Below the pieces are notes generated by a model. That model was not told where the DNA came from. It was given only the letters and a program-made list of their open reading frames with translations, and did not search any database. A program made the position numbers and the translations under genes. A DNA stretch of 54,376 nt from Candidatus Gastranaerophilaceae bacterium. Lineage in GTDB: Bacteria > Cyanobacteriota > Vampirovibrionia > Gastranaerophilales > Gastranaerophilaceae. Shown one piece after another: positions 1-54,376 of this stretch (within the stretch, counting starts at the first letter, position 1; every line of letters begins with the position of its first letter). The stretch spans positions 1 through 54,376 of the forward strand of contig JAZLBN010000024.1 in the NCBI GenBank assembly GCA_045613725.1, read 5' to 3'.

Positions 1-1
1 A

Positions 2-1237
2 CTAGGAGCTGCGTTGGAAATAGGTAGTGCGGCTATCCCCGGAGTTGCCGGAACAAAAATGGCATCAAAAATTGCACCAAAAGTTATACAAAAAACAATT
101 GGTAGAAAACTGGTAAATGATACTTTATCCGGAGCTATAAATAGTGGTCTTAGTGGCGGTGTTTATGGATTTGGTGAAGGTTTAGCGGAAAACAAAAATC
201 CATTTATCAATTCAGCACAAAAAGCCACAGAAGGACTAATTGCCGGAGGATTGACTTCTCATATGATTGGTAATATCAATAAAACATCTTTAGGTAACAA
301 ATTGCAGACTTATGGTAATATTGATAATTTAAGTGACAACGTAAGAAAGAGTTATAATCAAGATACAAGAAAGTATTATCAAGATTACATTCAATCTAGG
401 GCAATTAATCGAGATGGAAATATAGATTTTACAAGAGCAGGTGTTCAGGAAACTCTTCGTTGGAATCCACATCAAGGGCATAATTTTCCCTATTTAATTG
501 ACGATATAAAAAAAGCTAAAAGATTACCTAATGAACCCAATTTAAAACCAAATCAAAAACCTGATGTTAATCATTATGAAGTTTATAGAGGTAAGTTAGG
601 TGATCATTATGTTGAAAATCTAAATTTTGGTCAACGTCGTTATTATATAACAAAAGACACTCCCGATACCTCGTTCCCGACTACAAGTCGGGGTGCTATC
701 GAGAGTGCTAATAATATTATACCGAATTCTATATCCGATTTCAACCCAGCCAAGTGGGTGAATTCTCAAACATCAGCATTAGGCCAAGCAATAAATAATA
801 ATATTCAGAATAATATCCCGAATTTTGATTCAAATACAGTAATAACATCAAGAGGCAAAAGTCAACAAATACCAAAATATGACAAAATTTTTACTCCGGA
901 AGAAATTGGGAGAATGAAACCTGATGAGTATTCTAAAAACGAAAAAGTAATTAATGAGCAAATAAAACAAGGTTTAATAGCTCCGGTAACATTTAGAAAA
1001 CAAAATTATACAGGTTACAAAAATCCTGTATCAGGAGATAATAAAATTTTCACTCAAGAAGAAATCGGAAATCTTACTAAAGAAGAATTTAATAAACAAG
1101 AAAAAGAGATTCAAGGACAATGGGGTAGTATAGGAATTCCATCAGAATCAGAACTTCATACTTCGGGTGCGATTTATGTAGAACCATATACTCGAAGTGA
1201 TGGTGTCAAAGTTAAAGGTCATTACCGTTCAAGATAA
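2..1237 (+). CDS. 5'-truncated hypothetical protein (C-terminal ~410 aa of a larger, possibly phage/polyvalent-protein-like protein)
   Basis: The reading frame is open to the window edge (codons at 2-13 are in frame and the track's TTG at 14 is arbitrary). It has an Asn/Gln/Lys-rich composition. There is an internal duplication ~53 aa apart: KIFTPEEIGRMKPDEYSKNEKVINEQIKQG vs KIFTQEEIGNLTKEEFNKQEKEIQGQWG. The C-terminal motif is YVEPYTRSDGVKVKGHYRSR. I recognise no catalytic motif. Confidence 0.5.
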   Translation, partial: LGAALEIGSAAIPGVAGTKMASKIAPKVIQKTIGRKLVNDTLSGAINSGLSGGVYGFGEGLAENKNPFINSAQKATEGLIAGGLTSHMIGNINKTSLGNKLQTYGNIDNLSDNVRKSYNQDTRKYYQDYIQSRAINRDGNIDFTRAGVQETLRWNPHQGHNFPYLIDDIKKAKRLPNEPNLKPNQKPDVNHYEVYRGKLGDHYVENLNFGQRRYYITKDTPDTSFPTTSRGAIESANNIIPNSISDFNPAKWVNSQTSALGQAINNNIQNNIPNFDSNTVITSRGKSQQIPKYDKIFTPEEIGRMKPDEYSKNEKVINEQIKQGLIAPVTFRKQNYTGYKNPVSGDNKIFTQEEIGNLTKEEFNKQEKEIQGQWGSIGIPSESELHTSGAIYVEPYTRSDGVKVKGHYRSR

Positions 1238-1336
1238 ATTTACTGGGGTAGGTTTACTTCTATCCTTTTTATTTGCTTGCTTTTTTTTTATCAAGGTAAT
1301 ATAATTACTCTTGTAATATAGAGGAAAAATAACAGG

Positions 1337-2683
1337 ATGAGTGAGTCGAATCTGGGAATTATAATATCTAATTGGTTAATAGTTTTTATACTATTATTAG
1401 TTAATGGATTTTTTGTAGCAGCAGAGTTTGCAATTGTTAAGGCCAGAAGAACAAAGATAGAGCAACTTACTAAAGATGGTAATGTTGATGCGAAATTAGC
1501 GTTAAAAGCGCTTGAGGATATGAATTATTTTATTGCTGCCGTTCAATTGGGTATTACCATCGCAAGTATTGGTATTGGTTGGTTCGGTTCTCCTACTGTA
1601 GAAAAAATGTTGGCTCCAGCTTTAGCATATTTACCTGCTGGTTATGGTTATTTAGCTCAAATAATTACAGCGGTCGTTGCATTTTTAACAGTAACTTTGT
1701 TGCACGTTGTTATTGGTGAACAAGTTCCAAAATGTGTGGCTCTTCAGTATCCTGAAAAAATTTCATTATATGTTGCTAAACCTATGGATTTGTTTATGAC
1801 AATTGCAAAACCGTTTGTTTGGTTATTGAATATGTCTTGTAATTTGATTTTGAAAATATTAAAAGTTCCTACAAGTTCTGCAAGAGTTGTTCATACATTA
1901 GAAGATTTGGATTTAATGGTAGATGCAAGTTTTGATGAAGGTGTTTTGAATGAAACTGAAAAAGATATGATTCATAACGTATTTCAATTCTCTGATTTGA
2001 CAGCAAGAGAAGTTATGATTCCTAGAACAGATATGATTTGTGTGCCAAGTGATATGTCTTTTGAAGATTTAAACAAGTTAGCTGCTGAGAATCAATATAC
2101 AAGATATCCAGTCTATGAGGGTGATATAGATCATATTACAGGGTTAATACACGTTAAGGATTTATATTCTTTATCATTAAAAGATGAAGTTCGTTCAGTT
2201 GTTGAGCTTCAACGTAATATTATGTTAGTACCAGAAACAATGACAATGGATAATTTGGTTAGAGAATTCAAGAAAAATAAAAGCCAAATGGCAATTGTTG
2301 TTGATGAGTTTGGCGGAACCTCAGGTATTATTACATTAGAAGATGTTATGGAAGAAATCTTTGGTGATGTTCAAGATGAATTTGATGAAGAAGTTGAAAT
2401 TGATATAACTGAGATTAAGCCAAATCATTACCTTGCAAATGGTATGATGCGTCTTGATGAATTAGCAAATTATTTTGATGTACCTGATGAAAAACTTGAA
2501 GATGAAGATGTTGATACCATTGCAGGCTTAGTTGTAAAAGAACTTGGACGTTTGGCTCAGCTAGAAGATATGGTTAAGTATCACGAATTTACTTTTACAG
2601 TAAAAGAAGTTGATGGAGCTAGAATTACTAAATTATTGATTGTTAGAGAAGAAGAACAATTAGAAGAAGTAAGTGCTGAATAA
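1337..2683 (+). CDS. CNNM/CorC-HlyC family membrane protein (DUF21 + CBS pair + CorC_HlyC; 'hemolysin family protein')
   Basis: N-terminal multi-TM DUF21-like region (FFVAAEFAIVKARRTKIEQL). CBS-pair region (LTAREVMIPRTDM..., ITGLIHVKDL, MAIVVDEFGGTSGIITLEDVMEEIFGDV). C-terminal transporter-associated domain (FTFTVKEVDGARITKLLI). Confidence 0.88.
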   Translation: MSESNLGIIISNWLIVFILLLVNGFFVAAEFAIVKARRTKIEQLTKDGNVDAKLALKALEDMNYFIAAVQLGITIASIGIGWFGSPTVEKMLAPALAYLPAGYGYLAQIITAVVAFLTVTLLHVVIGEQVPKCVALQYPEKISLYVAKPMDLFMTIAKPFVWLLNMSCNLILKILKVPTSSARVVHTLEDLDLMVDASFDEGVLNETEKDMIHNVFQFSDLTAREVMIPRTDMICVPSDMSFEDLNKLAAENQYTRYPVYEGDIDHITGLIHVKDLYSLSLKDEVRSVVELQRNIMLVPETMTMDNLVREFKKNKSQMAIVVDEFGGTSGIITLEDVMEEIFGDVQDEFDEEVEIDITEIKPNHYLANGMMRLDELANYFDVPDEKLEDEDVDTIAGLVVKELGRLAQLEDMVKYHEFTFTVKEVDGARITKLLIVREEEQLEEVSAE

Positions 2684-2736
2684 TTTTCATATATTTGTCG
2701 GGTTTACTTTTTTAGCTAAATCATTATGATATAAGT

Positions 2737-3333
2737 ATGATTAGATATATTTTGAGTTCGATAATTGTATTGTTGCTAAGTTGTATCGGTAGTTGTTCGT
2801 TTGCTAGCGATATTGATATGCCTGCGAGTGGTGATTTGTGGGATAATTATGGTGCTAGTCAGGACTTCTATGGTCAAGATAAAAAAGGTGTATCAGATGC
2901 AGAATTTGATAAAGCTATAGAACAGGTTAAAGATAAACAAAATCGTGGATTTTTCGGACGTAAAAAAAAGAACAAAAATATACCTAAAGGTGAAGAATTT
3001 AGTCAAAGTAACGAGTCTGAAGTTTTAGAAGTTCATTCAGAAAAAGAAGTGTTTCCAGTTGTGAGTTTGCCTGTGGAGATTATTGTTGGTGATGGTATTT
3101 TACCTGTTGGACATTACCAAATTCAAGGAGAGCGACGAGGTGAGGATGTAATTTTAAAATTCTATCAGGCTCATAACTTGTGGGCAGAATTCCCTGCGAT
3201 AGAAACAACTGATGATTATGAAGAAGAAACTATAACTTTTGCAAGGTGGATTCCTGATGGAGAAAATTCTCTAAAAATAATTTATGGATCTCTGGATTTT
3301 AATGCCTATACGATAGTAAAAATTAAACAATAA
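2737..3333 (+). CDS. hypothetical secreted protein
   Basis: N-terminal signal peptide (MIRYILSSIIVLLLSCIGSCSFA), a basic KKKNKN patch and no recognisable domain. There is no SD; see the leaderless finding. Confidence 0.55.
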   Translation: MIRYILSSIIVLLLSCIGSCSFASDIDMPASGDLWDNYGASQDFYGQDKKGVSDAEFDKAIEQVKDKQNRGFFGRKKKNKNIPKGEEFSQSNESEVLEVHSEKEVFPVVSLPVEIIVGDGILPVGHYQIQGERRGEDVILKFYQAHNLWAEFPAIETTDDYEEETITFARWIPDGENSLKIIYGSLDFNAYTIVKIKQ

Positions 3334-3373
3334 ATAAAATGTAACGAATTGTTAACGCAATCCTTAAAAATAT

Positions 3374-3400
3374 TAAAGATTTCAATAAAAATGCCGTATA
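3374..3400 (+). promoter_or_regulatory. sigma-28 (FliA/SigD)-type promoter candidate
   Basis: TAAAGATT-N11-GCCGTATA compared with the consensus TAAAGTTT-N11-GCCGATAA: -35 is 7/8, the GCCG core is present, and TAAA-N15-GCCG spacing is exact. It ends ~48 nt upstream of ATG 3448. Confidence 0.45.
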
Positions 3401-3447
3401 CATGATTGAGCGCATAGTAATAACATGTTGAAAGGATTACGAAAACA

Positions 3448-5538
3448 ATGGGATTGGCAGCTTCACAAGCTAGATTTTTAGGAATAACAGCAAGAAAGGC
3501 TGACTGTGAATACAGATCAACCGAGCTTGCTCAAGAGAAGCTTGATATCACAAAACAAATAGGTGATATTTCTAATCAGTATGCGCAAGCGTTGAATGCG
3601 ACCAAATTGATGTGGTCACATGATGGGTTAGCAAATGATTTTGGGTTAAGTTATAGTTTGTTGATGTTACCGTCAGCTACTAATAATTACAACCCTTATA
3701 TGGTAACATCTCCATCAGGAGCAATTATTTTGAATAGTGAGTATGCTGCAGCCGCTAAAGCTGCTGGTATATCAAAAGCTGGTGGTGTTGGTTCTCAAGA
3801 TTCAAGAGATAAGTTTATTGCAGCTTTGGGTTATCAAGGTTTATTAACTGATGAAACTTCACGAGCTATAACTCAGTTTGATTATTCTGTAAATGACGTA
3901 GAATCTAAGGCTCAAGGTAAAATTGTATTTAATGAAACTTATGAAACTGGTGCAGATCAAGTTTCTTGGAATCCTTTAGCTGGTATGGGTGGTGAGCCTA
4001 TGGTTAAAGGTGGTACTGCTGAGATTATGACAATTACGGATCTTAGTTTAAGTTCTATTGGTCAAGCAAAGATTGATTGGATCAAGTCTATCTGTGAGGC
4101 TGGAGAAGTTTCAAAGATGGAAAAAGAGGCTGAAGAAGCAAGATATGATGAATTAATAAAAAATGCAAAATCTGGGTCTATAAATAATGATGTTATTTCC
4201 CAGTTACAACGTGATTTGAATAAATGCATTGAAAATGAACCTGATAATCTTAAAGAACAAGAAAGATTAGAAAATTTAATAGAGCAAGCTAAATGTTATT
4301 ATAATGATATTAACGGAGTTAATTTAGTTTATAAAGATGGTAAACAATTAACAGATACAAATGGTAAGTTGTTGACAAAATCAGATGCACTTGAAAATAT
4401 TTCAAACCAGCTTCTTGCTGACAAAACTGACTATAGTGCAACTGTTACAGAAAAGAAGCTTACAGAGGCGATTGAGACAACATCTAAAACAATAGGTGCT
4501 AAACTCTCAGTGGTTAATGGTGGCATTGTTGTTACAGATCAAGATGAGCTAGAAGATATGACAATTAGTGATGTCTTAAATAGAGATATTGTATTGATTT
4601 CAGATCAGGAAAATGAAGACTTTAGAAAAGAAGTATTAAACTTGTTTACTTCAATGCTTAAAAGTTTTGGATATTCCGGTACCGATAATTTATATGGTCA
4701 AGGTCTGTATGTAGATGATGTAGCAAACGAAGCTATGGATTTTGCTTATAAAATGATCGAAGATACTTATTTGAGAGTTGGCAGCAGTGTTAATATCGGA
4801 GTTAATACTAGTGGTTCAATGCAAGAGAATGCCGCGCATAAAGGTGCTATTGGTTACAATAGAATTGCAATTGGTAACAATTTAAAATTTAATTTTTCAA
4901 CTGGTAAGATTGAATCTGCTAAGCTTGTTGAAAATCCTGGGTTTAATGTTGAAAAACAAGGCCACGTTGCAGTCAGTTTGACTAACATGTTAAAATCATT
5001 CTTGACGTATTATGATAATTACCTAAATGGTGCAGATTCTCAATATGTTGTTGGTAATAGTGTTGAGACTTCAGTTTATGTAACTGATGATCCAAACTAT
5101 TCATATATAGTTCAGGATAATACTAATGTTGTTTCAGAAAATGACGAAAAATTAGCAGATTTCTTTGATCAATTGTATAACAATATTTTAGAACATGGCT
5201 GGAGAGAAGATGCGGCAATCGAAGATTCTGAGTATCTTGAAGCAACACTTAAAGATGGTCGTTATTCTATGAAATCTTTGAATGAAGATGGATATTATTA
5301 TCAATCAAGATATAATGAAACTGGTTATATTGTTGAGGTTTCTGATACAGATGCAATAGAACGAGCAGAGGCTGAATTTAGCTCTAAAAAGGCAGAATTA
5401 ACATATAAAGAAGATGCGATAGATTTAAAAACTAAAAAGGTTGATGCAGAACTTTCTGCTTTAACAACAGAATATGATACAGTAAAAAATCTGATATCAA
5501 AAACTATTGAAAAAACATTCGCAATGTTCCAAAATTAA
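3448..5538 (+). CDS. hypothetical 696-aa protein with helical N/C termini and a large variable central region (flagellar axial-protein-like layout; family not recognised)
   Basis: Long ORF with AAAGGA upstream. No signal peptide or TM segment. N-terminus MGLAASQARFLGITARKADCEYRSTELAQEKLDITKQIGDISNQYAQALNA. C-terminus ...KKVDAELSALTTEYDTVKNLISKTIEKTFAMFQN. The central region is Gly/Asn/Ser/Thr/Asp-rich. Confidence 0.8.
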   Translation: MGLAASQARFLGITARKADCEYRSTELAQEKLDITKQIGDISNQYAQALNATKLMWSHDGLANDFGLSYSLLMLPSATNNYNPYMVTSPSGAIILNSEYAAAAKAAGISKAGGVGSQDSRDKFIAALGYQGLLTDETSRAITQFDYSVNDVESKAQGKIVFNETYETGADQVSWNPLAGMGGEPMVKGGTAEIMTITDLSLSSIGQAKIDWIKSICEAGEVSKMEKEAEEARYDELIKNAKSGSINNDVISQLQRDLNKCIENEPDNLKEQERLENLIEQAKCYYNDINGVNLVYKDGKQLTDTNGKLLTKSDALENISNQLLADKTDYSATVTEKKLTEAIETTSKTIGAKLSVVNGGIVVTDQDELEDMTISDVLNRDIVLISDQENEDFRKEVLNLFTSMLKSFGYSGTDNLYGQGLYVDDVANEAMDFAYKMIEDTYLRVGSSVNIGVNTSGSMQENAAHKGAIGYNRIAIGNNLKFNFSTGKIESAKLVENPGFNVEKQGHVAVSLTNMLKSFLTYYDNYLNGADSQYVVGNSVETSVYVTDDPNYSYIVQDNTNVVSENDEKLADFFDQLYNNILEHGWREDAAIEDSEYLEATLKDGRYSMKSLNEDGYYYQSRYNETGYIVEVSDTDAIERAEAEFSSKKAELTYKEDAIDLKTKKVDAELSALTTEYDTVKNLISKTIEKTFAMFQN

Positions 5539-5604
5539 AAATTTGAATAAATAGATTTGATGAACCTTTTATACGAGGGTAATCCGGAGGTCGGAGAGTG
5601 TGCT

Positions 5605-6843
5605 CTACTGACCTTTTGTGTATTTGCGATTTATTAATTCATCAGGTAAAAACTGTTGTTCAACTTCAGGTGCTTCATGAGAATATATATATCCTGTTCC
5701 AAACCCATACTTTGAAGCATCTTTATAGTGAGCATCTCTAAGGTGCATAGGTGGTGGAAAGTCTTTACCGTTTGCTATGTCTGATATTGCACTGTCAATT
5801 GCGCAAATTGCTTCATTTGATTTTGGCGCACGTGCAACATATATAACAGCTTGTGCAAGAGGGATTCTTCCTTCTGGAAGTCCCAATAGTTCAACCGCTT
5901 TATATGCATTTAGTGCAATGTTTAATGCGTTAGGGTCAGCATTACCAACGTCTTCAGAAGCACAAGTGATAAGTCTTCTCGCGATAAATCTTGGGTCTTC
6001 TCCTGCGGCTATCATTTTAGCTAAATAATATATTGCAGCATCAGGGTCACTTCCTCTTAAACTTTTTTGGAATGCTGAAGCGCAATCATAATGCTCTTGA
6101 CGAGAATATCGAGTGTTTCGTTGTTGGCAAATTTCTTCGATTGTTTTTACTGTTAATAATCTTTTATTATCTTTTAAATCGCTTGCAAAGTATGCATTTT
6201 CTGTAATATTAAGAGCATATCTTGCATCTCCTCTTGCTAGATTTATAATAAAATCTAAAACTCCGCTTTCACATTCCATAGGAGTGTATGTGTTTGCCAA
6301 ATATGAAAACCCTTTTTTAATAATAGATGCCATGCTTTCATCATCTATCGAGTTTAGTCTGATAACTTGTAATCTTGAAAGAAGAGCCGGAACAACTTGG
6401 AAGGAAGGATTTTCTGTAGTTGAGCCGATTAAAAATAATGTGCCATTTTCTAGATGTGGTAAAAGAGCATCTTGTTGAGTTTTTGAATATCTGTGGATTT
6501 CATCTATAAAAAGAATTGTTTTTTGACCCGCTCTTAAATTTTCTTTAGCCTTATCAACTGCTTCTTTTATATCTTTAACTCCAGATGTAACCGCAGAAAT
6601 TTCAATGAATGCAGCATTTGTTTTTGTTGCAATTAATCTTGCTAATGTTGTTTTTCCACACCCAGGTGTTCCCCATAGTATTAAAGAAAATAATCTATTT
6701 GTTTTTAGTAAATTCAATAATGGACTATGTGGTGAAATAACATTACTTTGACCTAAAAAATCTTCAAGAGTTTTTGGGCGCAAGGTTTCCGCTAGTGGAA
6801 TTTGTTTATTTTGTTTTTCAAGTTCCGTAAATAAATTGTTCAT
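5605..6843 (-). CDS. rarA: replication-associated recombination protein A (AAA+ ATPase RarA/MgsA)
   Basis: Walker A GTPGCGKTTLARLIA, Walker [10 protein letters not shown], sensor GSTTENPSF, and the MgsA C-terminal helical domain (HYDCASAFQKSLRGSDPDAAIYYLAKM, DPRFIARRL). Confidence 0.93.
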   Translation of the reverse strand: MNNLFTELEKQNKQIPLAETLRPKTLEDFLGQSNVISPHSPLLNLLKTNRLFSLILWGTPGCGKTTLARLIATKTNAAFIEISAVTSGVKDIKEAVDKAKENLRAGQKTILFIDEIHRYSKTQQDALLPHLENGTLFLIGSTTENPSFQVVPALLSRLQVIRLNSIDDESMASIIKKGFSYLANTYTPMECESGVLDFIINLARGDARYALNITENAYFASDLKDNKRLLTVKTIEEICQQRNTRYSRQEHYDCASAFQKSLRGSDPDAAIYYLAKMIAAGEDPRFIARRLITCASEDVGNADPNALNIALNAYKAVELLGLPEGRIPLAQAVIYVARAPKSNEAICAIDSAISDIANGKDFPPPMHLRDAHYKDASKYGFGTGYIYSHEAPEVEQQFLPDELINRKYTKGQ

Positions 6844-6894
6844 AGTATAATTATATCAGGGCTAGGGGTAAATGTAAAATAAGTTAGGATAATT

Positions 6895-8121
6895 ATGCGA
6901 AAACTTTTATATGTGATTCTTATTATAACTATATTTTTTATAACAGGTGTTTTTGTGATTTTTAGCAAGCCTACACAAAAGAAAGAAGATATTGTTTTTT
7001 GGACTTTGCAAATGTCTGATTTTGAACCTTATATCAATGGTGTGATTTCTGAGTATGAATCACTAAATCCTAATGTGAAGATAAAGTGGGTAGATGTACC
7101 TTTTTCAGAAGGTGAAAAAAGAACATTAGCTTCAGTTTTAAGTGACAATCCGCCGGATTTGGTTAACTTAAATCCTGATTTTTCGGCGACATTAGCTCAT
7201 AAGGGTGCTTTATATGAGATTCCTAATGCAAAATTAGAGCAATTTAATGAGGAAATAGTTAATTCTTTAAAATATAACGGGAAATTATATTCTATTCCTT
7301 GGTATACAACAAGTGCGATTACAATATACAATAAAGAATTATTGTCTAAAGCAGGAATTGAAGTTCCAAAATCTTTTTCTGACATAGAAAAAGTTGCAAG
7401 TGATGTTAAGTTAAAAACTGGCGCTTATGTTTTTCTTCCGAATATAACTGAAAATGATGTGATGCTAAAAATTCTTAATAAATATGGTGTTGCATCATCA
7501 ACTTTATTAAATTCTAAAAAATCAGTTGCGATTTTTGAAATGTTTAAACAATTGTATAAAAAAGGTCTGATTCCAAGTGAAACGGTGACTGTTACGTTTC
7601 AAGAATCCCTAGAAAAATATATGTCAGAAAAGGTATTGCTAATAACAGCAGGTGCAAATTTTTTAAATATGATAAGGGAGAATGCTCCGTCTATATATGA
7701 AAAAACGGATGTTTCATCTCAAATTGTTGGTGAGTTTGGTCAATATGATTTTTCGTTGATGAATTTTGTAATTCCGGTTCGAGCAAAGCATAAAGAGGAA
7801 GCCTTAGATTTTGCGTTGTTTTTAACAAATGATAAAAATCAATTAGAATTGGCAAAATTAACAAATGTAATTGCTGTTAATAAAGAAACTTTAAAAAATG
7901 AGTTTTATACAAAATATAATGAAAAAGATTTGGAGGCAAAAGCTCGGGTGATAAGTGCTAAACAGTTAAATAAGTTAGATCCTATTTATAAAACGAGTAA
8001 AGGTCAAAAGGATATTAATACTATAGTGAATACTGCAGTACAAGAAATTTTATTGGATAAAGATTCGCCTCAAGTTATTCTTGACAAAGCTGCAAAAACT
8101 TGGGTAAATATTGAAGAGTAA
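6895..8121 (+). CDS. ABC transporter extracellular solute-binding protein (family 1, sugar-type); no permease or ATPase genes adjacent
   Basis: N-terminal TM/signal anchor and typical SBP_bac_1 blocks (IVFWTLQMSDFEPY, DNPPDLVNLNPDF, YSIPWYTTSAITIYNKELLSKAGI). AGGA SD upstream. Confidence 0.75.
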   Translation: MRKLLYVILIITIFFITGVFVIFSKPTQKKEDIVFWTLQMSDFEPYINGVISEYESLNPNVKIKWVDVPFSEGEKRTLASVLSDNPPDLVNLNPDFSATLAHKGALYEIPNAKLEQFNEEIVNSLKYNGKLYSIPWYTTSAITIYNKELLSKAGIEVPKSFSDIEKVASDVKLKTGAYVFLPNITENDVMLKILNKYGVASSTLLNSKKSVAIFEMFKQLYKKGLIPSETVTVTFQESLEKYMSEKVLLITAGANFLNMIRENAPSIYEKTDVSSQIVGEFGQYDFSLMNFVIPVRAKHKEEALDFALFLTNDKNQLELAKLTNVIAVNKETLKNEFYTKYNEKDLEAKARVISAKQLNKLDPIYKTSKGQKDINTIVNTAVQEILLDKDSPQVILDKAAKTWVNIEE

Positions 8122-8132
8122 GGAGATATATA

Positions 8133-9098
8133 ATGAAAGCTGTTGTTTTTGATAATGAATTGAAATTAGTTAGTGATTATGCAAAACCTGTACCTAAAAA
8201 GGGTGAAGCGTTAGTAAAAGTTGCTTTAGCTGGTATTTGCAATACAGATTATGAGATTACTAAAGGTTATATGGGGTATGTTGGTGTTTTAGGCCATGAA
8301 GCTGTAGGTGTGGTTGAAGATGTTAATGATGAAGATAAGTCTTTGATTGGAAAACGAGTAGTTCCAGAAATTAGTTATGGCTGTAAAAAGTCTGATTGTC
8401 CTTGGTGTGCCGAAAAAATGTACCGTCATTGCCCAGAAAGACATACTTTGGGTATTGTTAATAAAGATGGCGTTTTTGCAGAGTATTTTACAATGCCTAT
8501 AGAAGTTTTGTTTGAAGTGCCTGAAAATGTTACAAATAGACAGGCTGTATTTGTTGAACCATTGGCAGCAGCTTTAGAGATTACCGAACAACATCATATA
8601 AAACCTTACGAAAAAGTGGTAGTTTTAGGTGATGGAAAGCTAGGTATAATTACTGCATTGGCTCTTAATGCTCAAAATTTGGATGTTACTCTTGTTGGTA
8701 AACATCAAAATAAACTAGATATAGCAAAATCTCAAGGTGTTAAAACTGCCTTGTTAAATGAGTTTCCAGTCGAGAAAAAATATGATGTTGTTGTAGAAGC
8801 AACAGGTTCTATTTCTGGATTTGAAACAGCTTTAGCTTTAACTAAACCACGTGGAGTTTTGGTATTAAAAAGTACAGTTGCAGCATCAAAAGAGTTTAAT
8901 CTTGCTCCGATAGTTATTGATGAAATCACAGTGTTAGGTTCTCGTTGCGGGCAATTCCCTGCTGCATTAAGAATGTTGGCATCAAATAAGGTTGATTTTT
9001 CATCGTTAATTTCCGGTGTTTATTCTGTAGATGATGCAATTACAGCATTTGAAAAAAATAAGGAAAAAGAAACACTAAAAGTATTGTTGCAGTTTTAA
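8133..9098 (+). CDS. zinc-dependent medium-chain alcohol/polyol dehydrogenase family protein
   Basis: Catalytic Zn ligands (GICNTDYE, GHEAVGVVEDV), structural Zn Cys cluster (CKKSDCPWCAEKMYRHC), Rossmann motif VVVLGDGKLG. Strong SD AAGGAG. Confidence 0.88.
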   Translation: MKAVVFDNELKLVSDYAKPVPKKGEALVKVALAGICNTDYEITKGYMGYVGVLGHEAVGVVEDVNDEDKSLIGKRVVPEISYGCKKSDCPWCAEKMYRHCPERHTLGIVNKDGVFAEYFTMPIEVLFEVPENVTNRQAVFVEPLAAALEITEQHHIKPYEKVVVLGDGKLGIITALALNAQNLDVTLVGKHQNKLDIAKSQGVKTALLNEFPVEKKYDVVVEATGSISGFETALALTKPRGVLVLKSTVAASKEFNLAPIVIDEITVLGSRCGQFPAALRMLASNKVDFSSLISGVYSVDDAITAFEKNKEKETLKVLLQF

Positions 9099-9172
9099 TT
9101 TGAGGTAGTTGTATTTATTACACTAGACTTTGATGTAAAAATACGCTATAATGAATGTATACTTGTAGACTA

Positions 9173-10045
9173 ATGAGGATTAAGAGTACTGTGTTTAAAA
9201 ATACGAAAAAATCTGCTTTTACCTTAGCTGAAATTATGGTAACATTAGGGTTAATTGGCGTCATTTCTGCGTTAACAATCCCTACGTTAGCTTTGAACTA
9301 TAGAGCAAAAGTTTTAGAAGAACAATATCGCTCAACATTTAGTGATATCAGACAAATTGGTTCGATGGTAAATTATGACCATTATGATGTTGGTGATTAT
9401 GCTAATAAAGTTACGCTTACTAAATGGGAAGAAGATTTTGTTTCTCGACTAAATGGTGCTAGTCAATTGACATCTTCATCTAGTTCTGGTCAAATTACTA
9501 CAGCTATAAGAGATTATTATAGCAATAGTGGTGCAACTGCAGGTCCTTTTTATTTTACACAATCTGCTGAAGGTCAGCGTGAAGCTGTGGCTTCTCATGT
9601 CTGCAATGATGGTGATGTTTGGCTTGATAATAAAGGTAGAGTTTGGTCTTTTAATTCGGAAAATAGAACTATTTGTGTAGATATTAACGGTTCAGCAAAT
9701 CCAAATCGCTATAATATGGATATTTTTGCGTTTATACCAATGAACTCAAAGCAAATAGCTACTTGGGTTTATAATGATTCTGAACATCACACGGATTACT
9801 CTGGCGCAATTGTTGCGTGTGATATTGAACAATTAGCAAGAAGAGGTGTAGGTGATGTAGTTCCAGAAATGGATGAAAACGGTCGTTATACAAAGGGTGA
9901 AGGTTCAGCATTAGACTATTGTCCATTTAATGAACCTATGGAAAATATTGCAGCAGTAAATAGTTATTCTCCAGGTAAATCTGCAAGAAATAAAGATGTA
10001 GATATTACTAAAAATTACTGGAAAGATTATATTGAATACAAATAA
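9173..10045 (+). CDS. prepilin-type N-terminal domain protein (type IV pilin/pseudopilin-like)
   Basis: MRIKSTVFKNTKKSA|FTLAEIMVTLGLIGVISALTIPTL is a class III signal-peptide-like N-terminus with Glu at +5. It shares the family motif CVDINGSANPNRYNMDIFAF with the other two pilin-like genes. The start was trimmed from the track's 9155 to Met at 9173. Confidence 0.8.
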   Translation: MRIKSTVFKNTKKSAFTLAEIMVTLGLIGVISALTIPTLALNYRAKVLEEQYRSTFSDIRQIGSMVNYDHYDVGDYANKVTLTKWEEDFVSRLNGASQLTSSSSSGQITTAIRDYYSNSGATAGPFYFTQSAEGQREAVASHVCNDGDVWLDNKGRVWSFNSENRTICVDINGSANPNRYNMDIFAFIPMNSKQIATWVYNDSEHHTDYSGAIVACDIEQLARRGVGDVVPEMDENGRYTKGEGSALDYCPFNEPMENIAAVNSYSPGKSARNKDVDITKNYWKDYIEYK

Positions 10046-10047
10046 AA

Positions 10048-10071
10048 AGCAGGCGTAATGCCTGTTTTTTA
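10048..10071. terminator. rho-independent (bidirectional) terminator between convergent genes
   Basis: AAAAA-GCAGGC-GTAAT-GCCTGT-TTTTTT: a hairpin flanked by an A-run and a T-run. Confidence 0.75.
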
Positions 10072-10083
10072 TTGTTGGAGTTT

Positions 10084-11469
10084 TTATAACATAATTTGTG
10101 TAGCTAAAATAATTTTATGACTATCTGCACGGTTTTGGTTATCACAGAAAACGTAGTTTAATATTACTTTTAGAGCTTGTCCTCTAATAAACCAATTCAC
10201 GCCAACAGTATACTCTCTTTGTAAGTTATTAGAAATATCACGATTAGGATCGAACTGGTCTACCCTTCCAAGAAGTTGCCAATGAGGGTTGAATTTCCAG
10301 CCAACTGTTGCGGCATAACCACAAGCCTTATTGGAGCTAATTCCTTTTGAGCCATTATATCCATCAGCAATTGCCGCCTCTAAGTTTGTCCAGAGTTTTT
10401 TATGGTGATAGCCAATGTATCCACTTAAAACAGAATAATCGATTCTGTTATGACCACCATTAAAACCGCCACCTATTGTTAATTTGCCGTATTTTTTACT
10501 TTTGTTTCCAAATGGTTTTACGTTAACCCAAGAATTAAATTCAGCTCCTGGCATACCACTTGTTACATATCTTCCAGCACTTCCGACTGAAATATTGTAA
10601 TCGACATATTGGTAATTCCCTATAACTTTAACAGCTAAGGATCTTGCGCTTCCAAAGTTTTTTGCAATTTGTGAACGAGCTACAAATGGTAGAATATATG
10701 TTGAAGTACCACCTTCAACCCCTGTTTGCACCCTAGAATAACCCGCAACGATTTGATGGTTAGGTATTTGCGTATTAACAATATAAGCATCAGAGATAAA
10801 TCTATCTAAATAGTTTGTACCACTAGTTGGAATAGGGTTAACTGCAAGTTTGAATTTGTAGTTTGGATTTTTAAACTGGCCATACATACCAAGTTGAGTT
10901 GTAAGATTATCATATTCAGTAGTGTAATTCCCAGCTTTCCACCAAGAGTTCAATGAACCTCTAAATCCACCATAAGTTTGTATTCTGCTAATTGGACCTT
11001 TTTCAAATTTAAAAGTTAAATCATCTTTGTATAAGTATGAAGGAACATCTGTACGTCGAATTTTACTGTGGAGAATTTTTCCAAACAATGTGTCTTCGTC
11101 AACATCACCATCGTTATCTTTATCTTGATCGAATAATTCAAAGATTTTGAAATCTAACTCTGTGTTATCCATGATGTCATTATCGTCATCTAAGTCGTCA
11201 TCGTTAGTGTTAAAATTAAATAACTTTTTTAATGGTGCTTTAGTAGTATCTTCAGATTCATTTTTAATCGCAATTTTTTCATTTTCTTGATTTTGAGATT
11301 CTAAATTTTGTGTATCATGTGAAGAAATGTTGCTATCTAAATTGAGCACAATTTCGTTTTCAATTTTTGTAGCTAGTAGCTCTTCTGCTATGTAATCAGT
11401 GGCTTTTACTATGTTTGTAGGGATAAAACAAACCGCTGAAATTAGTATTAATCTCAAAAGTTTTTTCAT
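10084..11469 (-). CDS. outer-membrane beta-barrel porin (phosphate-selective-porin O/P-like) with an acidic N-terminal extension
   Basis: Signal peptide MKKLLRLILISAVCFIPTNIVKA (start trimmed to 11469). Acidic region containing DQDKDNDGDVDEDT. The C-terminal ~300 aa shows alternating aromatic/Gly beta-strand patterns (YGGFRGS, AGYSRVQTGVEGG, GGGFNGGHN, TVGVNWFI, KVILNYVF). Confidence 0.6.
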   Translation of the reverse strand: MKKLLRLILISAVCFIPTNIVKATDYIAEELLATKIENEIVLNLDSNISSHDTQNLESQNQENEKIAIKNESEDTTKAPLKKLFNFNTNDDDLDDDNDIMDNTELDFKIFELFDQDKDNDGDVDEDTLFGKILHSKIRRTDVPSYLYKDDLTFKFEKGPISRIQTYGGFRGSLNSWWKAGNYTTEYDNLTTQLGMYGQFKNPNYKFKLAVNPIPTSGTNYLDRFISDAYIVNTQIPNHQIVAGYSRVQTGVEGGTSTYILPFVARSQIAKNFGSARSLAVKVIGNYQYVDYNISVGSAGRYVTSGMPGAEFNSWVNVKPFGNKSKKYGKLTIGGGFNGGHNRIDYSVLSGYIGYHHKKLWTNLEAAIADGYNGSKGISSNKACGYAATVGWKFNPHWQLLGRVDQFDPNRDISNNLQREYTVGVNWFIRGQALKVILNYVFCDNQNRADSHKIILATQIML

Positions 11470-11529
11470 TGTGTAAAGATTATAACACAAATTTTGTTAT
11501 TTTTGTAGTTTTTGTAGTATATTCATATT

Positions 11530-12957
11530 ATGTTAAACAAAATTAAGCGTAAACCACACACTAAAGTAAAAGCCCCGATTGTTGATGCGTTAAAAGTGGC
11601 ATACAATAATCCGACTTATCAGTTCCACATCCCAGGTCACACAAAAGGTCTTGGTACATTGCCTGATTTCAGAAATCTTGTAGGTAAAAAGGCTTTAATG
11701 GTTGATACTACAGATGAGTTTGATAATTTGGGTACTTTAACTCCTGCAACTGGACCGATTAAAGAAGCTGAAGAATTAGCTGCTCAAGCTTTTGGTGCTA
11801 AAAAGACGTTTTTCTTGTTAAATGGATCAACTATTGGTAACCTTGCAATTGCAATGGGGTTAACTAGAAAAGGTCAAAAAGTAATTGTTAATAGAAATTG
11901 CCACCGTTCGGTTTTAACAGGTATGATTATATCAGGTGCTGATCCGTTATGGTTAATCCCTGAAAAGCTAGAAGACTGGGGTATTTGGGGTAATATTAGC
12001 GCTAATGCTGTTGAAGAATTATTAGCGAATAATGATGATGTTTCTATGGTATGGCTTACAAATCCTACATATGAAGGTGTGGTTTCGGATATTGCCTCTA
12101 TTGCAAAAGTTTGTAAAAAATATGGTGTACCTTTAATTGTTGATGAAGCTCATGGCTGTTTATGGAATTTTAATGATAAATTGCCTACAACATCTTTAAA
12201 ATTAGGTGCAGATATAGTTGTTCATTCTTTGCATAAAACAGGTGGAAGTATGAGTCAATCTTCTATGTTGCATATTAGTGAAGATTCTCAAATTTCAGCA
12301 GAGGATGTTGAAAGAGCATTGATGTTGTTACATACAACAAGTCCTTCATTGATGTTATTAGCAAGTTTGGATGCTGCTCGTGCTAATTTACAATCTCAAA
12401 GGGGGCAAAAACAATTAGCTCGTGCGATTGCAAATGCAAAATATTTGCGATCAGAAATTGATAAAATGAGAACTATTCATCAGTTAAAAGCTGATTTTGG
12501 ATATAAAACAGATGTTACAAAAGTATTTATTAAAGCTGATGGTTTGTCAGGTAAGCGTTTAGAATCAATTTTGGAAATCGATTTTGGTATTGAGGTTGAA
12601 AGTGCTTCGGATGAAGGTATTTTAATTTTATGTAATATCGGTAATAAGCGTTCAGATTTCCAATATTTGGTAAGATGTCTTAAAACTATTGATGAAAGTG
12701 AATATCAAGATATTTACTATTTAGAAAAGAAAAAACATATGCCAATGTTGACACCTATTATCAAGAAAAGTTTGCGTGATGCATATTTCTCTGAAAAAGA
12801 AATTGTGCCTAAAGAAATGGCGATAGGTCGTTTATCTGGTGAGGTTGTGGCTGAATGTCCTCCAGGTATATCAATTTTATTACCTGGCGAATTGATTACA
12901 GAAGCTCACCTTCCATATTTGGCAAACTATGATGTAATTGAAGTTTTAAAAGTTTAA
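11530..12957 (+). CDS. PLP-dependent Orn/Lys/Arg decarboxylase (fold-type I, Bacillus SpeA/YaaO-like)
   Basis: HIPGHTKG, NGSTIGNLA, VDEAHG and the PLP-lysine motif SLHKTGGSMSQSS. C-terminal OKR_DC_1_C-like segment (CPPGISILLPGE). Confidence 0.88.
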   Translation: MLNKIKRKPHTKVKAPIVDALKVAYNNPTYQFHIPGHTKGLGTLPDFRNLVGKKALMVDTTDEFDNLGTLTPATGPIKEAEELAAQAFGAKKTFFLLNGSTIGNLAIAMGLTRKGQKVIVNRNCHRSVLTGMIISGADPLWLIPEKLEDWGIWGNISANAVEELLANNDDVSMVWLTNPTYEGVVSDIASIAKVCKKYGVPLIVDEAHGCLWNFNDKLPTTSLKLGADIVVHSLHKTGGSMSQSSMLHISEDSQISAEDVERALMLLHTTSPSLMLLASLDAARANLQSQRGQKQLARAIANAKYLRSEIDKMRTIHQLKADFGYKTDVTKVFIKADGLSGKRLESILEIDFGIEVESASDEGILILCNIGNKRSDFQYLVRCLKTIDESEYQDIYYLEKKKHMPMLTPIIKKSLRDAYFSEKEIVPKEMAIGRLSGEVVAECPPGISILLPGELITEAHLPYLANYDVIEVLKV

Positions 12958-12996
12958 TCTTTTGTTGAGTATTCAAAATTTGTAAGGGGAAATTTT

Positions 12997-14301
12997 ATGA
13001 GGTTAAAAAAAGCTTTTGATTCAGGTGAATTTGATAGTTTTTTCAATCAAAATTTTAAGAGCTTGAAATGTAGTGCTTTTACCTTAACAGAAGTTTTGTT
13101 GGCAGTAACTATTGTTGGTATAATTGCTGCGTTAGTTTTACCAGCAACTGTAAGTAAGTTTAATGATAATATTCTTAATACTGCACATAAGCGAATAAAA
13201 GAAAGTGTGCAAAATGCATTGGATTCATTAGTTGTAACAGAAAATAAAACCTCGTTTTTTACAACTTCAATGTACTCTTTAACCGAACCAGAAAATTATG
13301 ATAATTCAAGTGGGAAATTTTTAAAACGTAATTTTAGGGTCTCAAAATATTGTGACGGTGAGAATAGGGCAGAATGTTTTAGCAAAGAATATTATACTAC
13401 TAACGGTACAAAAAGAGAAATCTATACTCCAAAATATGAGGGTTCTTGTGCAATATTAAAAAGCGGTGCGAGTATTTGTATTGCACCTCAAATTGCTTTA
13501 GATAAACCAGTTAGAGGTATTGTGGATGTTAATGGGATTAAAGGTCCAAATGTTTTTGGTCGAGATTTGAGACAATTTGTAATTGACCTGAAAATTAGGA
13601 CAACTAAACTAGCAGAAGTTGAAGAAGTAAATCTTACACCGAATCCAAAATTGGAAGAGGTGGAAGAACCACCACCACCACCGCCACCACCACCTGACCC
13701 TTGTGAGGAAAATCCAACAGGTCTAGAATGTTGTAAAACTAAAGCAACATTGGATGCTGGTGATGCTTGTTGTGGCTATTCAGAAATGAAGAAGATTCAT
13801 GATGCTTGTAATATAAAAACTGTAATTGGAGAATTAAGGTTTGGATGTTTCGGTTATGATTATTCTGGTAGATCAAACCCTAATGTGCCCTCAACATGTA
13901 CGTTTTATGGGGAGAATCTTCCGTCAGGAGAAAATTTTTATTACACTAGTAATTTAGGTAGTGGTTCTGCTATACCTGAGAGTGGTAGTATAAATCAATC
14001 TTTTAACTTTGTTATGAAAACAGGTGGACCTTATTTAAGTAGTCTTGGTCTTAGTAGTGAAAAACACTCTTACTCAGCATGTCAATATAGTAGTTTAGAT
14101 AGACCAAATAAAGATTATTGTGGAGGTGGCAGTTGTTTACCTCGTCAGGATGTTCGCATATATTTAGAATTAGAATATTTAGCAAATAAAAGTGGAGAGT
14201 TTATATCTTATACAGGAAAAGTTGCTTGTTATGTTTATGGAGATGTTTCAGGTAGTAGTAGTTCTGTGTATATAAGAGGACGTTCAGGAAAACCTGAATA
14301 A
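12997..14301 (+). CDS. prepilin-type N-terminal domain protein with Pro9 linker and C-terminal 12-Cys module
   Basis: ...KSLKCSA|FTLTEVLLAVTIVGIIAALVLPA. Pilin-family motif GIVDVNGIKGPNVFGRDLRQFVI. Nine consecutive Pro codons at 13669-13695. The downstream 200 aa contain 12 Cys (CEENPTGLECC..., DACCGY..., DYCGGGSC...). SD AAGGGGA. Confidence 0.8.
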   Translation: MRLKKAFDSGEFDSFFNQNFKSLKCSAFTLTEVLLAVTIVGIIAALVLPATVSKFNDNILNTAHKRIKESVQNALDSLVVTENKTSFFTTSMYSLTEPENYDNSSGKFLKRNFRVSKYCDGENRAECFSKEYYTTNGTKREIYTPKYEGSCAILKSGASICIAPQIALDKPVRGIVDVNGIKGPNVFGRDLRQFVIDLKIRTTKLAEVEEVNLTPNPKLEEVEEPPPPPPPPPDPCEENPTGLECCKTKATLDAGDACCGYSEMKKIHDACNIKTVIGELRFGCFGYDYSGRSNPNVPSTCTFYGENLPSGENFYYTSNLGSGSAIPESGSINQSFNFVMKTGGPYLSSLGLSSEKHSYSACQYSSLDRPNKDYCGGGSCLPRQDVRIYLELEYLANKSGEFISYTGKVACYVYGDVSGSSSSVYIRGRSGKPE

Positions 14302-14378
14302 ATATATGATAATTATGTAGATATATGATAATTGGGTATAATGCACAATCTTCAAAATTATTAATAGATATTATTTTT

Positions 14379-15161
14379 CTAAATTATATTAGCAAAGCTT
14401 AAGAAGTATTCTTCTATGATGTTCATTAACATTGGAAGAATCCAAATCATTATGGCTGCGCCTAGTACAGGTTTAAATAAGAAGCTTAATTGGAATACGT
14501 TAACTTGTGGAGCTGTTCTTGAAATAACCCCAAGGATAATATCTTGAGCAAGCGTTGCAAGTAATACTGGAGATGCTATTTGAAGTCCCATATATAAAGT
14601 ATTTGATGACATTTTTATGAGTAAATCCATTTTTATTAGTTGTGCTAATGGCACTGCAGAAGCATACATAGGAAAGATTTCAAAACTTCTAACAAGAGCT
14701 TTGAATAACCAATAAATACCACCTAAATGAATAAATATAAGTATTCCCATCAACGATACCATCTTAGTAAGGATAGATACTTGTGCAGAGGTAGTTGGGT
14801 CAAGTGTTGTTGCTGAAGATAAACCCATTTGCATATTTATCATTTCAGCACCGCAATCAATTGCGATTGTAATAAGTTGTGCCATATAGCCAATCATTGC
14901 ACCAACAACCACATTTAATAATATGGATAGCATAAACGAATCACATTCGGTTAGACATTTTTCTGGAGATAAAAAAGGTACAATAAAAATTGTAATAATC
15001 AATGCAAATGGTACCTTTACTAAAGGTGGAATGTCTTTTCTGTTAAATATAGGACAGAATCTAAAAAATCCGATCATACGTGCAAATACAAGAGCTCCTG
15101 CCATTAGGTAGGTGTTTATTTTGGGAAACATTTGCATTATTGCGCTGTATAATTCGTTCAT
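14379..15161 (-). CDS. fliR: flagellar type III export gate protein FliR
   Basis: Polytopic membrane protein directly downstream of fliQ (3-nt gap). FliR-like N-terminal block VFARMIGFFRFCPIFNRKDIPPLVKVPFALIITIFIVP. Confidence 0.85.
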   Translation of the reverse strand: MNELYSAIMQMFPKINTYLMAGALVFARMIGFFRFCPIFNRKDIPPLVKVPFALIITIFIVPFLSPEKCLTECDSFMLSILLNVVVGAMIGYMAQLITIAIDCGAEMINMQMGLSSATTLDPTTSAQVSILTKMVSLMGILIFIHLGGIYWLFKALVRSFEIFPMYASAVPLAQLIKMDLLIKMSSNTLYMGLQIASPVLLATLAQDIILGVISRTAPQVNVFQLSFLFKPVLGAAIMIWILPMLMNIIEEYFLSFANII

Positions 15162-15164
15162 TTA

Positions 15165-15653
15165 TTATCTACCAAGAATTTTTATTGCTTCTACTTGTGT
15201 TGGTTTTGGGCTGGCTGTTTTAGCTGCCGGAGTATATCGTTCTTTTTTATAATTATCTATATATGGAACTTTTCCTGGGTTTTTCATTAGGCCATCGATA
15301 TTATCCATGTTTTTGAATCTATCTTTCATTTCGTATTCAAAAGGTTTTGTATATTTGTGATAGCCGGCTTCAAGCACAAAATCTTGGCTTTGAGGCACGT
15401 GTTGGAATGCTAATACCATACCCTCTTGGAACAGGTTTGTTAAAAGTCTTATAAATCCAACGCCCCCAATTATGATTACAAGGAATACGCCAAGAATTTT
15501 AGGTGCCGCTGCGATTGTTTGTTCCTGAACCTGAGTGACGGCTTGTAAAATACCTACAACAAGACCAATACCAGCTGCAACTAATACACATGGCATTGAT
15601 ATTGTTAACATCATTAAAAATCCTTTTGCTAAATATTCTAGTAAAACTTCCAT
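15165..15653 (-). CDS. fliQ: flagellar export gate protein FliQ with ~75-aa C-terminal extension
   Basis: The first ~85 aa match FliQ (MPCVLVAAGIGLVVGILQAVTQVQEQTIAAAPKILGVFLVII). The ORF then continues for ~75 hydrophilic residues (…HVPQSQDFVLEAGYHKYTKPFEYEMKDRFKNMDNIDGLMKNPGKVPYIDNYKKERYTPAAKTASPKPTQVEAIKILGR). Confidence 0.85.
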   Translation of the reverse strand: MEVLLEYLAKGFLMMLTISMPCVLVAAGIGLVVGILQAVTQVQEQTIAAAPKILGVFLVIIIGGVGFIRLLTNLFQEGMVLAFQHVPQSQDFVLEAGYHKYTKPFEYEMKDRFKNMDNIDGLMKNPGKVPYIDNYKKERYTPAAKTASPKPTQVEAIKILGR

Positions 15654-15668
15654 AATTAACCTTCTATA

Positions 15669-16307
15669 CTAGTTGTAACTTGTAACAAGTCCTTGTACTA
15701 TTAGTGCCCAACCATCAACTGCAATAAATATTAATAACTTAAATGGCATCGAAATGATTGTAGGAGATAACATAAACATCCCCAGTGCCAGTAGTATGTT
15801 TGCTACTACTAAGTCAAGAATAATAAATGGTACAAATATTATAAAACTTATTTCAAATGATGTTTTTAATTCACTGATTATGTATGCAGGAGCGACTTCC
15901 CATATTGAAATATCATCAGGTGATGTCACTTGTTTCTTATGTGAAAGTTCTATAAAAAAGTCCAAATCAGATTTTCTGGTTTGTTTTAACATAAATTCTT
16001 TTAATGGTTTTGAGCCTTCATAAACTGCAGCTATCATATCTTGGTTTTTCTGATAAGGAACAGAGCCCATATCGTACATTTTTTGGAATGTTGGCCCCAT
16101 AGTAAAGAATGTCAAAATTATTGATAAACCGATAATTACAATTGCAGGCGGTACTTGTTGTGTACCCATTGCTGTTTTTAACATTGCAAATACTATGACA
16201 AATCTAAGAAAACTTGTCATACAGCAAAATATGAATGGTAGTAATGAAAACATAGACATTACTATCAACATTTGTAATATAGGATTTAAATTTTGTAATT
16301 GATCCAT
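15669..16307 (-). CDS. fliP: flagellar export gate protein FliP
   Basis: SFLRFVIVFAMLKTAMGTQQVPPAIVIIGLSIILTFFTMGPTF is the hallmark FliP block, and the C-terminal ISMPFKLLIFIAVDGW is also typical. Confidence 0.92.
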   Translation of the reverse strand: MDQLQNLNPILQMLIVMSMFSLLPFIFCCMTSFLRFVIVFAMLKTAMGTQQVPPAIVIIGLSIILTFFTMGPTFQKMYDMGSVPYQKNQDMIAAVYEGSKPLKEFMLKQTRKSDLDFFIELSHKKQVTSPDDISIWEVAPAYIISELKTSFEISFIIFVPFIILDLVVANILLALGMFMLSPTIISMPFKLLIFIAVDGWALIVQGLVTSYN

Positions 16308-16320
16308 AATTTATCTATCC

Positions 16321-16869
16321 TTATAATTCGTTTATTTTCATTGCCATTTCTTTCATTGTAGAAAATCCGTGGCTTTTTCTTGTATCAAAATCTAATGTAA
16401 CAATATTTTTTTGATTTTTAGGTGTTTCAATATTTGAAGTAGCTCTTTTATCTAAACCTCTTCTTGTAGAGTTCGGGTTTCTACCTTTTATTGGTTCTAG
16501 ATGAACTTGTTGTGGTAAAACTTGAATTTCATCTTCAAAAGTTGTTGGTAGCTGATCTTGATTTTCTAATCCGATATTTCTAAATCTTTCTAGATGTTCA
16601 ATGTCTTTTGTAGAAGTAGTGTTTTCTAGTTTTGATATTAGAGTTGTTCTATCAATATCTGAAGCTATTAAAAATTTTTCATTGCCAGCACGTACAACAT
16701 GTAGGGTTTTTCTTGGAGATAAGCTCATAGTTTCTTCTACACTTAAAAATTTTGTGTTGTTACTACGCATAGTTCCATCTGTAAATTTTTTGAATACAAA
16801 TACTGCAAAGCTTATCAATCCAAGCATTGCCATTGTATATACAGTAAAATTAGCTATGTATCCACCCAT
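16321..16869 (-). CDS. fliO: FliO-like flagellar biosynthesis protein
   Basis: Single N-terminal TM segment, then a FliO-like core (LSPRKTLHVVRAGNEKFLIASDIDRTTLI). It sits in the usual position between fliN and fliP. Confidence 0.65.
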   Translation of the reverse strand: MGGYIANFTVYTMAMLGLISFAVFVFKKFTDGTMRSNNTKFLSVEETMSLSPRKTLHVVRAGNEKFLIASDIDRTTLISKLENTTSTKDIEHLERFRNIGLENQDQLPTTFEDEIQVLPQQVHLEPIKGRNPNSTRRGLDKRATSNIETPKNQKNIVTLDFDTRKSHGFSTMKEMAMKINEL

Positions 16870-16907
16870 ATATCTGTTTATCTCCCCTTATTTAATAATT
16901 TATGTTA

Positions 16908-18098
16908 TTAAATATTTTCATCTTCTAGTTCAAAGTCGCTGTAATCAAATTCTTCATCTTCACTTTCAGGATATGATTCTTCATATTGTTGTTGAGGAGC
17001 TTCATCTTGATACTCTCCTTCTTCTTCGTACGAACCTTCTTCGTATTCTGAATTGTTTTGAATTTGAGAACGTTCAGCGGTGCCTTCTGCAATTATGTTG
17101 TTAATTTTTACACCGTATCTATCATTTACTATTACTAGTGATCCGCTTGCAATAGGTTTACCTTCAACTTTTAGTGTTACATTGTTATCGTATAAAGATG
17201 TTAAGTCTACAACTAAACCATCTTCAATGTTTTTAAGTTCTCCGAGGGATATTTTTACAGAATCAAACTCTGCATACATTTCAACTTCTATACTATCCCA
17301 TATGTTTTGCTGAGTATCACTCATGTCATCTCCTCCGTCGTCGTTATCTTCTGGTATTAGTAAATCCATGTTTGGGTTTAATTTAACAGGTAGGTCACTA
17401 CCATTTATTGTTAATGTTAATTTCTCAATGTTGCTATTATCAAAGATTACAACATCATCTTCTTCAAGGTTTTTTACATCATAAAGTGGAACTCTTGTTT
17501 TCCCTACATAAACTTTTGCAAAAGTTTCAGTTCTTGGGAAGGATGTTTGTGAGAATTTTTCACTACTAGATGTTATTATTTCTGGTTCTAGTAAAGCTAA
17601 AGGTAATGTTACGATAACTTTGCCTGTTCTATGATTATATTCTTCAACCTCTTTGATTAAAAATGTTAGATGTATTAAATCAAAATTCACCCTTTTAAGT
17701 TCGTTAGCCGGTGGTGGATTTAGAACTTTTTTTAGGTTTTCAAACATAAAATCATTAAATGAAGTAATAACTTTTGCTTCTAGCTCTGAAATTTTATTGA
17801 TGTTGAATTTGTTTTTTGATTCACCAAGAGCTTTATTCAGAATTAATGCGATTGCTTTATCAGTTAATCTGAAAAACATATCGTATTCTTGGTTTATTCT
17901 AATTTTGGTTACAAAACAAGATTCATTATCGATAAGACAGTTTATGTTTTTACTTACTCCAATGAGTTCTAGTTTGAATTCAGGATTAAAAAATTCGTCA
18001 TAGGATTCCTGAATAATATTAGGGAACACATTTTGATACCAATGATACTGTTGGTATAATTGCTTTGTAGATATTGAATTTTGTAATTTGTCTTCCAT
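16908..18098 (-). CDS. flagellar C-ring/switch protein with two SpoA (FliM-C/FliN-type) domains and an acidic tail
   Basis: SpoA-like 1: FAKVYVGKTRVPLYDVKNLEEDDVVIFDNSNIEKLTLTINGSDLPVKLNP. SpoA-like 2 (FliN): VEMYAEFDSVKISLGELKNIEDGLVVDLTSLYDNNVTLKVEGKPIASGSLVIVNDRYGVKINNII. Roughly 50-aa Glu/Asp/Tyr tail. First gene of the fliOPQR operon. No LSQxEIDxLL CheY-P-binding peptide at the N-terminus. Confidence 0.75.
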   Translation of the reverse strand: MEDKLQNSISTKQLYQQYHWYQNVFPNIIQESYDEFFNPEFKLELIGVSKNINCLIDNESCFVTKIRINQEYDMFFRLTDKAIALILNKALGESKNKFNINKISELEAKVITSFNDFMFENLKKVLNPPPANELKRVNFDLIHLTFLIKEVEEYNHRTGKVIVTLPLALLEPEIITSSSEKFSQTSFPRTETFAKVYVGKTRVPLYDVKNLEEDDVVIFDNSNIEKLTLTINGSDLPVKLNPNMDLLIPEDNDDGGDDMSDTQQNIWDSIEVEMYAEFDSVKISLGELKNIEDGLVVDLTSLYDNNVTLKVEGKPIASGSLVIVNDRYGVKINNIIAEGTAERSQIQNNSEYEEGSYEEEGEYQDEAPQQQYEESYPESEDEEFDYSDFELEDENI

Positions 18099-18243
18099 AA
18101 CTACTATCCCTTATTTATCCCCGGAACATCTGGACAATATTCCCCATAACTACAATATTACATATTTGGATGGATTACATCAATCTTTTAATGGATTTTT
18201 TACTAAAGTCAAGGGGTAAATATATTTTAGGTCCTCACCCTAA

Positions 18244-18302
18244 CTCTCTCCCACTTGTGGGAGAGAGAACGAAGTAACGTAGGTCGGTATTGCTATGCCG
18301 AC
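18244..18302. repeat. pair of GC-rich perfect/near-perfect hairpins (REP-like) in a divergent promoter region
   Basis: Hairpin 1 (18244-18267): CTCTCTCCCA-cttg-TGGGAGAGAG, 10 bp perfect. Hairpin 2 (18283-18302): GTCGGTAT-tgct-ATGCCGAC, preceded by GTAG at 18279-18282. The local GC is far above the surrounding AT-rich spacer. Confidence 0.6.
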
Positions 18303-18333
18303 AAAATCAATCTGTCATTTGAGTAGAATAATC

Positions 18334-18362
18334 TTGCAAAGGAGGTAAATATTGTGTATATT
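18334..18362 (+). promoter_or_regulatory. sigma-70-type promoter candidate for the pilin-like gene at 18401
   Basis: TTGCAA-N17-TATATT, ~38 nt upstream of the ATG, with SD AGGGAG between. Confidence 0.45.
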
Positions 18363-18400
18363 AAAAAATAAGTAGTGTAATAAAAAAAGGGAGAAATAAG

Positions 18401-19171
18401 ATGAAAAAGAGTTCAGCATTCACTTTGGCAGAAGTGTTGATTACATTAGGTATTATTGGTGTGGTTGCAGCGATGACAATACCAAACTTAATAGCAAATA
18501 CTAATGGTGCAAAATACCGTTCAGGATTCAAAAAAGCTATCTCAACATTAAACCAAGCAGGTCTAATGGCACAAGCTCAATATGATTTTGATTTTGCAGG
18601 TGCTTCTGATTATTGCGATGTAAATAACGGAGGTTCAGAACATCCAGAATCAAAAATGTCTTTCTGTGCAATTTTTAATGGAACACTAACTGGTCAAACA
18701 TATCTAGGAAGAGTATCAAATATAAAAAGACAATCAAATACTTCAGCAGGTTCAAGTGGTGCTGCATATACAATTTCGAATGCATCAGATGGCGGTATAT
18801 GGAATGATTATACAAAATATATAGCATATTCTTTAGCGGATGGTTCTATTGTTGCATTTTATGAATATGCGTCTGGTTGTTCACAACCAATAGGACGTCC
18901 TATGGATATTACTTCTGCAGGTAGTTATCTTGCATATTGTTCAGGGTTTATTGATGTAAATGGTACAACATTGCCTAATAAAGCTGTTACTTGTACAAAA
19001 CCAGGTGATGGTAACACTGCTAAAAATAAAGCATCTCGTAATGTAGACAAACCTTGTATTGTAGAAAATAATGCAACTAATATGACAGATGTATTCCCTG
19101 TGATTTTCCACGATGCAACAGTTGAACCAGCAACAGATGCTGCTAAATATGTTTTAATGACTTCTAAATAG
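18401..19171 (+). CDS. prepilin-type N-terminal domain protein (type IV pilin/pseudopilin-like)
   Basis: MKKSSA|FTLAEVLITLGIIGVVAAMTIPNL has a short leader and Glu at +5. Family motif CSGFIDVNGTTLPNKAV. SD AGGGAGA. Confidence 0.85.
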   Translation: MKKSSAFTLAEVLITLGIIGVVAAMTIPNLIANTNGAKYRSGFKKAISTLNQAGLMAQAQYDFDFAGASDYCDVNNGGSEHPESKMSFCAIFNGTLTGQTYLGRVSNIKRQSNTSAGSSGAAYTISNASDGGIWNDYTKYIAYSLADGSIVAFYEYASGCSQPIGRPMDITSAGSYLAYCSGFIDVNGTTLPNKAVTCTKPGDGNTAKNKASRNVDKPCIVENNATNMTDVFPVIFHDATVEPATDAAKYVLMTSK

Positions 19172-19194
19172 TTAGTAAAATTCAATATTTAAAA

Positions 19195-19227
19195 ACAGAG
19201 AAGGATATTTTCTTTCTCTGTTTTTTA
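19195..19227. terminator. rho-independent (bidirectional) terminator
   Basis: AAAA-ACAGAGAA-ggatattttct-TTCTCTGT-TTTTT, between the convergent pilin-like gene and recG. Confidence 0.75.
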
Positions 19228-21624
19228 TTAGATATCCAATCCTGTGAATATTTCTAATGCTGTTACGTTTTGAAGATGAGGATAATTTTCAATATCATTA
19301 GTTTTTACAAAATCGAGAGCTTCGTTTCTTGCAAGTTCTAAAATCTTTGCATCACGAACAATATCAGAAATTATTAAATCTGGTAATCCGCTTTGTCGAG
19401 TTCCCAAAAATTCCCCAGGGCCTCGTAGTTGTAAATCCTTTTCTGCAATTACAAACCCATCATTAGTTTCTGTCATAATGCTAAGTCTTTCTCTTGTTTC
19501 TTGTGAACGAGAAGATGTAATTAAAACACAATATGATTGAAGAGAGTTTCTACCTACTCGCCCACGTAATTGGTGTAATTGAGAAAGCCCAAATCTTTCG
19601 GCGTTTTCAATTACCATAACTGTTGCATTTGGTACATCAACTCCGACTTCAACAACTGTTGTAGAAACTAAAATATCATATTTTCCATCTTTAAAATCTT
19701 TCATTACTGCATCTTTTTCATCGTTTTTGAGTTTGCCGTGTAGTAATCCAATTTTGTACTGAGGGAAAACTTCAGATTGAAGTTTTTCGGCTTCTTGAGT
19801 TGCAGCTTTAGCTGAAAGGGTTTCGCTTTCGTCAATTAATGGGTATACAATATAAGCTTGACGACCTTCTTCAATTTGTTCCTTAATAAGATTCCATACC
19901 GCTTTATGATATCCTGTCATTGTTGTTTTGATTGGTTTACGACCTTTTGGTAATTCATTGATTACTGTTAAATCTAAATCACCATGGACTGTTAGTGCTA
20001 AAGTTCGTGGAATAGGAGTTGCTGTCATTGTTAAAATTTGTGGGTTTTGAGATTTTTTCTTAAGTACGTTTCGTTGCTTTACACCAAATCTATGTTGTTC
20101 GTCAACAACAATAGCTCCTAAATTATTAAATTCTACATTTTCTTGTATTAATGCGTGAGTACCTACTGCTATGTGTGTTTGACCATTTTTTAAATCAGTT
20201 TCAAATTTTTGTCTGACTTTTTTCCCGTGGCTACCTAAAAATAGTCCAACACTTAATCCCATAGGAGTTAACCATTGGATTAAATTATTGTAGTGTTGTT
20301 GTGCTAAAATTTCTGTCGGAGCCATCAATGCACCTTGGTATCCGTTTTCTATTGCTGCAAGTAGCATTATTGTTGCAACAACAGTCTTTCCACTACCAAC
20401 GTCCCCTTGTAATAATCTTTGCATTGGTGTATCGGAATCCATATCATTAAGGATTTCATTTACGGCTTGTTTTTGTCCTGAGGTTAATTCAAATGGTAAA
20501 TTGTTTATAAATTGTTGAACGATACCGTCTTTATGTATTTTTAGTGCATATGATGAAATATTTTTTGCTGTGTTTTCTCTTAATCTTATTAATTTAAGTT
20601 GAACTAGGAATAATTCTTCAAATATTAGTGAAAATCTTGCGTGTTCTAAATTATTCATTGTTCTTGGAAAATGAATTTCTTCGACAGCTTGTTTTTTATC
20701 CATTATTCCTAAACGTGTTTTGATTTCATCTGGAATAATATTCACAATATCATTTTTGTATAGTTCTATTGCGTTAAAGATAGCTTTTCGTAATGTTTTT
20801 ATGCTTAAACCTTCGCAAACTGTGTATATAGGAACAATTCTTGCAATATTCAGATTATCAGAATCAGAATTCTCCATAAATTCACCACTCATAATAGAGT
20901 AGGTTGGTTTATCCATTGTTAATTGATTATTGTAAGAGTTTAATTTAACAACTCCTGAAATCATAATTCCTGCATTAATTGGGAACTGAGCTTTGGTACG
21001 TTCAAGTAGGTATTTATTCCCTTTAGCTTGGAAAAAACTAAGTTCAAATTTCCCGCTTTCGTCTGCGATTATAACTTTTATTACTGATAAATTATTTTTT
21101 GTATTAAAAGCAGAAACAGAACGAATGTATCCAAAAACTGTGGTAGTTTGTCCTTCTTCTAAATTACGGATAAGGGTTCGAGAAGAGTAGTCAATGTGTT
21201 TTTTAGGAAAATACATCATTAAGTCTTGAGCTGTAAAAATTCCTAATTTGTTAAGTTTGTATGCAACTTTTGGTCCAACACCTTTTATGTACATTACATC
21301 AACTTCTGATGGATGTTTTTGTCGTTGAAGTTGCATTGTTTCTTCTTCTTGTTTGATTTCTTTTTCCTGTTGGATTTCAGCTTTAATTGTTCGGATTAAT
21401 TGCTCTATTGATTTTCTTCTTTCAGGAACAGATGAATATGGATAGACATCAAATGCTTCAATTAAAACTGCCCATCTTGGATTTTTTTTAGATTTTTTAT
21501 AGTTTTTTTGAGCTTCTTGTTTTATGAAACTTGAAAACTTTTGAGTTTTGCCGTGAATATCAATATAGCGATATTTTGTTTCTATTTCTATCGCAGCTTT
21601 TATTTTATCCAAATTCTCGATCAT
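19228..21624 (-). CDS. recG: ATP-dependent DNA helicase RecG (with ~110-aa N-terminal extension including a helix-hairpin-helix)
   Basis: Wedge/OB region, helicase motif I GDVGSGKTVVA, motif II VVDEQHRFG, TATPIPRT, QLHQLRGRVGR, and the TRG-like motif GPGEFLGTRQSG. N-terminal IKGVGPKVAYKLNKLGIFTAQDL. Confidence 0.95.
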   Translation of the reverse strand: MIENLDKIKAAIEIETKYRYIDIHGKTQKFSSFIKQEAQKNYKKSKKNPRWAVLIEAFDVYPYSSVPERRKSIEQLIRTIKAEIQQEKEIKQEEETMQLQRQKHPSEVDVMYIKGVGPKVAYKLNKLGIFTAQDLMMYFPKKHIDYSSRTLIRNLEEGQTTTVFGYIRSVSAFNTKNNLSVIKVIIADESGKFELSFFQAKGNKYLLERTKAQFPINAGIMISGVVKLNSYNNQLTMDKPTYSIMSGEFMENSDSDNLNIARIVPIYTVCEGLSIKTLRKAIFNAIELYKNDIVNIIPDEIKTRLGIMDKKQAVEEIHFPRTMNNLEHARFSLIFEELFLVQLKLIRLRENTAKNISSYALKIHKDGIVQQFINNLPFELTSGQKQAVNEILNDMDSDTPMQRLLQGDVGSGKTVVATIMLLAAIENGYQGALMAPTEILAQQHYNNLIQWLTPMGLSVGLFLGSHGKKVRQKFETDLKNGQTHIAVGTHALIQENVEFNNLGAIVVDEQHRFGVKQRNVLKKKSQNPQILTMTATPIPRTLALTVHGDLDLTVINELPKGRKPIKTTMTGYHKAVWNLIKEQIEEGRQAYIVYPLIDESETLSAKAATQEAEKLQSEVFPQYKIGLLHGKLKNDEKDAVMKDFKDGKYDILVSTTVVEVGVDVPNATVMVIENAERFGLSQLHQLRGRVGRNSLQSYCVLITSSRSQETRERLSIMTETNDGFVIAEKDLQLRGPGEFLGTRQSGLPDLIISDIVRDAKILELARNEALDFVKTNDIENYPHLQNVTALEIFTGLDI

Positions 21625-21706
21625 ATATGTAATATTACACTAATATTTTTGATAAAACAATTTCTTATAATTCTGGTATTATAATAGTAAAGAAAAGGAG
21701 AAAATT

Positions 21707-22708
21707 GTGGTTTCAAAAACTACCAGAGCTAAATGTATTTATATTTTTATTTTAGTAATATTAATCGTTGCAGGTATTAGTTTTTATATCTATTATGATT
21801 TGAAATTAGGACGTGGGCGTTATGAGATTTCTGCTCCTTTACTAGATTATGAATATAAGAAGAATATTATTGATTTATCGGGTAATAAGCGATATAAACT
21901 TGAAAGTCTTCGACCAATTGTTGGGCCTGAAGAATTAAAAGAATTTTTACAAGCTAATAATAACAATCCGCAAATTTATACTCCAAGTGAAAAAAATATT
22001 AAAAATGGGGTGTTTAGTGCTAATTTGCATATGCATACAGTTTCTTCTGATGGTGAGGCAACTGTTAAGCAATTATTGGATATGGCTCAGGATTATGCTG
22101 AAAATAATTTGAACGGTAAGCCTATGTATATTGCAATTACTGATCATAATACAATTTTGGGGACAAAGGAGTTAATAAAAGTTTTACAAAAATATCCTAA
22201 AAAGTATACAAAAGTTCGAGTAGTTGCAGGGATTGAGATTTTTGCATCGTATGGTAATAGTAAAGTTACTCCTCGGAATGTAGATATGCATATGTTAACT
22301 TTAGCTATAAATCCATATGAGGAATTTTTAAACAAAGAATTTTTTAAAAAGAATAAGAAAGACAAATGGAATAGACAATATCCAGATAGGGATTTTGAAT
22401 GGATAGTAAAAACAATGTCCGAATACGGTATTGTTGGAGTTGCGCATCCTGCTAGATACACAGTATTTTTAGGTGATAATAAATACAATTATGTAACGGA
22501 GATGATGTCTCGTTTTAGAAATTTAGCTGGTGATAAGCCAATTTTTGTAGAAGGATATTACCAAGTTTATCCACTTTTGCCTGAAAAACAACAATTAGGT
22601 GATGAATACGATAAGTATTTGAATTACATAAATCAAGAAGCGAAAAATAATAATATACTTCTAGATGGCAGTACTGATGTTCATAGTGTAACTATTTTTA
22701 CGAAGTAA
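21707..22708 (+). CDS. membrane-anchored PHP-domain (polymerase/histidinol-phosphatase fold) metallophosphoesterase
   Basis: N-terminal TM segment. PHP motifs ANLHMHTVSSDGEAT, IAITDHNT, GIEIF, GVAHPARY, DGSTDVH. GTG start with SD AAGGAG. Confidence 0.75.
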   Translation: MVSKTTRAKCIYIFILVILIVAGISFYIYYDLKLGRGRYEISAPLLDYEYKKNIIDLSGNKRYKLESLRPIVGPEELKEFLQANNNNPQIYTPSEKNIKNGVFSANLHMHTVSSDGEATVKQLLDMAQDYAENNLNGKPMYIAITDHNTILGTKELIKVLQKYPKKYTKVRVVAGIEIFASYGNSKVTPRNVDMHMLTLAINPYEEFLNKEFFKKNKKDKWNRQYPDRDFEWIVKTMSEYGIVGVAHPARYTVFLGDNKYNYVTEMMSRFRNLAGDKPIFVEGYYQVYPLLPEKQQLGDEYDKYLNYINQEAKNNNILLDGSTDVHSVTIFTK

Positions 22709-22718
22709 GAATAATTTG

Positions 22719-22979
22719 TTAATTTTCAAGAAAGTAATCATTACCTAAATCTTTTTCAAGTTCGAGAATAATTTGAGATAGCGGTATATTGAGCGCTTCT
22801 GCAATTCTCCAAATCGTGGATAATTGTGGGTCTCTATTCCCAGCTTCAATGTTTGACCAAATTGATTTTGTGAGTCCAATTTCATCGGAACATTTTGTCA
22901 TAGAGAGGTTCAGATTTGTTCTATGATTTTTTATAACTTTTGCGAGTGACTTTTGAAATTTAAATTTTTTGTCTTGCAT
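22719..22979 (-). CDS. XRE-family helix-turn-helix transcriptional regulator
   Basis: HTH_3 pattern LAKVIKNHRTNLNLSMTKCSDEIGLTKSIWSNIEAGNRDPQLSTIWRIAEALNIP. The start was moved to ATG 22979 (MQDKKFKF...) because the track's TTG start lies inside the operator array. Confidence 0.8.
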   Translation of the reverse strand: MQDKKFKFQKSLAKVIKNHRTNLNLSMTKCSDEIGLTKSIWSNIEAGNRDPQLSTIWRIAEALNIPLSQIILELEKDLGNDYFLEN

Positions 22980-22992
22980 ATTATTTATTATT

Positions 22993-23029
22993 GTTCTAAT
23001 ATGAGAACTATATGTTCTCAATCGAGAAC
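22993..23029. promoter_or_regulatory. array of four alternating GTTCT(C/A)/GAGAAC half-sites (candidate operator of the XRE regulator)
   Basis: GTTCTA(22993)-N4-GAGAAC(23003)-N5-GTTCTC(23014)-N4-GAGAAC(23024). Half-site starts are spaced 10/11/10 bp. The array lies between the divergent XRE gene and the GT2 gene. Confidence 0.55.
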
Positions 23030-23129
23030 ATGTGCAACTGTAAGAGTTACCCTTGTGGTTAATAGATATAGAGGTGCTTTTTTATAAGTATAAAAATTGG
23101 TTTTGACGTTTGAGTTGTATGAGGTTTGT

Positions 23130-24029
23130 ATGGATAAGATTATTTTAATTGGGGTTGGTACATATAATAGGAATGAATTACTCGCGAATTGTTTAGAGCA
23201 TATTGCAAAGCAAAGTGTTCCTGAAAATTGTGAGATAAGGGTAATTGTTGCAGATAATAATCCAGATAAAAAAGCTTTTGAAGTTTATGAAAAATTTGTC
23301 GAGAGTTATCCTTTTAAGATTTATTATGAGCATGAATCAAAGAAAAGTATTGGTGCAGTTCGTAATGTGGTATTAAAAAAAAGTGTTGAAATATGTGCTG
23401 ATTATGTTGCATTTTTAGATGATGATGAATATCCAACTTCAGAGTGGATTATAGAACTGTATAAAACAATGATATCCATTGGAGCTGATGGCGCAACAAG
23501 TGCTCCAATTCCTATAGTTGGTGGCGAGAAAAGTGCAATTGCTAATCATTATAAAAAACGAAAACAAGGTTCAATAAGAAAAGTTTTTTGTACGAATAGT
23601 GTTATATTTTCAACTAAGTTAATGACTGAATCAGATATATGGTTTGATGAAAATTTTGGAATGATGACAGGTGAAGATATTGATTTTTCTTCACGAGCAA
23701 GTGTTAAGGGTTATAAGTTTGCTTGGTGTAATAAAGAGTTGTTGTATGATATTATTCCTGCAAATCGTGAAACTATTGAATGGAAAATGGATAGATCTGT
23801 TAATAACGGTTATTTGAAAATATTTTTAGCCAAGAAGAATGGTAAAAGAGATTTTAATAAAGTTTTGTTTAAAACTATTTTTGATTTGATGATTTTTTCA
23901 TTTGTGGCGTTGTTGATATTCTGGAATGAAAACTTAAGAAATAAGTGTTTGTATAAATTTATGGACTGTTTTGGAAAATTAAAGTCTATATATTCAAAAA
24001 AGACATATGAGCACTACAAACGACAGTAG
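23130..24029 (+). CDS. family-2 glycosyltransferase (GT-A fold) with C-terminal TM segment
   Basis: IGVGTYNRNELL, VIVADNN, AFLDDDEYP (DxD-type), GEDIDFS. Start trimmed to ATG 23130 with GAGG 6 nt upstream. Confidence 0.8.
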   Translation: MDKIILIGVGTYNRNELLANCLEHIAKQSVPENCEIRVIVADNNPDKKAFEVYEKFVESYPFKIYYEHESKKSIGAVRNVVLKKSVEICADYVAFLDDDEYPTSEWIIELYKTMISIGADGATSAPIPIVGGEKSAIANHYKKRKQGSIRKVFCTNSVIFSTKLMTESDIWFDENFGMMTGEDIDFSSRASVKGYKFAWCNKELLYDIIPANRETIEWKMDRSVNNGYLKIFLAKKNGKRDFNKVLFKTIFDLMIFSFVALLIFWNENLRNKCLYKFMDCFGKLKSIYSKKTYEHYKRQ

Positions 24030-24049
24030 CGATAGAGTAAAGATTTATA

Positions 24050-24790
24050 TTATTTACCCCTGCAAATTATAATTAGTGGTGAATAAGTTAATTTTGTTTG
24101 TGGGTATTTTTTTGAAAATTTGTCGCAAAAATCTTTTATCTTTTTTACTGACCAAGTTGAATCAGATAGGGAATTTACTCCGGTATTTTTCATATGCGCC
24201 AACAGTTCTAGTGGAGTATTGAATTTAACTTCTTCATAAAAGCTTTCACAGTATAAAATTTCAAAACCTTGTTGAGTTAAAATTTCTTTTATTTCGTCTT
24301 CGGTTTTGTATTTTAGTGTAAGTCCAGTTAGTTCAGTTAGTTCTTTGAAGTTGGCTGGTGTAAATGTTGAAAACGCTAAAATCCCGTTTTGGTTTAAAGT
24401 AAGTTTTAATGTGTTTATTGCTTTATCAAGGTTATCAAACCATTGAAACATTGCATTCGAAATTATTAAGTCTGCTTTCCTTGGTGGTTTTATTTTTAGC
24501 GCATTTCCACATAAAAAGTTTGCGTTTGGAATTATTTTTTGTACGTAAATTTTAGATTTTTCAATTAAATCATTTCCATAAAAATTTTTAAAAGAAATGT
24601 TTTTTGCAATTCTTTTTGTTGTTAGGCCTGTACCTGAACCAAGTTCTAGAATTGTTTCAAATTCGTTTGAAATTTTAGTTAGTTCAATTATCAATTTTGA
24701 TGCCATCAAGTCTTGAACAATTGCGTTTTTGTCGTAACTGTTCATACTTTTTTCGAATTGTCTTTTTATTTGTTTATAATTTGTTTGCAT
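24050..24790 (-). CDS. bioC: malonyl-[ACP] O-methyltransferase BioC
   Basis: SAM-methyltransferase motif I ILELGSGTGLTT, BioC-like FEKSMNSYDKNAIVQ and SNAMFQWF. In an operon with bioF/bioG, overlapping bioG by 25 nt. Confidence 0.85.
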   Translation of the reverse strand: MQTNYKQIKRQFEKSMNSYDKNAIVQDLMASKLIIELTKISNEFETILELGSGTGLTTKRIAKNISFKNFYGNDLIEKSKIYVQKIIPNANFLCGNALKIKPPRKADLIISNAMFQWFDNLDKAINTLKLTLNQNGILAFSTFTPANFKELTELTGLTLKYKTEDEIKEILTQQGFEILYCESFYEEVKFNTPLELLAHMKNTGVNSLSDSTWSVKKIKDFCDKFSKKYPQTKLTYSPLIIICRGK

Positions 24791-25452
24791 TTAATAATTT
24801 CTTCCCAGCTTGCAAATTGATAATATATATGATGTCCGTTTGAAATTGTAATATAGTCTGTTCTGTTCTTTTTGTGGCATTCAATTTGATTTTTAGGTGG
24901 AATAATTTTGTCGTATTCGCTAACTACCGCAAAATCATAGAACTTTATACAATCTAAGTTATTTTTATTTTTAATCAAAGTGTATAAATTTTCAAGTTCA
25001 GATACTCTGTTTTCTATTGATCGCTGAACCGGATTTGATAAATAGAGATTATATTCATCTTCTGTTATAAATAAGTTTTGATAAAATTTACCTTCGAGTC
25101 CTTTTTGAGCGTGTTTAAGTGTTAATTCAAACATTCTTATAGGAATACCATAGGTGTCATCAACGGGGGATGTTGTTCCGTTGATGGCAATTTTATTATC
25201 AAAATCTGTGAATAAATCTTTAAGTTTACAAGCAACAAAAACACCCATAGACCATGCAATGAGAGTTTTATTTTCATATGTAGATAAATCGTTTAGTTCT
25301 TCTGGAATAAGTAATGTGTTATAATCGTAAATTATTAAAACATCATTATCATCGCAATCTAAGTGTTTAAAAGGGGTTTCATCAAAACTCCATCCTGCAA
25401 AAAATATGATTATATTTTTATTGTTTTTTTTATTTAGCCAAACGCTTTTCAT
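24766..25452 (-). CDS. bioG: pimeloyl-[ACP] methyl ester esterase BioG (DUF452 family)
   Basis: BioG hallmarks IIFFAGWSFD, nucleophile elbow IAWSMGVFVA, AINGTTSPVDDTYGIP. About 228 aa and overlaps bioF by 23 nt. Confidence 0.85.
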   Translation of the reverse strand: MKSVWLNKKNNKNIIIFFAGWSFDETPFKHLDCDDNDVLIIYDYNTLLIPEELNDLSTYENKTLIAWSMGVFVACKLKDLFTDFDNKIAINGTTSPVDDTYGIPIRMFELTLKHAQKGLEGKFYQNLFITEDEYNLYLSNPVQRSIENRVSELENLYTLIKNKNNLDCIKFYDFAVVSEYDKIIPPKNQIECHKKNRTDYITISNGHHIYYQFASWEEIIKCKQIINK

Positions 25453-26563
25453 TGATTATCTCCATAAGATTTTCAAGTTCATTCTCTTTGATGTCTGTTG
25501 TGAGAGAAAGTCTTAGTCTCGAGGTGCCGACAGGAACTGTAGGTGGTCTAATTGGAAGAGTAAAATAACCATTATGGAAAAGAGTTTCGCATAAATCAAC
25601 GGTTTCTTTGTTATCACCAATAATTATTGGTATAATATGACTACTGCTACCTAGATTTTTACCAAGTTGTATCATTTTTTTACGTTGTTCATAAGTTTTA
25701 GGAAGTTTATTTTCAATAATCCACTTAGAAAAAGCAACATTTATTGGTGGTATAGCTGTTGAAAAAATAAATGAGCGAGATTTATTGATTAAATATTCAA
25801 TAAGAGGTTTAGCTCCAACAACAAATGCTCCCATTGAACCAATCGCTTTCCCAAATGTTCCTATAATTAAATCAACATCATCAATAATGTCTAAATTTTC
25901 GCAAATTCCTAAGCCTTTTTCTCCAAAGACACCAAATGCGTGTGCTTCATCTACTATCAATATACAATTATATTTCTTTTTTAATTCAACTATTTTTTTA
26001 AGATCTGAAATATCTCCATCCATAGAAAATACGCTTTCAGTTATAATGAATGCATTTTTGTAATTGTTACGCTCTCTTATTAAAAGGTTTTCAAGAGATT
26101 TCATATCGTTATGTTGGTATCTGAAAAATTTACCTTGTGATAGTTGCATACCGTCAATTATGCTGGCATGGTTCAATTTGTCAGAGAAGACAACATCTCC
26201 TTTTTGATTTAGGGCACTCGCAATACCGATGTTTGCGTGGTATCCGCTATTATACAAAAGTGTTGATTCTTTATTATAAAGGTTTGCTAAAAGTGATTCT
26301 AATTCTTTATAAATCGGTAGGGTTCCTGTAAGAAGTCTTGCTGAAGCACTACCAAAAGAATATTTATTACCAGAATTGTTTAAAAATTCTTCGGTTATTT
26401 TCTTGTTATCTGCAAAATTTAGATAGTTATTAGAAGATAAATTTAAAAGTTTTTTATTTCTATAATAAATATATTTTTCGTCTTTAGTATCAAAGTCTCT
26501 TAAAACTCTTAAATGAGAGTTGTTTTCTAATTCTTCAAGTGTGTTTGCATAATCTTTGTACAT
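25430..26563 (-). CDS. bioF: 8-amino-7-oxononanoate synthase BioF
   Basis: Alpha-oxoamine synthase motifs SNNYLNF, GSASARLLTG, DKLNHASIIDG, VDEAHAFGVFG, and the PLP-lysine in GTFGKAIGSMGAFV. Confidence 0.93.
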   Translation of the reverse strand: MYKDYANTLEELENNSHLRVLRDFDTKDEKYIYYRNKKLLNLSSNNYLNFADNKKITEEFLNNSGNKYSFGSASARLLTGTLPIYKELESLLANLYNKESTLLYNSGYHANIGIASALNQKGDVVFSDKLNHASIIDGMQLSQGKFFRYQHNDMKSLENLLIRERNNYKNAFIITESVFSMDGDISDLKKIVELKKKYNCILIVDEAHAFGVFGEKGLGICENLDIIDDVDLIIGTFGKAIGSMGAFVVGAKPLIEYLINKSRSFIFSTAIPPINVAFSKWIIENKLPKTYEQRKKMIQLGKNLGSSSHIIPIIIGDNKETVDLCETLFHNGYFTLPIRPPTVPVGTSRLRLSLTTDIKENELENLMEIINEKRLAK

Positions 26564-26722
26564 AAAACTAATTTATTTTAAATATGGCTGAATTTCAAGT
26601 ATAGCAATGATTAAAATATACAATGTAACGATATGTAAATAATATATAAAAAATATATAAAATTAAGCAATTTTTGTATGAAAAATTTGTTTATTAAGAT
26701 ATAACGAGGTACAATTAGAATC

Positions 26723-26908
26723 ATGGTTGAGAAGACTGAACAAAACTTAAGAGTAATTGAAAGCGATTCTCAAGAGACGAGAGAAAAAGAAGTTGTTGAT
26801 AAACTACAGTCGACTCGACAAACTAATCCTATTGCAAGGAAGTTGCTGGACTTTAGCTTGTCTAACAAAACCCGCAAATTTTCAGTCAAGGATTTGTTCA
26901 CACGATAG
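26723..26908 (+). CDS. possible small highly charged protein (61 aa), or part of a non-coding RNA
   Basis: ATG with GAGG ~14 nt upstream, which is long spacing. The product is Lys/Arg/Glu/Thr/Gln-rich with no hydrophobic core. It is followed by ~140 nt of hairpin-rich sequence and a terminator. Confidence 0.25.
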   Translation: MVEKTEQNLRVIESDSQETREKEVVDKLQSTRQTNPIARKLLDFSLSNKTRKFSVKDLFTR

Positions 26909-27050
26909 GTTCGTGTAGCACGGCTTTATGAGGGTCGATACGCACATCAATTTGTGTGGTTTGTGAGGAACTGAAACCTAATGGTACTTCGTTACCCTTA
27001 AAGTAAATACTGCCATCTTTGATGGTGCAGCGACTTTTTATGGGTGCGAA

Positions 27051-27084
27051 GCGGACGTATTTTACGGCCGCTTTGTTGTGTTTT
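27051..27084 (+). terminator. rho-independent terminator ending the 26.7-27.08 kb unit
   Basis: GCGGACGT-atttt-ACGGCCGC (8 bp, one mismatch) followed by TTTGTTGTGTTTT. Confidence 0.65.
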
Positions 27085-27111
27085 GCACTATTGTTTTGGA
27101 AGTTGTATAAT
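27083..27111 (+). promoter_or_regulatory. sigma-70 promoter; predicted leaderless transcript starting at ATG 27118
   Basis: TTGCAC-N17-TATAAT, then 6 nt (TGTTTT), then ATG. No SD. Confidence 0.55.
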
Positions 27112-27117
27112 TGTTTT

Positions 27118-27633
27118 ATGTATGAGATTAAAAAGCAAATTTATTTAAATCTGACAAAAAATCAGAAATCTGCGCTTTGTAATTATTTACGTGCAAATGT
27201 AAAAAAATCGATGGATTTGTCTGTAGATGAAATCTGGGAAAGTTTTGTTGCAGATGAAAAATATTATCTTGAATTAAATTGTTCAAGATTTGAGTTTTTG
27301 GCAGAAATTATTGATGAAAGTGTATTTAAGTCTGATACAATGAAATATTTGAAAGAATGTAAAAAGTATTATGAATATAAAGAAAAACAACGTCCTATAT
27401 TTGAGGCTAATAAAGAGTACGAAAAACAAAAACGAAAGTTCTTACAAGAAGTAAAAATGTCAAAAGAAGCACCGACAAAAAAACAACTTTACTATTATGA
27501 ACGATTGTGTAAAAAATATAGTATTGAACAGGTTGAATTGAAATCAAAACTAGAAGCTCGTGATACGATTGATAAAATTATAACTGAGCACGCTCCAAAT
27601 TTGAAGTATGTAGAGGATCAGGAAGAATGTTAA
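27118..27633 (+). CDS. hypothetical cytoplasmic Lys/Glu-rich protein, translationally coupled to prmC
   Basis: MYEIKKQIYLNLTKNQKSALCNYL.... The stop overlaps the prmC start by 7 nt. The track start at 27019 was rejected because it lies across the upstream terminator and promoter. Confidence 0.6.
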   Translation: MYEIKKQIYLNLTKNQKSALCNYLRANVKKSMDLSVDEIWESFVADEKYYLELNCSRFEFLAEIIDESVFKSDTMKYLKECKKYYEYKEKQRPIFEANKEYEKQKRKFLQEVKMSKEAPTKKQLYYYERLCKKYSIEQVELKSKLEARDTIDKIITEHAPNLKYVEDQEEC

Positions 27634-28463
27634 TTCAAGATATAGTAAAAATTTTAACTGATGCGGGTATAGAACAAAATGAAGCAAATGTAGAAGTGAA
27701 ACTTTTAATTGAGCATTTTGCAGGATATACGTTAGCTGACATTATAATGGGTAAGAAATTGACAGATGATAAACTTGCTATTGTTGAAGAAAAAGCAAAG
27801 TATCGTGCAAAAACAAGACTTCCTATTCAATATATTATAGGACAAGCTGATTTTATGGGTGAAAAATTTAATGTTCAAACAGACGTTTTAATCCCAAGAG
27901 ATGAAACTGAACTTTTGGTTCGTCAGGCTGTTGAAATAATTAAGGAAAAAGGATTTACTCAAATTCTTGATATGTGCACAGGTTCTGGATGTATTGCTTG
28001 TATGATAGCAAAGTTGACGGATGCTCAAGTAATTGGTGCGGATATTTCTACAGAAGCGTTACATGTTGCTTTTTCAAATATGGAAAAATTTGGGTTATTT
28101 AACCGTGCAAGTTTTAGAAAATCAGATGTTTATTCGAAAATTAGACCAGAGGAGAGGTTTGATATGATTGTTTCAAATCCTCCGTATATTCCTCCACAAT
28201 TTAAAGAAACTATTCAAAAAGAAGTTTCATTTGAGCCAGAGTTAGCTCTTTATACCAGTGATGATAAAGGCTTGGAATTTTATAAAAAAATCACAGAGGG
28301 TGCAGGTGAATTTTTGAATATTGGTGGTTATTTGATGTTTGAACTAGGTATAGGTCAATCTCAAGATGTTGCAGAAATTATGAACGCAAATGGATTTAAA
28401 GACATTAAAGTATTAAAAGATTTGGCAAATATTGACAGAGTAATTTTTGGTCATTTGGAATAA
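27627..28463 (+). CDS. prmC: peptide chain release factor N5-glutamine methyltransferase PrmC (HemK)
   Basis: PIQYIIGQADFMGEKF, LIPRDETE, SAM motif ILDMCTGSGCIA, catalytic VSNPPYI. Confidence 0.93.
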   Translation: MLIQDIVKILTDAGIEQNEANVEVKLLIEHFAGYTLADIIMGKKLTDDKLAIVEEKAKYRAKTRLPIQYIIGQADFMGEKFNVQTDVLIPRDETELLVRQAVEIIKEKGFTQILDMCTGSGCIACMIAKLTDAQVIGADISTEALHVAFSNMEKFGLFNRASFRKSDVYSKIRPEERFDMIVSNPPYIPPQFKETIQKEVSFEPELALYTSDDKGLEFYKKITEGAGEFLNIGGYLMFELGIGQSQDVAEIMNANGFKDIKVLKDLANIDRVIFGHLE

Positions 28464-28464
28464 T

Positions 28465-29535
28465 TTAAAACAAGCTTTGTTGGTTTGAATTGGTTGTTGT
28501 ATAGCCAAGGTGTCTGTATGTTGCAGGGGAAACTTTTCTACCTCTAGGTGTTCTTTGTAACAAGCCAGCCTGCAGTAAAAATGGTTCGCAAACATCTTCA
28601 ATTGTTCTAACGTCTTCTCCTATGGCTGCCGCAATTGTTTCTACTCCAACAGGACCGCCATCGTATTTTTCTATAATCAGTTTTAGTAGATTTCTATCTG
28701 TTGTATCTAGTCCAAATTCATCAATTTTTAATATGTCTAATGATTCATTTGCGATTTGTTCAGTAATTTTTCCATTATATTTTACCAAAGCATAATCGCT
28801 TACTCTTTTTATAAGTCTGTTTGCAATACGAGGTGTTCCTCTAGAGCGTCGTGCGATTGCATTTGCTCCTTTTGTGTCTATCTCAATATTAAGTATCCCT
28901 GCGGTTCTTTTTATAACTTGTGATAATTCTTCTTCTGTATAGAATTCAAGTCTATGGATTATGCCAAATCTATCTCTAAGTGGCCCAGATAATTCTCCGG
29001 CTTTAGTTGTTGCGCCGATAAGTGTAAATTTAGGCAAAGGAATTCTTAAAGTTTTAACGGTTTGGCTTTTGCCTGTTGTCATATCAAGGTAGAAATCTTC
29101 CATTGCTGGGTAAAGAATTTCTTCTGCAACTTTATTTAATCTATGGATTTCATCAATGAATAATATTTCTCCACCTTGTAACGACATCAAGATTCCTATA
29201 ATATCTCGTGGTCTTTCTAATGCTGGAGCGGATGTTATTTTGATTTCAACACCCATTTCTTGAGCTATAACACCTGCTAATGTTGTTTTCCCTAATCCTG
29301 GGGGGCCGTAAAACAATAAATGGTCAAGAGGTTGTTCTCTTTTTTTTGCGGCTTCGATTGTTATTTTTAGAGTATCTTTTAAGCCAGATTGTCCAATATA
29401 GGTGTCAAATGATTTTGGACGAATGCAGTTTTCAAAGTTTTTATCCAAATCAATTGCTTCAGGTTTTACGACAGGATTTTTCTTTTCTGTCGGTTTCTGA
29501 TATCCAAAATCATTATCATCAGCAAAAATACTCAT
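28465..29535 (-). CDS. ruvB: Holliday junction branch migration helicase RuvB
   Basis: [11 protein letters not shown], Walker [12 protein letters not shown], Walker [43 protein letters not shown]. Confidence 0.97.
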
Positions 29536-29591
29536 AATATCCCTCTAATTATCTATATAATATCACAAAATTTGATGTTGTGTAAACTTTA

Positions 29592-31157
29592 CTAACCCGG
29601 ACACTGTCCTTGTTTAACTTTTCGCAGAAGAAATACTAATGGTAGAACACATATTACAATAATTGCGTAGGTTCTGTATGAAGTCATAAAAGCACTTAAT
29701 GTGGCTTGTTGCATAAGTTGTTGATATAATGAAATTTGTGCCATATGTTGAGCTGTTGCAATATCGTGTCCCATCTGTACAAAAGAAGCTGTTATAGTAT
29801 TAAGTTTTACTGTGAATGTTTCATTTAGTACAGTTAATCTGTCTATCAAATATGTTTGATGAATTTGTGAAAATCTTGAAACAAATACACCAACTGACGA
29901 TGTTCCAACTGCGCAGCCGACGTTTTTAATGAGGTTTTGTACACTTGATGCATTTGTCATTTCTGTGTTTTTAACTGTTGAAAATAATATTGTTGTTGTT
30001 GGGATAATTACTAATGTTAATCCTGCTCCAATAACTATATTGGGGATGATTACATTGTTGATTGCAATTGCTAAATTAAGCTTAGAAAACATAATGCAGC
30101 CTAAAGCAAAAACTATCAATCCAAGAAATGTTTGGGCTCTTAAATCGATTTTTTTTGTTGTAATTCCAGTAAATAGAACTGCTAATATTGAACCAACACC
30201 CATAGGTCCAGCTGCTAATCCACTTAGATACGATGTATATCCCATTAATCTTTGTAAAAATTGTGGTAATATTGCAATTGTGCCGTATGCGATACCAAAT
30301 ACTACAGTTAGGATAATTGTTCCAAACGTAAAGTTCCAATTTTTAAAAATTTTTAAATCCAATAAGGGGGATTTGGTTTTTAGTTCCCACCAAATAAGTG
30401 CAATAAAGGAAATTAAGCTTATAATTCCTAGTTTACAAATATATGCTGAATCAAACCAACCATTTTTCTGTCCATTGTCAACCATAACTTGGAAAGTTGC
30501 AATCCAAATTATGAGTAGTATTAAACCTATATAGTCGATTTTGTGTAATCCGATAACTTTCAAATATGGAGGATCTTCAATAAACATAGAAATCATAATA
30601 AATGCTGCAATACAGAAAGGCAGACTTATAAAAAATACGTAATTCCACGAATAATTTGTTGTTAGCCAACCTCCTACAATAGGGCCTATAATTGGTGCGA
30701 TTGTAATTCCAGAAGAAAAGATTGCCATAGCTTTTCCGTGTTCACTTTTTGGATAACTTTCTAATAATATTGCTTGAGAAAGTGGTATTATACATCCTCC
30801 GCCTAATCCTTGGAAAATTCTACCAATAATCATTATTTCAAAGCTTGGAGCCATTCCACAAACTGCTGCTGAAATCCCAAATGTGGCAACGCATAATAAG
30901 AAGAAATTTTTTCTTCCCATTACTCGGCTGCACCAATCTGTAGCGGGTAATAGTACACTACAAGCGATTAAGAATATGGTTACAATCCATAAACTTTCAT
31001 CATCTGATATCGAATAACTTCCTGCAATGCTTTTTAAGGCTACGTTTGCGATTGAAGTGTTTAAAACTTCAACAAAGGTCGCAATCATAACTGCTATAGT
31101 AATCATTGCAAGGCTAGCTTTGGGTTTCCATTGTTTCTCTTCTAGTGTATTTTCCAT
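29592..31157 (-). CDS. MFS transporter, DHA2 (EmrB/QacA, 14-TM) drug:H+ antiporter family
   Basis: 521 aa and ~14 predicted TM segments. DHA2-type blocks LNTSIANVALKSIAG, GRKNFFLLCVATFGISAAVCG, GRIFQGLGGG. Confidence 0.88.
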   Translation of the reverse strand: MENTLEEKQWKPKASLAMITIAVMIATFVEVLNTSIANVALKSIAGSYSISDDESLWIVTIFLIACSVLLPATDWCSRVMGRKNFFLLCVATFGISAAVCGMAPSFEIMIIGRIFQGLGGGCIIPLSQAILLESYPKSEHGKAMAIFSSGITIAPIIGPIVGGWLTTNYSWNYVFFISLPFCIAAFIMISMFIEDPPYLKVIGLHKIDYIGLILLIIWIATFQVMVDNGQKNGWFDSAYICKLGIISLISFIALIWWELKTKSPLLDLKIFKNWNFTFGTIILTVVFGIAYGTIAILPQFLQRLMGYTSYLSGLAAGPMGVGSILAVLFTGITTKKIDLRAQTFLGLIVFALGCIMFSKLNLAIAINNVIIPNIVIGAGLTLVIIPTTTILFSTVKNTEMTNASSVQNLIKNVGCAVGTSSVGVFVSRFSQIHQTYLIDRLTVLNETFTVKLNTITASFVQMGHDIATAQHMAQISLYQQLMQQATLSAFMTSYRTYAIIVICVLPLVFLLRKVKQGQCPG

Positions 31158-31291
31158 GTTGTTTCCTAAGGGTCTCTTTTATTCTAAAAAAAAATTGTTT
31201 TTTTATAAAGTTTTTGGGTGTAAAAGTTTACAAGCTGTTAAGCAAATACAGTAATATCCTCTTTTTGAATTAGTTTAAATTTTGCTTAGTA

Positions 31292-31300
31292 TGTTATAAT
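31292..31300 (+). promoter_or_regulatory. extended -10 promoter element; predicted leaderless start at ATG 31307
   Basis: TGTTATAAT followed by 6 nt (TTCGTT) and ATG. No SD. The identical TGTTATAAT also precedes the porin gene on the minus strand. Confidence 0.45.
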
Positions 31301-31306
31301 TTCGTT

Positions 31307-34300
31307 ATGGAATGTCCTAAATGTGGAGCAGAGATAAATAAAAGTGCAATGGTGTGCCCTAACTGTAAGAAGGTACTCAAAATCATTTGCCCTGTTTGTA
31401 AAACTGTTAATGAAAAAAATACTTGTAAAAAGTGTGGTGAAATTTTAGTCACTAAATGTGCTAAATGTGGCAAAATCAACTTGATGAAAAATAAGCAATG
31501 CGTAAAATGTGGGTATTCAAATGAAATAAGTGCTGTTTTGGGAGAGTCCAATACTGATAGTTTTGCAATTTTAAGGATCGATTTTCCTAATAGTGATGTA
31601 GTAAAAGCAAAACTTGGTTCTAATAAATTATATCAAAAGTTTAGAGCAAATTTAGATGCTCTTATTGCAACCTATGTTCAATCAATAAATGTAAGACGAC
31701 AGATAATAAATAATGATATTTATGTCATAAGGTTTAATAAAGATTATACTCTTTCTGCTTCAGCAAATTCTGCTATTTTAACAACTATTGAGCTTATAAA
31801 TATAATTACTAAATTGAATGTGAAATTGTTGAACAAAAAAGGGGTTGCATTAAAATGTAATTTTACGATAATGCAACGTGATGCGGATAAAAATCCATAT
31901 GATATTGATACCAGATTCCATGCAAATATGCTCTATCAAAGTTCTTCCAAGTCAATGAAAGCTTTGGATTCTTTTCAGGTTATAACAGATGAAAGTTTTT
32001 ACGAATATTATATTGAACATTATAAAATGGAGTCATTAGATTCAGCATTAGTTGATGGAGTAATGAAAAGATTTTACGAAATGGATTTGAAAGAATTTGT
32101 AAATATCGGGGATATTTTACGAAATGAAGCTTTAAAAGAAAAAGACGATTCTGAAGAAATGGAAGTTCCTACGTTTGTTCAATCCGCATTGATAGATCAA
32201 GAAAAAATTACTCAAGATGTATTAAATAATGAATATAATCTTTTAGAAGAAGATATTTATGATGTGCAAATGATTAATTTTGAGGAAATAAATTGTACGT
32301 TTATCAAAACAGAAAGTTTTAATGTGTTGGATTGTATAGTACAAGTTTTGCAGCAGGTTCCAAAAGGTGTATTTGCGCTAAAAGCTTCAACTATGTATCA
32401 ACCATATACTTTAAAGGTTTTATCAGCTGTAGATGAATTAGGTATATATGACAATATTGTTCCGATTACTTGTCATGATGATATGAGGTATTCTCCATAT
32501 TCATTTTTTAGGGATTTAGTATCATCAGTTTTTGAATATACTATTTCTCAAAAATTATTTGATACAAATGATTTTTCTATGTTTGCTTCTGTAGATCAAA
32601 AAGGATTGATAAGGGATTTGATAAATTTAAATCAAAGACCAATGAACAATATGGAAGAAACAAGAGAATATTATTGTAATGTTTTCTTATCTTTATTACA
32701 AGCTATTCCTAACACTTTGATTTATATAGAGAATTTTGAAAAAATAGACGAAAGTTCAATGTTTGTTTTGAAACAATTATTTGAACATTTGGATGAATTA
32801 AATATTAGTTATTTAATATCTTATGATAAAGAGTATTCATTGCATCATCATGCTCATTTCTTGCTTTCAAGACCTTATTATACGGAGGTTACATTGACGC
32901 CAACTCCATTTGAGGTAATTGTTGGTGCAGATTCTAACTTTTATAAAAATATTTTAACTGATTTTTATTTCCAACGAATTGTAAAATACGCTTGTGGTAG
33001 TACGTTATTTTTAGATTATGCTATTCAATATTTAGTAGAATCTGAAGTATATCAATATACAGAAGATTCTATAATAATGGTTAATCCAAAAACTTTGATT
33101 ATACCATCGAGTTTAGAAAAACTTATTAAACGTCGTTTGAATTTATTAAAAGATGATACAGAAACAATAAAATTTTTGACTACAATGGTACTTCTTGGTA
33201 CTCGTGTTGATGAAAAAACCATCTTATCGTTAAATATAAATAATTGGGAAAAATTAGGTGAAAATCTTTCAAATATGGGATATTTGTATTCCTATAATAA
33301 CTGTATCTATTTCCCTAATTATAATTTGCTTCGTAAATGTTTGCTAGAAGTTGTAAAACCTGAGGATTTACAAGCTGTAGCACAGAATTTGTTTGACTTA
33401 GTTTACTCAAATAATATGCCAAATCCAACAAAAGCATATTTGCATGATTTAGTGGGTGATACTCAAAAAATTATTACCGAATGGGAAAATTTAGCAAATA
33501 TTAATTTATCAATGGGAGATTTTTCTTCATATTTAAACTGTTCTGTTGAAATATTAAATTCTCTAAATAAGTATTCTTCCAGCTGGTCTAGTGAAAATTT
33601 GATGCAATATAAACAATCTCTTTATGATAATGTTGCGAATAATATGTATGAGTATAATCCTGAAAGAACTCAAGTACTTGCGGAAGAAACTTTAAATAAT
33701 CTTAAACAGTTGAATAATATAGATAAATACGTGGTATTTTGTACCAGAATGATACAAGGTGCAATGGAACAGGGTGATTATCAATATGCAATGAATTTAA
33801 TTCATAACGTATTATCTTCACTTGATAATTCATCGATAAATCCAGTTGCCCCTAACTTTAATTTACACTTTTTGTTAATGTCAGTGATTTATGTGAAGGT
33901 ATTATTTAATATTGGTGCGTATGAAGACTGTCTAGATATTGGTTATAATGTTTTAAATGTTTTAGATGATGAAAAAATCAATTCAATAAATTATACAATT
34001 ATTTCTAAAGAAGAATTTAAATATTTAATCACTGAATGTGTTGGTTATGTTGCGTTAGTCGATGTTTTGACAATGAAGGAAGATGTTGAAGAATTTTTAG
34101 AAATTTCAAACAAACTTTTAGGATTTATTCCTGAAAAATATTCTATTTTTGTTCAATTACAACGATTAATAAAAGGACAGGACGTAAAAGTTTCTTCAAA
34201 TATGATTGGTGAAGATCCGTTTTCTGCAATTTTGTATTACATAATAAATGCATTTGCTTCTTATAAAAATAACTCAGAAGCTTTTGCCAGAGAAATATAT

Positions 34301-34882
34301 AAAGCAAAATTAGTATCAAAATTGACAATGATGCATTGTTTTGAGTTGTTTGCAGATCTGATGATTGGTTATGCGTATATAAATTTAGGTTCTTATAAAA
34401 AAGCTTCATTTATGCTTTATAAAATAGTGAAAACTACAAAAGAAAAGGGTTTAAAAGCTTTGGAACATATCGCTTGGTATGTGATGAGTGTATTACATCT
34501 TTCTGAGGGTAAATATGATTTGGCATATGGAGTCTTAAATAACTCGAATATTCAAATGGAAAAAAATGCTATGATTAGTGAATATTTGACAATGTTAAAT
34601 AAAGTTAACATGTTTAAAGTTTTGATGTGTATAGATTCTCGAGAGCAGGCGCAGATTTGTATGAATCAGGCTAATAATATTGTTCAAAAATATGGTATAA
34701 ATTTTAATCTTAATATTGACATTAAAAAAATTCTGTTGGAAAATTCTGGTAACAGCAGGGCTGAAAGAATGACAAATCAAGTTCAGTCCACTGAAGTCGT
34801 AAGAGAGAGTATAGAACAAGTTTCAGGATTTACCACTGAAAATGATGATGTAGTGAATCCTATGGAATTTTTCTCAGAATAA
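31307..34882 (+). CDS. 1191-aa multidomain protein: three zinc ribbons + degenerate class-III cyclase-like domain + degenerate AAA_16/STAND-like domain + helical (TPR-like) C-terminal half
   Basis: N-terminus CPKCG..CPNC / CPVC..CKKCG / CAKCG..CVKCG. FAILRIDFPNS...NNDIYVIRFN resembles the cyclase-homology blocks VTVLFADIVGFT...GDAVMAVF. LIYIENFEKIDESSMFVLKQLF resembles the AAA_16 Walker-B block (LVLEDLHWADxxS) with D replaced by N. No GxxxxGK[ST] is seen. The long helical C-terminal region has TPR-like periodicity. Confidence 0.8.
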   Translation: MECPKCGAEINKSAMVCPNCKKVLKIICPVCKTVNEKNTCKKCGEILVTKCAKCGKINLMKNKQCVKCGYSNEISAVLGESNTDSFAILRIDFPNSDVVKAKLGSNKLYQKFRANLDALIATYVQSINVRRQIINNDIYVIRFNKDYTLSASANSAILTTIELINIITKLNVKLLNKKGVALKCNFTIMQRDADKNPYDIDTRFHANMLYQSSSKSMKALDSFQVITDESFYEYYIEHYKMESLDSALVDGVMKRFYEMDLKEFVNIGDILRNEALKEKDDSEEMEVPTFVQSALIDQEKITQDVLNNEYNLLEEDIYDVQMINFEEINCTFIKTESFNVLDCIVQVLQQVPKGVFALKASTMYQPYTLKVLSAVDELGIYDNIVPITCHDDMRYSPYSFFRDLVSSVFEYTISQKLFDTNDFSMFASVDQKGLIRDLINLNQRPMNNMEETREYYCNVFLSLLQAIPNTLIYIENFEKIDESSMFVLKQLFEHLDELNISYLISYDKEYSLHHHAHFLLSRPYYTEVTLTPTPFEVIVGADSNFYKNILTDFYFQRIVKYACGSTLFLDYAIQYLVESEVYQYTEDSIIMVNPKTLIIPSSLEKLIKRRLNLLKDDTETIKFLTTMVLLGTRVDEKTILSLNINNWEKLGENLSNMGYLYSYNNCIYFPNYNLLRKCLLEVVKPEDLQAVAQNLFDLVYSNNMPNPTKAYLHDLVGDTQKIITEWENLANINLSMGDFSSYLNCSVEILNSLNKYSSSWSSENLMQYKQSLYDNVANNMYEYNPERTQVLAEETLNNLKQLNNIDKYVVFCTRMIQGAMEQGDYQYAMNLIHNVLSSLDNSSINPVAPNFNLHFLLMSVIYVKVLFNIGAYEDCLDIGYNVLNVLDDEKINSINYTIISKEEFKYLITECVGYVALVDVLTMKEDVEEFLEISNKLLGFIPEKYSIFVQLQRLIKGQDVKVSSNMIGEDPFSAILYYIINAFASYKNNSEAFAREIYKAKLVSKLTMMHCFELFADLMIGYAYINLGSYKKASFMLYKIVKTTKEKGLKALEHIAWYVMSVLHLSEGKYDLAYGVLNNSNIQMEKNAMISEYLTMLNKVNMFKVLMCIDSREQAQICMNQANNIVQKYGINFNLNIDIKKILLENSGNSRAERMTNQVQSTEVVRESIEQVSGFTTENDDVVNPMEFFSE

Positions 34883-34911
34883 TAAACTATCCGTTCAGAA
34901 AGAGAGGAAAA

Positions 34912-36357
34912 ATGAAGATATTATTTGCGTCTGCTGAAGTTGCACCGTTTTCAAAAGCAGGTGGTCTTGCTGATGTAGTAGGCAGTTTGCCGAAAGAGTT
35001 GGAAAAAGATGCTGAAATTGCCATTTTTACTCCGTTGCATGGGTGTATAGATAAAGAAAAATATGGAATCAAAGAATTAGAAAATTCTGAAATGTGGTTA
35101 ACTTTCGGTAATCAGCCTCATAAGTTTAATCTTTATATGACAAAGTTACCGGATACTAATATAAATGTATTTTTTGTAAAAAATGATTGGTATTTTTCTT
35201 GTTTTAAAGAGGTTTATCCAAAATATTTGGATCCAAGATATGAACATGAACGATATATTTCGTTTTCATTGGCTGTTATGGAATATGCGAAGGCTCTTAA
35301 CTTCAAGGCTGATGTTATTCACGCAAATGATTGGCATACTGCAATGTTACCGTTATATTTGCATTCAAATTATAAGTTTGACGAATTTTGGAAAGATACA
35401 AAATCAGTTTTTGAGATTCATAATTTAGCATACCAAGGAATTTGGTTTCAAGATGTTTTAGATTTTGCAAATATGAGAAAAGATATTGTATATAATCAAT
35501 GGGGCTGTGAACATTTTGATAGAGTTAATTGGATGAAGGGTGCTATAAATTATGCAGATAGAGTTGTAGCAGTTTCTCCAACTTATTCAAGAGAAATATT
35601 AGGTTCTGAATATGGGGAAGATATGGATTATACCCTTAGAGGAGTGCAAAATAAATTGCGTGGAATCTTGAACGGTATTGATTATTCTGTTTTCGACCCT
35701 AAAAAAGATAAAGCTCTTGTGAAAAATTATGATGTGAAATCTTTATCTAAAAAAGAGGAAAATAAAAAAGCTATTTGTGAATTTTTTGGATTGGAATATA
35801 AGCCAGACAGACCACTTATTGCCTTAATTTCTCGTTTGGTAGACCAAAAAGGTATAGATTTAATTCGTGATATGCAATATGAATTACAGAATTTAGATGC
35901 CGATTTCATCTTTATTGGTAGTGGAGATAGCTCTTATGAAAATTTATTTATTTGGTTATCAAATAATACAAAAAATATAAGAGCTTATGTTGGCTATGAT
36001 GCAAAATTGGCAAATCTTCTATATGCTGGTAGTGACTTTTTCTTAATGCCATCTAAGTTTGAGCCATGTGGTTTAAGTCAATTGATTGCAATGCGCTATG
36101 GTTCATTACCAATAGTTAGAGCCACTGGAGGCTTAGAAGATACAGTTACTGGGTATCCTTTGGATAATTCAAATGGCTTTAAGTTCTGGTCGTATAATGG
36201 TTGGGATATGCTGAATGCTATAAAATGTGCATTGTATGTATATTCTGATAAATATGTGTTTGATGCAATGAGAAAATCTGCAATGGAAGCTGATTTTTCT
36301 TGGAAACGTAGCTCAGCACAATATATGTCAATGTATAAAGAAATTACTAATCAATAA
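34912..36357 (+). CDS. glgA: glycogen (starch) synthase GlgA (GT5)
   Basis: KILFASAEVAPFSKAGGLADVVGSLPKEL (KxGGL), HANDWHTA, IHNLAYQG, SRLVDQKG, MPSKFEPCGLSQL. SD GAGAGGAAAA. Confidence 0.96.
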   Translation: MKILFASAEVAPFSKAGGLADVVGSLPKELEKDAEIAIFTPLHGCIDKEKYGIKELENSEMWLTFGNQPHKFNLYMTKLPDTNINVFFVKNDWYFSCFKEVYPKYLDPRYEHERYISFSLAVMEYAKALNFKADVIHANDWHTAMLPLYLHSNYKFDEFWKDTKSVFEIHNLAYQGIWFQDVLDFANMRKDIVYNQWGCEHFDRVNWMKGAINYADRVVAVSPTYSREILGSEYGEDMDYTLRGVQNKLRGILNGIDYSVFDPKKDKALVKNYDVKSLSKKEENKKAICEFFGLEYKPDRPLIALISRLVDQKGIDLIRDMQYELQNLDADFIFIGSGDSSYENLFIWLSNNTKNIRAYVGYDAKLANLLYAGSDFFLMPSKFEPCGLSQLIAMRYGSLPIVRATGGLEDTVTGYPLDNSNGFKFWSYNGWDMLNAIKCALYVYSDKYVFDAMRKSAMEADFSWKRSSAQYMSMYKEITNQ

Positions 36358-36358
36358 T

Positions 36359-36385
36359 GTTGGGTAAATATATATTTACCCCAAC
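36359..36385 (+). terminator. long AT-rich hairpin after glgA (possible terminator, no clear U-tract)
   Basis: GTTGGGTAAATAT/ATATTTACCCCAAC is a near-perfect palindrome (one bulged G) starting 2 nt after the stop. Confidence 0.4.
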
Positions 36386-36449
36386 TACTTGCAAATAAGT
36401 CATTTATATTATATTATTAATACATTGACAAGAAAAGTGAGGTTTTATA

Positions 36450-36689
36450 ATGGATCAAATAATTAAAGTAGCGTGGGATTTAAACGAAAATAGCGATAAT
36501 AGATACAGATTAGTATACGAAATTGCTGAGTTAGCAAAGAAAATTGTTGATGAAAATCAAGCAAGAAAAGCTCGTGAAGATTTCGGTTTTGATGAAGTTC
36601 ATGAAGCTACTTATACTAAAGAAAATCCTGTTGAACACGCTTTGATGGTAAAAGCATCTGAAGCAGATGACAACAGATTAGTTGGTTAA
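36450..36689 (+). CDS. rpoZ: DNA-directed RNA polymerase omega subunit-like protein (cyanobacterial-type RpoZ)
   Basis: 79 aa. SDNRYRLVYEIAELAKKI matches the omega core (xSNRYxxxxxVAxRAK). An acidic EDFGFDE... segment follows, as in cyanobacterial RpoZ. SD GTGAGG. Confidence 0.55.
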   Translation: MDQIIKVAWDLNENSDNRYRLVYEIAELAKKIVDENQARKAREDFGFDEVHEATYTKENPVEHALMVKASEADDNRLVG

Positions 36690-36700
36690 TAATATTTCAA

Positions 36701-36736
36701 AAGGCACAAAAACAAATTTGTTTTTGTGCCTTTTTG
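36701..36736 (+). terminator. rho-independent terminator
   Basis: AAGGCACAAAAACAAA/TTTGTTTTTGTGCCTT perfect long hairpin followed by TTTT. Confidence 0.85.
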
Positions 36737-36790
36737 TAAGGAAATGGTGTATAATTTTTTGAGTATTTGGGAATTAGTGAGGGGTAATAT

Positions 36791-37594
36791 ATGTTAAAAG
36801 ATACATTGGATTATATTGAGACTTTTACTGATGGTTTCACACCTGAAGTTGGTATTATATTAGGTTCAGGTCTTGGTGAATTGGCAGACAAATACAAAGA
36901 GTTTGCAATTCCTTATAGTAAAATCCCTGGTTTTGTGAAATCAACTGTTTCAGGGCACAGAGGTCAGTTAGTTTTTGCAGAAATAAATGGTAAAAAAGTT
37001 GTTATGATGCAGGGTCGTAATCATTATTACGAAGGTCATTCAATGCAAGATATAACATATCCAGTTAAGGTTATGAAAAAGTTAGGTGTTAAAACCCTAA
37101 TTATAACAAATGCTGCAGGTGCAATAAATAAAAGTTTTAGACCTGGGGATTTGATGGTAATCACTGATCATATTAATTTGATGGGATCAAACCCTTTGAT
37201 TGGAGCAAATGATGAGACATTTGGTACAAGATTCCCTGATATGTCTGAAGTTTATAATAAGAAACTTATAAAAATTGTTGATGGCGTTGCAAGAGCATTA
37301 AAAATTGATATTAAACACGGTGTTTATGTAGCTTCTTCTGGACCAAGTTATGAAACTCCTGCCGAAATTAAAATGGCGAGATATATGGGTGGAGATGCGG
37401 CTGGAATGTCAACTGTTCCAGAGGCAATAGTGGCTAATTATTGTGGAATAAAGGTTCTTGGAATCAGTTGTATTTCTAATTTTGCTAGTGGTATTTCTAA
37501 TAAAAAACTTTCTCATGATGAAGTTATTGAAACTACCGCAAATGTAAAAGCTAAGTTTAAAGAGTTAGTTTTGAATATTTTAAAAGTTATTTAG
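36791..37594 (+). CDS. punA: purine nucleoside phosphorylase (PNP family 2 / PunA-type, trimeric)
   Basis: GIILGSGLG, VSGHRGQLVFAE, MQGRNHYYEG, ITNAAGAIN, GPSYETPAE, AAGMSTVPE. Confidence 0.93.
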   Translation: MLKDTLDYIETFTDGFTPEVGIILGSGLGELADKYKEFAIPYSKIPGFVKSTVSGHRGQLVFAEINGKKVVMMQGRNHYYEGHSMQDITYPVKVMKKLGVKTLIITNAAGAINKSFRPGDLMVITDHINLMGSNPLIGANDETFGTRFPDMSEVYNKKLIKIVDGVARALKIDIKHGVYVASSGPSYETPAEIKMARYMGGDAAGMSTVPEAIVANYCGIKVLGISCISNFASGISNKKLSHDEVIETTANVKAKFKELVLNILKVI

Positions 37595-37595
37595 T

Positions 37596-37629
37596 AAAAA
37601 AAGATTGCCAAACGGCAATCTTTTTTTTA
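37596..37629. terminator. bidirectional rho-independent terminator
   Basis: AAAAAA-AGATTGCC-aaac-GGCAATCT-TTTTTTTT, between convergent genes. Confidence 0.85.
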
Positions 37630-37630
37630 T

Positions 37631-38050
37631 TTATTTGTCTTTACTTATATTATCTATTTCTTCATTCAGATTTTTTATTTGTATTTCAAGTTGAGTTCTT
37701 TCATCTGCGACTGTATTGAAAGCTTTTTCTAAGGTTTTAATTTTAGCCTCTAAAACTTCTACTCTAGAAGCATTATTTAATCCTGAAACAGAAGTTTTTT
37801 CTAGTTCTCTTTGGTAAGCTTTAACTTTATCCTTTTGAGCTGATAAAAACATATAAATAATTCCAGCACCAACAAAGATTCCCGCAGACAGTGAAATAAG
37901 TGTATAAAGCCCTAAGCTAAAAGTTTTTTGTACATTGCTAAGAGTATTTAGTAAATAATTTATAGTTACGATATTTTCAAAGTTGATTGTCGCAAGATAT
38001 ATAAAGCTGAGTAATAAAATAATGCTTAGCGCTAAAAATATTCTTTTCAT
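37631..38050 (-). CDS. small membrane protein with two TM segments and a C-terminal coiled coil (LapA/DUF1049-like)
   Basis: TM1 IFLALSIILLLSFIYLA, TM2 LYTLISLSAGIFVGAGIIYMF, then heptad-rich KVKAYQRELEKT...LEAKIKTLEKAFNTV...QIKNLNEEI. Confidence 0.5.
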   Translation of the reverse strand: MKRIFLALSIILLLSFIYLATINFENIVTINYLLNTLSNVQKTFSLGLYTLISLSAGIFVGAGIIYMFLSAQKDKVKAYQRELEKTSVSGLNNASRVEVLEAKIKTLEKAFNTVADERTQLEIQIKNLNEEIDNISKDK

Positions 38051-38051
38051 G

Positions 38052-38966
38052 TTAACCTCTCTTGTTTTTAAAATAGGTTAGAACTTTTGATAATTTATCA
38101 TCTGGTTCTATTGTTAGTTCAATTATCTCTGCTGAAAATGGTTTTGCAAATTTTAAATAAAATGATTGTAAGACTTGTTCTTCTGTTTTTATTTTGCTTT
38201 TGTGTGCTCCATATAAAGAGTCGTTGAATACCGGATGGTTTTTAGAGCTTGTATGGACTCTTATTTGATGAGTTCTTCCTGTTATTAGTGTCAATTCAAC
38301 ATAAGTTGCTTCTTTAAATCTTTCAAGAACTTTTATAATTGTTTTGCTTGGTTTTCCTTCAGGGGCAACACACATTTTATGAGGTTGTGTTTTATGACGT
38401 CCGATAGGTGACTCAATTGTATCTTCGTCAATTGGATAATTTCCTTGTAAGATTGCTCGATATTTTTTTGTTAGGTTATGATTTTTTATCATATCTGCCA
38501 AATATTCGTGTGTTTTATTGTTTTTTGCAATCATCAAAAGTCCGGATGTGTTTCTATCAAGTCTATGAACTATTCCTCGTCTAAATTCTCCGTTCAAATC
38601 TGATAAGTTTGGTCCGTATTTATATAATAAAGCATTAACTAAAGTTCCGGATGTTTCTAAGGGGGTTGGGTGAGTTAACATAGCTGAAGGTTTGTTTACA
38701 ACAGCCATATTTTCATCTTCCCAAATAATTTCTAATGGAATATTTTCTGGTTCGATTTTTATTATGGTATCTTCGATTAAATTTTCAAATTCTACTTTGT
38801 CTCTATCCTTTAAAATGTAAGAAGGTTTTTTGCTTAAGCCGTTGACAGTAATTTTCCCCGATTTTATTGAGGTTTGGATTTTTGATCGAGAGATACCTTC
38901 GTATAATTCGGATAAAAATAAATCTAGCCTTATATCTTCTGAATTTTCATCAATTATTAAAAGCAT
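38052..38966 (-). CDS. rluD: 23S rRNA pseudouridine synthase, RluA/RluD family (S4 domain + catalytic domain)
   Basis: S4-like N-terminus (RLDLFLSE...SRSKIQTSIKSGKITVNG). Catalytic HRLDRNTSGLLMIAKN. KKYRAILQG, GRTHQIRVH. Confidence 0.9.
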   Translation of the reverse strand: MLLIIDENSEDIRLDLFLSELYEGISRSKIQTSIKSGKITVNGLSKKPSYILKDRDKVEFENLIEDTIIKIEPENIPLEIIWEDENMAVVNKPSAMLTHPTPLETSGTLVNALLYKYGPNLSDLNGEFRRGIVHRLDRNTSGLLMIAKNNKTHEYLADMIKNHNLTKKYRAILQGNYPIDEDTIESPIGRHKTQPHKMCVAPEGKPSKTIIKVLERFKEATYVELTLITGRTHQIRVHTSSKNHPVFNDSLYGAHKSKIKTEEQVLQSFYLKFAKPFSAEIIELTIEPDDKLSKVLTYFKNKRG

Positions 38967-38969
38967 ATG

Positions 38970-39434
38970 TTATCTTCCTTTGTAGAATAATAATATTGCA
39001 ATTAGCGAGATTACTCCTACTGTGATAAATATATCTGCAATATTAAATATTGGGAAGTTCATGAAATTTAAGTGTATATAGTCTCTAACATAACCAAGAA
39101 CAATTCTTTCGTGGCAATTACTCATGATTCCTGCACTTAATAGTGCAATAAATGAAATTGAAATCATATTTAGACTTCTTATATGGTTATGTACGTATGT
39201 GAATAAAAATGTTGTTGCAACAATAGATACTATTATTAAAAATTCTCTTGCGTTTTGTAAAAGGCTGAATGCAGCTCCTGTATTTTTTAAATAATGTAGG
39301 CTAAATACTGCATTTGTATACTGATGTCCAGATGTTATATTATCAACAATTAATTTAGATGTGAATAATGCTAAAAACATCCAGAAAGCAAAACTTGCAA
39401 TGAAAAATATGTATTTACCGATTGAAGTGTTCAT
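38970..39434 (-). CDS. lspA: lipoprotein signal peptidase (signal peptidase II)
   Basis: Four TM segments. NTGAAFSLL and FPIFNIADIFITVG carry the catalytic Asp motifs. Confidence 0.9.
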   Translation of the reverse strand: MNTSIGKYIFFIASFAFWMFLALFTSKLIVDNITSGHQYTNAVFSLHYLKNTGAAFSLLQNAREFLIIVSIVATTFLFTYVHNHIRSLNMISISFIALLSAGIMSNCHERIVLGYVRDYIHLNFMNFPIFNIADIFITVGVISLIAILLFYKGR

Positions 39435-40328
39435 TTATTCCTCTATTTCTATAAAATTGTTTTTTGGAACTACATTAACTCTTTTCATAATGCACGCTAA
39501 ACCAGCCATATAAATTCTGTAGCGGTCATCGTTAAGGTTTTCAACCCTAGAAATTACCAATGAAGCAACAGCATATTCGTTTAAGTTATCAGTGTTAGCT
39601 TTTATTAGTCTTTCTAAAGTTTGGGATTGCCCAATTGCTCTAAGCTCTGTTTTTGGTGTTGATGGAGGATATTTTATCGTATCATTATCAATAGATCCGA
39701 TAACAAGCATGTTTTCATCCATATCAACTTGAAGGCTTGCGGTGTATGTTCCGCCTGCAGAAACTTGAGAAGGAGAGTTCAACTCAATATTCATGAATCT
39801 GGCATCACCGTATAATAATGTCGATTCGTCAGATATTGTTGTGTCTCCCGAAATGTACCAATTTCCATTGATTTTTATAAGGTGGTAGATACCAATCGCT
39901 TTTGAGTGAATTTCACCAGCGACAGGAACTGATTCAATAGTTTCGAATAGTGTACCTGATGCAGTTTCTTCAACATTTACGCTTGCATTATCTCCATTTA
40001 ATTCAATAGATATTATTTTTGTATCGTAAGTTAAATCATCACAAGCTTGCCAAGTTGAATCTACTGTTTTAAAAAATGCAGCTTTATCAAATCCATCATT
40101 GTTGATGTAGTCATCAGTGTAGAATGGTTTGAGTGCTTGGATATCATGAGCGTTTGCATACTTGTCGTGTAATTTGAATAATTTTTTTATCTCTTTAATG
40201 TCGTTACGCTGTTCTCTTTTTTGTTCAAGTCTATAACTTCTGTCAGAAATAAATGACGCTTCTGTTTTTATTTCTGTTATAGGTAAAATTAATGTTGTTA
40301 AAATTATTGTAAATATAAACTTTTTCAT
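39435..40328 (-). CDS. hypothetical secreted protein (NTF2/SnoaL-like N-terminal half suspected)
   Basis: Signal peptide MKKFIFTIILTTLILPITEIKTEA. ANAHDIQALKPFYTDDYINNDG...WYISGD resembles an NTF2-like fold signature. Abuts lspA (0-nt gap). Confidence 0.55.
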   Translation of the reverse strand: MKKFIFTIILTTLILPITEIKTEASFISDRSYRLEQKREQRNDIKEIKKLFKLHDKYANAHDIQALKPFYTDDYINNDGFDKAAFFKTVDSTWQACDDLTYDTKIISIELNGDNASVNVEETASGTLFETIESVPVAGEIHSKAIGIYHLIKINGNWYISGDTTISDESTLLYGDARFMNIELNSPSQVSAGGTYTASLQVDMDENMLVIGSIDNDTIKYPPSTPKTELRAIGQSQTLERLIKANTDNLNEYAVASLVISRVENLNDDRYRIYMAGLACIMKRVNVVPKNNFIEIEE

Positions 40329-40486
40329 ACTAATAGTATAGTTTAAATTTGAAAAAATTTTAATAGTATAAATAATGTAGATTATTAGTTTTTCTTTATA
40401 TTTCTTAAAAAAGTGTAATTGTAACTATAAATTTGGGTATAGATATATTAGCCGAATAAGCAAACTTGTTGGAGGATAATAAGGAT

Positions 40487-40666
40487 ATGGCTGCTACCCT
40501 AAACAGAGCTAGTGATATTGATTTGATTGAAAAAATTAAAATAGTTACTGAAATATGTAAAATATCAAATTTAGAAAACATGATTTATAATTTTTTTGAT
40601 AGTTTATCAGATGACAATCCTGTAAACTATGTTGGAGAATTGAATAAAAATGATGTGATGCACTAA
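40487..40666 (+). CDS. small acidic hypothetical protein (59 aa)
   Basis: ATG preceded by GGAGGA at good spacing (trimmed from the track's TTG at 40466). No recognisable domain. Confidence 0.4.
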   Translation: MAATLNRASDIDLIEKIKIVTEICKISNLENMIYNFFDSLSDDNPVNYVGELNKNDVMH

Positions 40667-40748
40667 TTTAGTGTAAATTATTTTTTAAAATTTGTGGAAT
40701 CTAATGTTTTCATGCTATCATAATACTGTTATAGTAAAGGAAATAAAA

Positions 40749-41753
40749 ATGAGTTTAACAGTATATTTAGGGATAGATGTAGGTTCAGTTACAACAAAAT
40801 TAGCGCTAGTTGATGAAACTGGTAAATATGTAGATAGTGTAATGTTAAAAACCGCAGGGAAACCTGTTTTAGCGGTTCAAACTGGTTTGACAAAATTATA
40901 TGAGAAAAAGTTGACTGAATATGATGTGAAAGGTGTTGGGACAACTGGTTCTGGTAGAGCTTTAGCAGGGTCTTTAGTAGGTGCTGATGTCGTAAAAAAC
41001 GAAATTACAGCTCACGCAGTTGCTGCAAGTACTAATATCCCAGGTGTTCAAACTATTTTAGAAATTGGTGGGCAAGATAGTAAGATTATTATTTTAAGAG
41101 ATGGTATTGTTACTGATTTTGCTATGAATACTGTCTGCGCTGCTGGTACTGGAAGTTTCTTGGATCACCAAGCGCAAAGATTAAATGTTCCTATAGAAGA
41201 ATTTGGACCAACTGCTTTAAAATCAACAAATCCAGCTCGTATAGCTGGTCGCTGTGGGGTTTTTGCAGAATCTGATTTGATTCACAAACAACAATTAGGA
41301 TATCCGGTTGAAGATTTGTTGTACGGATTATGCCAAGCACTTGTTAGAAACTATTTGAGTAACCTAGCTTTAGGAAAAGAACTTTTACCTACGGTTTCTT
41401 TCCAAGGTGGTGTTGCAACAAATACAGGTATGGTAAAAGCTTTTGAAGAAGCGTTGAATACAAAAATTGTTGTTCCTGAAAATCATCAAACGATGGGTGC
41501 AATTGGTGCAGCTTTATTAGCGATGGAGAATCACCAATATACAGAAGCTCCAACTAAATTCAAAGGTTGGAATGTTGCAGATATGCATTTTTCTTCTATA
41601 ACTTGTACTTGTACAGGTTGTTCAAACAATTGTGAAGTTATTACAATTGTTGAAGGTGTTGAAGAAATTCAGCATGTTGAAAAGATTAAAGATGTGAAAG
41701 GTAATATTATTGCTCGTTGGGGCGGTACTTGTGGTCGTTGGGATATAAGTTAG
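40749..41753 (+). CDS. BadF/BadG/BcrA/BcrD-type ATPase (2-hydroxyacyl-CoA dehydratase activase-like 'archerase') with Cys-rich C-terminal tail
   Basis: Actin-fold motifs GIDVGSVTTKLAL, GTTGSGR, EIGGQDSKII, and the cluster-bridging Cys contexts NTVCAAGTGSFL and AGRCGVFAESD. Also FQGGVATN, MGAIGAALLA. Tail CTCTGCSNNCEV...GGTCGRW. Start trimmed to ATG 40749 (AAGGAA). Confidence 0.8.
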   Translation: MSLTVYLGIDVGSVTTKLALVDETGKYVDSVMLKTAGKPVLAVQTGLTKLYEKKLTEYDVKGVGTTGSGRALAGSLVGADVVKNEITAHAVAASTNIPGVQTILEIGGQDSKIIILRDGIVTDFAMNTVCAAGTGSFLDHQAQRLNVPIEEFGPTALKSTNPARIAGRCGVFAESDLIHKQQLGYPVEDLLYGLCQALVRNYLSNLALGKELLPTVSFQGGVATNTGMVKAFEEALNTKIVVPENHQTMGAIGAALLAMENHQYTEAPTKFKGWNVADMHFSSITCTCTGCSNNCEVITIVEGVEEIQHVEKIKDVKGNIIARWGGTCGRWDIS

Positions 41754-41761
41754 GATAATAA

Positions 41762-42430
41762 ATGCAAAATTTTGGACAAGGATTACAAAGAACTTCTATA
41801 TTACAGGAGTTGTCCGGTGGGAACGCCGAACTAGGAGAAGCTTTTGCTTTGATAATTGATGATATGGTTGTCCAAAGTGGTATTACAAATCCTGAAGCTG
41901 AACCCTTTGATGTTACTCCCGATTCGTGGAGAACTTTGGCTAGCAAGCCCAATAAATCACCTGATGAAATTAAAGAATTAGATGAATCTTTAAAAGCTGA
42001 AATCTATTCTTTGGCTGAATCTTATCTACTTTATATTGCAAGAGAAACTCGTAATTTGACAGGAAAACTTGAATATCAGCAGTATGAAGCTTTCTTGTTA
42101 AAACATCGTTTTGGACGTTATGATGTGATGAACAAACCAGAATATTTGAACAAGGTTAAAGTTCAAATTCGTAATGCATTTAATAAAATATCAGCTCACG
42201 GAGAGCCTGCAGGTGATAACTTGATTGATAAGCATGACATGGCCGCTTATATTTATGCTCTAGCAACACGTTCGCGACGAGATGAAAATGGTAAGTTTCT
42301 CGGGTTTGAAATAAATGGTTATATAAAACCAGAAGAGTATGCTGTATCTGAAAATAATCTTTTCGAGGCTGATGATAACCTATTTTCAGTGAAATTGCGT
42401 GTCGCATTTACTGCTTTGAAAAATATATAA
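41762..42430 (+). CDS. hypothetical cytoplasmic protein (Cys-free, 222 aa)
   Basis: Begins 8 nt after the activase stop, so probably co-transcribed. No recognisable motif beyond a weak EF-hand-like segment, DENGKFLGFEINGYIKPEE. Confidence 0.55.
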   Translation: MQNFGQGLQRTSILQELSGGNAELGEAFALIIDDMVVQSGITNPEAEPFDVTPDSWRTLASKPNKSPDEIKELDESLKAEIYSLAESYLLYIARETRNLTGKLEYQQYEAFLLKHRFGRYDVMNKPEYLNKVKVQIRNAFNKISAHGEPAGDNLIDKHDMAAYIYALATRSRRDENGKFLGFEINGYIKPEEYAVSENNLFEADDNLFSVKLRVAFTALKNI

Positions 42431-42442
42431 TTGAGGGTAAGT

Positions 42443-43129
42443 ATGAAAAATGTATTATTATCTGTTTTATTGACTGTTTTGTCAGGGTTTTTTATTGCTG
42501 GTTTTGCAGTTGAGGAAATTTATAGTTTAGATGATATAGAAAAAGTAAATGTTGTTCCGGTAACACAAATTCAAGCTCAAGAAATTAAACCTATTGAGAT
42601 TTCTGTAGTTTTTGATTGGTTAGATTTATCTGTTGCGCAACGAGAAGACAATATTGAAAAATATAAAAATTTACTTTTTAAAAATAATACAAGTAGAATA
42701 TATTTTGAAAAAAATGAATTTAAAAAAGAGTTTTCAAAATTTTTCAAAGATAAAGAGTATAAATTGCATTATATGCTAACTAATAATGGTGTTACTGAAG
42801 ACGAAGATGCTAAATATTGTGCATTTTATTATAAGCATAATACACTAGTTATGTATGCGATTCAGTACAAGAATGATCCTAAAAAAGCCTTTTATTATAC
42901 TGCGTTTGGGAAACTTCATTATGCTGATATTATGTCTGATGAATATCCTGATTTTCCGTATTCATCTATGCAATATAATCGTAAAGGTCAATTAAAAAGT
43001 GCAATATATTTTGTATCAAAAGATATTCAATATATGTTCAATTCTAATAAAGAATTTTTAGGAATTTGGTACAAAGATAAAATGTATGACAAAAATGGAA
43101 AACAACTTTTAACTCGTACAAATTGGTAG
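42443..43129 (+). CDS. hypothetical exported/membrane-anchored protein
   Basis: MKNVLLSVLLTVLSGFFIAGFA signal/anchor. GAGGG SD (trimmed from the track's TTG at 42431). Tyr/Lys/Asn-rich. Confidence 0.55.
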   Translation: MKNVLLSVLLTVLSGFFIAGFAVEEIYSLDDIEKVNVVPVTQIQAQEIKPIEISVVFDWLDLSVAQREDNIEKYKNLLFKNNTSRIYFEKNEFKKEFSKFFKDKEYKLHYMLTNNGVTEDEDAKYCAFYYKHNTLVMYAIQYKNDPKKAFYYTAFGKLHYADIMSDEYPDFPYSSMQYNRKGQLKSAIYFVSKDIQYMFNSNKEFLGIWYKDKMYDKNGKQLLTRTNW

Positions 43130-43156
43130 TTGGGGTAACTTGTATATTTATAAATT

Positions 43157-45742
43157 CTATTTAGTAACTATAGATAGAATATAATTATCTGTAAAATATT
43201 TGTTTGCAACTTCAATTATATCTGTATCTGTTATGCTGTTTATTAAGTCTTGATATTGTTCTTTGAATTCATATCCTCTTGTAGTGGTTTCGTACCACCC
43301 AATATTAGAGGCTTTATTTATATTTGTTTCAAGACCTAGTATGTAGTTACCTAATAATTTTTCTTTTGCGTCATTTAATTCTTTGTCAGATATAAATTCG
43401 GTTTTTAGTCTTTCGATTTGTGCGAATAAGCCAGATTTAGCTTTTTCTAAGTCCGTAGGATTGGTGCCTATGTATAACATAAAACTACCTCTTAGTATAT
43501 TTGGTGAATAACTAGAGCCTAATTGGTAAGCTAAACCTTCTTGTTCTCTTAGTGTTTTAAACATTCGAGAACTCATGCCTGTTCCTAATAATGTATTTAT
43601 AATTTGTAAAGATGCAAAATCTTTTTTATTTAGAACTCCATTTACTTGCCACCCTAATAAAATCCAAGCTGTTTCGGTTGTTGGGATTTTGATTTGTTTT
43701 GTGCGAGCTTCTGTCACATATGGAATTTTTTCATTGTGACAATCGTAATTAAATGTTTCAGTGTTTGATTTTTTAGTGAAAATTTTATTAAACTCTTGAA
43801 TCGTTTTGTCTTTATCAATATTTCCATTGATTGATAGGATAATATTGTTAGGGTTAAAAATATTATTATAATAGTGAATTATATCATCTCTTGTTATTTT
43901 GTTAATGTTTTTTTCTAAGACTTTTGAAGATATTGAATATGGTGAATCTTTGTAAATTAATTCTCTATATTCTTCAATAGCTAGCTGAATAGGAATATCT
44001 TTATTTCTTTTTATAGAATTTAATTTGTCGGATTTAACTTTAGATATTTCGTTTTCATCAAAGGTCGCATGGTTGACAACTTCATTAAGTAATTCTAGTG
44101 TTTTGTCATATTGGTCTTTTGTAGTTAATACATTAATTGAAAACGCATCAGCTCCAGATGCGGGCGCAATTTTTATGCCGTTATCTTCGAGTGTTTGAGA
44201 TAATTCAAGTGAGGTATAATTTGTAGTACCTTTCAACATTGTAGAAGCAGTAAGGTTTGCAGTTCCTGCAGTTTTATCAAGTAATTGTCCACCTTTTGCA
44301 TAAATACTTATTGCAATAATGTCGTTTGTAGTGTTAGGTGTATACAACATTGTTGCACCGTTTGATAATTTGTATTTTTGGGTATCTTTTGATTGGCTAA
44401 TTAATTCCGCAGTACCATCATTTTTTGTGATATTTGAGATAGGAATATCTTTTGAGTTTTCTGGTAAGATAATTGAAACAGCACTTTTGTTGATTCCAAG
44501 ATATTTATTTGCGACTTTTTTTACATCATTTTTGGAAACACCTTTAATATTCTCTAAATAATTATCATAAAACTTGATGTCATTTGTTAATGCGATAGTG
44601 TAGCCTATTTCTGTAGATATATTTGTAATTGATTCTCTGGTATAATATGTATTTCTTTCTATAATATTTTTTGCCAATTTAAGTTGCTCATCAGTGATAC
44701 CGTTCTTTTGAATATTTGTTATTTCTTCAAAGATGGCGTCTTGTAATTGTTTACATTTTTCGGGTTCAAAGTTTGCACTAATATAAAATATTCCATCATC
44801 TTTAAATGTTGAATTACTTGTATCAATAGAAAAAGCAAGTCGTTTTTTTTCTTTTATTGATTGGTTTAACACAGAGGAACGACCATTTCCTAGAATGGTT
44901 GAAAGTATGTCAAGTGCGTATGAATCATTATCTTCAATACTGGTTCCCCTAAATCCAATTAATAGATACCCAGATTCAGTTTTAGTATACTCAACTTTTT
45001 TTGCTTGTTTTGTAAGCGGATTTTCTTTTGGATAGATAACTTTTGCCTGTTTTTTTATTGGGGAATTGAAGCATTTTTTAATTCGTTCTAATGCATAATT
45101 TGTATCTACGTCTCCGATTACAACTGTAACCATATTAGATGGTGAATAATTTTTATTATAAAAATCTAAAATTTCGTCTCTGGTAATTGTTTCAATTACT
45201 TCACTTGTCCCAATTACTTTTCGTTTATATGGATGTTTTGTGTATAGCATTGAGTTTAGATTATCGTATAAAACTCTAGATGGGGATTTTAAATCTTTGT
45301 TAATTTCTTCTAATACAACTCTTCTTTCTTTTTCTAATTCGTTTCTAGGAATTAATGGATTCATCATCATATCAGAATGAAGCTCCATAGCTAAGTCAAA
45401 GTTTTTAGATGGAATAGTTACGTAATAATGTGTAAAATCTTTGCTTGTAGCTGCATTAGTAATTGCACCTTTGGTTTCTAAAATTCTATCGAATTCTCCT
45501 GGTTGTAAATTTTTGGTACCTTTAAAGAATAAATGTTCTAAAAAATGTGCAACTCCGTTATTGTCTTCGTTTTCATCAATAGATCCTGTTTTTATCCAAG
45601 TATCGATTGTGACTATAGGATTATTTCTAACCTCTTGTATTACAACGGTTTGTCCATTATCAAGCTTGAACATTTTTGCATCGGATGCAAAAACCATATT
45701 TCCACTTATTATGATTGCTGCTAAGATTATAATTCTTTTCAT
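43157..45742 (-). CDS. secreted M16 (pitrilysin/insulinase) family zinc peptidase, fused double-unit (861 aa)
   Basis: Signal peptide. Inverted zinc motif GVAHFLEHLFFKGT (HxxEH) with downstream E (LEKERRVVLEEI). The second half repeats the inactive M16 fold. Confidence 0.9.
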   Translation of the reverse strand: MKRIIILAAIIISGNMVFASDAKMFKLDNGQTVVIQEVRNNPIVTIDTWIKTGSIDENEDNNGVAHFLEHLFFKGTKNLQPGEFDRILETKGAITNAATSKDFTHYYVTIPSKNFDLAMELHSDMMMNPLIPRNELEKERRVVLEEINKDLKSPSRVLYDNLNSMLYTKHPYKRKVIGTSEVIETITRDEILDFYNKNYSPSNMVTVVIGDVDTNYALERIKKCFNSPIKKQAKVIYPKENPLTKQAKKVEYTKTESGYLLIGFRGTSIEDNDSYALDILSTILGNGRSSVLNQSIKEKKRLAFSIDTSNSTFKDDGIFYISANFEPEKCKQLQDAIFEEITNIQKNGITDEQLKLAKNIIERNTYYTRESITNISTEIGYTIALTNDIKFYDNYLENIKGVSKNDVKKVANKYLGINKSAVSIILPENSKDIPISNITKNDGTAELISQSKDTQKYKLSNGATMLYTPNTTNDIIAISIYAKGGQLLDKTAGTANLTASTMLKGTTNYTSLELSQTLEDNGIKIAPASGADAFSINVLTTKDQYDKTLELLNEVVNHATFDENEISKVKSDKLNSIKRNKDIPIQLAIEEYRELIYKDSPYSISSKVLEKNINKITRDDIIHYYNNIFNPNNIILSINGNIDKDKTIQEFNKIFTKKSNTETFNYDCHNEKIPYVTEARTKQIKIPTTETAWILLGWQVNGVLNKKDFASLQIINTLLGTGMSSRMFKTLREQEGLAYQLGSSYSPNILRGSFMLYIGTNPTDLEKAKSGLFAQIERLKTEFISDKELNDAKEKLLGNYILGLETNINKASNIGWYETTTRGYEFKEQYQDLINSITDTDIIEVANKYFTDNYILSIVTK

Positions 45743-45803
45743 ATGTATATCCTTTTTAATTGATTATATTTATAACTAAAGTGAAAATATATAACCGATT
45801 GTA

Positions 45804-46574
45804 TTATATACTTACCTCATTAATTATCTCGGTTGATTTAATTTTTTTTGGAGATTTCAAGTTTATGTATTCTTTTAAAGTATCAAAGGTCACAGTACAA
45901 ACTTTTTCTGTAGCTTTTGTTTCGTATTCTCCTCTGTAATCAAAATCGTTAATTGACATTTGTTTGAAAAAATCTTTTAGTTTATGAGGAAGCTGCTTTT
46001 TATTATAGTGTATTTTTTTTGCGCATTCTGCGCATGCCATACCTCCGATATTTGGGATAAAGTATAGTGTTTCGTCTTTTAATTGCTCGTGGCAACATAG
46101 ACAATTATCTAACTCTATTGCGAATCCTGATTCTCTCATCATTTTTAATTGAAACTTTATTACTGCAATTAAGATTTCAATTTTTGTTTCTGCCATAGAT
46201 ATTGAGTTCAATGTTTTGTATAAAAGGTTATATATATCTTTTGAGCATGGGTCTTCTTCTATTCCAAAATTATGTACAACTTCTGTTATGTACATTGAAT
46301 AGCAAATTTTGTCCATATCTTGTCGGGTTTTATAGAATGAATTAACAACTTCAGCTTGGCAAATCGTATCAAGATTTTTACCTTTGTGAAGCATTAATGT
46401 GTTTGCAACAAGCAAATCCATGCGGGCACCTAGCTTACTTTTTGGTTTTTTAACCCCTTTAGCTACCCCCCTAATTAGTCCTTTTTCTTTTGAATACATA
46501 ACAATAATTTTGTCAGATTCACTTAAGTTGTAGGACTTCAAATTTATTGCGTCTGTTACAAAGCTATTTTGCAT
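45804..46574 (-). CDS. recO: DNA repair/recombination mediator RecO
   Basis: N-terminal OB-fold block (DAINLKSYNLSESDKIIVMYSKEKGLIRGVAKGVKKPKSKL) and zinc finger CLCCHEQ...CAECAKK. Size ~256 aa. Confidence 0.85.
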   Translation of the reverse strand: MQNSFVTDAINLKSYNLSESDKIIVMYSKEKGLIRGVAKGVKKPKSKLGARMDLLVANTLMLHKGKNLDTICQAEVVNSFYKTRQDMDKICYSMYITEVVHNFGIEEDPCSKDIYNLLYKTLNSISMAETKIEILIAVIKFQLKMMRESGFAIELDNCLCCHEQLKDETLYFIPNIGGMACAECAKKIHYNKKQLPHKLKDFFKQMSINDFDYRGEYETKATEKVCTVTFDTLKEYINLKSPKKIKSTEIINEVSI

Positions 46575-46597
46575 TTTATCATTATTGTGGCGTGTTA

Positions 46598-47695
46598 TTA
46601 ACCTTGTGATGTGCCGTGGTAGATACCTCTCATCATTTGTTCAAGCTCTTGCTTGTTATCAGAATAGGCAATAGCCATTTCTTTGGTTACTTTACCTTCT
46701 TCATAAAGTTTGTATAATGACATGTTCATAGTAATCATACCGTTGAAAGAACCTTTTTTAACAAGTTCGTAAATTTGCTCTAATTCATCTTTTTGAATAA
46801 AGTCTTTTACGGTTGGTGTAACTACTAATACTTCAGCCGCTGGAGCTCGAGAGCTTCCTTCAGCCATAGGAACAAGTTTTTGAGAAACTGTACCTCTAAG
46901 AGTTGCTGCGATTTGGCTACGAACGAATGATCTTTCATTTGGATCGAATAAGTTGATAATTCTGGCAACTGTTTGAACTGCATCGTTTGTGTGGATTGTT
47001 GAAACAACAAGGTGACCAGTTTCAGCTGCTTTTAATGCAGCTTCAACAGTTTCTCTGTCCCTGATTTCACCGATAAAGATAACGTCAGGGTCTTGTCTCA
47101 ATGCGTATTTAACACCGTCTGAGAATGATGGTGTATCGATTAACAGTTGACGTTGAGAAACGATAGATTTTTTATTGGAAAAAATGAACTCAACTGGGTC
47201 TTCAATTGTAACAATATGTTTAGCTGCAGTTGCGTTCATATAGTCAATTAATGATGCAATTGTTGTTGATTTACCAGAACCAGTAGGTCCAGTAACCAGA
47301 ACTAATCCGTTGTTAAATGATGCGAATTCTTCTAGAGTCTCAGGTAATTGTAATTCCTTAAATGATTTAATGTAATAAGGAATTGCACGGATAACCATTG
47401 CAGTTTTTCCTAGTTGACGGCTCATGTTAACACGGAATCTTGAGCAACCTGGGATTTCATAAGAAAAGTCGATATCAAAAAATCTTGTGATACGATCTTT
47501 TAAGTGTGGAGGCGCAACAGTTTTTATAATGAATTCAATATCTTCTGCATCTAGTGGCGGTAGATTAATTCTCATAATTTGTCCGGATACACGTATTGCT
47601 GGTCTTTCACCTTCGCAAATGTGTGCATCTGATGCGCCGACAGATACTGCTTGTCTTAAAAAATCCTCTATATAAAAATCGTTTGTTGCCGTCAT
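46598..47695 (-). CDS. pilT: type IV pilus retraction ATPase, PilT family
   Basis: ASDAHI, Walker A GPTGSGKSTT, Asp box IVTIEDPVEF, Walker B DPDVIFIGEIRD, His box LVVSTIHTN. SD GGAGAGGA. Confidence 0.9.
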   Translation of the reverse strand: MTATNDFYIEDFLRQAVSVGASDAHICEGERPAIRVSGQIMRINLPPLDAEDIEFIIKTVAPPHLKDRITRFFDIDFSYEIPGCSRFRVNMSRQLGKTAMVIRAIPYYIKSFKELQLPETLEEFASFNNGLVLVTGPTGSGKSTTIASLIDYMNATAAKHIVTIEDPVEFIFSNKKSIVSQRQLLIDTPSFSDGVKYALRQDPDVIFIGEIRDRETVEAALKAAETGHLVVSTIHTNDAVQTVARIINLFDPNERSFVRSQIAATLRGTVSQKLVPMAEGSSRAPAAEVLVVTPTVKDFIQKDELEQIYELVKKGSFNGMITMNMSLYKLYEEGKVTKEMAIAYSDNKQELEQMMRGIYHGTSQG

Positions 47696-47779
47696 ATTTC
47701 CTCTCCCTTATAAAGATAATATATCATATTTTTTAGTTTTACACAACTATATTGATGTGGTATCATTCAACTGTTGGAT

Positions 47780-50173
47780 ATGATGAATTTTGAACAAATA
47801 AGAGATATTACTCAAAATAAGAATTTTTTGATGTGTTTTGCATCAATAATTTTCATGTGTGGTATTTTGGCTTGTTTTTATGGATTTGGAATAATAATCT
47901 GCTCAGTGCTGACTTTTCTAATGATTGGATTCCTTTTTTTAAGGTTATTTGATAATAAAAAAGTTTTAATTTTTTTACTAATTTTTTATGTTGGGTTCTT
48001 TTTAACTTTTTTTAAAATAAAGACTCATGATGACCTTGTGTATCTTATTCCGCTTGATAGTGTTGTTTCGGGAAGAGTGTCTAGTATCCCGATTAAATCT
48101 GATCGACAAAAGTTAAAATTTTTTATGGATATAGAGTCTGTTGGTGAAAATAAGCTCAGAGCAAAAACTTTTGTAACTATATCTAATGCTGATGAATTAA
48201 AACATTCTTTAAATATAGGTGAAAAGATATCGATCAATGCCAAAATCAGAGAACCGTTTAATTCTACAAATCCATCTCAATTTGATTATAGTTCATATTT
48301 GAGAAATTTTAATGTATTTGCTGTCATTTATGCAAGTGGTTCAGATGTCGATTTGTTAGAGCAAGAGAAGTCTTTTCGTTGGGAATTTTTACAAGAATTA
48401 AATAATACTCGTAATAGAATTTTGGCTGTTCATTCTAAATATTTGAAAAGCCCGAATTTAGAAATTTTGGGTGGTATTGTATTTGGCGATGATGCAGTAT
48501 CAACTCCCGATGATATAAAAGGTTCTTTTGTTAATTCTGGATTACTTCATATTTTGGCTGCATCTGGAATGAATGTTGCTTTTATATTTTCTTTTTGGTT
48601 TTTTATTTTGCAGTTTTTAAAAGTTCCTTACAGACCGAGGGTTTTTTCGGGAATGTTAATTATTATTCTGTATACGTTAATGACCGGATTGGGGCCATCT
48701 GTTATTCGTGCGGCATTGATGTTGCTGTTTGTTTTGGCTGGTAAGCTTATCGATAGGGATACTCATAGTGTGTCTTTGTTATCATTGGTTGCGGTCTTGA
48801 TGTTGATTTATAATCCTGCATATATAAATGATGTAAGTTTTCAGTTATCGTTTTTGGTAACATTAGGGTTGCTAACAACGGCAAATGTATTTACGCAAAA
48901 ATTAGATAAAATTCCGAACTGGTTAAAAGTTCCAATAATAATACCTTTAGTTGCTCAAATTTGGGTTGCTCCAGTTCAGATGTTTTACTTTAATACGTTT
49001 AGTCTGTATTCGTTTTTTGCTAATGTTGCAACCGTTTCATTATTGAGTGTTATAAGTTTTTGTGGTTTTGTGAGTTCAGTATTGGCAATTTTCCCACCTT
49101 TAGCGGATATTTCTTGTAAGATTTTTGATTTTGTTCTCAATTATTTGTTAAGTTTGTTGGTTTATATTTCGAATTTCTTCGCTGGTTTAAAATATTGCGT
49201 TTTACAGACCTCTCATCCAAGTGTTTGGCAAATGCTTTTATATTACTCTATGGTGTTGATGGTTACATTTTTTGTTAAATTAAACAAGTATAAAAAGGCT
49301 TTGTTGACAATAGTTGTTTGCGTTTTAGTTATTTTTGTTACTGTATTAAAACCTGTTTCGAATAAGTTAGAAATAATTGCATTCGATGTGCAAAATGCTG
49401 ATTCTTTTCTTGTGAAAACTCCTAAGAATAAATATTTCATGATAGATACAGGGAAGTTACCTTTTGATAGTGGCAATTCTCAAGCTAAAATTATTATGCT
49501 GAAGTATTTAAAGGATAGGGGTATAAAGAATCTTGAGGGATTGATTGTAACTCATTTTGACAATGATCATTCAGGTGGAGTTCCTGATGTTATTAGTAAT
49601 GTTAAAGTTAATAATATGTATTTAAATTCAACTAATGTTGAAACTCAAACTGGGTATAAAATTTTTGATACGGCTAAAAAATTGCAGCAAAATTATAAGG
49701 TTGTTACTGATTTTGAGACGATTTATGAAGAAGATGGATTGAAGCTTCGTTTATATAAATCTAATCTGAATCCAGAGTCTCAAAATGAATCATCGCTAAT
49801 TGCTCTGTTATCATACAATGACTTTGATATGTTATTTATGGGTGATGCTGGAGTTAAATCTTTTAATTCGATTAGAAATAATGTTCCAAATAATGTTGAA
49901 GTGTTGAAGGTTGGTCATCATGGTGGGGCCGATGTTGTAGATAGTCAAATGTTAAATCATCTTGGAAATAAAGTTTCGCTTATTTCAACTGGTTTGAATT
50001 ATTTTGGGCATCCTAATAAAGGGACTTTGGATTTATTGAGAAATACAGTTGTTTTGCGTACCGATTTGTTGAATTCGATTAAGATTTCTACTGATGGTTA
50101 TTTGTATGATATTTATTCTTACAAGCCACATGATAAAAATTTTGAAAAATTGTATACTTTTGATTCAAAATAA
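47780..50173 (+). CDS. comEC: DNA internalization-related competence protein ComEC/Rec2 (DUF4131 + competence channel + metallo-beta-lactamase domain)
   Basis: Polytopic core with GLLHILAASGMNVAF and GPSVIRAALM. C-terminal MBL motif THFDNDHSGG ... VGHHG. Confidence 0.92.
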   Translation: MMNFEQIRDITQNKNFLMCFASIIFMCGILACFYGFGIIICSVLTFLMIGFLFLRLFDNKKVLIFLLIFYVGFFLTFFKIKTHDDLVYLIPLDSVVSGRVSSIPIKSDRQKLKFFMDIESVGENKLRAKTFVTISNADELKHSLNIGEKISINAKIREPFNSTNPSQFDYSSYLRNFNVFAVIYASGSDVDLLEQEKSFRWEFLQELNNTRNRILAVHSKYLKSPNLEILGGIVFGDDAVSTPDDIKGSFVNSGLLHILAASGMNVAFIFSFWFFILQFLKVPYRPRVFSGMLIIILYTLMTGLGPSVIRAALMLLFVLAGKLIDRDTHSVSLLSLVAVLMLIYNPAYINDVSFQLSFLVTLGLLTTANVFTQKLDKIPNWLKVPIIIPLVAQIWVAPVQMFYFNTFSLYSFFANVATVSLLSVISFCGFVSSVLAIFPPLADISCKIFDFVLNYLLSLLVYISNFFAGLKYCVLQTSHPSVWQMLLYYSMVLMVTFFVKLNKYKKALLTIVVCVLVIFVTVLKPVSNKLEIIAFDVQNADSFLVKTPKNKYFMIDTGKLPFDSGNSQAKIIMLKYLKDRGIKNLEGLIVTHFDNDHSGGVPDVISNVKVNNMYLNSTNVETQTGYKIFDTAKKLQQNYKVVTDFETIYEEDGLKLRLYKSNLNPESQNESSLIALLSYNDFDMLFMGDAGVKSFNSIRNNVPNNVEVLKVGHHGGADVVDSQMLNHLGNKVSLISTGLNYFGHPNKGTLDLLRNTVVLRTDLLNSIKISTDGYLYDIYSYKPHDKNFEKLYTFDSK

Positions 50174-50434
50174 AATTAAATTGTTCATATTTTTCTCGTG
50201 GTATTGACTTTATAAGCGTTAACTTTACACTAATTTACCTATCTTAAACCTCACTATTTATAAGGGTTTTAGATTTTAACGCTTGTGTAAAATTATTAGT
50301 TGGGGTTGAAATTTTAAATTTTTGTAATATTATGTTCATATAAACGTGTTCGAGAAAGATGAAAATCTTATAAAAAAGTGAGAGAAAAAAGTAGTCTTTT
50401 GAGAATTTTCAATTTACAACTAGAGGATTACATT

Positions 50435-51070
50435 TTGAAAAAATTATTACTATTAGTGATTGCATTAGTGTCTATGATGTTTACACCAGTGCAGGCAGCA
50501 AATGTCAATACCGTAAAGGCTGCAATAGTAAAACATTCTATTGAAATGGGTGTTGATCCGGCAATTACGTTAAGTATTGCCAAAACAGAATCAGGTTTCA
50601 GACATGAAGCAAGAAGTGCAAGAGGAGCTGTTGGTGTTTTTCAATTGATGCCTTCAACAGCAAGAAGAATGGGTTTAAATCCATACTCACTAGATGATAA
50701 TATCAAAGGTGGGGTTATGTATTATAAATCTATGTACAAAATGTTCGGTTCTGTGGAATTGGCTTTGGCAGCTTATAACGCAGGTCCAGGTAATGTGAAA
50801 AAATATAAAGCTGTTCCTCCATTTGCAGAAACAAGAAGGTTTGTATCTAAAATCATGAATGATTATAGACACTATAAAGCAAATCCGGATCCGGTTATGG
50901 TTGCGGCAATGTCAACCCCAAAAGCTATTGCAGGTGCACAAGTTGCTGCAACTCCTGAACAAAAAGTTTTACCGATGGTAAAAATTGAACAATCTAGAAA
51001 TTTAAATGTTCAGTTAATTAAAGAAATACCAATGGAAGTTGAAGTTAAATCTCAGTCTGTTGCAATATAA
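50435..51070 (+). CDS. lytic transglycosylase (SLT domain, GH23)
   Basis: Signal peptide (L)KKLLLLVIALVSMMFTPVQA from TTG 50435 with AGAGGA 7 nt upstream. Catalytic block ESGFRHEARSARGAVGVFQLMPSTA, then AYNAGPGNV. Confidence 0.88.
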   Translation: MKKLLLLVIALVSMMFTPVQAANVNTVKAAIVKHSIEMGVDPAITLSIAKTESGFRHEARSARGAVGVFQLMPSTARRMGLNPYSLDDNIKGGVMYYKSMYKMFGSVELALAAYNAGPGNVKKYKAVPPFAETRRFVSKIMNDYRHYKANPDPVMVAAMSTPKAIAGAQVAATPEQKVLPMVKIEQSRNLNVQLIKEIPMEVEVKSQSVAI

Positions 51071-51088
51071 TTTTTTATAATATTTTAA

Positions 51089-51118
51089 ACGGGGTAAGTT
51101 AATTCTTACCCGTTTTTG
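51089..51118 (+). terminator. rho-independent terminator
   Basis: ACGGGGTAAG-ttaatt-CTTACCCGT-TTTT. Confidence 0.8.
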
Positions 51119-51261
51119 TATATATAAAAGCTATATTAATATTTGTAAAATTATTCAGTAGAACTAGTTAAAAAGTATTATATTTTTTGTCCATTTGTGG
51201 TATATATAAGTTGTACATAAATGAATTATATTATTTATAGTTCAGTAGATTGGAGGCTAAT

Positions 51262-52983
51262 ATGTCAGTAGGACAATTCGTTTTTATGTTACACAGTCAT
51301 TTACCTTATTATAGAAAAGCTGGTATGTGGCCGTTTGGAGAAGAGAATCTTTATGAATGTATGGCAGAAACATATGTTCCGCTTTTAAATGCGATATCTG
51401 AGTTATATGAGGAAGGCATTAAAGCTAAGTTAACTGTTGGTATTACTCCAGTTTTAGCTGAACAACTTTATGATGAACACTTAAGACAAGGCTTTGTTGA
51501 ATATTTAGATTCAAGAATTGAAAGTGTAGCAAAAGATTTGGAAAGATATCCAGATCCTGAAGTTCCACATTCTCAACATTTAAAATATTTGGCGAAGTAT
51601 TATTTTGATTGGTTTAATAATATTAAAAATTCATTTGTAAATAAGTACAATATGGATTTGATTTCAGCATTCAAAAAATATCAAGATTTAGGATGTATTG
51701 AAATAACTACATCAGGTGCAACACACGGATTTTCTCCATTGTTAGCAACAGATAATAATTTGAATGCGCAATTTAAAATTGGTTCAGATACAACAAAACG
51801 CTTCTTTGGTAAAAAAGCTAAAGGTTGCTGGTTACCAGAATGTGCATATAGACAAGGTTATGAATATGTAGGTAAAGATGGACAAAAACATTGGAGACCT
51901 GCGATTGAGTTAACATTGCAAAATAATGATATTGAATATTTCTTTACTGAATCTCATGTTATAGAAGGTGGTAATTCTATTGGATGTCGTCGTGTAGTTG
52001 GTATTTATGGAAATATCGAATACATTCCGCTTCCAGAAAGAGAACCAACCGGTTATGATACATATTCAGCTTATTGGTTACCTGATGCGCAAGTTGCGGT
52101 TATGGGTAGAAATGATAGAGCAGGTTATCAAGTTTGGTCAGCAGCAGATGGCTATCCTGGAGATGGTTGTTTCAGAGAATTTCATAAAAAAGATGATAAA
52201 TCAGGTATGAACTATTGGAGAATTACATCTCCTACAACTGATTTGGGTGATAAAATGCTTTATGATCCAGTACTTGCGTTAAATAAAATTAACGAAAATT
52301 CTGATCACTATACTACAATGTTGTATCATCAATTAAATGACTATAAGAATGCAACAGGTAAGGAAGGTCTAATAATGGTATCATTTGATACTGAGTTATT
52401 TGGTCACTGGTGGTTTGAAGGTGTTGAATTTATTAAACAAGTTATTAGAAAATTCCATCAATATATTCCACAAGTAGATAGAATGACTGCGGGAGAATAT
52501 TTACATGCTCATCCGCCAACAGAAGCTATTCAAATCCCTGAATCTTCATGGGGGCAAGGTGGTCACTTCTACGTATGGAATAACCACTTAACAGAATGGA
52601 TGTGGCCAATTATTCACTCTTGTGAAAAACGTATTACTGCAATTGCTGATAGATATCAAACAATTCCTGATGATAAGCTATTGCACAGAGCGTTAAACCA
52701 ACTAGCGAGAGAGAACTTGTTGCTTCAAAGTTCAGATTGGCCGTTCTTGATTACAACATGGCAAGCTAAAGATTATGCTACAGACAGATTCAATGAACAT
52801 GTTGAAAGATTTAGCTTTATTGCAGATATGATTGATTCTGATTGTATTGATGAAGCTAAGTTAGCAGAAATAGAATCTATAGACAATTGTTTCAGCGAAA
52901 TTGACTATAGAGTTTATGTATCAATCGAAGAAGGTGTGATTCCACAACAATCTAAGAAATTAGCACCTTTATATGTTGATTAA
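51262..52983 (+). CDS. GH57-family 1,4-alpha-glucan branching enzyme
   Basis: GQFVFMLHSHLPYYRKAGMWPFGEENLYECMAETYVPLL is the typical GH57 branching-enzyme N-terminus. Also WLPECAY and FDTELFGHWWFEG (catalytic Glu/Asp regions). GGAGG SD before ATG 51262. Confidence 0.9.
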   Translation: MSVGQFVFMLHSHLPYYRKAGMWPFGEENLYECMAETYVPLLNAISELYEEGIKAKLTVGITPVLAEQLYDEHLRQGFVEYLDSRIESVAKDLERYPDPEVPHSQHLKYLAKYYFDWFNNIKNSFVNKYNMDLISAFKKYQDLGCIEITTSGATHGFSPLLATDNNLNAQFKIGSDTTKRFFGKKAKGCWLPECAYRQGYEYVGKDGQKHWRPAIELTLQNNDIEYFFTESHVIEGGNSIGCRRVVGIYGNIEYIPLPEREPTGYDTYSAYWLPDAQVAVMGRNDRAGYQVWSAADGYPGDGCFREFHKKDDKSGMNYWRITSPTTDLGDKMLYDPVLALNKINENSDHYTTMLYHQLNDYKNATGKEGLIMVSFDTELFGHWWFEGVEFIKQVIRKFHQYIPQVDRMTAGEYLHAHPPTEAIQIPESSWGQGGHFYVWNNHLTEWMWPIIHSCEKRITAIADRYQTIPDDKLLHRALNQLARENLLLQSSDWPFLITTWQAKDYATDRFNEHVERFSFIADMIDSDCIDEAKLAEIESIDNCFSEIDYRVYVSIEEGVIPQQSKKLAPLYVD

Positions 52984-53010
52984 TAATAAGTATTTTTACA
53001 ATTCATTTTT

Positions 53011-53040
53011 AAGCCTTAGTTAAATATTAGCTGAGGCTTT
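53011..53040. terminator. hairpin terminator between convergent genes
   Basis: AAGCCTTAGTTAA-ata-TTAGCTGAGGCTT long stem (with G.U pairs) followed by TCTTTT. Confidence 0.6.
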
Positions 53041-53043
53041 CTT

Positions 53044-53889
53044 TTATTTATTGAGTAAATAGTCAATAATTTTTGAATATATTGATTTTTTATTATTTTG
53101 CATAAAATCATGGTTTTTATTTTTAAAAATAAAAGCGTGATATTGTTTCTTGAGTATTTTCATTTGTTTTTTTGAGAGAAAAACTTTTTCTTTTTCTTTG
53201 TATTTGAAACATTCTTTAGTTTTTAGTTTGAATAATTTTGCAAATTCGTATTTATAGAGTCTTTCCATATCTTTTGCAAAACCGGCTTTATTTAACCAAG
53301 GATCAATGAATATTGTATGTTTTGTAATATCCCCCCTAAATGGACTTCCATCTTTATTGAATACGCATATTACATGATCAAGACAACTCCAATTGTGAGG
53401 TGATTTATCAGAAATTTTTCCTTTGTAAATGCTTGCGCAAGTTGCATTATGAACCCCATTCATTTTAAGAATAAGCTCAGCAATGGTTGCGTTTTCACAG
53501 CAGTTTCCAATTTTAAATTTTTCCAGGCAATATAAGCTGTGGAAAAGTTCATTTTCCATAAGTGTGCTTGCACGTTGTCTACGTTCTCCAAAATAGTCAA
53601 GCATGTCGCGAAGAATATAAATTTTTTTGATAATAGATTTGTTTTGAGGTGTTTTTTGTGTGCGTTTTAGGATTTCGTATGCTTCAGACAAGTTATTGGG
53701 ATCATTAGCGAAATCTAAAAGCTTTTTATTCTTTTTAACAAAGTTAATAATTCTGATTTGATGTTTAGTAACTGAAGAGTGAGGCAAAGTCTGGTTGAGA
53801 ATATGACAAACCCAATCTGCGTCACGAACTTGTTTGCATCTAGCACTAAATGAGGGGGTGTATGGTTGAGGGTTTGTAGTTGTAATCAT
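53044..53889 (-). CDS. hypothetical protein with transglutaminase/papain-like Cys-His-Asp signature
   Basis: KIGNCCENATIAELILKMNG (Cys), SCLDHVICVF (His), IFIDPW (Asp) occur in the order and spacing typical of transglutaminase-fold cysteine peptidases. Lys-rich C-terminal tail. No signal peptide. Confidence 0.6.
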   Translation of the reverse strand: MITTTNPQPYTPSFSARCKQVRDADWVCHILNQTLPHSSVTKHQIRIINFVKKNKKLLDFANDPNNLSEAYEILKRTQKTPQNKSIIKKIYILRDMLDYFGERRQRASTLMENELFHSLYCLEKFKIGNCCENATIAELILKMNGVHNATCASIYKGKISDKSPHNWSCLDHVICVFNKDGSPFRGDITKHTIFIDPWLNKAGFAKDMERLYKYEFAKLFKLKTKECFKYKEKEKVFLSKKQMKILKKQYHAFIFKNKNHDFMQNNKKSIYSKIIDYLLNK

Positions 53890-53952
53890 GATGATAATAA
53901 GGGCTGTGAATAAATTAATTTGCTAAATATTCAAAAATTTAAAAAAAAGTTG

Positions 53953-53980
53953 TTGCATTTTATTTTTTAGCAAATATAAT
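53953..53980 (+). promoter_or_regulatory. sigma-70 promoter for tRNA-Asp
   Basis: TTGCAT-N16-TATAAT, ending 21 nt upstream of the tRNA 5' end. Confidence 0.6.
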
Positions 53981-54001
53981 AAAGAAGTAACCGAAATAAA
54001 T

Positions 54002-54079
54002 GGGAGCGTAGCTCAGTTTGGTTAGAGCGCATGCCTGTCACGCATGAGGTCGCGAGTTCGAGCCTCGTCGTTCCCGCCA
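54002..54079 (+). tRNA. tRNA-Asp (anticodon GUC), CCA encoded
   Basis: Manual cloverleaf. Acceptor GGGAGCG/CGTTCCC (one G.U). D arm GCTC-AGTTTGGTTA-GAGC. Anticodon arm CATGC-CTGTCAC-GCATG. Variable loop AGGTC. T arm GCGAG-TTCGAGC-CTCGT. Discriminator G plus CCA. Confidence 0.93.
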
Positions 54080-54089
54080 TTTAAACAAA

Positions 54090-54114
54090 AGTCCTGTTAT
54101 TACAGGACTTTTTT
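54090..54114 (+). terminator. rho-independent terminator after tRNA-Asp
   Basis: AGTCCTGT-tatt-ACAGGACT-TTTTT. Confidence 0.85.
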
Positions 54115-54182
54115 ATTGCTTTGTTTTCTCTTTTATCGATTGTGTTTTAGACTGTTTTTGTTGTTATTATTGCGTTTTAATA

Positions 54183-54196
54183 AGTTCGAACCTCGT
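54183..54196 (+). other. tRNA 3'-half-like fragment (T-loop/T-stem copy)
   Basis: AGTTCGAACCTCGT compared with tRNA-Asp 54055-54068 AGTTCGAGCCTCGT (13/14 identical), located 128 nt downstream. Confidence 0.4.
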
Positions 54197-54242
54197 TAGC
54201 CGTCTTGATATTTTATTCTGTTTATATAACAGGAGAACAACT

Positions 54243-54376
54243 ATGAATAAAGAATCAATCAGTTTTAAAATGGATGACTACACAATAACCTTGCACAGAG
54301 GGCAAGAAGAAACAGAAGAAATGCAACAAAAACGAATGACTATGTTTGTAACTTACTTATGTAATATTGCATTGCG
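54243..54376 (+). CDS. 3'-truncated hypothetical protein (runs off the window)
   Basis: ATG with AGGAG 8 nt upstream. MNKESISFKMDDYTITLHRGQEETEEMQQKRMTMFVTYLCNIAL... is open to the window end. Confidence 0.45.
   Translation, partial: MNKESISFKMDDYTITLHRGQEETEEMQQKRMTMFVTYLCNIAL

Follow-up and report, generated by a model that had tools for sequence, protein, structure and literature searches.

Flagellin (FliC/Hag; PF00669, PF00700) is transcribed from a sigma-28-type promoter, carries no Sec signal, and has conserved helical ends on either side of a hypervariable, size-variable middle that evolves much faster than the neighboring genes. FlgK, FlgL, and FliD, also late flagellar export substrates, are 300 to 700 aa long and have terminal helices. 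The filament, tip, and translocator proteins of injectisomes (EspA) likewise lack a Sec signal, have terminal helices that pair, polymerize or form tips, and are coregulated with effectors.

Flagellar export can also outlast the filament. Lysobacter enzymogenes OH11 has no functional fliC, yet it secretes toxic proteins via its flagellar export system (PMC7688988); there and in Buchnera basal bodies (PMC8109811), export-gate genes have outlasted flagellin function, and secretion of nonflagellar proteins has been proposed. Most genomes of the Gastranaerophilales, which are widespread gut symbionts, keep a partial flagellar gene set that is unexplained (PMC4040986; 10.64898/2026.04.24.720558). 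[quoted passage not shown] Canonical flagellins exist in other Melainabacteria (PMC3787301).

Here, we analyzed a 54,376-nucleotide stretch of a Gastranaerophilales (Melainabacteria) genome, referred to as the window, and focused on a gene for a 696-aa protein near its 5′ end. This protein resembles flagellin in each of the features given for flagellin above, transcription from the sigma-28-type promoter being predicted. Unlike flagellin, its family shows no sequence, profile, or fold similarity to that protein, has a conserved cysteine, lacks the N-terminal signature (E. coli SSGLRINSAKDDAAG; regular-expression scan), and occurs in a genome reported to have no hook, cap, junction, ring, or motor genes. 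It differs from FlgK, FlgL, and FliD in matching none of the Flg_bb_rod, Flg_bbr_C, or FliD models and in having no ANNLAN-type motif. From the filament-less export systems it differs in that candidate cargo can be told by a specific sigma-28 promoter, shared throughout the family and accompanied by an additional operator; the most conserved candidate has a flagellin-like architecture. On a general-knowledge comparison with EspA-type proteins, no homology was detected. Genes specific to injectisomes were not seen, and the apparatus is of flagellar ancestry, with FliO and FliN-type genes in the window and rod genes reported in relatives.

A conserved sigma-28-type promoter

Reading the sequence directly, we found a −35 element of the sigma-28 (FliA/SigD/WhiG) type, TAAAGATT (positions 3374 to 3381, forward strand), separated by an 11-nt spacer (3382 to 3392) from a −10 element, GCCGTATA (3393 to 3400), in which GCCG is nearly invariant across the family; family spacers are 11 or 12 nt long. 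This is the arrangement of sigma-28 promoters, a −35 TAAA(GTTT) and a GCCGATAA-like −10 set 11 to 12 nt apart (15 to 16 nt from TAAA to GCCG). The ATG start codon lies at 3448, 47 nt beyond the end of the −10 element; the closeness reported in a preliminary description of this DNA thus stands, with its gap of about 48 nt corrected. From typical spacing, transcription is predicted to start at approximately 3405 to 3410.

The window has a single exact match to the core TAAAGWTT-N11-GCCG, against an expectation of 0.02 from shuffled sequences. Scored with a position-weight model of the full composite promoter, this site reaches 44.9, and no other site in the window exceeds 12. The motif lies 34 to 58 nt 5′ of the start codon in all 59 sequences checked (the window, homologs, and two distant members), with a column-by-column consensus of TAAAG(T/A)TT-N11/12-GCCG(T/A)A. 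It also precedes three further remote members of the family (L068, L069, and L071; ~25% identity). The decisive point is this fixed position across orthologs, because of which the match is more than a chance one: we take the promoter to be a real one of the sigma-28 type, conserved even in remote members. The preliminary description had proposed it from the TAAAGATT-N11-GCCGTATA geometry, and conservation in 59 of 59 sequences bears it out; the alternative offered there, an AT-rich promoter look-alike arising by chance, is rejected by the same figures as far as the promoter is concerned.

Further upstream is a palindromic element, TGTAACGAATTGTTAAC (positions 3340 to 3356, forward strand; family consensus TGTAAC-N5-GTTACA), which 59 of 62 family promoters share. 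In 55 of those 59, the 3′ end of the palindrome falls 16 to 17 nt 5′ of the −35 element. The palindrome is centered approximately 60 nt before the predicted start of transcription. When only the right half was specified in a metagenome scan, the left half (at least 4 of 6 bases) accompanied 51 of 101 low-GC matches versus 2 of 19 high-GC chance matches. A dimeric regulator probably binds this palindrome.

Family members accounted for 28 of the 101 low-GC promoter matches in the metagenome scan. The composite promoter also precedes other signal-less, varied proteins specific to the lineage, including CHAP-domain, HExxH-motif, and EF-hand proteins; the 696-aa family is far more widespread than these and better conserved at both ends. 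Since a CHAP peptidoglycan hydrolase acts outside the cytoplasm and this one has no signal peptide, a non-Sec exit is needed. That the promoter is common to other signal-less proteins strengthens a suggestion made in the preliminary description, namely, that the product is some other late substrate of type III secretion. A literature search found no description of such a cargo family or promoter for Melainabacteria.

A canonical flagellin is present in one related locus (L087), where no obvious sigma-28 box was found within 170 nt, and the motif could therefore not be shown to drive flagellin in this lineage. An apparent promoter before fliD in another sequence (L177) was rejected: the sequence belongs to an unrelated bacterium, and the motif falls within its flaG gene by chance.

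Architecture and family of the 696-aa protein

By translation of the open reading frame and homolog searches, the coding sequence (positions 3448 to 5538, forward strand) belongs to an unnamed family restricted to Melainabacteria. One search returned 530 homologs and another 2714 cluster representatives at an E value of ≤0.001. The family is thus large, and the sequences retrieved are all Melainabacteria-like.

An AlphaFold2 model (mean pLDDT, 76.7) places a helix at residues 2 to 52 and another at residues 634 to 695 around a mixed alpha/beta body; helical ends had been anticipated from the sequence in the preliminary description. The N-terminal long helix (aa 1 to 52; positions 3448 to 3603) is the most conserved part (MGLAASQARFL.ITARKADCEY...), with a mean pairwise identity of 0.95 over aa 1 to 30 and 0.81 over aa 31 to 60, and is retained in paralogs of 265 to 293 aa. 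On reading, the N terminus has no signal-like hydrophobic stretch, in keeping with the earlier statement that a signal peptide is lacking. Within the helix lies an invariant cysteine, C20; flagellins are usually without cysteine, and this residue counts against the late-substrate reading favored below. In the family alignment, a conserved N-proximal region follows (aa 53 to 215; 3604 to 4092), and aa 1 to 215 overall are 57 to 67% identical to close orthologs. The C-proximal region (aa 505 to 633; 4960 to 5346; motifs NNILEHGWRED and DGYYYQ.RYNETGY) is also conserved and leads into the C-terminal long helix (aa 634 to 696; 5347 to 5535), which has a mean pairwise identity of ~0.9 and persists in remote and short paralogs.

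Between these regions, the middle (aa 216 to 504; positions 4093 to 4959) is hypervariable and rich in insertions and deletions. Members of the family span 265 to 843 aa through changes in the middle region only, with a variable insert of ~140 to >600 aa. Conserved ends around a variable core had been described before, and that layout holds; the core is not simply, as then described, a stretch of ~550 aa rich in Gly, Asn, Ser, and Thr. Approximately 160 N-proximal and 130 C-proximal residues form conserved folded regions, and only residues ~216 to 504 are hypervariable.

The middle is 23 to 29% identical to that of close orthologs, although the flanking CorC and RarA genes are 92 to 97% identical to those of the window in the closest genomes (L002, L004, L007, and L040). 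Between two of these genomes (L002 and L004), nucleotide identity is 38 to 60% across the middle versus 80 to 95% in the flanks. Conserved termini with a divergent middle are a pattern known from flagellins and other exposed antigens. On the export model proposed below, the hypervariable middle would be an exposed face, driven to diversify from outside the cell, for example, by phage or host immunity, and the pattern suggests that the protein is probably surface exposed.

We found no relatedness to flagellar axial proteins. Searches of Pfam, NCBIfam, and PHROG with the 696-aa protein returned no match, and a Pfam search at E values of <10 with 18 diverse members gave no axial-protein match, only scattered coiled-coil noise. 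A profile search of PDB sequences yielded one meaningless entry at an E value of 5. Foldseek against the PDB returned no match for the 696-aa model and three for the model of a 501-aa relative, all with E values of >6; against viral structures, nothing fell below an E value of 0.6. With hhalign, the termini and the full alignment reached probabilities below 2% against E. coli FliC, FlgK, FlgL, FliD, FlgE, FlgG, FlgB, FlgC, and FlgF, a weak negative given that the E. coli profiles are thin, and the family termini remained below 1% against aligned termini of E. coli FlgB, FlgC, FlgE, FlgF, FlgG, and FlgK.

The same held for each class of axial protein. The family has no Flagellin_N and Flagellin_C (D0/D1) regions (hhalign against E. 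coli FliC, 0.1%), no FliD_N or FliD_C cap domains (no Pfam match; hhalign probability, 1.2%), and, in a regular-expression scan, neither the ANNLAN motif of Flg_bb_rod nor Flg_bbr_C as found in rod and hook proteins and FlgK. A regular-expression scan of ~1 Mb of family loci found no flagellin or rod/hook motif. The N-terminal GL.A.Q..L resembles at first sight the N-terminal motif of rod and hook proteins and FlgK; profile comparison did not support this. There is also no central coiled-coil rod of the kind seen in bacterial intermediate filament-like proteins, the only long helices being those at aa 2 to 52 and 634 to 695. Pfam, NCBIfam, and hhalign thus agree with the earlier remark that flagellin, FlgK, and FlgL signatures are missing, and kinship with axial proteins, which was to be sought by profile-profile comparison and with AlphaFold and Foldseek, finds neither profile nor structural similarity behind it.

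Export genes, a candidate sigma factor, and possible roles

The flagellar export operon already noticed in the window encodes candidate export machinery: a fliN-like gene (396 aa), fliO, fliP, fliQ, and fliR at positions 14379 to 18098 of the reverse strand (Pfam FliMN_C, FliO, FliP, Bac_export_3, and Bac_export_1). We infer a functional link between these genes and the 696-aa protein. No FliA/WhiG-type sigma gene lies within the 54-kb window. In two related genomes (L021 and L032), the gene that follows flhB, at ~7 kb from the family gene, encodes a 225-aa protein whose best match is TIGR02479 FliA_WhiG (E value, 2.7e-22; full-length alignment), at 79.6 bits and thus below the NCBIfam curated cutoff of 189.6. 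The gene order flhB, sigma, histidine kinase recurs in three further loci (L072 to L074). A candidate for the FliA-type factor to be sought according to the preliminary description is therefore present beside flhB in these relatives; the factor is 91 to 100% identical across the 120 matches listed.

Among the loci examined, the family gene is never adjacent to flagellar genes, and members other than syntenic relatives of the window copy occur in unrelated contexts. Synteny with CorC, lipoprotein, and RarA genes mirrors relatedness and was rejected as a functional clue.

The genome of Zag_111 (L013) carries the family gene together with its promoter. Soo et al. (2014) list only FlgB, FlgC, FlgF, FlgG, FlhA, FlhB, FliI, FliP, and FliR for this genome, whose column in their table we assigned from IMG id ranges, and report it without FliC, FlgE, FlgK, FlgL, FliD, FlgH, FlgI, MotA, and MotB. 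In Zag_111 as reported, the family gene therefore does not co-occur with hook, junction, cap, and motor genes as a flagellin gene would. With flagellin, hook, junction, cap, rings, and motor all reported missing, a role in a motile filament is unlikely there; because the gene persists where flagellin, hook, and motor were lost, we consider it probable that a flagellar export machine reused for secretion has this product as its cargo or as one of its outer parts. The preliminary description had left open a filament protein, a junction protein, or another late type III substrate. The late substrate fits best, while the motile filament is unlikely in Zag_111, and the axial-protein idea is weakened in part by this genome with its reported reduced set and in part by the missing similarity. 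Counting against export, besides the missing similarity to axial proteins, are the absence of flagellar genes next to the family gene, the sub-cutoff score of the sigma match, and the nonflagellar programs that factors of the sigma-28 family also run. In addition, the reduced sets as reported lack the hook and both the L and P rings, which leaves passage of a substrate through the outer membrane unexplained.

We tentatively favor the reading that the 696-aa protein is a sigma-28-dependent late substrate of an often-reduced flagellar type III export apparatus. The gene would form a single-gene transcription unit. RNA polymerase with a FliA/WhiG-type (sigma-28) factor would transcribe it, assisted by a dimeric regulator on the phased upstream palindrome. 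The product, lacking a Sec signal, would leave as a late substrate through the Gastranaerophilales export gate FlhA/FlhB/FliP/FliQ/FliR/FliI, with the conserved terminal helices and adjoining regions serving export, subunit-subunit contacts, or contacts with the machine. In lineages without flagellin, hook, rings, and motor, the machine would have been reused for secretion, with this protein as a main cargo or as its distal structure and not as part of a motility organelle. The protein may polymerize.

A true filament subunit, that is, a lineage-specific, nonhomologous replacement of flagellin or hook that would polymerize through its terminal helices on the distal rod of the basal body into an appendage, one that does not rotate where the motor is lost, seems unlikely to us. 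A flagellin-like plan (terminal helices of ~50 and ~60 aa and the regions next to them conserved, the insert variable in size), the sigma-28 promoter, the retention of the rod genes FlgB, FlgC, FlgF, and FlgG where hook and filament genes are absent, and a strong, conserved Shine-Dalgarno sequence suited to an abundant product all point in this direction. However, neither fold nor profile comparison linked the protein to an axial protein, no cap, junction, or chaperone partner was identified, the reduced sets as reported have no ring genes for passage through the outer membrane, and canonical flagellins in other Melainabacteria (PMC3787301; L087) mean that the replacement is not general. An equally doubtful elaboration is that gut Gastranaerophilales have independently turned a stripped basal body (export gate plus rod, with hook, filament, rings, and motor all gone) into a secretion device, with this family as a distal or filament subunit of nonflagellin fold, control by the flhB-linked FliA-like sigma factor and the palindrome regulator, and enzymes such as the CHAP hydrolase as cargo alongside; if true, flagella would have given rise to secretion machines by two parallel routes, the other being the one that led to injectisomes.

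Sigma-28-family factors also run nonflagellar programs (WhiG in Streptomyces and sigma-28 in Chlamydia), and such control of nonflagellar genes is established in several phyla. On the model of a WhiG-type regulon, the protein could be a cytoplasmic or envelope-associated structural or regulatory protein in a sigma-28 program unrelated to type III export. The lack of linkage between the family gene and flagellar genes, the conserved cysteine in the N-terminal helix, and the extra palindromic operator with a histidine kinase beside the sigma gene, suggestive of a signal-responsive regulon, would suit this idea. We hold it to be improbable: an internal protein would not usually have a middle that is ~25% identical beside neighbors that are 92 to 99% identical, the sigma gene is found together with flhB, and the genes that share the promoter include at least one for a signal-less CHAP peptidoglycan hydrolase, which needs a non-Sec exit. 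Alternatively, the protein might be a secreted, nonpolymerizing effector or adhesin, one of many cargoes of reused flagellar export, with termini for export and chaperone binding. The varied lineage-specific proteins behind the same promoter (CHAP, HExxH, and EF-hand), the hypervariable middle, and the Lysobacter precedent (PMC7688988) speak for such cargo, but we regard it as quite unlikely, given that the family far exceeds the other same-promoter genes in spread and in conservation at both ends. Type III export signals are N-terminal, and a conserved C-terminal helix of 60 aa is unexpected for a simple effector.

A conserved promoter signature for candidate cargo would make the purpose of the leftover flagellar machinery directly testable, and the abundant, fast-evolving, flagellin-shaped 696-aa protein is the leading cargo candidate. 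If exposed, the protein is also likely to be targeted by phage or host immunity and could serve as a marker for strain typing; if it polymerizes, it would add to the filament subunits secreted by type III systems one of a new kind and offer a living example of a flagellum becoming a secretion system.

Leader and transcript ends

No terminator was predicted after the open reading frame (3448 to 5538). Pilin-like genes are numerous, and two remote members (L068 and L069) follow such genes; a link to these was rejected, because a hairpin resembling a rho-independent terminator, read from the sequence, and the member's own promoter intervene.

The 5′ leader (positions 3401 to 3447, forward strand) is conserved in an alignment of 37 leaders, for which no conserved RNA secondary structure was predicted. 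It contains the Shine-Dalgarno sequence GAAAGGA (3430 to 3436), and TCGAAAGGATT is nearly invariant in the alignment. A second AAGGA, missing in the window copy, lies upstream in about two-thirds of the orthologs, giving many of their leaders a twin-AAGGA, CsrA-like arrangement.

Promoter and palindrome of the family gene

Direct reading of the sequence upstream of the 696-aa ORF (3448-5538, +; ATG at 3448) agrees with the preliminary description: a -35 box, TAAAGATT (3374-3381, +), is separated by an 11-nt spacer from a -10 box, GCCGTATA (3393-3400, +), followed by a ribosome-binding site, GAAAGGA (3430-3436, +). Within the window (G+C, 31.5%), the exact core TAAAGWTT-N11-GCCG occurs once, versus 0.02 occurrences expected from shuffles. 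With one mismatch tolerated, it occurs twice versus 0.46 expected, so the bare motif by itself is only suggestive.

A genome scan identified 59 loci encoding relatives; where named, their taxa are mostly Gastranaerophilales, Melainabacteria, and "Cyanobacteria bacterium," with a few other taxa and many entries given just as "uncultured bacterium." The window clearly falls within this group of gut cyanobacteria that do not photosynthesize. In a promoter set made up of the window, homologues, and two distant members, we found a sigma-28-type motif 34 to 58 nt 5' of the start codon in all 59 sequences checked, with near-invariant columns (T, A, A, A, G, T/A, T, T; 11 to 12 nt; G, C, C, G, T/A, A). 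The motif is also kept in three more remote members with only ~25% protein identity. This conservation across family loci indicates that the promoter is real and not the chance look-alike allowed for at first.

Nearly all family promoters (59/62) also contain a palindrome (consensus TGTAAC-N5-GTTACA; window 3340-3356), and in 55 of these its 3' end and the -35 box downstream are 16 to 17 nt apart. Such fixed phasing points to the palindrome as a putative site for a dimeric regulator acting jointly with the sigma factor. Compared with the cyanobacterial NtcA site, GTA-N8-TAC, the palindrome is one base longer. When palindrome and boxes are modeled together as a composite promoter, the one preceding the 696-aa ORF is the sole site in the window.

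Approximately two-thirds of aligned orthologue leaders carry two AAGGA motifs, one being the ribosome-binding site, which recalls the CsrA sites of flagellin mRNAs; the window leader (3401-3447) has the ribosome-binding-site AAGGA alone. No conserved hairpin is predicted in the orthologue 5' leaders.

Architecture and evolution of the protein family

As described previously, the 696-aa product lacks a signal peptide: no signal-like hydrophobic stretch is present at its N terminus on reading the sequence. Pfam, NCBIfam, and PHROGs searches returned no match to this protein, and Pfam at E<10 returned no flagellar family for 18 diverse members. Neither a profile search of PDB sequences nor Foldseek against the PDB, using models of the 696-aa protein and a 501-aa relative, gave a meaningful match, and hhalign against E. 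coli FliC, FlgK, FlgL, FliD, FlgE, FlgG, FlgB, FlgC, and FlgF gave probabilities of <2%, with thin control profiles. These searches bear out the reported lack of flagellin, FlgK, or FlgL signatures (Pfam, NCBIfam, and hhalign) and detect nothing of the suggested likeness to axial proteins, as neither profile nor Foldseek comparison shows similarity to FliC, FlgK, or FlgL. An N-terminal GL.A.Q..L initially resembled the start of the rod/hook/FlgK motif; this resemblance was not confirmed. Canonical flagellins exist in some Melainabacteria (PMC3787301). At locus L087, an 835-aa canonical flagellin (3094-5601, -) carries repeated GG(L/I)(V/A)G motifs along its long middle and has no obvious sigma-28 box within 170 nt upstream.

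One search returned 530 relatives and another 2714 cluster representatives at E<=0.001, with no annotation beyond "hypothetical protein." The proposed layout of helical ends around a variable core stands: AlphaFold2 (mean pLDDT 76.7) predicts helices at residues 2-52 and 634-695 flanking a mixed alpha/beta body, a plan shared by the predicted structure of the 501-aa relative, and the middle is hypervariable. Mean pairwise identity is bimodal (0.8-0.95 over the first 60 residues, ~0.9 over the last 120, and 0.14-0.56 over residues 151-510), and differences in length (265-843 aa across the family) are confined to the middle. Between the window protein and its closest genomes, identity is 64-67% for aa 1-215, 24-25% for aa 216-504, and 69-75% for aa 505-696, versus 92-97% for the flanking CorC and RarA genes. 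Four of these closest genomes (L002, L004, L007, and L040), compared mutually, have flanks 97-99% identical and family proteins only 55-70% identical; nucleotide identity between L002 and L004 is 92% for the promoter and first codons, ~80-95% for the flanks, and 38-60% for the middle. Flagellins and other exposed antigens typically evolve in this manner, with conserved ends and a fast-changing middle. The family shows the same pattern, which suggests that the protein may be exposed.

Two short paralogues from metagenome loci (L137 and L118; 265 and 293 aa) have both terminal helices and a small middle, and may represent the minimal family form. The upstream 198-aa protein (2737-3333, +), with a lipoprotein-type signal (LLSC), is also fast-evolving (50-78% identity where CorC and RarA have 76-97%).

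Export-gate genes, sigma factor, and candidate regulon

The flagellar export operon reported in the window comprises a fliN-like gene (396 aa), fliO, fliP, fliQ, and fliR (14379-18098, -). Pilin-like genes flank this set, and fliM, flhB, and flhA do not adjoin it. At 162 aa, the fliQ ORF is longer than the usual ~90 aa, and its Bac_export_3 match spans only residues 5-75.

In two relatives, a 225-aa FliA/WhiG-like sigma factor is encoded directly after flhB on the same strand, ~7 kb from the family gene (L032 1149-2927, +; L021 2823-4592, -); flhB, sigma factor, and histidine kinase recur in that order on long contigs (L072-L074 8888-12439). The proposed search for fliA gave a candidate in these related genomes: its top family match is TIGR02479 FliA_WhiG (E 2.7e-22), with a full-length alignment and a score under the curated cut-off. 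Identity is 91-100% among the 120 matches listed.

Scanning metagenomes for the palindrome right half plus sigma-28 boxes, with the left half unspecified, returned 120 stretches (101 of low G+C). The left half (>=4/6 bases) was present in 51/101 low-GC matches versus 2/19 high-GC chance matches. Family members, including the 265-293-aa paralogues, follow 28 sites; at least 27 sites precede other ORFs. These ORFs encode a CHAP-domain protein of 595 aa (Pfam E 2.5e-11), others bearing HExxH or EF-hand motifs, several small products, and a recurrent 135-180-aa family (L100, L097, L090, L087 2447-2899 [-], and others) with a C-terminal NGS.P.Y.GELL-like motif and no Pfam match. Members of the latter lie just downstream of the canonical 835-aa flagellin in L087 and L164, a position usually held by flaG. 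By a simple hydrophobicity check, none of these other products has a signal-peptide-like N terminus. The palindrome and boxes look like the mark of a regulon of lineage-specific, signal-less proteins; lacking a Sec signal, the CHAP peptidoglycan hydrolase must leave by some other path, which would fit export via the flagellar gate.

Other sigma-28-type promoters precede a 51-aa ORF (MLKKITTPSNN...) and a 57-69-aa ORF (...ERDFNV...). That either small protein might be an anti-sigma (FlgM-like) candidate is pure speculation. In L018 and L039, such a promoter precedes a short non-coding stretch with CCTCC and a terminator-like hairpin at its end, possibly a small RNA. These promoter targets were noted in L018 (15690-15845, 4357-4509, and ~1211-1000, all -), L112, and L143.

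Flagellum-reduced genomes and interpretation

Flagellar gene sets are reported to be incomplete in most Gastranaerophilales (Soo et al. 2014, PMC4040986): for koala and human genomes, the supplementary table gives only FlgB, FlgC, FlgF, FlgG, FliE, FliJ, FlhA, FlhB, FliI, FliP, and FliR, and none of FliC, FlgE, FlgK, FlgL, FliD, FlgH, FlgI, FliF, FliG, FliM, MotA, and MotB. A preprint (10.64898/2026.04.24.720558) gives full sets for ~25%, the remainder keeping a subset postulated for secretion. One reduced genome, Zag_111 (L013; table column assigned from IMG id ranges), has an intact family gene and its promoter. In Zag_111, the family gene co-occurs with export-gate genes, reported as kept, and not with flagellin, hook, and motor genes, reported absent. 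Because the gene persists without filament, hook, and motor genes, its product cannot belong to a motile flagellum in such genomes.

What the reduced genomes retain is the export gate and rod, with the sigma factor in relatives. The most economical reading, a serious possibility though not quite a probable one, is that the flagellar-type export apparatus would take the protein as a late substrate, expressed under sigma-28 control and exposed extracellularly, its conserved ends being used for export and assembly. Known cases of flagellar export turned to secretion are Lysobacter OH11 (PMC7688988) and Buchnera basal bodies (PMC8109811), along with the emergence of injectisomes (PMC3459982). Weak points of the export-substrate reading are that reduced systems have no known outer-membrane route, that a cysteine is conserved in the N-terminal helix, and that linkage of the family gene to flagellar genes is never seen.

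A true filament subunit would suit the flagellin-like evolutionary signature and would have to accommodate the empty axial-protein comparisons; we consider it unlikely. An internal protein of a WhiG-like programme, equally unlikely, would agree with the control of non-flagellar genes by sigma-28-family factors in several phyla and sits less easily with the hypervariable middle. Least likely is one effector or adhesin among many, which the varied set of proteins in the apparent regulon might accommodate but for which a conserved C-terminal helix would not be expected. The chance of something more remarkable than reuse of flagellar export is real but unproven. In the literature searched we found no description of this family, of the composite promoter that its members share, of the sigma factor encoded beside flhB, or of the apparent Melainabacteria regulon, all of which are new here.

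The window also encodes large proteins with prepilin-type N-terminal methylation motifs (256-434 aa) and a PilT/PilB-type ATPase (9155-10045, 12997-14301, and 18401-19171, +; 46598-47695, -). Remote family members closely follow pilin-like genes of this kind in L068 and L069; a terminator-like hairpin and its own promoter set each one apart from them. A 1191-aa protein (31307-34882, +) has an N-terminal double zinc ribbon as its sole recognisable feature.
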